From the NCBI GenBank assembly GCA_964016885.1, contig OZ024741.1, forward strand, positions 349,928,001 to 349,992,000: a stretch of 64,000 nucleotides of DNA. Direction: 5' to 3'. A program made the translations under genes and the position numbers. Position 1 is the first letter of the stretch; every line of letters starts with the position of its first letter. Below, in pieces: positions 1 to 64,000 of this stretch. Source of the stretch: Eledone cirrhosa (taxonomy: Eukaryota). Under the pieces are notes generated by a model. That model had not been told where the DNA came from. It was given only the letters and a program-made list of their open reading frames with translations, and did no database searches.

Positions 1-624
1 ATTGTGTTATACATATAACTAAACATCCACACACATATACATATTCACAAAAAATATATATATCTACAAATATACCCACAGATACAAAACCCCATACCCA
101 CAGAACCACTCACGTGCTAAACTTTCACATACCAACCAGCTCAAGAGAGTGTGTGTATCCATTCGCCAAAGATGATGAAGTATCTACGTCCAGCTATAGA
201 AGACCCCATCCCGTATAGACACAGAAACGAGTAAGTGGTATATTAAGAAACAAAGAATATAAAAATAAAAATAAAAAATATAAAAAATATCTAGACAAGA
301 CGTCTAAACCAGAATAGTAAAGCGAGATTCCGAAAAATCAACTACCTGAGCTTTTAGGTTTATAATAGAAGAAGGAATTAGAGATAGCATGCGAACAGGA
401 TGAAAAGATTTCCGATTTTCTATTTAGTAATACATTTTTAGAGAAAATTATACAATGGGTTTCTAGAATGCAAAGATTACAGAATTTACTGTGGGTAGAA
501 TATATGTGTGTGTATGTATGTATTTATATCTATACACATGCAAACATACACACATACAAACAGGCATATATAAATATATACATTTAGGCATACATACACA
601 CACGCACACACAAACATACATACA

Positions 625-1310
625 TGATGGCTGCCCCCTCGTTATCGAGTATGGCCATTGCACGATATACCATTATTAATAATTATTAATTAATTCTATC
701 GTGCAAATGCCTGTGCGTGAAGATATTTTTTAAAGTGAGGAAAGATCTCGCAGAATTTAATAATAATGCAAAGGACTGTAAATAAATGGGAAACTGTCAT
801 ATAACCACATGCTTCGAAGATACGAAAAGAAGAAGAAGCAACAGTAGCTATAACCCGAAAAGAATAAAAGATCAACATCATCGGTAACTACTGTGCCGCA
901 GGTTTTATGTCGGAGTCATCCCAGTTTCCTGAGTTACCTTCTCATAGAAGAATGCCCTGACAAAGGCTAGGGGTCCTTCACTTCCAGTGGTTTAACCGCG
1001 CGATCGGGTGTCCAGCCCGACTATTTCAATGTCCCCGCGCATATTCATATACATGCACCCATGTATATACACATATACATATACATACATATGTATATGT
1101 GTATATACATATTTACACACTTTGGGATGGCCGTTGACTCTTATGAGTTCTTCCGCCCTTTGTCAGGTTTTGTTTTTTGTCCTGCTGGGTGTCCAAAATC
1201 ACCCTCTTCACCAAGTAAACTCGGTGGGGTTGCCGGTTTAGTAGCCGATGACCCGACTCGACCATGTACTGGGTTACATGTTACCAGTAGCACTCAAGAG
1301 TGACCCGACA
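625..1310 (-). mobile_element. Non-autonomous retroposon (~690 bp) with a (TATG)n tail, possibly RTE-associated
   Basis: Homologous copies lie at 10015-10450 and 53862-54462 (shared 'ggtggggttgccggtttagt...gacccgac', 'atgatggctgc'). This copy is flanked by (TACA)n on both sides. Confidence 0.5.
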
Positions 1311-1384
1311 TACATACATACATACATACATACATACATACATACATACATACATACATACATACATACATACATACATACATA

Positions 1385-1640
1385 AACACATTAAAAGCTA
1401 CAACAATGTGGAAGACATCTATGTACATAATATGAAAGAGTACTGGTGGAATGTTCCAGTAAAAACCCCAATAAAATGCAGGCATAACAGACCAGATATT
1501 ATGATATGGGACAGGGAGAAGAAAACATGCACAGTAGTGGAAATTAGCTGCCCAGCAGATGCCAATATGTGAAAAGGAGAATATTTATGCAGAACTGATG
1601 AGAAATCTGCAGATACTCCACCCTGATTACACCTTCAAAT
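1385..1640 (+). pseudogene. C-terminal fragment of a non-LTR retrotransposon with a restriction-like endonuclease
   Basis: Translation EYWWNVPVKTPIKCRHNRPDIMIWDREKKTCTVVEISCPAD matches the RPD...E.SCP.D RLE pattern. It starts next to (TACA)n and is interrupted by a stop. Confidence 0.7.
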
Positions 1641-1719
1641 CTTGAGAAGCTAGGCTTCACAGGAACAATACAAATCTCGAAAATGGTAGTGAGAAAGAGT
1701 TATAGAGGAAGAATCGAAC

Positions 1720-1862
1720 CTAGAACATGACTGGTGCTTTTTATTGACCACGAATGGATGAAAGCAAAGTTGACCTCAATAGGATGTGAACGCAAAGAGT
1801 AGAAAACCGAAACGAATACCGCAAAGCATTCTATCCGATGTTCTAACGACTCTGCCAATTTA
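1720..1862 (-). mobile_element. tRNA-derived SINE, degenerate (Meta-like central domain)
   Basis: The reverse complement contains a variant of 'aactttgc-tttcatcc...ggtc-aataaaaa-gcaccagt'. Confidence 0.6.
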
Positions 1863-2115
1863 CCATCTTCCAGTTGTTGCAGCAACATCCAAAAATGAAA
1901 TGTTGAAAGTACTACAGTTTCAGAGGTTTGACTTTATCTAGTCACATGAGAAATTATTTGACCCTAGCTGTGTTCTTTTTTTAAAAGTACCACAAAACTC
2001 TTAATCCATTATCATTCTTGACATCACCATTGCTACTACACCCATTAAAAACCGAAGAAACGAGTTTAAAAAATGTGTTGTGTAGGTGTAGTTGTTCTTG
2101 TTATTTAGCTACACA

Positions 2116-2520
2116 AGGGCGGTGGATTGGCAGTATCGGTAAAGGGTCGAACGCAATGCTTTGCAGCATAGAGTTGCAGCCCTTTATGATGCTGTGCATT
2201 CTATTGCTGCATTAAGTATGGTCGAAACTCGAGTACGAGTAAAGTTTGAAGGTACCCATTTACGTGCGTTGTGTTAAAGCGAATAACTACGTGTCTACTC
2301 TGGGATTTTACTTAACATTACCTATTGAGTACGCTGAGATGCAACCGGTACTAGCAGTGAAATGCATGCTGGTTCCGTCAACTTATTATTATTAATAACT
2401 TTGCCTTTCATCCTTACGGGGTCGGTAAAATAAAGTACCAGTCACGCACTGGGGTCGATTAAATCGACTTTCCCCTCCCCCCACAATTGCTTACCTTGTG
2501 CCTATATCAGAAACCGTTAT
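2116..2520 (+). mobile_element. tRNA-derived SINE interrupted by a ~200-bp imperfect palindromic insert (about 2186-2392)
   Basis: The head 'ggcggtggattggcagtatcggt' is at 2118. The body 'aactttgcctttcatccttacggggtcggtaaaataaagtaccagt...ggggtcgattaaatcgac' resumes at ~2396. Confidence 0.7.
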
Positions 2521-2534
2521 TTAGCTACAAATTA

Positions 2535-2721
2535 CGGCGGTGGATTGGTAGTATCAGTAAAGCGTCTGACAACATGCTTTGCGGTATAAAGTTACATCTC
2601 TTTACTGTCTGAGTTCAAATCCCGCCGAGGTTAACTTTGCCTTTCATCCTTACGGGGTCGATAAAATAAAATACCAGTAACCAGTAATCAATTGTTGGGC
2701 TTGTGCCTAAATCAGAAACCG
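2535..2721 (+). mobile_element. tRNA-derived SINE (Meta-like domain)
   Basis: B-box 'gagttcaaatcc' is followed by 'ctttgcctttcatccttacggggtcgataaaataaa'. Confidence 0.8.
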
Positions 2722-3199
2722 ATATTTGGCCACACATTAACCTGATTATGTGGAGCTGTGATCAAAAATATTCCAGTCGTGGCCATGCTTGATCTATTAC
2801 TATATTAATCTATTAGTCTATTATTCTGCTAGATCTATTATTTAGATTTGCTATTCCAGTCGTGGTTGCTTCATTTGCTAGAAATAGAAGTCGGATCTCC
2901 ATTAAATCCTACTCAACCATCTTAGAAAAAGACACGAAAGATAATATAGTTCTGGGTTCTGAGAAAAAGATGGAATGGTGATGACTGGAACACTTTTGAT
3001 CATATATTCGCTCACACATGGTTAATTTGGGACTGAATAACAAGAACAACACTACCTGCACAGCAAAATATCAATGCGGCATATATTTGTTGTCACATAA
3101 AGCTTCACATTACACACCCTTCCCCACCCAGTCCCTGACAATGTATTAAAAACCACCATCAATTACACAGACATATATAGTCACACCAAAATACTACTA

Positions 3200-3420
3200 C
3201 AGACATGTAACTCTCCCCGTTGGACGGAGAGATCTCCCACCCACTTTCCGGTGGGTGAGAGATGTCTTCTCTAGTGAAAATGGGTATAGCTTTCATTATG
3301 TAAAATCTCCCCCATTTTGCCCCGTTTCGCGACACTTTATTTCATGGTACTCCACGTTTGGGTTTTTAGAGGTTGGCAAGTCTGCTACTATATCACCGTA
3401 AAGCCATTATCTCTTCTATT
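3200..3420. repeat. Dispersed repeat (second copy at 31620-31830)
   Basis: Both copies share 'gagatctcccacccactt...ggtgggtgagagatgtcttctc' and the downstream sequence. Confidence 0.7.
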
Positions 3421-3652
3421 CAGTAGAACCACATTCTCACAGCAGCAGCCGGAACATCAAACCACAAACATGATAACCCACAAACGCTGTGCTGGGATGC
3501 ATACTATCAATAACATGTCAGAAGACCACCTTGCCCTCTTCTGTTGTGGCCACTACTAGAATCTACAAGACTACAGGCCAGATATCAAGGAGACCTCTAC
3601 ATAGCTGCTTGAGCTGCTAGAAAGAGCAGCCAAATTTCATTAAATCACATCC

Positions 3653-3855
3653 TTCTTCTTCTTCTTCTTCTTCTTCTTCTTCTTCTTCTTCTTCTTCTTC
3701 TTCTTCTTCTTCTTCTTCTTCTTCTTCTTCTTCTTCTTCTTCTTCTTCTTCTTCTTCTTCTTCTTCGTCTTCTTCTTTTTGCTCTTGGTTTACCTCTGGA
3801 TCTCCTGCTGGTTCGCTTTGCCAGTAAAATCTGTCCAGTGATTTTTTCTTTAGAC
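3653..3855 (-). pseudogene. 3' part of an RTE-clade LINE remnant with a (GAA)n tail
   Basis: The minus strand reads SKEKITGQILLAKRTSRRSRGKPRAK and then (GAA)n. It continues in frame from the 7238-7690 fragment. Confidence 0.75.
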
Positions 3856-6257
3856 CAGGCATGTCAAACTGAGGATCCCCCAAGGGCCGCATGGGTCACA
3901 TATGTGTTGTCTGAGGGCCGCACACCACAACTAATTGTGTACATTACAACTAATTAAAGTCATTTAATAAAATTTATTGCAGAAAAATTTGTTACTTAAA
4001 TTTAGAAACATACAATGTACATACAAATGTTTTAGCAGCATTCATGAATACAGAGTAATGGAGTGGTTTGACAAAAAAACTAAAATTTTAAATGGCAACA
4101 TATACTTGCAGCTTGCAACAGCAACAAATACAAAAATTACAAAAAATACAACAGTTCAAAACTGAACATTTATTTGCTACTATATAACCATTTTTAGTGT
4201 TTTGTCCTGAGGCTTGACACCTCTTTTTGTCGACAATGTTTGGTATGTCTGGCTGAAATGTCTGTACACTTCCGACTTTGATCGGAGATGACAAATGTTG
4301 ATCAGTCAACCTTCATCTCTGAGAAGTTTTTGTTAATTTCATGAAGGAAAATAACTGTTCACACACATAGGTAGAACCAAACATTGCCATAATGTTTGTG
4401 GCAAAATTTCTGAAGTTTTTGAACTTTTCAGGAAAGTATGAAAAGAAACCAGGTATCCCCATTTCAAGATACTTTGTTCTGAGTGTAGAATCTGACTGCA
4501 TTTCCAATAGTTCCATCTGCAGGCTTTCCTCTTCCTTGGCAACATCAAAGGTGAATGGTGCTAAGAATAATGCAAACTGATGTTCAAAAGTTGAGAAATT
4601 ACAAAATCTTTCCTGAAATTCCTTTGACAACAATTCCAGGTGAGTGCCATACTTAGCAAAGCTAATTACAGAATCAGTATTGGCAGTGTTTTTCAGCTCT
4701 TTGCACGTAGGAAAATGAATTAAATTTTCCTTTGACAACTGTGACTTCCATAAGCTTAGTTTTCTAATGAAGCAATTGATGTCATCATACAACCGAGTGA
4801 TGAGTTTGCTTTTACCTTGTAATTTCAAATTAAAATCAGTTAATTGTGCAGCAATTAACTGATCTTGGAGCCAACTTTCATCTTTTATTTCATCTGTTTT
4901 GTCCTTTCATCTCCAAAAACAATTATCTTGTCTCAACAAATAGAATCTTTTCAGCACTTAGTGACATGACAACCAGCAGACTTCTGTGTAGAATGGAACA
5001 TCGGTGAACTGATTATCCATATCTTCTGAACTGACGGCGGTTTATAACATGGCGTCTGATATAGTTCACTGTCTTTGTGACCAAACTAAGCACATGATGT
5101 AAATTTAAAATCTTTGCACAGAAATTTTGCTGTTGAATAATACAGTGAAAATGTGCAAATGATGAATCTGGATGCGAGTTTTCTATTTTAGTTCGTAACT
5201 TGGCAGTAATACCATTATGTCTGCCAACCATATTCGCAGCACCGTCAGTAGATAAGCATGCAAGTTTACGCAAATCAAAACCATAGTTATGCAGAACCTG
5301 CTCGACCTTCTCAAAGATGTCTTGGCTTGTTATAATGTCATGCATTGGGACCAGTTCAATCAGTCCTTCATAAGTATTAAATTCACTGCCACGGGCCCTG
5401 ATGAAGAATGCAAGCTGTGCTATTCCAGTGATGTCAACGATCTCATCAATAGCAATAGAAAAATGTTCAAACCTTGATGATACAGCCTTCAACTGTTGTT
5501 TCAGATCACCTGACATTTCATCAATCCATTCAGCAACAGTGTTCCTGGTTAATGAAATGTCTTTGAATAACTGTACTTTCTGTGGACATACAATTTCAGC
5601 TGTTTTTACAAGGCATTGCTTTACAAAATCTTCTTCATTGTAAGATTTCCCACTCATGGCGATTATTCGGCTGAGTTCATAGCTTGCAGCAACAGAAGCG
5701 ACATCTCTTCCTGAATTTATATAAAACAGGTCTGTTGCTGTGTCAAGTTAGCCTTCAATTCCTTGAGTCTTGAAACACGCATTGGGCCTTCATATTTATC
5801 GTAAGATCGATGGTTCGTTTCATAATGTCTTTTCAAATTGCACTCTTTTGGCGTGGTGATGCAGTTGTTGCAAATTGAACAGTGAATATTTCCGTTCACC
5901 ATTGATTTCCCACCGTTGATTCACTGTAATTCCCACTTTTCTTGAAACACTCGCCCTTCTTCGTTCAATTTCCCTTTTCTCTTAGCTGGGGAAGCACTAG
6001 CCATTTTAAAAGAAAGAACTTTTGAAATTTTGAAAGAAAGTTTTCTGTTTACAACTGTTAATGAGCTGCGCGTGATTCGTCGGCATTTAAAAGTAGTTGA
6101 CAAAGAACGCACAAAAAAACAATCGTATCGAAAGATTTTTTTAAATTTTATATTACGAAGATAAAAAATGCTCGCGATGTAAAAACCTTTGTGCGGGTCG
6201 CAGGTGTGCTTGCAAAGGGCCAGATGCTGCTCGCGGGCTGCATGTTTGACATGCCTG
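3856..6257 (-). mobile_element. hAT DNA transposon (Buster/SPIN/Charlie-like), decayed autonomous copy
   Basis: TIRs are caggcatgtcaaac (3856) and gtttgacatgcctg (ends 6257), with subterminal 'gggccgca' motifs and transposase ORF pieces inside. Confidence 0.92.
4215..6003 (-). pseudogene. hAT transposase (GTF2IRD2/SPIN-like), frameshifted
   Basis: ORF pieces give RVFQEKWE, CSIC...NLKRHYETNH (BED-like finger), FSIAIDE, STDGAANM, HCIIQQ and FGSTYVCEQLFSFMK (hATC). Confidence 0.92.
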
Positions 6258-6296
6258 GTCTAGATAGATGTAGTTTATGGAACACCCAAATGATTT

Positions 6297-6757
6297 AGAA
6301 GTCGACCTTAAGTAGGAACAATAACATTAAAAAAGACATGAACGACATGAACCTTATCATTTTGTATTGAATATTTTGAAAGTAAGTTTATAAGTATGAA
6401 TTTTCATAAGATTTTCGTAGCTGTCTCTGTGGCCTATCGGTGGGTACTAGAGACGGTGGAGATCCTGGTCTTGGGTTCAATCCTGGTCAAGAGGTACATG
6501 TAATCACTTTCAGTTTTTATTTTACATCCCGTAAAAAGAAACTGAAAAGGTTTACCGGGAACCCTATTTCCGACTAGGATCGAACTTCAGACCAGGTTCA
6601 CGACCGTCTATGATTCCTCCAACTAGGCCGCCGAGACAGCTACAAAAGTATAATGAAAATTAATAATTATAAACCTACTTACAAAATCAAAGTTTAAAAT
6701 ATGTGGTGTCGTTCATGGGTTTCCTAGTGCTATTAGTCATATTTAGGGTCGACTTGT
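6297..6757. repeat. Diverged fold-back element with tRNA-like segments in both arms
   Basis: Arms run gtcgacc...gtagctgtctc...gggttcaatcctggtc...ttcagttttt and aaactgaaa...gactaggatcgaac...gagacagctac...ggtcgac. Confidence 0.7.
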
Positions 6758-7029
6758 CAATCTTCTGGATTTTTGGTAAAAACCTTATTATTCCTATGTG
6801 TGTTTAACTGTCCAATTAATTTAATTTAATTATTTTAACAAACAAATAATATATATATAATGCCAATCATTGTAAGTTTGAATCTGACATGCAAAAACAT
6901 ATATATATGAATAAGGTAAGCCCAAATGATAGTAGATTCAAATATCACAGAGAGAAAGAAACGGGGAAGGGGAGAAATGAGATGCGACAGAAATGAAACA
7001 TGGATTACAGGTTAAAATATAGTCTAGAT

Positions 7030-7229
7030 CAGGCATGTCAAACTGGGGGTAATCCGAGGGCCAAATAGGTCACATATGTGTTGTTTGAGGGCCACACACG
7101 ACAACTAATTGCACACATTACAACTAATTTTTTAAATTTATATTACGAAAATAAAACATGTTCGCGCTGTAAAAACCTTTGTGCGGGCCGCAGGTGTGCT
7201 TGTAAAGGGCCGCATTTTTGACATGCTTG
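7030..7229 (-). mobile_element. 200-bp hAT MITE, internal-deletion derivative of 3856-6257
   Basis: 7030-7128 resembles 3856-3955 and 7128-7229 resembles 6137-6257. The TIRs are the same. Confidence 0.9.
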
Positions 7230-7237
7230 CTTTAGAC

Positions 7238-7690
7238 ATTCTAACCCCATGCCCGTAGTATCAGAGCTGACACCTCTCGATTCGGAGAAGTAGTTTCTCT
7301 ACTTGGAGGAATGCCTTGATCTCCTAGCTACGCACTCTATCGAGTAACGTTACTCCAAAGACCCTTCGAAGGAAATCAATTTCTCTTGATTGTATTCGTG
7401 ATCGTATTCTTTCTGTCATTACCCAAGATTCATGACCATAAGTAAGGGTAAGCACAAACATCGAATTGAGGATAGCGAGTTTTGCTTTTTCACTTACCTC
7501 CCTTTTTCAGATGACCGAGTACTGAATCTGGCACATTACTGCACCAGCTCCAGTAATTCTTGCATTTAATTTAGCCTCCTGCTTTCCACCATTCATGAAA
7601 ATAGCCTCGAAGATATAAGACTTTATCCACCCACTACAGTGTAACCTCACTCACGTGTAGAGTGTACTGCGCAGGCTCTTGAGAGGACGT
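7238..7690 (-). pseudogene. RTE-clade LINE remnant (post-RT region)
   Basis: The minus strand translates to ...LTYGHESWVMTERIRSRIQ...FLRRVFGVTLLDRVRS...YYGHGVRM, typical of RTE. Confidence 0.8.
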
Positions 7691-7756
7691 GTCTCTCAGT
7701 TTCTCCTCATTTCTCCCTTTTTTTATAATCTCTTTATCTGACAATCTTTCTTCTAA

Positions 7757-8039
<283 letters not shown>

Positions 8040-8329
8040 ATATATCCCTCTCGCTTTTACTCTCCCGCTTTCTTTGCCTCTCTCTCTCTCTACCTTTTCT
8101 CTTCGTTTTTGTTTTCGTCACTCTCTATCTGACTTTCATTCTCAATCTCTCTAATTATCCACCGTACTTCTCCCTCCTTCTCTCCTCTCACTCTTACTCT
8201 CTCTCTCTCTCTTTCTCTCTCTCACACATACACACACGCAATCTCTCACTCATTCTCACACACATCTCTCACTCATTTTCACGCACACATACACACACAT
8301 CTCTCTATCTCCATCTATCTCACACACGC

Positions 8330-8385
8330 ACACACACACATTTCTTACGCGCACATACACACACATCTCTCGCTATCTCGCTGTT

Positions 8386-8435
<50 letters not shown>

Positions 8436-8791
8436 CTCACTCATTCTTACACACACATACACACATATTTCTCTCTCTCACGCACATACACACATCTCTC
8501 TCTCTCTCTCTCATACACACATACACACACATCTCTCCCTCACACACGCACAGATCTCCCTCATTCTCTCTCTCCCTCTCTCTCACACACACATCTCTCC
8601 CTCACACACACACACATACACATACACATCTCTCCCTCTCACACACACACACACACATCTCTCCCTCACACACACACACACATACACATACACATCTCTC
8701 CCTCTCACACACACACACACACAAACACACACATCTCTCCCTCACACACACACACACACACATACACATACACATACACATCTCTCCCTCT

Positions 8792-8822
<31 letters not shown>

Positions 8823-9063
8823 ACACATCTCTCCCTCACACACACACATACACATACACATCTCGCCCTCTCACACACACACACATCTCTCCCTCACACA
8901 CACACACACACATACACATCTCTCCCTATCACACACACACACACACATACACACACATCTCTCCCTCACACACACACATACACATCTCTCCCTCACACAC
9001 ACGCACACATCTCTCCCACACACACATACACATCTCTCCATCACACACACGCACACATCTCTC

Positions 9064-9105
<42 letters not shown>

Positions 9106-9120
9106 CTCCCTCATTCTCAC
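8330..9120. repeat. Degenerate (CA)n / 'catctctccctcaca' minisatellite
   Basis: Tandem units are directly visible. Confidence 0.9.
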
Positions 9121-9282
9121 ACACACTTTACTTATCTCCCACGCCATCCTCCATCATTAGTCAGACAGTCGAGCCTACAAAGTTGATTAAAATATCTTTC
9201 GGTTAACATGCTGTGAAGGTGACGATAGTACACATCAACGGACCCTACATTTCAATGCATTCATTCAGTTGTTTTTTTTCAT

Positions 9283-9317
<35 letters not shown>

Positions 9318-9741
9318 TTTGTTTATAAACCTATTTGTAATGCCTATTTGCTTGTTTATCTAAACTAAACTAAAAAAATACACATCCACCACCACACCAC
9401 CCAGTCCCACCTCATTATTGTCAATCCCGCTCACCCCACCATCCACACACATACACACACACATCTAATAGCATTTCTCTTTCTCTCTCTCCCTCTTTTC
9501 CCCCTCTCTCTCTTTCTTTCTATCTCTGTCTCTCTCTATCTCTGTCTCTCGTAAATATTCACATATCCACACATTCCAACACACACACTCAAACACACGC
9601 ACGCACACAAACGCACACACACACACACATACATACATACATACATACAAATATCATCACTAGTGCGATCACTGTCGAAGATCCGAGACATGTCAAAATG
9701 ATACTGTATCATTCAGTGAATCTTCACCAACTCTCTCCATA

Positions 9742-9819
<78 letters not shown>

Positions 9820-10014
9820 GCACACACACACGCACGCACACACACACACACACGCACGCACACACACACACACGCGCACACACGCACACACACACACACG
9901 CACACACGCATATATATATACACACACACACACACATACATACATACATACATACATACATACATACATACATACATACATACATACATACATACATACA
10001 TACATACATACATA

Positions 10015-10450
10015 CATGATGGCTGCAACTCGATTCCGAATAATGTCATCGCTTGATACTTAAGCATGAGCACCACAAACGTGGTTTTTAATCTTGTCTA
10101 TGGCCAGCAATGCCATGCACCGCAAAAACTGTCTCATATCAAGCAATGCTTGTGCTTGAAGTTTTTTAAGTGAGGAAAGGCTTTGCACGGGGCCAATCGC
10201 ACTCTCTGAACATCGAATGCATCTACCCAAAAAGTAGAACAGATCTACACCAAGGATGCAAATGAAGTCGCAGGTTTTATAGCAGAGCGACCTTCTCCTA
10301 GAAAGATGTCTTAATGAAGACTATGAGTCTCTCGCTTAAAAAAAATAATAAAAAAACTTTATTCGATGGTCGTTGACTCTCTTGAGTTCCTCCACCTTTT
10401 GACGGGTTTTGTTTTTCATCCCGCGAGGTGTCCAAAATTAACCTCCTCTG
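10015..10450 (-). mobile_element. Truncated copy of the 625-1310 retroposon family
   Basis: Shares 'atgatggctgc', 'taagtgaggaaag' and 'cgttgactct' and lies next to (TACA)n. Confidence 0.55.
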
Positions 10451-10489
10451 GATTCAAAAGCTTGTCGGACTGTTATGATAATGAAAGAA

Positions 10490-10564
10490 GTCCGACGAGT
10501 TTTTTTTATTCCAGAGCCGGGCCAGATCGAGCTTTGAACTGATCAAACGCGAAACGCGCATCAC
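10490..10564 (+). ncRNA. Hammerhead-like motif with CCGACGA core and long stem II (degenerate)
   Basis: gt-CCGACGA-...-GAAA-cgcgca-TC-ac, homologous to 23949-24033. Confidence 0.35.
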
Positions 10565-11252
10565 ACCTCAATCTTAACTACAATAAAGGGAGGAGCGCGG
10601 GACTGCGTCCAAAATATATTTTTTATCCCGTTTATAAAATAAGTTGGATTACTTTGAATAAATAGTGAATGAATATTACATAATTTATCTACTAAATTTC
10701 GTACCTCTTGATTAAATATAAATAATTTTATTGCTTATTTTAAGATACACTTCTTTAAAATTTTCAAATGTCAACACTGCCGGTTAGCGCTCGTTATATT
10801 ATAACATTTATTACATCGCTTAAATAAACAGTCATATATTTTCGTCGCTAATTTTCTTCTAATGCAGTTTATACATAATATCGTCGTTTTGTAATGTATC
10901 ATGGATTACTTTACTGATTACAGAAGAGAGTGTAACGCAGTCTTCGTTCAATTTCTGTGCATATTGTCAATTGCGATTTTGTTTGATGTATCATATCTAT
11001 ATGTATATATATTTGCATATAATATCAATATGCACTCTACACGTGCTAGTAGAAAACCACGCTTCGGGTGCTTTTCTGTTAGTTAACGTAATGACGATCT
11101 AACACTCCGTTATTTTTTATTATTGCACTCGTATTGCACTCTGTTTAGTACAACACTAATATAACTACTGGAAACTAAGCATCGACTGTTCACTCTGATG
11201 AACCTCCAGTAACTGGACGTTACAATCCCTATATATGTGTGTATGTGCGTGT

Positions 11253-11283
<31 letters not shown>

Positions 11284-11565
11284 CATGCGTGTGTGTGTAT
11301 GTGTGTGTGCATGCGTGTGTGTATGTGTGTGTGTGTGTATATATATATATATCTATATATATATATACACACACACACATATATATATATATATAAATCC
11401 ATCTCTGATTAAAAACACAGCCAATGCTCTACAGTAAAACTAAATATGTGCACTCTGAAAAGGTGATTGCAGCTGCACAACTGCAATTCACTAGATTTGT
11501 TGAGAGAGCTAGACGCTGACCGAAGAACGCTGTATTTATACCAGCGAACTTCGTTAATATTGTTT

Positions 11566-11605
<40 letters not shown>

Positions 11606-11691
11606 TAAAGTAAACAGAGAACAAAAAACAGAAAAACGAAGAGGCAGTACAAATGTTATTATTAGTTTCACGCTTGAGAGTGGGGGATGGG

Positions 11692-11767
<76 letters not shown>

Positions 11768-12084
11768 GAATAATCGAGTATCGAAAAATCGGCGCACGAG
11801 TTCACGATAAACAAAATTCGAGATGAGCGGCAGAGGGCTCTATAATTCAAATAAATCAGAGCTATAACTATCGTTAAAATAACATCACACGTAGAATATG
11901 TCTACAATCAACCAAATAACCGAAAAATTCGATATGGAAGATTCGGGACACTCAGATAAATTATCAATAAATCAATAAATGAAATGAATGTAATATATAT
12001 ATATAAACAATGTACGAAGCCGAATTTTCTGCTTTTGAAGCGATGAGAATATTTATATAAGTATAAAGAAAGTGCTTAAACGTA

Positions 12085-12310
12085 GAAATGGTGTAAAGAT
12101 AGCTTATACAATAGGGTGAACAACCTTAAAAGACGGGAAAAGAATTTGTCAACGACCTCCATGAGGAATTGAACTCCATATTGTCTATATAGCGGCTAGA
12201 AGGTATCTGGAAGATATGAGGTTCGATTCCTCATAGCCGTCCTTGGCAAATTCTTTTTTCGTCTTTTAAGGGTCTTCGCCCTATTTTATAAGAAAACTTT
12301 ATAGCATTTT
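12085..12310. repeat. Diverged fold-back element with a Pol III B-box-like motif (relative at 42940-43110)
   Basis: Arms are 'atagggtgaa-ccttaaaagacg-aaaagaatttg' and 'caaattctttt-cgtcttttaagg-ttcgccctat'. 'ggttcgattcc' lies at ~12219. Confidence 0.6.
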
Positions 12311-12324
12311 TTTAAACTCATATA

Positions 12325-13168
<844 letters not shown>

Positions 13169-13335
13169 TATATATATATATATATATATATCATTAGTTG
13201 TTTGTAGAGGAATAAAAGAAGTGTCTGCCAAATGATAGAATAAACGAAGCCGGTATGGAAGAATATTATATAGATATTTAATGAAATCCATAAAACAGGA
13301 AAGATGATAAAGCTTTCAAAGATAAATGCTTAGAA

Positions 13336-13626
13336 CAGCCATGGGCAACCTGCGGCCCGCGAAGCTTTCTGAATGGCTCGCCTAAGTCACCTAAGTGAAA
13401 TCTTTTTGATTTTTTTACCCCAACTTTTCAGTCGTAATTTATTTTTCTATCATTTTTACGGTCGAGGAAAACAACGTGTACGAAGTCTGAAGAAACAAAT
13501 CAAAACAACCTGAGTTACCGCCCCTTTTTTTAACGTTGGCACGAATGTAAATTAGCGCTTGCGGCCCGCCTGGTGATGAGCCATATCACATGCGGCCCGA
13601 TTCTCGAAAAAGGTTACCCATGCCTG
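13336..13626. mobile_element. hAT (Charlie-like) MITE
   Basis: TIRs cagccatgggcaacc / ggttacccatgcctg, 'gcggcccg' subterminal repeats, and an 8-bp TSD gcttagaa/gtttagaa. Confidence 0.85.
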
Positions 13627-14079
13627 GTTTAGAATATGAATTTTTTAAAAAATGGTAGTTTATTTTGTCAACTCTGGAAGGATGATAGGGGGACCCGACC
13701 AAAATTTAAACTGGAGGATCTATTAAGTTATGCAATGTGATGCTGAGAGGATATGGGAGGGGGTGATACATTTTTCAGTATTTCTGTTATTAAAAACTAT
13801 GCTTATTTACCTTAGCCATTGTATTTCGATTATCCATGAAAAAATGTTCTCTATATTAAGTGTACTGGAAGTAGAGATAGGTATATATTTTGATTTTCTT
13901 CGGGTTACTAAAAGTGATATTGTAAGGTTTCGAGAGGTTTTCAAGGAAAGTGGCTTCCAGTTGTAAATTAAGGGGGAGAAAGATCATGTATATTCGTCTA
14001 TATTTGTACAACACTCACGAGCGTATCTATGAATATGTGTTTAGGCATGTCTGTTCGTCTTTGTCTTTCTTTATGTCTG

Positions 14080-14160
<81 letters not shown>

Positions 14161-14700
14161 AGAGAAAGTAAATTAGTTATTTGTAAAGGTAAACATAAAT
14201 TAATTAAATAAATTAAAGTAAATATTAGCCTTTGATAATTGATAGAATAACCGAACCCGGTGTCCAACGATGTAAAATATTTTAGCAAATCCATCCGTAA
14301 CATGTCAACCATTATTATTTACAATATAACTTTAAAAAAGGTGTCAATTTCAGAAGAGTCTCAGCGGTAGTGTGGTACAGTCGCTGGTTATATACTCGTA
14401 TAACTGCTACTTTTAGATGGCGCAGACTGTTCGAAGTTCAATCTCTGCGCGCCAAAAAGAACTATTTTTGTTTCGCATTTTGCTAACTAAAAGAATGTAG
14501 ATATAGAAGAATCCGCGCCGCCATGGACTCACTAGCTGTGGGTCTGTAGCTATAGCTTCCTTCGGCTGCGCTGTGTTAAAGCACCGCTCCCCTTGGAAGC
14601 TCTAGCTGTGTGTGTCTCTGGCTATGACTTGCATTGGTATCACTGGGCATTACCCCCGCCCGCCTCGCAAATACACACACACCTATATAGATATATATTG

Positions 14701-14731
<31 letters not shown>

Positions 14732-14750
14732 CATATATATACATATATAT

Positions 14751-15707
14751 ACTAGACATGAAAAATGCGCAAGCTCAAAAGTGCCACAGAATGTTATAAT
14801 AAACCTTCAAAAGTGTGGGACTAGAGTTGTTGCTAAAAAATATTGTAATCATTATATATCGTACATTCTGTGGCATCCTTTATAAAAATAGCTTAAACCA
14901 ACGAAGCCTTTATTTTTACGCTATTTCACTTAGTTAATTCTTAGAGTGTAACATATAAAAATATCATTTACAACTATAAAATAAATTAATTAATATAATA
15001 ACAGAGCTGCGGAGCTGAAATTTAGGAAATAATGGAGTATCGGATCCTGAGTTGGAGCCAGTCAATTTTTGGCCGACTCCGCAGCCCTGTATAATACATT
15101 TCATATTAAAGTTATTAATAAACCTATTTTACACTTCATGCAAATTACCACGAGATATTGATATTAGATATAAGATACAGCGCAATATCTACAGCTGTAA
15201 AAGTACGAAAGCGAAGTAATAATAAGTGGCTTAAGGTAATTCCAATATGAAAGTTTGTAGTGATAAAAATTTGATAATGCAATACGATTGTTAATATTAT
15301 AGTTCTATGAAAATGTAACAATAGATAACTAAATTATTTTACTATTAGTATATTTAAGAAATTATCATTATAGATTTGATCGTTCATATAAGCATCATAT
15401 TAAGTTTCAACACAATTATTTTGTTACTATGAGTATATGATAATAATATTACGTAATTATTTATAGCTGTTATTACATTAAACATAGATGTATTTATTTT
15501 TATATGTTACACTCTAAGAATTAACTAAGTGAAATAGCGTAAAAATAAAGGCTTCGTTGGTTTAAGCTATTTTTATAAAGGATGCCACAGAATGTACGAT
15601 ATATAATGATTACAATATTTTTTAGCAACAACTCTAGTCCCACACTTTTGAAGGTTTATTATAACATTCTGTGGCACTTTTGAGCTTGCGCATTTTTCAT
15701 GTCTAGT
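14751..15707. repeat. Inverted repeat with 213-bp arms (14751-14963 / 15495-15707) ending in CTAGT
   Basis: I see no mismatch between the arms by eye. Each arm holds an internal IR tgccacagaatgt/acattctgtggca. Confidence 0.9.
15002..15089. mobile_element. 88-bp hAT MITE
   Basis: TIRs cagagctgcggag / ctccgcagccctg and TSD tataataa/tataatac. Confidence 0.75.
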
Positions 15708-16294
15708 TTAATATTTTTTTAAGGCAACGCTTGTAATAACTCTAGTTAAACAGGATATATATTAATAATAAATTATCGTTGTAATGTAATTAGATTATGT
15801 AATTGTTATTATAAATTATCTTATAAATATTAGTGTAAGATGTATAAAAATATTTTCAGACTTTTAATATAAACAACTACAAAAAACAATCAATATTAAA
15901 TCAATATATTATACATAATAGAAAACATAAAATATACAATACAAAAACAAAATATTTACATACAATTGCAATTATCAGTGTATATACATTTTCTTTATAT
16001 TCCCTGAGCAAATTAATAAGATTTGTTTTTATTGTACATAATTTGATGACTTGTTGGAGTGTATTAAAAGATAGCAACAATTTGTGATTAAATTGTTATC
16101 TTAAGCAACTCACTTTTTAATAGTTGTTGGCTGAGCGAAATTGTAAAAGCCTATGAGCAAATATAAAAAAACATACACAAACAACATTTCCTTGTGTTAT
16201 TACAACATTAGATAAAATAATTGAGCAATGTCGTTATATTTTGCTCTTATTGCACATTAATAGTGTTTCTATTTTTCGGCACAAATCCATTACG

Positions 16295-16430
16295 GCAGTC
16301 CATTACTGGTACTTTATTTTATCGAATTAGTAAGTATGAAAGTCGAAGTTAACCTCGGCAGGATTTGAACTTAGAATGCAAAGGACCATAACAATACTGC
16401 AAAGCATGGTGTCTGACGCTCTACCAATAC
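16295..16430 (-). mobile_element. tRNA-derived SINE
   Basis: Contains 'actggtactttattttatcg...gttaacctcggcaggatttgaact'. Confidence 0.75.
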
Positions 16431-16824
16431 TTGTGTTGAGCTGGTCATTAATTTATGGTGGTCGTGCGTGGAGTAGAGCAATCGCTAGTTGAAATATTAT
16501 GAACAAAACATTTTTATTTGCCGAAGAACATATTTTCAATACTGTTTGTGAATGTGACGAAGGAAATACATTCTGATATGGAACAGTGTACAAAGTGTGT
16601 CTGTGAATAACATAATGTTACCTCATGTTGTTGTCAAGACATAATGGATTTCGTATATCCAGTTAGAAGATGAAACCTAGCCATCTCGGATTAGTTATAT
16701 TTCATGCCATGTGTAAACGTGTTTGAGGATAGCAAAATATGCGCGTTAATTATAATAATTAGTTAATAATATTACAAAATATACCTAATTAAACTCTTTG
16801 CTTGAAATTTTATCATTCTTCGTT

Positions 16825-16873
<49 letters not shown>

Positions 16874-17647
16874 TTATCTAGTCCTTCGCTCAAGATTAAT
16901 CTATAAGTTTAGATGTTTGCCTTCGTTTAAGTAAATATTACAGTAAGATTTTTAATATAAACAACTACAAAAAACAATTAATATTAAAACGAAAAAATTA
17001 TCAATGATAAAAGAAGCGGATGCAACTTTTTTTTTTATAAAGTTATATTCCTGTTTCTTTAAAGAACATTTCATTTTTGTTCTATTGTAGGCGAAATAAT
17101 GCAATGGTTTAATAGGGAAGATATAACTTACGAATTATGTCTCTAACCGTGTAACGCTTTTTAAGTAGATAACTACAATTGAAAATACTAAAGAAATGGA
17201 ACCAACAATTCAATTTGAAAGTCGTCTAGTGACAGTGTATTACTGGTACTTTATTTTATCGACCCCGTAACGATGAAAGGCAAAAATGCAAATGCTTAAA
17301 ATTTAAATTGCCTTAATTCTATCGTCTGCTGTTTCATTAAAGGGAGATTATCGTCTGTATTTAATTCTATCGTCTACTGTTCCACTAAACAGATATACCT
17401 CCACTATCGTCTCTATTTATACATTTTAACTTATAACTTATACACATTTGATTTGAAATATTTTATCTAGTCCCCCCTCTCAATATTATGATGATTTCTT
17501 TCGAATGAAACAGTTCTAGTCCTGTAGAAACCATTTATATATATAATTGAACTGAGTTAAAAATTCACAATATTTATAATTAAATAAGCTCATATATATA
17601 TGTGTGTATTTATCTGTTTATTGTATTATATATAATGTGTGTATATA

Positions 17648-17760
17648 CAGGATGTCCCCCAAAAATATATACACACTTCAACAGCATTCTAATAACTATT
17701 GCCTGTACAGGTAATCAAAGTGCCAATCGAATGTTAGTTTCGTGTTTTAACAGTACAAAT
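17648..17760. mobile_element. Tc1/mariner MITE fragment (same family as 22161-22257)
   Basis: 'tacaggatgtcccccaaaaatatatacacacttcaacagcattctaat'. Confidence 0.6.
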
Positions 17761-18393
17761 TTACAATACACACATAAAACCATGAGTGTGTATACACATA
17801 CATGAATGTGTATATACAATATATATGTATATATATATAGACACATATATTCACGGTGCAACGGTACATTAAAATATAGATGCGGGAGAGGGGGGGGGGT
17901 GTATATATAGGGGCGCTGGGGATAAAGGAGTGTAAAGCGTGTGTAATTGATATATTGAAGGAGAGGAGCGTGCAGCGATAGAGTAACAAATATATAGAGA
18001 GGGGGAGAGATGGTATTGAAGGGGAGGAGTGCAAAGCGAAAGAGTAAGAGATATATATAGAGACGGAACAGATAGAGAGAAACAGGCGTAAGTAACAGTG
18101 GAAGAGATATAGAGAGAGGTACTCTGATTGGTTGAAAATTAGCCAATGACATACGATCACCACCACCACGGCTATCCCCGAAAATTTTTTTAAGAAGCTA
18201 CGCATATATGTTAGAACACGAAAAGTGAACATTCTGTTGTTTCACACTTTTCGTGTTCTAACAGATATATATATATATACATATATATATAATATACGGC
18301 TCGGAAAAATCTCTTTCCTAGAGCTATTTTATTGTAAGAGACTATTTTGAGTTTCTCACTCAATATATACCTTGGATATATATATATATATGT

Positions 18394-18512
18394 GAAGGCG
18401 TGTGGCTGAGTGGTTAGAGAATTGGATTCGCAATCTTAAGGTTGTGAGTTCGATTCCTGGACCAGGCGATGCGTTATGTCCTTGAGCAAGACACTTTATT
18501 TCACGCTGCTCC
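18394..18512 (+). mobile_element. Second tRNA-derived SINE family, 5' part
   Basis: A-box 'tggctgagtggtt', B-box 'gagttcgattcc' and central 'gtccttgagcaagacactt'. A full copy lies at 43180-43445. Confidence 0.8.
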
Positions 18513-18927
18513 TTCTACCTGGAGTTGCGACCGATAGATAGTATTAGCAATTGGAAAGACCAACGGAAACATTGTTCCCTCGGTCCGATTTGACGAAAGT
18601 CGATCATTCCTTCATATATATATATATTAAGTATGAAAATCGAAGGTCATTACTGCTATTTTATGGATGTGTATATTTCGCAAGTTCTTTTTTATTGGAG
18701 AATGGAAGAAATATTTTATCTATTCTATAATCCGTATTTCTACTTTACAATTTTACGGTCAATTGCATCCACAGAAATACAGAAGATTTTAAAAACATTT
18801 TATTTATTCGATATAAAAATTAAATAATAGTATTTTAGTTGTGTGTGGGCCCCTGTGTCTCTTCTTGGCCACCAATAATTTTAGATCCAGTTCGCCAATG
18901 TATATAAATATATATATATATATAAAT

Positions 18928-19083
<156 letters not shown>

Positions 19084-19227
19084 CTATCACACTAGAAACA
19101 TCACGATATCACCAGAGAGCGGAAGAGGGTTTTAGCTCGAAAGAAAAAGAAGAGAGAATGTAAGAGGGAGGGAGTTTTGAAATAGATAGATGTAGAGAAA
19201 AGGGAAGAGAAAGGTGTTACTTTTAGG

Positions 19228-19284
<57 letters not shown>

Positions 19285-19395
19285 ATCTTAAGATCATGTA
19301 GTGTAGATTTCTTAAGGGAATGGACTAAAGATTAAATCTTTCCGAACACATTTTTACTTTGGCACTCAAACTTTACATATATATGAAGGTATGTT

Positions 19396-19460
<65 letters not shown>

Positions 19461-19503
19461 GTGTATGTATATATATATGCACATATATAAACACTTATAT
19501 ACA

Positions 19504-19567
<64 letters not shown>

Positions 19568-19668
19568 TAGGCTGCCCATCTCTCTCTGTGTCTGTGTATC
19601 CGTGTGTATGTGTCACCTAATTCTATCTGTCGCTTCTTCACTCACTCTCTCTTTTTCTTTCTCTCTTA

Positions 19669-19761
<93 letters not shown>

Positions 19762-20426
19762 CGCGTGTGTGTGTGTGCGTATATATATATATATGCATAT
19801 ATATATGGGAACAACCTGTATTTCAAACATATCATATTAAGGACGCGACTGTGTTTGAGTTCGATCTTTTTATTAAGGCTTTTACGTATTTTCTTATTAG
19901 TCCTTTATGTTTAGTTTCGAAAAAATAATGTTCCTAAATTATTTTTGTTTCTCATTTTGCTAACTAGAAGAAGATAGAATGTAGAAGAATCGCGCCGCCA
20001 TTTCATAATTAATGTGTATTTGTGTTTTGATCGAACCATTGAGGTGTTGGTTAAATGGTGTAATTAAGGACGAAACTTGGGTTGTATTAATGCTTCCAGC
20101 CCTGGAATACTTAAGCTTTTAAGAATAAAGGGTCAACCCTTTGGGATGTTTTGTTGAAAGCACAAATTTGCATGCATTTTCTAAAGTTAATGATAGTGGA
20201 GAGGTGAGCATGTCATGCGTTACTAAAGGTATAGTTTACCAGGTACCAATGTATTATTACCATTCGAATAAATCGTTGTTCAATATATCTTTAATGACTA
20301 GTTTTTCTCGTATTTTATTCCTGCAGTGCAATATATACCATAAAGATGTCCTCAAACATTCTGCTTGTGAGATGAAGATGTTACTAACTTTGGACATTAG
20401 AATGGCTCATCCAGCGTGTTTCCCTC

Positions 20427-20620
20427 ATCATCCTCCGGGGAAATGCCTTCTCTATTTTGTCCGCCGGGGCCGCCGGTCGGCCAGCGCTGGGACCCCATTT
20501 GCTCATAATAGTGAGAGATGGGGAGAGCAGGAGAGACGGAGGCAATGACAGTGGAAATTTGGTTCATTTGTGTTTGAACTTTGTGTTTATGCATATGTTT
20601 GACAAGCACACACTCATACA
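20427..20620. repeat. Dispersed repeat (second copy at 31316-31480)
   Basis: Both copies share 'catcctccggggaaa...ccccatttgctcataatagtgagagatggggag'. Confidence 0.75.
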
Positions 20621-21287
20621 TCTGTTTCCCTACAATAGCAATGCATAATTACTGGTTCTACCCCATTGCTTATTTTAAATAGACAGACAACACTTTATGA
20701 AAAAAAGGTTCACTCAGGTGATCACTAGATTGTCAGTAACGATGGTAAAATAAGTTGAATGTTCGTGCCAAGCAATGCGTTATTGTAGTCAACAAGAGAC
20801 TATGCCAATAAAGATATGTTGACCAATTTTTTGTAGCGACCTTAGAGAAGACATACAAGTACAAAGAACTTTTAGTTACATCAAAAACAAGTTTGCAATA
20901 AAATTTAGCAGCTTCGTTAAGACTATTACACTAGTCAGTTCTTATGTAAACTTTTGTACAAAGTGGAAGCAGAATGCGATTTTGAAGGATTCCACCTGGT
21001 TGTGTATTACAGATGTGTAATAATTTATGTAAATTTCAATAACTCGGGCTCTCTTGTAAAGCAAATTGAATGAATTTATGTTATTGATATTTTGGCTCTT
21101 TCCTTTTCATCAGTTTTCTACATCACTATATATAGGAAATTCTTTATAGTCCCCTTAACAAAGGCACCATGTGTTGCCTACGAACATCTGACTGCTAGCA
21201 AAGCTAACCTCGGCAGGATTTGAACTCAGAACAAATGACGATAAACTTATAGAATATATTATATATTTATTTCAATATACATATATA

Positions 21288-21505
21288 AGGGCGGTGGATC
21301 GGCAATATCGGTGGAGCGTCGGACAACATGCTTTATGTCATAGAGTTACGCCCCTTTTTGTTCTGAGTTCAAATCTTGCCGAGGTTAGCTTTGCTTTTCA
21401 TCCTTACGGGGTCGATAAAATAAAGTACCAGTAATGCACTGGGTCGATTTAATCGATTTTCCCCCACCCTCACAATTGTTGGCCTTGTGCCTAAATCAGA
21501 AACCA
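21288..21505 (+). mobile_element. Full-length tRNA-derived SINE (Meta-like domain)
   Basis: Head, B-box, Meta-like core and the 'gtcgatttaatcga' hairpin are all present. Confidence 0.85.
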
Positions 21506-21995
21506 ATTGTCCTCCGGTATTCGCGGGGTTACGATCCTAGGGCACCCGTGAAGAGTGAAAAAACGTGAATATTGGACGTGGTTCATAAAAATGCCTATAA
21601 ACCTCAAAACATTACGTTAAATATAGGCCGGCAAATACGGTATTTTGTTATTGATAATTTAGCGTTAAAAACCGTGACAATATATATTGTCACGAAAAAA
21701 GCCATAAAAATATCGTGTAAGATATTTACGATTCCGCGAATATGCGGTGGTTTCCACGAACGATTATTAGTTAGGTTCTAAGGAATATCCCGCGAATAAC
21801 CGCGAATGTCGGTACGCGAATGCCGGATGTACACTATATATAGAGAGATTTTATTTTGAATTATCTCTTAGTGCCGCCAATATTTATCAATATATCATTA
21901 TATTGCTGCTCTATACCTGATGTTTTGTTCAGCTATTGATCCTACTTGCTATTCGCTTTACGTAAAGGAAATATGTTTTGTTATATCAGCTAAAT
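21506..21995. mobile_element. Pogo/Tigger-like MITE, partial inverted copy of 35187-35800
   Basis: Matches the reverse complement of 35270-35800. Confidence 0.7.
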
Positions 21996-22160
21996 AATGT
22001 TATAACACATATATATATATGCAGATATGTATATATATATATGTGTGTGTGTGTAAGATATATATATGATATATACAATATAAAATATATATTATAGATT
22101 ATATGGATGTGCATATATATATATGAAATATATATATATATGAATATACATATATATATA

Positions 22161-22257
22161 CAAGGTGTCCCAAAAATGTATACATACTTCAACAGCATTC
22201 TAATAAATATTGCCTGTAGGTAATCAATGTATGGATATATTTTTTGTGGACACACTG
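22161..22257. mobile_element. 97-bp Tc1/mariner MITE
   Basis: TA|caaggtgtcccaaaaatgtatac ... gatatattttttgtggacacactg|TA. Confidence 0.75.
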
Positions 22258-22290
22258 TATATATACATATTATATATATATATATATATT

Positions 22291-22334
<44 letters not shown>

Positions 22335-22389
22335 TCTCCACAAAAATGTATACATATATACATGCATATTATATATATTATATATTATA

Positions 22390-22498
<109 letters not shown>

Positions 22499-22515
22499 AT
22501 TTGTGTCTGTATGTA

Positions 22516-22581
<66 letters not shown>

Positions 22582-22677
22582 CATTTTCTCATCCTTCTAG
22601 ATTTCGCTAGCCCTCTTGTTTGTTTTGTTTGCTTATTCTCTCCTCTTCTCTCTCAAAGTCCCTCCCTCTCTCCTCTA

Positions 22678-22762
<85 letters not shown>

Positions 22763-23391
22763 CTTTCTCTTCTTTTTATCACTTTATCAATTGCTATCTT
22801 CACGACCGTCTCCTCTCACCATACACAGGGGGTCGTATTTCTAGAGTCTCTGTTTTCTTGCCAATTATTAATCATTAGAAGTTCAAGATAAGACGCATTC
22901 CAGGTCAACATTTTCAAGATTGACAGTAATGGTAGCTATTTATGTACGAGACTGGCCGTTTTAGCACTTCAAGTAGATTGTGGTGATGTGATCGGTAGGT
23001 GACTAGGTGAGTGAGGAGGTTGGGCATGGTTCACAGGGTGGGCGGGTTAGTTAGTTGTGGGGTGGGACGGGTTGTGTGTATGTTAACGAGTATCGAAATT
23101 GAAAACTTTCTTTTCTTCCCCCTCCTCAATATCGACCTCACCGCTCCATTTCACCCCCCACCGCCTCAAACCAAAACTACCCCAACCAGAAATAAATTCG
23201 AAGACATGCGTACACACAGACACACACACACTCACACTCACACACACACTCACACTCACACACAAACGTACACATACACATACACTCACACACGAATGCT
23301 TCAGTTGATTCAAACAAAGGAGCTGCCTACTAGTAAGATTAACGTGTAAGTGATTGAGGATTCTACACCCTTAATATAGATCGCAGGGAAA

Positions 23392-23515
23392 TACGAGGAC
23401 CGGCTAAAAGGTTTATAAGCTGACCAAGATATGTTCATGGAATGTGACCAAATAAGGTTTACTTTTCAACATAGTCCCTCTTGCGGTCCCACACACTTCT
23501 TCCATCCCATTGGTG
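23392..23515. mobile_element. Mariner-like terminal fragment
   Basis: 'tacgaggaccggctaaaaggtt...tacttttcaacatagtccc'. A similar end lies at 35817. Confidence 0.55.
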
Positions 23516-23530
23516 CATATATATATATAT

Positions 23531-23758
23531 ATTGAGTACTCTGGTGCGTTATGGTCCATCTGGTTCCTTACCACATTTCCTTCGTTATATATATATATAT
23601 AACGAAGGAAGTGTGGTAAGAAACCAGGTGGACCATAACGCATCAGAGTACTCGATACTTAGGGTAGTAGAGTGGGTAATAGGAAAAGATTCAGGGCGCC
23701 GACGGCTGAGCTCCGGCCATTTCGACAGCTAGATCCGAACTAGTGTCCTGACTCTTTT

Positions 23759-23762
<4 letters not shown>
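23531..23762 (-). mobile_element. Family A PLE-like short element, plus an inverted tail fragment at 23531-23588
   Basis: Has the tail 'ataacgaaggaagtg...gagtactc', a hammerhead 3' half and a short inverted arm ending 'ttttcctat'. Confidence 0.75.
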
Positions 23763-23803
<41 letters not shown>

Positions 23804-23948
23804 CTGAATAAATGAACAGAGAACAAAAACAGAGACCCAGTACAAATGATATGGTTTTCCCGCTTGAGAGTGGGGGTGGGGGACGAGGCAATACACATAT
23901 ATATATATATATCCCCTAAGAAGTTCATTCTGTCATTACCACAACAAA

Positions 23949-24033
23949 GATCCGACGAGCTTTTGATTCCAGGGTCGGGCAAGATCGATACAAATCGAAC
24001 CTTGAGCTGATCAATAGCGAAATGCGCGTCATT
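23949..24033 (+). ncRNA. Hammerhead-like motif with CCGACGA core and extended stem II
   Basis: gat-CCGACGA-gcttttgat...atcaatagc-GAAA-t-gcgc-g-TC-att. Confidence 0.5.
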
Positions 24034-24069
24034 AAACGATAAACGTAATGACGACATAACATATCGTAC

Positions 24070-24597
24070 GTTTCTGTCTGGTGGCCGTTGCGAAAGAGGT
24101 TATATGGTGGACCAAATTAAAATGACTGAAGACAGACACTTTTCTCTTCGGCCAATCCCTCATCAACTTCTTCAAGTTTCACCTGGAAAGGAAGGTGAGG
24201 GTGGAGAGAGAAGTGCTGCCCCCCAGTACATTTGCTAAAAGGTGGATGAATGTGGCGAGATAGACCCGTGTGAATGGGCCTACTCTGACCATGCGCCTAT
24301 AGGCTAGCTAACTTGAGGAGAGGGGTGCTCTCCCTGGGTGCCCTAGAAGCGCAGGGTGGTTCAGGATTGGTGGAGTACCTGAGTCACCCCAGGGTCGTCC
24401 ACCCCCTATAGGGGAATTTATTTTGTTATATTTATGCATAGTTTATTTTATATTTTTTATATCTTCATTGTTAAATTAATCTTGCCATTGTGCACTTTTA
24501 CTCGACCTTATTGTAAACCCCCACTGTCCCTGTCTTTGTATTGTCCCCTACATGTCGGCCCTTGTGGCTAATAAATGAAATCATTATTATCATTATT
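24070..24597 (+). pseudogene. 3' end of a Tx1/L1-like LINE
   Basis: Translates as AVAKEVIWWTKLK...FFKFHLERKVRVER...FAKRW. Ends 'cttgtggctaataaatgaaat' + (ATT/ATC)n. Homologous to 62391-62996. Confidence 0.65.
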
Positions 24598-24695
<98 letters not shown>

Positions 24696-24756
24696 TATAT
24701 ATATATAAAATAAAGTTAAATAAAAGTCAAATGATTAAAATTTAGCTTCGTTTATT

Positions 24757-24811
24757 ACTGCTATATATATTTCAGTGACAGCCATCTTTGGCTGTGACCT
24801 CTTCAGGCAGT
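24757..24811 (-). ncRNA. Type-I hammerhead ribozyme (inverted copy)
   Basis: Reverse complement of 25038-25092. Confidence 0.8.
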
Positions 24812-25037
24812 TTGAATTAGTATGGTATAGACAAGTACATATGTTGTTTAGGTGTATAATATTGTCAATACTCTGATATGCCCAGTTCCTTGTTGGGTTG
24901 TTAATTCACTGAGGAACTGGATATGACTCCAGTTCCTCAGTGAATTAACAACCCAACAAGGAACTGGGCATATCAGAGTATTGACAATATTATACACCTA
25001 AACAACATATGTACTTGTCTATACCATACTAATTCAA

Positions 25038-25092
25038 ACTGCCTGAAGAGGTCACAGCCAAAGATGGCTGTCACTGAAATATATATAGCAGT
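25038..25092 (+). ncRNA. Type-I hammerhead ribozyme
   Basis: actgc-CTGAAGA-ggtcacagcca-aaga-tggctgtcact-GAAA-t-atat-a-TA-gcagt. Confidence 0.85.
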
Positions 25093-25237
25093 AATAAACG
25101 AAGCTAAATTTTAATCATTTGACTTTTATTTAACTTTATTTTACACTACTCCGGAGTAACCAAACCAACCTGCGCACTTCGTCGAGTGCTCCAGCCTGCA
25201 TACTGAGGTGTTGGTATACAACCAACATAAACTCAAA

Positions 25238-25302
<65 letters not shown>

Positions 25303-25305
<3 letters not shown>

Positions 25306-25498
25306 CGAAGGAAGTGTAGTAAGGAACCAGATGGACCATAACGCACCAGAGTACTCAATACTTAGGGTAGTAGAGTGGGTAATAGGAAAAAGCTTAACCC
25401 CGACGGCAGAGCTCAAGCCGTTTCGACGGCTATTTATCGACGGGAAATTGCCGTCGAAACGGCTTTAGCTCTGCCGTCGGGGTTAAACTTTTTCCTAT
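25303..25498 (-). mobile_element. Family A copy: tail + fold-back hammerhead 3' half
   Basis: Arms are 25382-25431 and ~25449-25498, with GAAA-cggc...gccg-TC-gggg. Confidence 0.8.
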
Positions 25499-25499
25499 G

Positions 25500-25754
<255 letters not shown>

Positions 25755-25911
25755 ATTAGATATATAGTTAGTTGAGTTTCGTTGGGTTATACACCCCACC
25801 TCATGCAGCCTGTGTCGCTGTGCACACGACGCGAAACTAATTCTAAAAAAATGATATGGACCAGATTAATTAATTTGAATTTCAAAGAATTTGATTTCTT
25901 TGAATTACTAA

Positions 25912-26035
25912 TACACAGACAGAATGGCGTGAGAAGGTTTTAATTGTGGCCGGGATATAGATAGGACTAGCGGGACGATGTCCAATCCTACTACTATCTG
26001 CAGCCACAATTCTCACACCATGCTGTCTATGTTTT
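25912..26035. repeat. Imperfect palindrome (MITE-like)
   Basis: 'agacagaatggcgtgagaa...ttgtggc...ataggac' pairs with 'gtcc...ctat...gccacaattctcacaccatgctgtct'. Confidence 0.6.
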
Positions 26036-26313
26036 GGCTAACTCTCAGATCCCGCTAGATATAAAGTATTTTGTACTCTATACACTATTGGATCTTATCC
26101 AAACTCGATTCCTCTAATGATTAGTTTTGTAGCTCTCGTAGCTTTACTAAAATCAATAGTTCATAATCGATAATCGTTCGGTTTACGAACTATGAAATGG
26201 TACCATAAGGAAAATAAGAACTTTTCAGCCTTGAAGAACGTATTTTCTCCTAAATATTATGTGCTTTATATTTATATGTACAAAATACTATGTGTTTCTC
26301 AAACGATATATGG

Positions 26314-26397
<84 letters not shown>

Positions 26398-26403
<6 letters not shown>

Positions 26404-27552
26404 TAAAATAACAGATTAAAATAACAGATTAAAGTTTAAGCAAAGAATCGCTGCTTTCACCCTTAACGGGATCTTCTGAAACTAACAAAGTCAATCTGTA
26501 AACGCAGAAGTGGATATACCATTACTTATTTGCATAGGTAAGTATATATTACTTGTATGTTTTGTGAAGGTACGTATACTTTCTCGTACGTATATTTGAT
26601 TGTATATGTTATGGCGTATAATTTTTTATATATTCTGGTACATATGGATTGGTTATATGTATACGGGAGTTTTACGTCTGTGTGAGTATGCAGGTTCGTA
26701 CGTATGTAGGGTGTGCGTATATGTGTACTTCATGTTTTGGTTGACTAACGTCTCCGAGCATTTGTGTATTTACATGTAGGTATGTGTGTGCGCTTGTTAT
26801 ATACGTATTTATTTATTTATATACGTTTATTTAATTATTTATTTATTTGTATACACGCACACACACACATATTTATATGTGCGTGGTTTTGTATACCTAT
26901 GTCAAGTGTTTTCGCGTATGCTTGTGTATTTACGTATTTGCATGCGTTTAAGTATTTATTTAATTTCTATTACTTCTGTATTGTATTTTATTTACTTTAT
27001 TCTTAACTCTGAAGCGGAGATTCATTCGGTTTCCTAGTTAGATTTTTAGTCTACGACTTCAGCTATACCATTTACGTGGTTTTGTCTTTGCGTGCAATTG
27101 TTCTCCACGCTCCACATATGACGTATTATCTTCGCTTTTTCCGTTCATTGCCAGAGAACGTCTCTATGAACCACCTAAGAGAACATTAGTCTACGACTTC
27201 TTTTATACCATAAACATGGTTCTGTCTTTGCGCGTAATTGTTTTTCACCGCTCCTATTAATGACGTATTATATTCGTTTTTTCCTGTTCTTTGCCAGGGA
27301 ACGTTTTCACGAACCAAAGTGTCGTCTTCCTGTCTTCCTCCGGTTGCAACGTTTTTTGAAATATCCACTTCTGCGTTTACAGATTGACTTTGTTAGTTTC
27401 AGAAGATCCCGTTAAGGGTGAAAGCAGCGATTCTTTGCTTAAACTTTAATCTGTTATTTTAATAAATGTTTGCTCTACCGTTCTTATATATTTGATATAT
27501 ATTTATCCTTATCGAGCCCTCTTTGGATTTTAGTCTTCAAATTTATTATTAT

Positions 27553-27556
<4 letters not shown>
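26398..27556 (+). mobile_element. Family B copy 1: non-coding hammerhead-bearing element (inverted 5' arm + body + tail)
   Basis: 26410-26517 is the reverse complement of ~27361-27467. The body is homologous to 38827-39880 and 47911-48968. Confidence 0.85.
27395..27445 (+). ncRNA. Variant type-I hammerhead (CAGAAGA core); minus-strand copies at 26433-26483, 38849-38899 and 48022-48072
   Basis: agttt-CAGAAGA-tccc-gttaa-gggt-GAAA-gcag-cgattct-ttgc-TT-aaact. Confidence 0.6.
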
Positions 27557-27588
<32 letters not shown>

Positions 27589-27619
27589 GACACATATACA
27601 CACAGATACACGCACATGC

Positions 27620-27686
<67 letters not shown>

Positions 27687-28129
27687 CAATATGTTGAAAA
27701 GGTAACACACTAGAGAGAAATAGTGCGCCATCAATACAACAGGGAAAACCACCAGTGTATGGAATCTATAAACTATGGAAGGCAGGGTAGACACACAATA
27801 ATTAAAAATATAAATTAAAATGTATATACGCACTTCTATAACTATATAACACACGTACAAATCCAAAGAGATCTGTTACGCCAATAAGTTGTTGACAGAA
27901 ATGGAAAAGAAGATGGTTCATCAACGCGTGCATGACCATACATTCCAGACAACTCTAAGAGAATCTAAAGCGACCGTCCAGCTACACGCGGCAGAAAGAA
28001 GTCACAGCGTGTGTAGTGCAGTGAACCAGTGGTATCTGAGGGACGAGCTGCTAGAAAGGGCAGCCCCAAAACCACTCAAAGAAATCTGCTCAATCAAACA
28101 GAGAGGGGAAAGACTGTTATAAGGAGCGA

Positions 28130-28262
28130 AATATCACGATAAATTAACGGAGCCACAGACTCTCATATTTTTTTTTAAAGAGCTCAGGATTCCCTTTTCC
28201 TTTGAGCACATAATTTACAGGGAATAACGAGAGTCTATGGCTCCGTTAATTTATCGTGATAT
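28130..28262. repeat. Palindromic mini-element
   Basis: 'atatcacgataaattaacggagccacagactctc' pairs with 'gagagtctatggctccgttaatttatcgtgatat'. Confidence 0.8.
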
Positions 28263-28276
28263 ATATATATATATAT

Positions 28277-28550
28277 ATAATGAAGTAGAAGTCAATTTAC
28301 CTCATTTATTCGTTACATAATCACTGTTATACGTATTCACGGTAACTGTTACCTAACGGTTACCATGGAAATGCGCATGACAGCGATTGTCTAACGAATA
28401 AATATAGATAAATTCTAAACTCTTGACTTCTACTTTATTATTATACCTATACCCCGGAGTACGTACATCAACATGTATATGTCATTGAGTACTCTATCCT
28501 GCTTACACTAGTACACTGTCGCCTGATTAACTAACACAAAATATACCAAG
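28277..28550 (+). mobile_element. Fold-back + tail element in (TA)n
   Basis: Arms are 'gaagtagaagtcaa...atttattcgtta' / 'taacgaataaat...ttgacttctactt'. The tail carries a degenerate hairpin ending 'ttgagtactc'. Confidence 0.55.
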
Positions 28551-28696
28551 TATATATGTACATATATATATATATATCTCTTCATGCTTCATGTTAGCTT
28601 TACTATTATATCTATCTATCTATCTATCTCACTCTCTCTCTCTCTATAGATATAGATATATAGATACATACATACATACATACATACATACATACA

Positions 28697-28732
<36 letters not shown>

Positions 28733-29369
28733 TATGTATATATATGCATATATATAATATGTATATATATATATACATATATATAGAGAGAGGGAGAGAG
28801 AGAGAGAGAGGGGGGGCAGAGACAGTGAGAGATGAGAGAGATATATTGTAGATAAATAGATACAGAGAGATGCATACATACGGGCATATCTTTTGATATT
28901 AATGTATATCATTTTATCAATTATCAATTTTGTCTTTAAATGTACAGCAGGAAGTGTTTTATTGGGCTTTTTCTGACAGTTATGTTTAGAAACGGGAATA
29001 ATATACAACAGTTATCTTAGTGCAGTGCGACACGCATGATATTTATGGCCGATTTCACCGTTCATTTCGCTTTGTTGCTATTCCTGTTGTTGTTGCTCTT
29101 ATTATTTACGCTGGTGTTTAGCCCCAGGTCAGCCTTGATGGAGTAGAGTTATGATCAATGATACTCTTGGCAAAACAAATCTCGTTTTTTTTTTTATTGT
29201 TGTTTTTTTTTTGTTTGTTTGTTATTTTGGCTCAGACATAATGTACCTGGGACTATTTTATCGAACACGATCCTATCTGTTATACTTGCACGGTGTAATT
29301 TCAGTGGGATATGTCCGCTGATTTCTTCGCAAGTCGAGTGACCCACGTATGGGCTATTTCGTTCGTAGT

Positions 29370-29417
29370 CGTAGTCTTTGTCGTTGTTGTTGCTGTTTTC
29401 GTTGTCGTTGTTGTTGT

Positions 29418-29456
<39 letters not shown>

Positions 29457-29880
29457 GGATGGTGGTGGTGGTGTTGTTGGTTGTGGTGGTGGTGGTTGCT
29501 GTTGTTGTTGTGGTGGTTGTGGTGCTGGTGGTAGTCTTCGTTTTGTTGCTTTTGGTGGTGGTGGTCGTCGTCGTCGTCGTCGTGGTCGTCGTTGCCGTGG
29601 TGGTGGCGGTGGTGGTGGTGGTGGTTGTTGTTGTTGCGGTGGTGGTGGTGGTGGTGGTTGTTGTTGTTGCGGTGGTGGTGGTGGTGGTGGTGGTGGTTGT
29701 TGTTGTTGTGGTGGTGGTACTGGTAGTCTTCATCTTGTTGCTTTTGGTGGTCGTCGTCGTGTTGCTAGTGGTGATGGTGGTGGTGGTGGTGGTGGTGGTG
29801 GTGGTGGTGGTGGTGGTGGTGGTGGTGGTTATGATGATGATGCCGATGACGACTACGATGATGATGCTGATGTTGTTTCA
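29370..29880. repeat. Compound trinucleotide microsatellite (GTT/GAT/GGT/CGT)
   Basis: Directly visible. Confidence 0.95.
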
Positions 29881-30029
29881 CCATAGCTGAACAGATATAT
29901 AATCAATTGTGTAACTAGTAACAACGATTTTTCAAAATATTTATAAACTATATTTATCCTCTTGCAATGCTCTAAACTTTCCCTGACTTAGTAAACACGC
30001 TTGTCAGTTCCAAACGGTATGTTCTTTCG

Positions 30030-31310
30030 AATTGGCAGTATCAGTAGAGGGTCCGACACCATGCTCTGCAGCATAGAGTTATGGCCCTTTACGGTCTGAG
30101 TTCAAATCCCGCCGAAGTTAACTTTGCCTTTCATCCTTACGGGATCGATAAAATAAAGTACCAGTAATGCACTGGGATAATTCCTGGCCTTGTGCTAAAA
30201 GTAGAAACAATTATTAGTGGGTCATGGATTAGCAGAATCGGTAGAGCGTCGGACAACAAGCTTTGTGGCATAGAGTTACGGGCCCTTTATGTTTTGAGTT
30301 CAAATTCCATCGAGGTTAGCTTTGCCTTTCATTCTTACGGGGTCGATAAAATAAAGTACCAGTAATGCACTGGAGTCGATTTAATCGACTTTGCCCTTCC
30401 CCAAAATTTCTGGCCTTGTGCCTAAATCAGAAACCATTATTAGTTCGGCCGAAGGCTGGATACCTAAGACTAATAGAAGAACCCCACAAATCCACAATCA
30501 CCTTGACCCCTAAAGCGAGTGCACTCTCCCTACAGGCATATAACAGCAGGACCGAATGCCTCATATATGTGTATACTATGTATACTATGTAAACCCCACC
30601 TTAATGTTCTAACTTGTCTTTGTAATGTCTCCGTAGTCCGACGCCAGTGTGACAAATATAAGAAATCATTATTAATTTTGCAGCACAAAGTTACAGCCCT
30701 TTACGGTCTGAGTTCAAATCCCACCGAGGTTAACTTTGCCTTTCATCCTTAAGGGGTCGATAAAATAAAGTACCAGTAATGCACTGAGATAATTGCTGGC
30801 CTCGTGCCAAAAGTAGGAACAATTATTAATTACGTTGAATTGGCAGTTTCGGTACAGCATCGGACAACATGCTTTGCGGCATAGAGTTACGACTCTTTAC
30901 GTTCTAAGTTGAAACCCTGTCGAGGTTAGCTTTTCCTTTCATCCTTACGAGATCGATAAAATGAAGTACCAGTAACGCACTGGAGTCGATTTAATCGACA
31001 TTCTCCTCCCCTTAAAATTGTTGGCCGTGTGCCAAAATCAGAAACCATTGTTACAGACACCATGATTTGCAGCATAGAGTTATGCCCCTTTGCGTTTTTA
31101 GTTCAAATCTCGACGAGGTTAGCTTTACCTTTCATCTTTACGAGGTCTATAAAGTAAAGTACTAGTTATGCTCCTTTATGTTCTGAGCTCAAATCCCGCC
31201 AATTTCAACTTTGCCTTTCATCCTGCCGAGATAAAATAAGACAACAGCTACGTACTGGCGTCGATGTAATCGACTTCCTCTCCCCACAAATCGTTTGGCC
31301 TTGTGCTTAA
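30030..31310 (+). mobile_element. Cluster of about six co-oriented tRNA-SINE copies
   Basis: Meta-like cores occur at ~30120, 30320, 30735, 30930, 31120 and 31210. Confidence 0.85.
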
Positions 31311-32845
31311 ATCCACCATCCTCCGGGGAAACGTCTTCTCAATTCTGTCCGCCGGGGTCGCAGGACGGCCAGCGTATGGACCCCCATTTGCTCATAATAG
31401 TGAGAGATGGGGAGAACGGGAGTTTGGGTCTTTTGTGTTCGTACCTGGTGTTTATGTTTCACGAACACACTCTCACGCATCTAGAGCATTTCAATAAACT
31501 GTAGACTTTTTTTGTTTTTTTGTTTTTTTTAACATCAGATTTGCAAATTTCAGCCAACTTGAGGAGACTGAAGCATCTATTATTGCTTACCACTACTACC
31601 TTGGAGCTGATTGCAGACCTGTCAACTCTCTCCGTCTAATGGGGAGATCTCCCACCCACTTTAGGGTGGGTGAGAGATGTCTTCTCTTGTGAAAATGAGT
31701 GTAGCTTCCATTATGTAAAATATCCCCGTTTTGGGACACTTTATGGTACTCCTCGTTTGGGTTTTTAGGGGTTGGAAAGTCAATGATTGAATAAGTATTT
31801 TCTTCTATTTCAACGACGACAAGACTCACTTATACACGTAGCTATTCCCCAGTAATGATCTGACATCGCAATGCCTGTTTATCAGCTAATTATATTTTAA
31901 AAGAAGGCGACAGAGCCGTTACAACGTCGGATAGAATGGTCGTGGGTTCGAATCATATGTACATTAACTTTAAAAAATATAGTTGCTTTTTTCTTTTTCG
32001 GGGAGGGTTGTCATTTGTTATTTGAGCTTTGGGTTATGAGTTTAAATGTCGCTGAGGTTGAACTTTTCTTTATTATGTGAACATAATATATGCTTTAACC
32101 TTTATAAAAAAATGTGAAGCTAAATACATATCGTTAACTGTTTTCTTATTTCTTTTCTTTTTTATATATATATATTAAGAACTCATTAAAAGTAGGGCCG
32201 TAATCTATTATATGTCTAAATCTTTGTCTATGTGTATGCCACATCTCTCCTATAACGCTTTAAGCATTTACTCCTACTCTTCATCCTCGTTTCATCTCTT
32301 CTCTCTTTTTTATACGTAGCTATTACTTGTTCCTCTGCTAGTACCAAGTTGCTGACTCAATATGTTTTATTACTCTACCTCTTACTGCCACTCTTTCTCA
32401 CTTATATTATGACCACCTACTTCCACTCACCTGCCTCTTACCCTATCTTTCATTCTTTGTTATTTCTTTCACTTTCGCCTTCTACCTCTCCTCTAACTCT
32501 TTTTCTTTCAGTTTCTCCTTAACTGTCAGTCTGCATGTTTTGTTTCTCTGTAATTTAAAATTGCGTATGTATTATTATTATTTTTTTTTTTTTTTTACAT
32601 AGGCAGAAGGCCAGAAATGTTGGTAAGAAAGAAGAGTCGATTATATCAAGCAGTACTTGACTGGTAATTGTTTTGATGACCCCCGGAAGGATGAACAGTT
32701 TCAGTAATGCCAGGAAAAGCCGGATCAGAATTATAATGTCCCCTTAGCCGTTGTCACTTACATTCAGCGTCATTTTAACTTCTCTTGCTGTAACTTTCTA
32801 TCTTTTACTATTGCAATATCTTACTCGCTCTCTTTTACTTCCCCC

Positions 32846-32912
<67 letters not shown>

Positions 32913-32918
<6 letters not shown>

Positions 32919-33128
32919 GGTAAACAGAAATAACAACACAATCGGTACAGTATATGGAAGGGATATATTAGGTTAACGCTTGATATAGCAGGAAGAGGAT
33001 CTTAACGTTTTGGATGCTAGTCCTTCATCAGAAGAAAAAAATGGGAAATAAGATAGAGGGGACGGATAGGTTGGAATTGGAAAAAATGTCTTTAGATAAA
33101 AATAACAGGTCCATTCATGATGACATCT
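32913..33128 (-). mobile_element. PLE 3' end (copy of 12423-12637) with mutated hammerhead
   Basis: Near-identical to 12423-12637. The core GAAA is changed to AAAA. Confidence 0.8.
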
Positions 33129-33184
<56 letters not shown>

Positions 33185-33189
<5 letters not shown>

Positions 33190-33404
33190 ATTAAGTCAAA
33201 TATGTAAAATTTGGCTTTGTTTATTATAAATTATAGATATACTGCTATATATATTTCGGTGACAGCCATCATTGACTGTGACCTCTTCAGGCAGTCCGAA
33301 TTGGTGTGTGAAAGACAGGTACACATGTTGAAGTGTGTTTTACTCCGTCAATACATCGATATGTCCAGCTCCTGGTTGTGTTGTTATTTCTCTGAGGAAC
33401 TGGA

Positions 33405-33410
<6 letters not shown>
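33185..33410 (-). mobile_element. Family C relative (single arm) with a hammerhead at 33241-33295
   Basis: actgc-CTGAAGA-ggtcacagtca-atga-tggctgtcacc-GAAA-tatata-TA-gcagt, flanked by (TA)n. Confidence 0.8.
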
Positions 33411-33457
<47 letters not shown>

Positions 33458-34234
33458 TGTGTGTGTGATTCAGGGAATTACTGGTGGTGTTACCAATATG
33501 AGCACTTGATGCACAGGCTGAGTGTATATATTAAGAAAAACAATGAAGTTTCACTTACATGCATTTAGTCGGGGTTTTTGTTGTTGTTGTTTTGTTTTTT
33601 TTGTATCGAACTGTTACAAACGTTTCGCAGAGCATTGATTCAATGTCACCCTTAGAAGTTATGGACCTGACTCCATTATCGATCTGCTCTTCAGTTTGGT
33701 AATCCAACAAAAAATGCAGTGTTTGTTGTGATCTGTTAGATGTTGGGTATATATAATCATGGACCCTATTTCTCTCCGTGGATGTGGGCTTATGAGGTTT
33801 TATCAGGTAAAAATCAGAATATGGGCTAATGACCACTCTGCTGGGAGCTATGGAGTTAAGTACGAGTTAAATACGGTATTTGTGTCATGCTACCATGCCC
33901 CCGAGATTATTGTCTAACAGTTCATAATAAATTATTCCTTGTATATCCCACTACACACATAATAAAACAGATTCCTTCTTGAATGCTGGTCCCCTCTTAG
34001 TTACTGGGTAGATCTATACCCACAACTAAACCACTGACGACCACTGTGATAAAGTATTCATTTTTTACATCTACAGTAAAGACTGTTCAAAACGATATCT
34101 GGAGTTATGCATACAACGCTTTACAGTAATGGATACGTTGCTGTAGATTCTGTAGAGATATGTCATATGGGATTCATTTCCCAACGTTTAAAATGTTTCC
34201 AAGCCTTTTCCATTCATGGTGGACAGTCGTATCG

Positions 34235-34365
<131 letters not shown>

Positions 34366-34388
34366 GTGTGTGTGTGCGTGTGTGTGTG

Positions 34389-34432
<44 letters not shown>

Positions 34433-35186
34433 AATATATATACATGTGTGTGTGCTTGTACATCTGTATGTGTGTGTGTGTGCGCGAGAGAGAGAAAGAG
34501 AGGGAGTATGATGGTTTTACGGAGGCTCTATGATCATGACATTTCCCTTTAAAAACAGTTTTCCAAAGCCACAAAAAATATAATATATAAACACAAATAA
34601 ACCCCGCCAAAAAAAACTTACAGCATAAGTAAAACAATAAGAATAACAAAGATGACAAGAAAAACAATAACAAAAGGACAATGAAGGAAAGTTGAAAGGG
34701 GTGTGAAGTAAACATAAAACGATGATTCGCAAGAAAACTGATATTGTGTTTGGATAGAAGTGAGCTATAGATAATGATTTCTCAATTAGGCAAGAAAGAC
34801 GAGTCTATTGTGAGAATACTTTAGTTAATGTTGCTTCAGTTGTTATTGTTTAACCATAGGTCAATGCTGATTGAGCAGTCCTATGATCCGAAGGCGTGTT
34901 GTTTAGGGGCTTAGTGGTTTAGTTTGTTGGATATACGATCATAATGTCGCTGGTTTGATTCCTGGATTTGTTTGTGTGTTGTGTTCTTGTACAAAACATT
35001 TAATGTTACTCCAGTAGGCTCAGCTAAAAATGAGTATTAGCAGTCGCTGGGGATCCACCCTGCGTTGTTAGTATATGCTCATTAGAATCGATTAAATACA
35101 GATAATCTATACCTTATATGACCAGGTATTCTAGTGACGGAGCGAAAAAATGTTAAACAAAACCATTCAAATGTTACATATATATA

Positions 35187-35800
35187 CAGTGTACCCCCGG
35201 CATTTGAGGTCCTTAAATTCGCGGTCCCGGTTATTTGCGGAATATTCCTTAGAACCTAACTAATAAAATTATTTAGCTGATATAACAAAAAATATTTCCT
35301 TTACGTAAAGCGAATAGCAAGTAGGATCAATAACTGAACAAAAAATCAGGTATAGAGCAGCAATATAATGATATAATGATAACTACAAGCGGAACCAAGA
35401 GATACTTCAAAATAAAATCTCTCTATATATAGTGTACATCCGGCATTCGCGGTACCGCCATTTGCGGTCCGGGTTATTCGCTGAATTTTCCTTAGAACCT
35501 AACTAATAATTGCTCGTGGAAACCACCGCATATTTGCCGAATCGTAAATATATTCCGCGTCAATTTTATACCTTTTTTCGTGGCAATATATATTTTTTAA
35601 CGTTAAATTATTAATAACAATATACTGTATTTGCCGGTCTATTGGACGCCCCTTCGCATAAGAAGCTCCGTCTTTTTTTTTTTTTACGTTATATTTTAAC
35701 GTTTATATTCATTTTTATGGACCACGTCCAATATTCGCGGTTTTTCGGTCTTCGGTGGTGCTCTGGGAACATAATCCCCGCGAATACCGGGGCATAACTG
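35187..35800. mobile_element. Pogo/Tigger-like MITE with an internally duplicated left end
   Basis: TA|cagtgtacccccggcattt ... gaataccggggcataactg|TA. A second left-end copy 'tagtgtacatccggcattcgcgg' lies at ~35430. Confidence 0.75.
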
Positions 35801-35902
35801 TATATATATATATATATACGAGAGAGGGCTGAAAAGTTCATAGACTGACTATGAAGGAAATCTTGCATGCATTAACTCTTCTTATTAATAACTGCATTGT
35901 AA

Positions 35903-36360
35903 GGGCGGTGGATTGGCAGTATCGGTAGAGAGTCGGACACCATGCTTTGCAGCATAGAGTTACGGCCCTTTAATATTTGAATTCAAATCCCGCCGAAGTT
36001 AACTTTGACTTTTATTCTTACGGAGTCGATAAATTAAAGCACCAGTAATCTACTGGGGTCGATTTAATCGAGTTTCCCCAAAGTTTCCCCTAAAGTTTCC
36101 CCTAAAGTTTCCTTGTGCTTTAGTAGAAATCATTAATAATTTCCTTGTTTCTTTCCAGGGATTATGTTGAAAACTGAGCCTTATTTGGTCATTCCATAAG
36201 TGTATCTTGGTCAGTCTATGAACGTTTCAGCCGACCCTCCATAGCCTGAGTTCAAATCCCGCTGAGGTTAACTTTGCCTTTCATCCTTACGGGATCGATA
36301 AAATAAAGCACCAATAATACACTGGATTAATTGCTGGTCTTGTGCCAAAAGTAGAAACAA
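35903..36360 (+). mobile_element. Two tRNA-SINE copies (35903-36130 and 36245-36360)
   Basis: B-box and Meta-like cores are present. Confidence 0.8.
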
Positions 36361-36371
36361 TTATATATATG

Positions 36372-36406
<35 letters not shown>

Positions 36407-36589
36407 TTATACTTGGAGATGGTCATATTGTTGTAATATTGCCAGAAATAATAACAAAACGCACTCACTGTTTGGTTGGTTTTCGCTTCTGTATCTTTTA
36501 TATCTCCATAGTTAATTTATTTGGCAATCAATGTATATTATTGATTGACCAGCGGTTAAAAATACAGATATAAATATATATATATATAT

Positions 36590-38500
36590 CAAAGTCCATC
36601 CATTAGCATTGATTTTGCTGTGGAAAAATGTGTGGAAATAATCAGTGAGAGCGAAGTGGAGTTCTGCGACGTCAACACAGATGAACTAGGCCTCCCACTT
36701 AGACTTACTTATGACACCGAGTACCTAGATAACCATGACCTTAGCTGTTTCTGCCCCAGTAGACCTATAAGAGGTAGACCCCCACCATAACCTTAATGGC
36801 TAAAAAGACTCCCATGGGAAGATGGAATGGATGGACCAAAGCCATACGGACACCCAAAAACAATGATCAGGTGAGAAAAATGGTCGCACATGCAACAGGG
36901 GCTAGTATTAAAACTACCCTAATGGGCCATATGTTTAAATTTAACGAAAAGATCTACACCCAGAATGAGGGAGCAGCAATTGGCGTCAGCATAGCTGACG
37001 ATGTTGCCAATCTATTTATGCTATGGTGGGAGAGGGGACTCAGAGAACTCCTTGAAGAGAACTCCATAGACCTCGTCATGTACTCTCGTTACGTAGACTA
37101 TATTAATATAGTAATAAGAACACCCCCACAAGAGAGTACTAATAAACATGAATTAGAAAATAGCACAATGGAGAGCATCCAGCTGATAGCTAACTCCATA
37201 CACCAGAGTATAACTGTAATTGTTGACTACCCTTCCAAACACCATAACAATAGACTACCAGTATTAGACACGGAGCTCTGGATAAACACTATAGATGAGA
37301 GGGCCCAAATTCTCCACTCACACTATGCTAAACCCATGGCCTCCAAATACCTGATACTCAAAAACTCAGCAATGTCCAGTAGTGCTAAGTTTAATATTCT
37401 AATTGCAGACTTGGTGAGAGTGATGAAGAATGTGTCCCGCATGTGCGACCCAACTGAAATGGAAAGACACATCCAACATTTCATCAACCGCATGCAGTTC
37501 TCTGGCTACAACCAAAGAGACAGAATCGGAGTATACAAAGGAGCCATGGAGAAATATAAGACCCTCATAGAAATGGACATGAAAGGAATTTTCCCATTAT
37601 ACAGGAGCAAATTATGGAATAGCTTAGATAGGACTAAACATAAGATAGGGAAAGCCACTTCATGGTATGACAACCAGAGATACCAGAGTGTCATGCTACC
37701 CATGGAGGGAAATTAGCTAACCAATGTAGAAAGGCCCTAAGAAAGACCCATTTTAAGATTAAAGTGGTAGAAAAACCAGGAACTACCATAAAATCCCTGA
37801 TCAGCAAGACATGCCCCCTTAAGAAAACCCACTGTACAAATAAGAAATGTTTTATATGTAAAATGAACCCCTAGATAAACTGTAAAACTAGAAATGTAGT
37901 CTATAGCATAAGATGTACAGAGGGTACTTGCAGAAACATGACAACGACATACATAGGTGAGATAGCTCGAAGCATAGGAGAAAGAATAGACCAACACTGT
38001 GGGGAACTAAAAGGACAAAAAGACGGTTCAGTACTATATGAACACGCCAGATAAAGACATGACGGTAATATAGACAACATAGAAATTAAAATAATATCTA
38101 AGCATAGAAATGACTCTAGAGGTAGGCAAATCAGAGAAGCAACTGAGCAAATAAGAAGACCGAAGTTAAACAGAAAAAACGAATGGAATAACAGCAACAA
38201 CCATACCCAAACAAACAATACTGACTTAAGGGAAATATAAATAAATAAATAAATATATACACAAGTGCAATAACAACAAACATATATAAACACACACTAG
38301 TGAACAAAGATAGAATACGAAAACAAAAACACATACACTCAAACGCGAACACACACACCAAACACTATACACACACGCAAACGCATGCGCAGAGATAGAG
38401 ACAAGAAGAAATTAATTAAAATACAAATGGCATAGACATACAATACAACAGGAGGAAACATAATAGTACCACTGATGATCTGCAACGAAAGAACTTTGAT
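36590..38500 (+). mobile_element. 5'-truncated Penelope-like retroelement
   Basis: RT and GIY-YIG coding remnants plus 3' UTR, (TA)n at both ends, and a degenerate CTGATGA...GAAA at ~38472-38490. Confidence 0.85.
36796..38200 (+). pseudogene. PLE reverse transcriptase + GIY-YIG endonuclease, disrupted
   Basis: RT motifs YTQNEGAAIG, YSRYVDY(D)I and LPVLD. After a frameshift it reads CKTRNVVYSIRC...TYIGEIARSIGERIDQH...RQIREA...LNRKNEWN, with stops. Confidence 0.88.
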
Positions 38501-38752
38501 GAATATATATATATATATATGTATTTATATCTGTATTTTTAACCGCTGGTCAATCAATGATATACATTGATTGCCAAATAAATTAACTATGGAGATATAA
38601 AAGATACAGAAGCGAAAACCAACCAAACGGTGAGTGTTTTCTGTTATTATTTCTGGCAATATTACAACAATATGACCCTCCCCAAGTATAACAATATTTG
38701 TTTCGACACACGATTTCATATCAAAAACCTTGCAAAACAAATTCATATATAA

Positions 38753-38826
<74 letters not shown>

Positions 38827-38832
<6 letters not shown>

Positions 38833-39946
38833 TAAAATAACAGATTAAAGTTTAAGCAAAGAATCGCTGCTTTCACCCTTAACGGGATCTTCTGAAACTA
38901 ACAAAGTCAATCTGTAAACGCAGAACTGGATATTTCAAAAAACGTTGCAACCGGAGGAAGACAGGAAGACGATACTTTGGTTCGTGGTAACGTTCGCTGG
39001 CAAAGAACGGGAAAAAACGAATAATACGTCATCAATAGGAGCGGTGAAAAACAATTACGCGCAAAGACAAAACCACGTTTATGATATAAAAGAGGTCGTA
39101 GACTAATGTTCTCTTAGGTGGTGCATAGAGACGTTCTCTGGCAATGAACGAAAAAACGAAGATAATAAGTCATATGTGGAGCGTGGAGAACAATAGCACG
39201 CAAAGACAAAACCACGTAAATGGTATAGCAGAAATCGTAGACTAAAATTCTAACTAGGAGACCAAATGAATCTCCGCTACAGAGTTAAGAACAAAGTAAA
39301 TAAATACAATACAGAAGTAATAGAAACAAATAAATACATACACGCAAACAGATACGTACATACACAAGCATACGCAAAACCTTACCATGGGTATACAAAA
39401 CCACGCACATATAAATATGTGTGTGTGTGTATGCTTGTGTACAAATAAATAAATAATTATATAAACGTATATAAGTAAATAAATACGTATATAACAAGCG
39501 CACACGCATACCTACATATAAATACACGAATGTTCGGAGACGTAAGTCAACTAAAACAAGAAGTACACATATACACACACCCACCATACGTACGAACCTG
39601 CACACTCGCGCGGACGCAAAACTCCCGTATACACATAGCCAAACCCTAAATACCAAAATATGTAAAAATTATACGCTATAACAGTCAAATATACGTACGA
39701 GAAGGTATACATACCTTCACAAAACATACGGGTAACATATACTTACCTATGCAAATAAGTAAAGGAATAAACAAAACATATACTTAGCTCCCACATCAAG
39801 ACGTAAAATATCCACGTATAGATCGTGCTATCCGTTAGGGTATAACGTGGGGCTGTAATACAGGAAAGTTTTGTGCAATTTATATTTACAAGCCCTCTTT
39901 GGATTTTAGTCTTCAATTTTATTATTATTACTATTATTATTATTAT

Positions 39947-39950
<4 letters not shown>
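38827..39950 (-). mobile_element. Family B copy 2 (long minus arm + plus-strand tail fragment 39890-39950)
   Basis: Homologous to 26520-27467 and 48000-48968. Confidence 0.85.
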
Positions 39951-39976
<26 letters not shown>

Positions 39977-39977
<1 letters not shown>

Positions 39978-40150
39978 GGAAGAGCACTGGAAGGTAATAT
40001 CCGTAGTGGTAGAGCACTCAGTCCATGGGACGAGTTTGGGAGAATTAGTAAAACAACAGTTAGTTCTCCATACCGAGAACAATTGTTTCACCTCAGCGGT
40101 TCTTCAGCTCGTACACGCGCTGAAGATCCGCTAAGGGGAAACAATTCGTT
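39977..40150 (-). mobile_element. Family F short element (tail + hammerhead + partial inverted hammerhead)
   Basis: Homologous to 46361-46431, the 3' end of the RT-encoding PLE. Confidence 0.75.
40074..40111 (-). ncRNA. Minimal type-I hammerhead ribozyme
   Basis: cgag-CTGAAGA-acc-gctga-ggt-GAAA-c-aatt-g-TT-ctcg. Confidence 0.8.
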
Positions 40151-41265
<1,115 letters not shown>

Positions 41266-41723
41266 GCAAATGTATGGCATCGTATCAATATAAAATATTT
41301 TATCGCTTATGAACCCAAAAACTGTGACTAGTTATTTTGACATGGTGTTATTTGAACTCATAACGATGAAATATCGAATCTCTCGTCTAATCCCTGTACT
41401 ATCTCGACCATCTCCGCTACCCTAAACATTTTACCCCCTTTTCCACGATATATATTTATATAACCCACCGCCTCACCCACAGTCCAAGAGTGTCACGATA
41501 TGCTGGAACTCTCAGAATACAAAAAAATAAAACTTATATTAACAACAACAAAAAAAATGAAGAACCAGAACCGCTATTACTACTACAACAACTACTACTA
41601 CTACTACTGCTGCTGATGTTACTACTACTACTACTATAACTGTTGCTGTTACTACTACTACTACTACTACTACTATTACTATTACTACTACTACTACTAT
41701 TACTGCTGCTGCTGCTGCTGCTG

Positions 41724-41756
<33 letters not shown>

Positions 41757-41864
41757 AGAAAAAGAAAAAGAAGACTTTTACGGCAGCAATGTCAACAACA
41801 AGAGTGTCAACAAGATTCATTCATTATCAAAGATACGGGTGGGCGGAACGTGTGATAAAAAATA

Positions 41865-41931
41865 TCAAAACAAAACATACACACACACATACACACATGA
41901 ATTCACACAGATACTCATAGAAATTCACTCT

Positions 41932-41972
<41 letters not shown>

Positions 41973-42140
41973 ACACACATACACACATGAATTCACACAG
42001 ATACTCATAGAAATTCACTCTCACATACACACACACACACACACATACACACACACATACACACATGAATTCACACAGATACCCATAGAAATTCATTCAC
42101 ACATACACACACACACACACATACACATAGGAATTCACTC
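41865..42140. repeat. Short tandem array of a CA-embedded unit 'catgaattcacacagatactcatagaaattcactc'
   Basis: Three copies are visible. Confidence 0.85.
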
Positions 42141-42299
42141 ACACTTACATATAAATTCGCTCACACATACACGTATACATTCACTCACACACACACACAC
42201 ACACACATGCACACATACACACATACCCACACACACACATACGCACACATACGCACACAGAGACAGACACACACATGTACACACAGACATAGACACACT

Positions 42300-42334
<35 letters not shown>

Positions 42335-42672
42335 TGGACAACTGTTATTAAAATTCCTGGCTTAAGTACTTCGAAAATTGGTAAATGCTGTCTGTGATGA
42401 AGAAATAACAGAGAGGAGGAGGGTGGCAGAAGAAGAAGAAGAAGAAGAAGAAGAAGAAGAAGAAGAAGAAGAATTAGTAAACTCCAGTTGGTTCGGACGA
42501 TGGGTAAATAAACAGTATCCTAAAGAAAAGTGGTATGTCTTTGATAAAACTTGTCTGATAAGTTTTGGACAGCAAATGACCCAGGCTCTATTTTAACTTA
42601 GCACTTCATCAGTGTAGCCTTTGGAATAGTTGAAATATTTGCTGGGAGGTTTCGATGTTTATGTTTGTGTAT

Positions 42673-42710
<38 letters not shown>

Positions 42711-42872
42711 GTGTACATATTCAGTTCTACAAGGGAGTTCGATTCTTCGTAGCGACTGCTGTAAATATTTTTCTGTCTCTAAGGATGTTTACCCGATTTT
42801 TATAAGTTTTTTTGTAGGATCTGACTGTAATTGCAATCATTTTCTGCGTTTGATACTCTCCTACATCTTATA

Positions 42873-42921
<49 letters not shown>

Positions 42922-43179
42922 GGTGTGTCCATGCGTGGAGATGCTTTATCACAAGGTGAACCCCTTAAAGACAGAAAAAAGTTGCCAGCGTTCGTTTCAT
43001 CTCAGCAACCGTTTTTACCGGTATCTGGGCGATGGTAACTTCTTTTTCAGTCTTTAAAGGTCTTCGCCCTATTTTATAAGCTATTTTATAGCATCTCTGC
43101 GCATGAGCACATCATCCTTTACATTAATCATATATTCTCATCGCTTCAAAATGGGACGTATATCATATATATATATATA

Positions 43180-43570
<391 letters not shown>

Positions 43571-43574
43571 ATGA

Positions 43575-43885
43575 GTCTCGGGTTCAATCGGGGGTAACCA
43601 CAGCAAGTAAGGTACTCAATACATTAGTAGAGTGTGTACAACAAAATTTAATATAGAAATGGCTTCTACAGGACTAGACTGTTTCATTCGAAGAATCTCA
43701 GTTCCATAAAATGTATCAGTCAATGTGACCTCTACCCTTCCTTAAAATCACCACCTTCCCCACCCACCAGTAAACATATAAATACAACCACATTATAACA
43801 GAAGTCGGCTTTCCTGATGATTTCCTTCGAATGAAACAGTTCTAGTCCTGTAGAAACCATTTCTATATTAAATTTAGGTTAAAAA
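43575..43885 (-). mobile_element. Family E fold-back + tail element with a degenerate hammerhead (fragment also at 17482-17565)
   Basis: Arms are ~43645-43695 / 43822-43875. 'CTGATGAtttccttcgaatGAAAcagttcTAgtcc' lies at 43814-43848 and the tail hairpin at 43614-43633. Confidence 0.6.
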
Positions 43886-43993
43886 ATATATATATATATA
43901 TTGTAGGTAGTACGGTGAAATACTGGTGTTGGTACCAAATCAAGCACACTATGCACAGGCAGAGTCCTGTAGAAACTTTCTCGTTTTTTTTCT

Positions 43994-44080
<87 letters not shown>

Positions 44081-44085
<5 letters not shown>

Positions 44086-44145
44086 AAAAGAGTCAGGACC
44101 CCGACGGCTGAGCTCCGGCCGTTTCGATAGCTAGATCCGAACGGA
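44081..44145 (-). mobile_element. Family A single arm without tail
   Basis: 'ataggaaaagagtcaggaccccgacggctgagctccggccgtttcgatagctagatccgaac'. Confidence 0.75.
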
Positions 44146-44179
44146 TATTATATATATATATGTATATATAATATATCTT

Positions 44180-44655
44180 GGTTGTCCATCGTAAACGATG
44201 ATGACATCTTCTTTATTCTTGTTCCCGTCTGCCGTGGGCACGAAGGTGGCTGTGGAGGCCGATCCTTGACTTGCAGGTCCGGGGACAGTGGGGGCAGGGG
44301 AAGAGACCGGAGTCAGACTGGCAACTCCCAGAGGTTACCTCCACCTGTTATCTCCGCCTCTTGCCTATCGCCGCAGGGCTTTGGGAGTGCACGCTAAAGA
44401 AGAAACCTGTGCGGGAAAGGTTTATAGTGGGAGGGCCAGTGCACAGTGACGGTCCCACTCACTCGGCCGCAGAAGCCAGAATCCGGTGGTACGGAGGACG
44501 GTCACAACCAAGTAGTTCCTTGGCTGCTGTGGATGGCCACGACGTCTGTAGTGCCTTGCCGTGCCCTAGCGTTCCACACCGCTTGCTGTCGCCGCCTTCG
44601 TGACCCTTGGGACGATCTTGTCCTCCTCCACTCACTCTGCCGGGTCCAGTTTTCG
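44180..44655 (-). pseudogene. 3' end of an RTE (BovB-like) LINE
   Basis: The minus strand encodes CPHCPRTCKSRIGLHSHLRAH, the C2H2 finger typical of RTE C-termini. Confidence 0.7.
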
Positions 44656-44677
44656 CATATAATATATATGTATATTT

Positions 44678-44715
<38 letters not shown>

Positions 44716-44721
44716 AATATG

Positions 44722-44974
44722 TAACGAAGGAAATGTGGTAAGGAGCCAGGTGGACCATAACGCACTAAAGTACTCAATACTTGAGGTAGTAGAGTGGGTA
44801 ATAGGAACCAGTAAGACCCCGACAGCTGAGCTCAAGCCGTTTCGACGGCTAATTCTGGACTAAATGAAAATTTAGAAGATCGGCTATTTAAATACCAGGA
44901 TAAATTTTCATTTAGTCCAGAATTAGCCGTCGAAACGGCTTGAGCTCAGCTGTCGGGGTCTTACTGGTTCCTAT
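44722..44974 (-). mobile_element. Family A copy with ~73-bp inverted arms + tail
   Basis: Arms are ~44801-44873 / 44901-44974. The spacer retains 'gaaga-tcggcta', a possible core/stem II remnant. Confidence 0.8.
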
Positions 44975-44989
44975 ATAAATATGTATATA

Positions 44990-45113
<124 letters not shown>

Positions 45114-46207
45114 TTATATATATATTTATATATATATATATATTGATTCACGTGACTTTAGTTCTCTCTCTCTCTCCTCTACCAAATATTGACCTTCGAC
45201 TTAATCAAAAAAAAGAACTGAAATCAATTCATTGAGTAAACCAGACAGTACGAAAACCAACAAATGGGACTGAAAACAAAGATAAATCTATTTAGTCAGT
45301 CTCTTTCATGGTTATGATTGAAGGAATTGTGTATTTGCAGTACCCTCGGTTAATTTAATTATTTTTCTACTCCATTCATATAGAATCGCGTTTTACGAAA
45401 TAGCATGATTGTGTGACCAGATGTAAATGGACCTTACTTTGATTTCGACTTAATAAAATGATGAATTATCAATTTTCGCTTGTTTTGTTTTGCTGTTTTT
45501 AGAGCCATTTAATATTAGAATTAGAATAAATATAGATAAAAAAAGGAAACAACAGAATATTGAACGAAGTGGCCACTGACATACTGGTTGTCTAGAATAA
45601 TCTATATTCATTTCAGCTTTGAATATTTTGAATAATTTAAGACAAAGCAACGGATAAAAATAAAAGTTGTTATGTTGATTTCTAGCTTAGACATAAAGCC
45701 AGACTTCTGTTTGGTCAATTTCCATTGACTCCCAGTGTATTCCTGGTATTATTTCGTCATAGATAACCACCTCAGAGAAAGAAAAGAATGAAATCTAACC
45801 AGTTTGTATTTAAACTCAAAATGTTGATAATTAAACAGATAGTGGCGAATTTTATTCAAATATAGTGTATCTAAGATTACATCGTCCAATGCAAGTGTGT
45901 CCGAGTAGTTCAGAAGTTCGCTTTGCTATCATGAGATCTGGAGTTTCATCCGAAATCTTGGTAGCAGTTTTTTCAAATGTATATATATATATATATATAT
46001 ATAGTATTAGTTATACTATTTATGGTTATGTAAACACAAAACCTTAAGCAGTTGTAAGTATTTTACACACACCCTAAATAGTGGTAGGCAGTAATGTATT
46101 ACTACCTTATTACCAGTAAGTTAAGTAGCTCAATGTAAAAACATCAGATGATTTACAGAGCAGTTATATGAAATATAAGAATCAAAGAACTGTTCAAAAC
46201 ATTATTG

Positions 46208-46254
46208 TGCTTACAGCTGTTTCCTCCAAACCGAGGTTTGGATTCTTCGGAGCA
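46208..46254 (-). ncRNA. Type-I hammerhead (CCGAAGA core) in the short element 46003-46325
   Basis: tgct-CCGAAGA-a-tccaaacc-tc-ggtttgga-g-GAAA-c-agct-g-TA-agca. Confidence 0.7.
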
Positions 46255-46317
46255 ATTTATTAATGCATGGACAGTTATATGACCTCCTTTTCAGCCGAGA
46301 GACATACCATATTTCAT

Positions 46318-46360
<43 letters not shown>

Positions 46361-46364
<4 letters not shown>

Positions 46365-47851
46365 GTGGTTACACAACAGTTAGTTCACCATACTGAGAAC
46401 AATTTTTTCACCTTAGCGGATCCTCAGCTCGGAATGGGCATGGTTATAGGAACAGGAAGGACAACCGTACGAACGCGTGTGCGCAGGAACCCGGTCACTT
46501 CACACAGGCAATACTAGACTGCGTGCGAGAGGTGTAAGGGAGATAACTGTGAAAGTTCGAAAAGTTTTTAGTTTGAAAATAAAATTACAAAGAATCAGTC
46601 CGGAGCCTTGTAGTTATTCAATAGGTGTTTCCAGACGTGTGGACAACGTGTGAAAAATTCATTACACGTGTTTAGGCAATCACTATTGCGTAATCTCTTT
46701 AGAATAGTTATTCGTTCGTCAATACATAAGCCACACGTCGGATTTCACCTTGCGTATGGCTTGGACTTAGTGATGGCTTTCCATTGAATGGAGTAGTCTA
46801 TACTTGCGTCCTTGAGCGACCATACGTGGCTCGCGAGTTTCGTGGATGAACGTCTGTCCGGGTACCTGAAGGTAGACTGGTGGTTCAGGAAACGTTCCTT
46901 AAATCGGCTCTCCGCCATGCCCTCATAGGATTTGACCTCCTGTGGCTCGTTTGGTCGGTTGGAAGTGACCACAGCTTCATAAATTACAGCTGGTGTGTTG
47001 CATTGCTGTTGAAGGGGGAAAGCTTCAGGCTTACGGCAAGAGCACCCTAGTGGGGTGTTGCTCCTAGAGCTGCTGGTGATGTGGGCCTTCATGTTCTTAG
47101 CGCAGGAGTATCCTAGTTTAACTTTGTGTCGGTTAAAGATGGAGTGGTATTTATGACCTATGGGAAAGTGTCTATCTAAGAGGGCTAGAAATTGTTTTCC
47201 TACATTGGTTTTAACGTTGAGTAGGAAGGGAGGAGAGAACCAGATAGTTTGTCTATTGTTGTGCTTACTTTTCTTAATGGTGTTGTTGCTAGTGGGAGAG
47301 TAAGTGATAGGTTGTGAGAAGATGCTGTTAGCCAACGCCGTGTTATAGTAGGGTGCCGCCCTGTCAAAGATAGCCTTATTAGAGGAGAGGTTTGAGATTC
47401 TAGTACTGATATTCTTAACGAAGATTCTAAAAACAGTGGGAGGGTGGCATGAGTCCTTGTGAATGTAATTGAGTTTCTCGTTTATCTTATGGAAGGATCT
47501 GTGGGTGGGTGTGCGAAGGTCTAAATTAATGTCTAAGAAATCTACGCGAGAGAGGTTGGTGGCTACTGTTATCCTAAGTCCTAACTCATTGAAGGTAGAA
47601 GCTAAGTCTTTTTTAAACCGGTCGAGGCCGTGACCACTTTTATGGCTCGATAAAGTCAGTCCATCGTCGCGGTATATTCCCGTGTGGAAGTCCGGGAATC
47701 TAACACGTAATATGTCTAAGATAAATAGGCCAACCAAGTCACATACGTCAGCACTGTCAAACGATCCCATGGAGACGTCGAATAGGTCTGAAGTTGTAGA
47801 CTTCTTTGCCCAGGCTACTCCGTCGTAATTAAGTGGTTTAACTTCTCGCAT
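46361..47851 (-). mobile_element. 5'-truncated Penelope-like element with a 3' hammerhead (46395-46430)
   Basis: RT-GIY-YIG ORF followed by gag-CTGAGGA-tcc-gctaa-ggt-GAAA-aaattg-TT-ctc. Microsatellites flank both sides. Confidence 0.88.
46745..47851 (-). pseudogene. PLE RT (C-terminal half) + GIY-YIG endonuclease
   Basis: Motifs FDVSMGSFDSADVCDLVGL, GIYRDDGL, VDFLDINLDL, HKDSCHPP, VIYEA...SYEGMAE.RFKERFLNH and LASHVWSLK. Confidence 0.9.
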
Positions 47852-47852
47852 A

Positions 47853-49127
<1,275 letters not shown>

Positions 49128-49153
49128 CTTATACTCAGCACTGTGTTTATTAA

Positions 49154-49198
49154 GCTCTGATGATTCCTACCCAACGGTATGGATGAAACATTGTAAGC
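49154..49198 (+). ncRNA. Minimal type-I hammerhead ribozyme
   Basis: gct-CTGATGA-ttcctacc-caac-ggtatggat-GAAA-c-att-g-TA-agc. Confidence 0.65.
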
Positions 49199-49374
49199 AA
49201 ATAAAAACTGTTTGAGTATGTAAGCGTTCTTTGGTTTCTTTTACATATATATATACATACATACATACATATATACATACATACATACATACATACATAC
49301 ATACATACATACATACATACATACATACATACATACACGCACACACACATATACACACACACATACCTACACAC

Positions 49375-50150
49375 AGAGGTTTCTCACCATTGTATCCGAC
49401 GCATCCTGAACATCAAGTGGCCCTCTTACACACCTGCGGCTGCTATACTTGAGAAAGCAGGCAGAACCAGTATTGAGATGAGGATTATTATGAACCAGAT
49501 GGGTTGGGCTGGTCATGGGGTCAGGAAAGAGGATGGAAGGTTGTCTAAGCAGTTATATGCGGGGCTACTCAGAGGGAAAGGGCTACAGCGTAAACCAAAG
49601 AAGCCGTTTAGGGATGTCATAAAAGACAATCTTAAAGCTCTGGAGATTGATATGGAGAACTGGGAGACATTGGCTGAAGGCCCTACATCATGGAGAATGA
49701 TCATGAAGTATGGATGTGATGTTTTGAGGCAAAGCGAGTAGAGCATGCTGCTTTAAAGCGTTCACTCGGTAAGCGGGCCCAGGTGCAGTGTCTGCAAAAG
49801 TCCAGCAGGTATTGAGATGCAATGTATGTGGACGGTTTGTTCTATCAAAAGCTGGGTTTGTCAACCATCTGGAGTTACATTAGCCAGGCAGAAATCGAGC
49901 CACTTATGAGATGGTTCTACGGTCACACCCTAAGCATTTACAATGCGCGTGGCTTAATTTGCAAGGCAGGTGATGAACTGACCATACATGGTAGAATACA
50001 TAAAGACACATCCCAGCTGGTATTGCTGGGAGACATACAGTTCAAGTGTCACATCTGTAAAAGTACTTGCAAATCAAAAGCTGGTCTGAAAAATCACTTG
50101 CGTGCACAGGATCGTGCAATATGGCACTATTCTGACAAGAAGTAGCAATC
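49375..50150 (+). pseudogene. 3' part of an RTE-clade LINE with C-terminal C2H2 fingers
   Basis: Translates as RRILNIKW, WAGHGVRKEDGRLSKQL, KPKKPFRDVIKDNLK, WETLAE...WR and CHICKSTCKSKAGLKNHLR. Confidence 0.85.
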
Positions 50151-50162
50151 AATACATACATA

Positions 50163-50753
50163 TAGAAGAAAAAAGTAGGTATATTTTTGTCTATTATTTT
50201 CTCATATTTTGTAATTTGATAAATAGCTCTGATTATTGGGTTATTTTAAGTATTTCAGTCATCGAGCAAAACTTGTTAAGGCTGACACCACACATATACA
50301 TATGAATGAGTGTGTATTTCATTATTATATTGTCCCAAACACCCCTATGGTCGAGTAACCCAGGAGTGTACTAACTGATTTTTCTAGCAAATACGTTATT
50401 CGCTCACTGTCCAATTTACTACCCGTCTGTGACCACTGTATCACGTGTTAATTTCTCCCTCCGCCTCTCCAGATATTCTCACTTGCTACAAAAAAAACAG
50501 TCCTTTATATTTTTACCACAGTATCACGTGTTAATTTCTCCCTCCGCCTCTAGAGATTTTCTCACTTGCTACGAACGCGTCAAAGAAACAGTCCTTTTTT
50601 CTGAGGGATCTCTTGATAAGTTGTATCAGCCTCACAGGGTTGATGCATTTTTATAATGCAGGGTGTTTTATACGGGTCGGCGAAACTGCAGTCGGGACTT
50701 TGAAGAAAAAAAATATTTTTGTCCATTATTTCCTCATATTTTGTAATTTGATA
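50163..50753 (+). mobile_element. Short element with direct terminal repeats (50163-50221 / ~50702-50753)
   Basis: The repeat is 'atttttgtc-attattt-ctcatattttgtaatttgata'. A tail hairpin lies at 50226-50267 and a hammerhead 3' half (GAAA-ctgcag-TC) at ~50682. Confidence 0.5.
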
Positions 50754-50770
50754 TATATATACATGTGTGT

Positions 50771-50832
<62 letters not shown>

Positions 50833-51078
50833 TATAGATAACGATGAAATGCTTTGAACACGCTAAACATATCTGAGGACCTTGCGAATGCAGAGACAGG
50901 TTCGATCTGTGATAGATCCTGCCTTGAAATGATCGTCGGAGAAACATATGTAATATGTTAATAAATTGTGTTTAGATGCATCACTGATTCCTCGTTATCT
51001 ATAATAATATAGTCTGCTCTGCGCGAGTTCGAGTGCTCAAACGGCATGCCGCCTACGGACGCATTTATTGCAACCGTG

Positions 51079-51752
<674 letters not shown>

Positions 51753-52574
51753 TAAGAATGAGTATGTCCATTTCGCAATAATTCTAAGAGCAAACGGGGA
51801 TATAGAGCCATCAAATACGTTTCCTATTGGTTGACTGGATGTTAAGCACACCTTCTGGTGAGAATCCAACTAGATCCGGAAATCGATTAAAAGTGTTTAT
51901 CATTATTTCAATTTATCAGGAAATTCATATTTTCTGAGATGTTTATATGTCTACATATTAAAAATGTGTATATATGGTGCAGTCTCGGTTACCCACTCTG
52001 TATGTATACAGATATAACTTTATATGTATATATATATATACATATATATATAATAAAGATATATGTGTATATAAAGTTATATGTGTATATATACATATAT
52101 ATAGAATAAAGTTATATGCGTATATATATATATATATAATAAAGTTATATGTCTATATATATATATATACGTATATATACATATATAAATATATATATAT
52201 AAGTGTGTGTGTGTTTGTGTGCGAGTGTGTGTGTGTGTGTGTGTGTGTGAGTGTGTGTGTGTGTGTGTTTCGGCATGTGCTTAAACATATATATGAAAAT
52301 ATGTATGTATAAAGCGAAACTGTGTTTATACGCAGACAAACGTCTTAGCGAGTGAGATCTGTTTATACAGCCTAAGCCAGTCGTTTCCTGACTTATTACG
52401 TACGTTCGATAATCAAGTCCGTCCGATGCTGTGACGTCAGAGACTAAAGCAAATCATATCAGCGTATTTTATCCGCATTAAACAGAACCATCCGGCTAGT
52501 AACGAGGCATTATATCCACACACACACACACACATACATACATATAATATATATATATATATATATACACACAC

Positions 52575-52710
<136 letters not shown>

Positions 52711-52791
52711 GTATAGATTCATACATGTATATATATATATATGTATATATTATATATGTATAAATGTATATGCATATATATATATATGTTC

Positions 52792-52833
<42 letters not shown>

Positions 52834-53112
52834 AATATATATAGATATACATATATACACCTAAGCAAACACACTCTCACGCACACGCACGTACTCATGC
52901 ACACACACCTTTAAGGAACTACACATACACACACCACATATGTCTGTATGTGTGTGACTGCAATTTCGTGATTTTTAAGATTACGCATGCCTGTGTGTAC
53001 GTGTGTGTAGTTGAGAGTGTGTGTGAGAGTATGTGTGTGTATGTGTGAATGTGTCTGGTCACACTCACACACATACAGCCACACACACGCACACACATAG
53101 ACATATATATCT

Positions 53113-53200
<88 letters not shown>

Positions 53201-53335
53201 GTGTGTGTGAGTGTGTGTGTGTGTGTGCGGAGGTATGTATGCGTATAATTGTGTTTAGGTCAATGTGCAAAAAGTTAACACAACAATCGCATAACATTAA
53301 CCCGTTTGGCTGTCTGGTTCCATTATAAGCGTTTC

Positions 53336-53523
<188 letters not shown>

Positions 53524-53531
53524 TATATATA

Positions 53532-53592
<61 letters not shown>

Positions 53593-53716
53593 ACAAATAT
53601 ATATATATATACACATATATATTGTGTGTGCGTGTGTGTGTATTTATGTACGTATGTATATATATGTTCACATTCATACTCATGCATCACCCTCACCATA
53701 CATATACATATATATA

Positions 53717-53785
<69 letters not shown>

Positions 53786-53861
53786 GTATGTGTGTATATG
53801 TGTGTGTGTGTGTCTTACATGCATACCTCTGCATATAAACACACCAATACATGCATATATG

Positions 53862-54462
53862 CATGGTGGCTGCCAACTCGTTTTCAAGTACGGCCACTAC
53901 TTTATATCCATGTAGGAGTACCCCTACCGATGCGCTCAACGAGTGTGACTTTTTAGTCTTGAAAACTCTGGTACAAACACTACACTTGTGGCAATTATTG
54001 ACACATAGTGCTGGGCCCATGGTACCATGTGATGACAAGTGCAGAGAGATCTCCAGATATAAAGCAATGCCTGTGCCGTAAAGCTTTTATAGTGAGCAAA
54101 GGCACTGCACAAAGCCAGTCCCACTCTCTTAACCAAGATGATATTTACCAAAAAGAAGAACAAGTCAACATCATTGGATACCATCAGGTTTGCAGGTGTT
54201 ATATCAGAGTTTTCCTTCTCCTAGAATTCTGCCTTGACAAAGGCTAAGGGGTCATCTCTCCCGCTGATTTTGGATGGCCATTGACTCTTAAGAGCTCCTT
54301 TGCCCTTTGACAGGTTTTGCTTTTAGTCCTGCAGGATGTTCAAAGTCACCCTCCTCACCAAGAAACCTTGGTGGGGTTGCCAGTTTAGTCACCAACGACC
54401 CGACCATGAGACAGGTTGTACTGGGATACATGTTACCAGTAGCACCAACTGGTGACCTGACA
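53862..54462 (-). mobile_element. Copy of the 625-1310 retroposon family
   Basis: Shares 'ggtggggttgccagtttagtc...gacccgacc...catgttaccagtagcac'. Confidence 0.6.
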
Positions 54463-54734
54463 TAATGCATATATGCATACATATATGCATACATATATAT
54501 ATACAGACATATATATATATATATACATATATATATGCATACATACATAAATACATAAATACATACATACATAATTACAAACGCGTCCATAAGATATAAA
54601 CGCGACAAATGCCTAGCACTAATTTCCTTTTCACCTCCTCTACCTCCACTAAATAGTTCTTGCCCAGTGTCCCAAATGCCATCTAACTTCTCAGGATACA
54701 ACCACAAAAGGCAACACGAACAATAACACAACAT

Positions 54735-54965
54735 CAACAAATCATAACAGCAACAACAACAACAAACATCACCTCCAGCAACATCAACAGCCCACAATAG
54801 CAACAACAACAACAACAAACATCACCTCCAGCATCATCAACAGCAAACATTAACTCCAGCAACATCAACAGCCCACAATAGCAACAACAGCAACAACAAC
54901 AACAACAAACATCACCTCCAGCAACATCAACAGCCCACAATAGCAACAACAATAGCAACAACAAT

Positions 54966-55000
<35 letters not shown>

Positions 55001-55234
55001 ACATCACCTCCAGCAACACCAACAGCTCACAATAGCAACAACAATAGCAACAACAACAACAACAAACATCACCTCCAGCAACATCAACAGCCCACAATAG
55101 CAACAACAATAGCAACAACAATAACAACAACAACAACAACAACAACAAACATCACCTCCAGCAACACCAACAGCTCACAATAGCAACAACAACAACAACA
55201 AACATCACCTCCAGCAACATCAACAACCCACAAT

Positions 55235-55266
<32 letters not shown>

Positions 55267-58200
55267 ACATCACCTCCAACAACATCAACAACCCACAATA
55301 GCAACAACAACAACAACAAACATCACCTCCAGCAACATCAACAACCCACAATAACAACAACAACAACAAACATCACCTCCAACAACATCAACAACCCACA
55401 ATAGCAACAACAACAACAACAAACATCACCTCCAGCAACATCAACAACCCACAATAGCAACAACAACAACAACAAACATCACCTCCAGCAACATCAACAA
55501 CCCACAATAGCAACAACAACAACAACAACAAACATCACCTCCAGCAACATCAACAACCCACAATAGCAACAACAACAACAACAACAAACATCACCTCCAG
55601 CAACATCAACAACCCACAATAGCAACAACAACAACAACAAACATCACCTCCAGCAACATCAACAACCCACAATAGCAACAACAACAACAACAAACATCAC
55701 CTCCAGCAACACCAACAACCCACAATAGCAACAACAACAACAACAACAACAAACATCACCTCCAGCAACATCAACAACCCACAATAGCAACAACAACAAC
55801 AACAAACATCACCTCCAGCAAACATCAACAACCCACAATAGCAACAACAACAACAACAAACATCACCTCCAGCAGCATCAACAACCTACAATAGCAACAA
55901 CAACAACAACAAACATCACCTCCAGCAACATCAACAACCCACAATAGCAACAACAACAACAACAAACATCACCTCCAGCAACATCAACAACCTACAATAG
56001 CAACAACAACAACAACAAACATCACATCCAGCAACATCAACAGCCCACAATAGCAACAACAACAACAACAAACATCACCTCCAGCAACATCAACAACCCA
56101 CAATAGCTACAACAACAACAACAAACATCACCTCCAGCAACATCAACAACCCACAATAGCAACAACAACAACAACAAACATCACCTCCAGCAACATCAAC
56201 AACCCACAATAGCAACAACAACAACAACAACAAACATCACCTCCAGCAACATCAACAACCCACAATAGCAACAACAACAACAACAACAAACATCACCTCC
56301 AGCAACATCAACAACCCACAATAGCAACAACAACAACAACAACAAACATCACCTCCAGCAACATCAACAACCCACAATAGCAACAACAACAACAACAAAC
56401 ATCACCTCCAGCAACATCAACAACCCACAATAGCAACAACAACAACAACAAACATCACCTCCAGCAACATCAACAACCCACAATAGCAACAACAACAACA
56501 ACAAACATCACCTCCAGCAACACCAACAACCCACAATAGCAACAACAACAACAACAACAAACATCACCTCCAGCAACATCAACAACCCACAATAGCAACA
56601 ACAACAACAACAAGCATCACCTCCAGCAACATCAACAACCCACAATAGCAACAACAACAACAACAAACATCACCTCCAGCAGCATCAACAACCTACAATA
56701 GCAACAACAACAACAACAAGCATCACCTCCAGCAACATCAACAACCCACAATAGCAACAACAACAACAACAAACATCACCTCCAGCAGCATCAACAACCT
56801 ACAATAGCAACAACAACAACAACAAACATCACCTCCAGCAACATCAACAACCCACAATAGCAACAACAACAACAACAACAACAAACATCACCTCCAGCAA
56901 CATCAACAACCCACAATAGCAACAACAACAACAACAACAAACATCACCTCCAGCAACATCAACAACCCACAATAGCAACAACAACAACAACAACAAACAT
57001 CACCTCCAGCAACATCAACAACCCACAATAGCAACAACAACAACAACAACAAACATCACCTCCAGCAACATCAACAACCCACAATAGCAACAACAACAAC
57101 AAACATCACCTCCAGCAACATCAACAACCCACAATAGCAACAACAACAACAACAAACATCACCTCCAGCAACATCAACAACCTACAATAGCAACAACAAC
57201 AACAACAAACATCACCTCCAGCAACATCAACAACCCACAATAGCAACAACAACAACAAACATCACCTCCTGCAACATCAACAACCTACAATAGCAACAAC
57301 AACAACAACAAACATCACCTCCAGCAACATCAACAACCCACAATAGCAACAACAACAACAACAAACATCACCTCCAGCAACATCAACAACCTACAATAGC
57401 AACAACAACAACAACAAACATCACCTCCAGCAACATCAACAACCCACAATAGCAACAACAACAACAACAAACATCACCTCTAGCAACATCAACAACCCAC
57501 AATAGCAACAACAACAACAACAAACATCACCTCCTGCAACATCAACAACCTACAATAGCAACAACAACAACAACAAACATCACCTCCAGCAACATCAACA
57601 ACCCACAATAGCAACAACAACAACAACAAACATCACCTCCTGCAACATCAACAACCTACAATAGCAACAACAACAACAACAAACATCACCTCCAGCAACA
57701 TCAACAACCCACAATAGCAACAACAACAACAACAACAAACATCACCTCCAGCAACACCAACAACCCACAATAGCAACAACAACAACAACAAACATCACCT
57801 CCAGCAACACCAACAACCCACAATAGCAACAACAACAACAACAAACATCACCTCCTGCAACACCAACAACCCACAATAGCAACAACAACAACAACAAACA
57901 TCACCTCCAGCAACACCAACAACCCACAATAGCAACAACAACAACAACAAACATCACCTCCAGCAACACCAACAACCCACAATAGCAACAACAACAACAA
58001 CAAACATCACCTCCCGCAACATCAACAACCTACAATAGCAACAACAACAACAACAAACATCACCTCCAGCAACATCAACAACCCACAATAGCAACAACAA
58101 CAACAACAAACATCACCTCCTGCAACATCAACAACCCACAATAGCAACAACAACAACAACAAACATCACCTCCCGCAACATCAACAACCTACAATAGCAA

Positions 58201-58500
58201 CAACAACAACAACAAACATCACCTCCAGCAACATCAACAACCCACAATAGCAACAACAACAACAACAAACATCACCTCCAGCAACATCAACAACCCACAA
58301 TAGCAACAACAACAACAACAACAAACATTACCTCCAGCAACATCAACAACCCACAATAGCAACAACAACAACAACAACAAACATCACCTCCAGCAACATC
58401 AACAACCCACAATAGCAACAACAACAACAACAACAAGCATCACCTCCAGCAACATCAACAACCCACAATAGCAACAACAACAACAACAAACATCACCTTC
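54735..58500. repeat. ~3.8-kb minisatellite, unit aaacatcacctccagcaacatcaacaacccacaatagc(aac)n, mostly 50-59 bp
   Basis: About 70 near-identical units that differ mainly in (AAC)n number. Confidence 0.97.
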
Positions 58501-58884
58501 AGAATTCCAACATCTCCAATAACCCAAACGCATATCACCACGATAAATGCCACCACCACCACCACAACCACCTATTGACCATGAACGCTAACATTACCAC
58601 TTGCCATTATTACCTCCACCACAAAACCCTTGTTGTTAATAAAGAAAGCATTATACCGCCACCACAAATACTAACACAGCGAGGAACTTTTACCTGATCG
58701 ATTGATCGGCTAGAAAGAGCAGCCAAATGTTACTGTTTTAAATAAGTTTTTAACATCTCCCGCTGAATTTCATCCTCCCCAGTGGCCTTGCTACATTTGA
58801 GCTCAAATAGAGAAGATTTCTTCTGGTTGACTCGGGTAGCTTTCCCTGGAAAGGCACCTGGAGTGATAATGGCAATCGAGAGTG

Positions 58885-58990
58885 ACAATCCGAATTTTCA
58901 AAGAGAGATCGCTCTAATTGTAGAGGGATCTCCTTGTTAAGCATCCCCGGTAAAGTCATTGCTAAGTGTCTGGCAAAAAGATGTAGGGTT
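58885..58990 (+). pseudogene. Small LINE RT fragment (RTE-like)
   Basis: DRSNCRGISLLSIPGKVIAKCLAKR. Confidence 0.7.
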
Positions 58991-59311
58991 TCCAAACACT
59001 TTGTACCAATTTTTTCTTACGAGGATTTGAGGCAACTGGAGGCTACAGCTAAAAACGTTTATTCCAAATGTCACGATGTCATGGATCGGAAATGTTTGGG
59101 TATCGCTGCATTAGATAATGTATTCTTTTCACTACCATCATCATCAACATCATCATCATCGTCATCATCATCATCATCATCATTTCACGCCTATCGTCAC
59201 TATTTGTCACGGCTTTGATGATGTGTCCTCTTAATCAGGGTTTATCTGAATGTTAACTATTACCTCTACTATAACAACTACTAATACTCCTGTTACTACT
59301 AAAGCTGCTGT

Positions 59312-59348
<37 letters not shown>

Positions 59349-60871
59349 GCTGCTACTCATGATGATGATGATGCTATCTCTGCTACTACTACTAACTACA
59401 TTCCCAGTAATGTACTCCCTATACCACAAACCACCTTTCAATAGATAAATAAATACAAATATCCCAAACTACACCATTTCTTGTGATAATCTAGACGTCA
59501 CATCCTCCCATAAAAAACCACCATACATTTCATACCTTTTTTATGGATCAACGGTATCGCTTCAAAATATTTACTTACATCTTGGCTGATTTAAACACTT
59601 GTAAGCGACTTACTAGCCGGTGAATTAGCAGAGTCGTTTGAACGTCCAGTTCAACTTTGCCTTTCATCCATTCTAGATCGATCGATTTTTAAAAAAAGTA
59701 CCTGTCCAATACTATGGTAGTTTCTTCCTCTATATATCTTTCACACTTCTTTGTTCTCTCTCTCACTCTCTCTCTCTCCCTCTCCCTCTCTCCTTCTCTC
59801 TCTCTCCCTCTCTCTCTCATTCCCTTGAAGAAATAGACAGTCTTTCACTACGGCTTCTCTAGAATACCACCGGAGGTTATGGGTTCATATATACATGTGC
59901 GACTTACTACATTTCAAACGGATAAACAGTGATATATGCTGTTAGTGTTTTTTGTTGTTTAGCCACTGGTTAACTCTAATTGAATAGTCATAAGTTCAAA
60001 GGCATTCCAGTCGTGGCCATCCTGTCTTTTATTTCTTCGGATATAAAGTATCCTGGGAGTCCTTAATTTTGTTGCTCCTTTTCATACCTACCACTCTATT
60101 ACTGCATGTACTAAATAATTCGTTCAGTTAGTCGATACTAGTATACTATTACAAGCCACCAGGAGAATCTATATGTAGTCACACAAACTGCTAAAAATAA
60201 TAGCCTAATATCCCTCGAATCGCAACCGTCTTTACTGCATTGGTCTGGTATTTAATTTATCGGTCCAGAAAGAATGAAAAGCAACGTTTATTTTAGCTGG
60301 ATTTGAACTCAGAGTGCAGGAATTAGCTGCTATATATCTAAAATGAATCAAGATTAAATAAATAAAAGTGATTTGCATTCACTCTTTTTGTCATTGGTGG
60401 AAAGGAATTTCAGATAATCTAAATCACAGAATAAAGTAAAGAAAGTCATCATATTTTGGCTAGACCTTAAAGACGTATTTCATAAGACAAAAACAAATGG
60501 TTCAAAGAAAATATGGATGACACTTTCGGGTGAAGAGAAGTAACATCTACCTTTCAAAAGTGACGGGATTGCTACATGCAATTGGCAACAAACCAAACAA
60601 ATATTTACACGCTCCGTCTGCATGCAACCGAAGCTGAAAATATAACTTTTGAACCAAAACAGAATTGAAAGAAAACATAATTACCGTTCTATTCGATAAA
60701 CAACCACGCGCATTGCCTCATGATGTGAATAGTATCAACCTTAATGAATAGAAACTGTAGTGATTTCCAGAGGTTTGCTGAGGAGATAGAACAGTCCGTT
60801 TTTCCGTTATTTTTTTCCGTTGTCTGTGCTGTGTGCCCCCAGGTTTGGAATATATATATATATATATAAAT

Positions 60872-61130
60872 ATGTTGGTAAAAGGAAAAGAAAATGCTCT
60901 AATCAGATTAGAGCAAACATCACGGGCGCTCTATCTCAAAATTATTTTTGAAAAGCATTAGAAATGCGCAACCGGTAAAAACTTAAAGCCAAAACTGAAT
61001 ACTAACCAATACTTATTACTAATTTTTACTTATTCCTAATTAAACTATTTTCACTGGGAACAATTTGTCAGCATTTTCTTTTCTTCCTTTTACCAATATA
61101 TCATAACTCGTGTGTTACACCTCTATTCTT
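60872..61130. repeat. Fold-back element between microsatellites
   Basis: 'ttggtaaaaggaaaagaaaatgct' pairs with 'agcattttctt...ccttttaccaa'. Confidence 0.55.
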
Positions 61131-61134
61131 TTAA

Positions 61135-61242
<108 letters not shown>

Positions 61243-61284
61243 GAAGACTGATACTTTTCAAAAACCCGGTTCAACGCGGTAGAG

Positions 61285-61785
61285 CAATATAAAGGGCAAA
61301 TGATGACGAATAAAACAAAACAAAGTAATGTTTTTCCCAGTGTATTTCGACATGATATTTCAGAGCTGCTATCCTCTTTTCAAATGTGGGGCTGAAACAG
61401 TTCAAAACAAGACGAACAATCATCGATGTGTTTTTCATTAACTGGCCTACTTGTCTGAAATACGCATGCATCAAATCGCCTTAACAACCAGTCTGCTTCG
61501 TGCATTTCTAATCTATAATTTAGTTGTGGTCTTTCTCAGTTGATGATAATAGCCGCTTTGATTCTTAAATTGCCTATACTCCTTTCTGTCGCCTCTATGG
61601 TAACCTCAGAGTCTTGGCAGCGGCATCTGTGAAGATGCTTTTTAACAGAACCTCTCGTCGTTATGTGCTCCTTGACCGTATATGCAACATGCGGTCGGTA
61701 CTAGCCTGAAATATTATGTTGAAATACACTGGGTAAAATATTACTTTGTTCTGTTTTATTTGTAATCATTTGACCTTTGTATTTT
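61285..61785. repeat. Diverged ~80-bp inverted arms (61285-61365 / 61705-61785)
   Basis: 'acaaagtaatgtttttcccagtgtatttc...tttcag' pairs with 'ctgaaa...gaaatacactgggtaaaatattactttgt'. Confidence 0.6.
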
Positions 61786-62309
61786 TTCTAATATATATTT
61801 ATTATAATAAAACACAAGAGTCATATGAAAACCACCTCTTGTGTTAGATTTGTTTCCGAAATACTTTCCTCCTTACCCCTCTTTTTCTCACAACAGTGTT
61901 GACAACATTGTCAATAGTCAAAAAGGGCAGCTACCTACAGCTACATACCTATACATCTATCTTCGGATAATAAAAAAGTAACATCTACCTATCTAACTTT
62001 CTCTCTGTCTGTCTGTCTGCCTAGCTTTATTTTGTCTAGCCATCTGTCCCTCTGTCTAGCTGTCAGTCTGTCAGTCTGTCTATCTATCTACCTACCCACA
62101 TGCCTACCTGTCTACTTGTCTACGTATCTATTTATCTACTAACATATATGTACACTGATCTATTTGCCTGCCTTTATATATATCTGTCTATCTCCCTGTC
62201 AGACTGTCAATGTATAGTAATTTATTTATCTATATATACTAATCTAACTATATTCGGACAATAACAACAATAACTGCACCAAACCACACATCCCTATGGC
62301 TGTCCAAAC

Positions 62310-62390
<81 letters not shown>

Positions 62391-62391
<1 letters not shown>

Positions 62392-62994
62392 TTCTTTATT
62401 AGCCACAAGGGCGCAACAAGAAAGGGGACAATACAAAGACGTGCCGGGGATTTTACATACAGTCGTGTAAAAAATATAAAAACAAACAATTTCAACAATC
62501 GAAATCCCCAATAGGGGGGAGGCGCCACAAATGGGTTGTTTAATACCCCGTCGATAGAACAACCCTCAACTCAAGGAGCGTGTTGTGCAAGTGCTCCTTT
62601 CTTCCTTTTGCTCTCTTCCTCAACCTACAGGCTTATAAACAGAGAAGGCCCAATCACTCGGGCCATTTTCGCTTCATTCACCCACCTTTCAGTAAATTTA
62701 CTGGGGTGCAGTGCCTCTCTCTCCACCCTGATTCTCCTTCTAAAGTGATACTTAAAGAATGGAATCAATTGTTGTCCGGAGAGAAAGGCATCTGTCCTCA
62801 GTCCTCTCAACCTCGTCCACCATATAACTTCTTTCACCATAGCCACCGTACAGAGGAAAACCGCCTCTTTCGTTTTTGAAAGAGTCTGGCGGTTTGATCC
62901 TTACTATGGACTCGGCAGTCAACTGTATTTGTCCCATACGCGACAGCAGTTGTTCTGCATAGTTCCACAGGTCGCTTACGCCCGGGCAGTGTAC

Positions 62995-62996
<2 letters not shown>
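62391..62996 (-). pseudogene. 3' end of a Tx1/L1-like LINE embedded in (GATA)n
   Basis: Translates as VKEVIWWTRLRGLR...FFKYHFRRRIRVER...FTERW. Ends 'cttgtggctaataaagaaat' with (ATCT)n on both sides. Confidence 0.65.
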
Positions 62997-63046
<50 letters not shown>

Positions 63047-63282
63047 AATTACTAAATTAAATACTTTTACAATAGATCCTGCCATCTTTTACGGATACTA
63101 TGGTAAGTTATGTATCGTGCCTTTATCTCTCTCTATATATATATATATATATCTCCCTCTCTCTCTCTCTTGCTCCCTCTCCCTCTCTCTCTCTATATAT
63201 ATATATCTCCCTCTCTCTCTCTCTCGCTCCCTCTCCCTCTCTTTCTCTCTCTCTCTCTCTCTCTGTATATATATATATATAT

Positions 63283-63804
<522 letters not shown>

Positions 63805-64000
63805 CTACTACTACTACTACTATCCAACAATAACATGTATGTATGGAGAAGCCAGGTTACTAGTCTTACGTCCTATAAACAGATGTATGCGTATGTATAT
63901 ATCATTATATATAAGCATGTGTATGTATGTATACGTGTTTTTACATTGTATGCTTATACATACATACATACATACATACATACATACATACATACATACA

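What the first reader, a model, noticed from the sequence alone, without database searches (positions are those of the whole stretch)
3848..7237. hAT composite with nested TSDs carrying a 756-bp passenger and splitting an RTE frame
Seen: the order is ctttagac [hAT 3856-6257] gtctagat - passenger 6266-7021 - gtctagat [MITE 7030-7229] ctttagac. Neither element has matching TSDs on its own. The outer 8-mers match each other, and so do the inner 8-mers. Removing 3856-7237 rejoins the RTE frame exactly (YYGHGVRM-SK-EKITGQILLAKRTSRRSRGKPR). Inference: either a tandemly duplicated element-plus-flank moved as a macro-transposon, or a small DNA circle bearing one element integrated by recombination with a resident copy. 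Both models predict that the passenger is circularly permuted. As weak support, its fold-back arm seems to continue across the 7021-to-6258 join.
Basis: partly seen in the sequence, partly recalled or inferred. Interest (0 to 1): 0.75.

Follow-up and report, generated by a model that had tools for sequence, protein, structure and literature searches.

The report
Amplified two-transposon composite family, animal genome
Two related jumping elements, one long and one tiny, bracket a piece of a third repeat, and this three-part unit recurs at dozens of places in the genome, each with its own insertion scar, so it likely jumped as one package, a design familiar from bacteria and maize but seldom reported as an amplified family in animals.

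Summary
The structure is real at the stated coordinates and is not a one-off. It is one of at least 57 loci of a composite: Buster-type hAT (2.4 kb), GTCTAGAT, passenger, GTCTAGAT, 200-bp MITE. In 18 copies with clean outer ends the outer 8-mers are locus-specific and match (13 within one mismatch; cross-locus 2 of 306), so the unit moved whole. Shared private alleles in passenger, MITE and long element, including one transposase stop (21 of 24), point to a single, non-autonomous founder. The passenger is one period of an abundant repeat (970 empty sites) opened at its best target site. It is permuted against the monomer, but native tandem copies are already colinear with it, so no circle is needed. 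Long element and MITE are different lineages, so plain tandem duplication is not enough. The most likely origin (about 0.45) is one MITE insertion doubled with the repeat unit, moved as MITE-passenger-MITE, then the left MITE swapped for a long element. Reversed-end transposition into a circle remains open (0.2). It works like maize Ac/Ds macrotransposons and resembles KolobokP. The cargo is repeat DNA, not a gene.

The parts
3848..3855 (+). Left outer target-site duplication CTTTAGAC
   Evidence: single 8-mer at the empty site in RTE paralogues
3856..6257 (+). Long Buster-type hAT element, 13-bp TIRs; decayed transposase gene on the minus strand (about 6004 to 4190, three frames, 7 stops in the aligned pieces)
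6258..6265 (+). Left inner 8-mer GTCTAGAT, the same in family copies
6266..6849 (+). Passenger part Rb: the stretch that follows GTCTAGAT in the native repeat; 18 nt near its start are lost in this copy between two GATG; holds an imperfect fold-back (about 6274-6525 against 6531-6780)
6850..6859 (+). (TA)n run at the boundary between repeat units; site of unrelated later insertions in other copies
6860..7021 (+). Passenger part Ra: the stretch that precedes GTCTAGAT in the native repeat
7022..7029 (+). Right inner 8-mer GTCTAGAT
7030..7229 (+). 200-bp MITE of the same hAT family, composite-specific haplotype (GGAT form)
7230..7237 (+). Right outer target-site duplication CTTTAGAC
3770..3847 (-).
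7238..7600 (-). Upstream piece of the interrupted RTE-type LINE

Best explanation
This is one copy of a family of at least 57 loci in which a long Buster-type hAT and a MITE bracket one or more periods of another repeat, and the unit likely moved whole by its two outer ends using transposase supplied by other copies. Shown: the family, its locus-specific outer TSDs, the fixed inner 8-mer, shared private alleles and a shared transposase stop. Inferred (about 0.95 whole-unit movement, 0.9 single founder): cut-and-paste by the long element's 5' end and the MITE's 3' end. Inferred origin (about 0.45): one MITE landed in GTCTAGAT, the best target in the repeat unit; it was doubled, either by tandem duplication of the unit or by a local hop to the same site in a neighbouring unit; MITE-passenger-MITE transposed; and gap repair with a template switch later replaced the left MITE with a defective long element, which became the main master. 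The stated confidence is for the family-level claim; the rivals concern the origin step only.
For: 29 right and 30 left junctions genome-wide at up to 1 mismatch, controls 0; 57 loci mapped after dropping 2 chance hits. Outer TSD mismatches in 18 copies: 0 in 7, 1 in 6, 2 in 3, 3 in 2; cross-locus mean 4.0, 2 of 306 within one. Passenger allele A in 45 of 48 composite units against 4 of 68 native; Ra124 G 20 of 25 against 5 of 74; Rb561 A 17 of 21 against 5 of 40. Right MITE allele T in 19 of 23 against 5 of 57 solos. Transposase stop at codon 93 in 21 of 24 composite long copies against 2 of 6 solos; changes even over codon positions, 669/573/576. For the origin: left MITEs of L036, L038 and L059 carry the right-MITE haplotype; GTCTAGAT takes 26% of predicted hits in the unit, and 0.3-1.5 independent hits are expected genome-wide, so one hit is ordinary and two adjacent ones are not; native tandem units exist; L053 shows a switch from the long 5' end onto the right MITE and its flank.
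Against: No founder with Ra-GTCTAGAT-MITE-GTCTAGAT-Rb and no three-element multimer was seen among the 59 junction hits (the 4 fuzzy candidates have no Rb after the MITE). MITE-left copies are a minority (5 loci), and L036 and L038 carry the derived AA alleles, so they could be later conversions from long to MITE rather than relics. Trees are star-like and give no order of events. Three left junctions (L078, L081, L082) have native-type passenger alleles, from conversion or a second origin. The A allele also occurs in native repeats: most of 28 new probe hits were native. Many left-junction loci show no right MITE in the stretch fetched; of 4 extended, 2 were completed and 2 were not.
Confidence: 0.85

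Rival explanations
1. Reversed-end transposition: a long element and a MITE already lay in direct orientation; their inner ends were excised together and inserted at GTCTAGAT in a circular (or tandem, then recombined) copy of the repeat, creating both inner junctions in one reaction.
For: Explains two different element lineages, one shared inner 8-mer and the lack of any simple insertion at the site. Circle formation and permutation of the inter-transposon segment are reported for Ac/Ds (PMC3470690; PMC4270019). The likely ancestral GG right MITE occurs in one-unit copies such as this one.
Against: Needs a close pair plus a circle trimmed to whole repeat periods. No shared remnant or footprint lies between Rb and Ra; inserts there are unrelated later elements. 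MITE-left copies and empty internal junctions need extra steps.
Confidence: 0.2
2. One reading: a circle or array carrying one MITE in the repeat recombined with a resident long element through their shared 3' ends.
For: Gives long-passenger-MITE in one step from a single MITE hit; proposed for KolobokP and IS26 (PMC9587614).
Against: The left 3' end is long-type and the right 3' end MITE-type up to column 176 of 220, so the crossover is confined to about 44 bases. The reciprocal order MITE-passenger-long was seen in 0 of 27 repeat-linked right junctions. L059 does not fit one crossover into a resident solo MITE.
Confidence: 0.2
3. Two independent insertions, one long and one MITE, at the same 8-mer in neighbouring units of a native tandem array, then macro-transposition.
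For: Colinear donors with two sites exist (3 of 38 unselected native loci; more among best hits). The site is the top target in the unit. A three-unit donor would give the two-unit form directly.
Against: No other insertion at this site among about 970 counted empty sites. The per-site chance is about 4 in 10,000 for a MITE and lower for a long element (from; rough, copy numbers assumed).
Confidence: 0.1
4. Assembly artefact or chance neighbours.
For: Three of four junctions were not bridged by short-read contigs.
Against: Same architecture with distinct matching TSDs on many contigs; empty RTE site; one outer junction bridged.
Confidence: 0.01

Closest known systems
Maize Ac/Ds macrotransposons and compound Ds-l4-483 (PMC3260210, PMC9910405; passages seen)
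   Same: Two hAT elements in direct orientation move the DNA between them by their outer ends, with an 8-bp TSD.
   Different: In the passages seen these are single alleles or single elements. Here one founder was amplified to at least 57 loci in an animal genome, with a fixed inner target scar and variable passenger number.
KolobokP composite-like transposons (PMC9587614; abstract and passages seen)
   Same: Flanking units with their own TIRs around an internal region; solo flanking units; forms with repeated internal regions joined at a single target motif; found in animals including molluscs.
   Different: Different superfamily. KolobokP flanks are identical and the transposase lies inside. 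Here the flanks are usually unequal, the transposase gene is in the left flank and is defective, the interior is non-coding repeat, and no multimers were seen.
Pack-TIRs (PMC8277862; passages seen)
   Same: TIR transposon carrying foreign DNA; multicopy cases have distinct TSDs but were only 4 (1.4%) in that survey, with 3 copies in the frog hAT example.
   Different: Pack-TIR breakpoints lie inside one element with microhomology and the cargo is non-TE host DNA. Here two complete elements flank another repeat at target 8-mers.
Drosophila Ising TE between foldback elements (PMC6431247; passage seen)
   Same: Animal composite moved by two flanking DNA transposons.
   Different: Hundreds of kilobases long and foldback-based; not a short amplified hAT family.
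Buster/SPIN hAT family (PMC3517528; passage seen)
   Same: nnnTAnnn 8-bp TSD, GTF2IRD2-like transposase, MITE derivatives.
   Different: The composite form; none described in the papers listed by my searches.

Membership tests
Buster-type hAT | 8-bp TSD with central TA | tested here: met
   T in 64 and A in 65 of 67 sites; consensus stated in PMC3517528
Buster-type hAT | Short TIRs at both ends | tested here: met
   13-bp CAGGCATGTCAAA
Buster-type hAT | Transposase of SPIN/GTF2IRD2 type | tested here: met
   PF18658 E 1.1e-05, below the curated cut-off; 25 homologues, several named GTF2IRD2-like or SPIN-DOC-like; family majority aligns over all 612 aa of P0002 at 85%
Buster-type hAT | Intact transposase (autonomous member) | tested here: not met
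   window copy has frameshifts and stops; shared stop at codon 93 in 21 of 24 composite copies
Ac/Ds-type macrotransposon | Two elements in direct orientation, outer 5' and 3' ends bounded by one TSD | tested here: met
Ac/Ds-type macrotransposon | Same intervening DNA found at new loci with new TSDs | tested here: met
   18 clean copies on several contigs
Ac/Ds-type macrotransposon | Movement observed with transposase present | not testable with these tools
   copies are about 5-7% from their majority sequence
KolobokP | Identical long terminal direct repeats | tested here: not met
   long against MITE in most copies; MITE on the left at 5 loci
KolobokP | Transposase and His-Me nuclease in the interior | tested here: not met
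   no stop-free frame of 60 aa lies within the passenger
KolobokP | Repeated interiors joined at one target motif | tested here: met
   16 loci with an empty internal junction, each a single 8-mer without an indel footprint
Pack-TIR | Non-TE host cargo inside one element | tested here: not met
   cargo is a repeat with 970 counted sites lying inside another TIR element; both flanks are complete elements

The most novel reading that the evidence does not exclude
The family is a fossil of transposase-driven capture of a DNA circle in an animal germline: the inner ends of a long hAT and a MITE opened a circular repeat copy in one reaction, and the product then bred as a bacterial-style composite with variable passenger number, a hAT counterpart of IS26 translocatable units and KolobokP.
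Probability: 0.2. Interest if true: 0.7.

Novelty: new variant of a known kind. Interest (0 to 1): 0.5.

Why it matters
It shows that paired hAT elements can found a lasting, amplifying composite family in an animal genome. About half of the independent long insertions sampled are of this kind (7 of 13 among the 30 best long hits). It gives a natural series (long or MITE on the left; one, two or more passenger units) for asking how four available ends are chosen: the right MITE's main haplotype was in 0 of 57 sampled solos. Repeat annotators would split these loci into three unrelated pieces. The cargo is non-coding repeat and the family is old and defective, which limits the biological impact.

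Tried and rejected
Fold-back continuation across the join: not above shuffles. Passenger as Helitron, SINE or structured RNA: no Rfam match near threshold (best E 0.088, 20.7 bits against a gathering score of 117); it lies inside a TIR element with CAGTGGCGGACTGG ends, superfamily not determined. Insertion hotspot: no simple insertion at the site. Locus-by-locus duplication of the passenger: within-locus units mostly as divergent as between loci (0.07-0.175 against mean 0.131; three loci near 0.07). Shared founder junction between Rb and Ra: none. The probe had the wrong 5' context (1 hit) and was discarded, with its partner unused; one search replaced it. Trees unresolved. No solved structure matched P0002. 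No RNA holder listed. Rows dropped: L052 and L055 (chance junction matches, no repeat), L039 (overlap of L038), L100 (false composite call), degenerate-TIR copies L032, L034, L051, L062 and inverted L037 left out of the TSD count; the C25 copies were counted as one insertion. Huang and Dooner 2008 and Wang et al. 2022 were not held and are known only as cited. Literature searches listed no amplified animal hAT composite; Repbase, Dfam, subscription journals and supplements were not seen, and a consensus may already be deposited there.

Full report
Observation. All coordinates hold. The two 8-mers each occur only twice on the + strand of the window, at 3848/7230 and 6258/7022; both elements have the TIR CAGGCATGTCAAA; the MITE matches the two ends of the long element; and the interrupted LINE frame rejoins as stated. 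Seven independent paralogues of the LINE show one 8-mer at the same place, so CTTTAGAC is a true target duplication. One contig of a public short-read run bridges the right outer junction; the others were not formally bridged.

The elements. The long element is a Buster/SPIN-type hAT: a weak Spin-doc zinc-finger match, homologues named GTF2IRD2-like, and TSDs with a central TA in 64-65 of 67 sites, the Buster signature given in PMC3517528 (passage). The family has 1001 exact 5' ends. All 29 best relatives of the MITE are solos, and none of 40 unselected 5' ends (known composite ends had been set aside) was full length or next to the passenger.

The passenger. It is one period of an abundant repeat. 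Native copies read Ra-GTCTAGAT-Rb, with 970 empty junctions at up to one mismatch. The repeat lies inside another non-autonomous TIR element that sits in microsatellites, and it is bounded by (TA)n runs. The passenger is Rb-(TA)n-Ra, so it is permuted against the monomer. But native tandem copies give the same order between two GTCTAGAT sites (3 of 38 unselected loci; many of the best hits). Permutation therefore does not by itself show a circle. The proposed fold-back continuation is not above chance.

The family. Junction searches gave 29 right and 30 left junctions, controls 0. With 2 chance hits removed, overlaps merged and loci added, I count 57 loci; two lie on small contigs and may be haplotype duplicates, and a one-mismatch probe misses roughly half of copies this old (my estimate). 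In 18 copies with clean outer TIRs the outer 8-mers differ by 0 (7), 1 (6), 2 (3) or 3 (2) bases, against a cross-locus mean of 4.0. L032, L062 and the later-inverted L037 also match but have damaged ends. The right element is always MITE-sized (or truncated); the left is long or a deletion form, or a MITE at 5 loci. Sixteen loci hold a further, empty internal junction with a single 8-mer and no indel footprint. Among the 30 best long hits, 7 independent insertions are composite and 6 are solo.

Single founder. Composite passengers share alleles rare in natives: 45 of 48 against 4 of 68, 20 of 25 against 5 of 74, and 17 of 21 against 5 of 40. Both units of two-unit copies carry them. A junction-independent probe for the first allele showed it also in a native subfamily (most of 28 new hits), so the other two alleles are the better markers. 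Right MITEs share their own haplotype (19 of 23 against 5 of 57 solos). Left long copies share five alleles against most solos and a stop at transposase codon 93 (21 of 24 against 2 of 6), with substitutions spread evenly over codon positions. The master was thus likely defective and moved in trans. Copies are 4.6% (long element) to 7.1% (passenger) from their majority. Exceptions: L078, L081 and L082 have native-type passenger alleles.

How it works. Inferred: transposase from other copies pairs the long element's 5' end with the MITE's 3' end and moves the whole unit, as for maize Ac/Ds macrotransposons (PMC3260210; PMC9910405; passages). The inner 8-mers are relics of the founding event and are carried along unchanged.

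How it arose. Left and right elements belong to different lineages at both ends, so duplication of one element is not sufficient. GTCTAGAT is the top target in the repeat unit (26% of predicted hits), and 0.3-1.5 independent hits are expected genome-wide under assumed copy numbers; no simple insertion at the site was seen. One hit is ordinary, two adjacent hits are not. I favour one MITE hit, doubling with the unit or a local hop to the equivalent site, movement as MITE-passenger-MITE, and later replacement of the left MITE by gap repair (0.45). Support: left MITEs of L036, L038 and L059 carry the right-MITE haplotype, and L053 records a template switch between the two ends. Element replacement by gap repair is recalled from P-element work, not from a call. 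Against: these few copies could be later conversions, and trees give no order. Reversed-end insertion into a circle (0.2) has maize and rice precedent (PMC3470690; PMC4270019; PMC3744419; passages), but no circle junction remnant was found. Circle or array recombination with a resident long element (0.2) is limited to about 44 bases. Two independent hits: 0.1.

Comparison. Closest in mechanism are Ac/Ds macrotransposons. Closest in architecture among animals is KolobokP (PMC9587614, abstract and passages), which shares repeated interiors joined at one target motif but differs in superfamily, symmetry and coding. Pack-TIRs (PMC8277862, passages) are rarely multicopy and are built differently. 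The Drosophila Ising TE (PMC6431247, passage) is an animal composite of another kind. Ten searches listed no amplified animal hAT composite; repeat databases and subscription journals were not seen. Earlier scan notes held nothing on this family.

Verdict. The cargo is repeat DNA and the family is old, so interest is moderate (0.5).

Noticed in passing
G000:C1:441.188-441.219 Mb (L104, L124): Tandem array of period about 1684 bp built from the TIR element that hosts the passenger repeat; units 0-1% apart in L104.
   Followed up: partly
L248 4616-8304 (G000:C133): Satellite of about 30 copies of a 119-bp unit taken from one arm of the passenger's fold-back.
   Followed up: no
G000:C25:19.2-23.9 Mb (L202, L203, L205-L207, L211-L222, L224): One solo long hAT insertion with TSD ATGTAGGT copied at least 18 times together with its flanks.
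   Followed up: partly
window 5013-5747: The transposase piece is 77% identical over 62% of its length to a protein named from the nematode Trichuris suis and 76-81% to three unnamed proteins; a lead for horizontal transfer or contamination, untested.
   Followed up: no
L085-L123: A modular non-autonomous TIR element with ends CAGTGGCGGACTGG and CCAGTCCGCCACTG sits in TA/TG microsatellites, nests in its own TA runs and varies in internal modules; superfamily not determined.
   Followed up: partly
L037 4992-7918: A composite whose left part was later inverted; outer 8-mers still match within one base.
   Followed up: partly
L198 and L050: A solo long element and a composite's left element form the only strongly supported pair in the tree (support 1.0): escape by inner ends or gene conversion.
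   Followed up: no
L152, L160, L056, L059, L068, L080, L252: MITE copies with a tandemly expanded subterminal segment of about 31-40 bp (positions 28-67).
   Followed up: no
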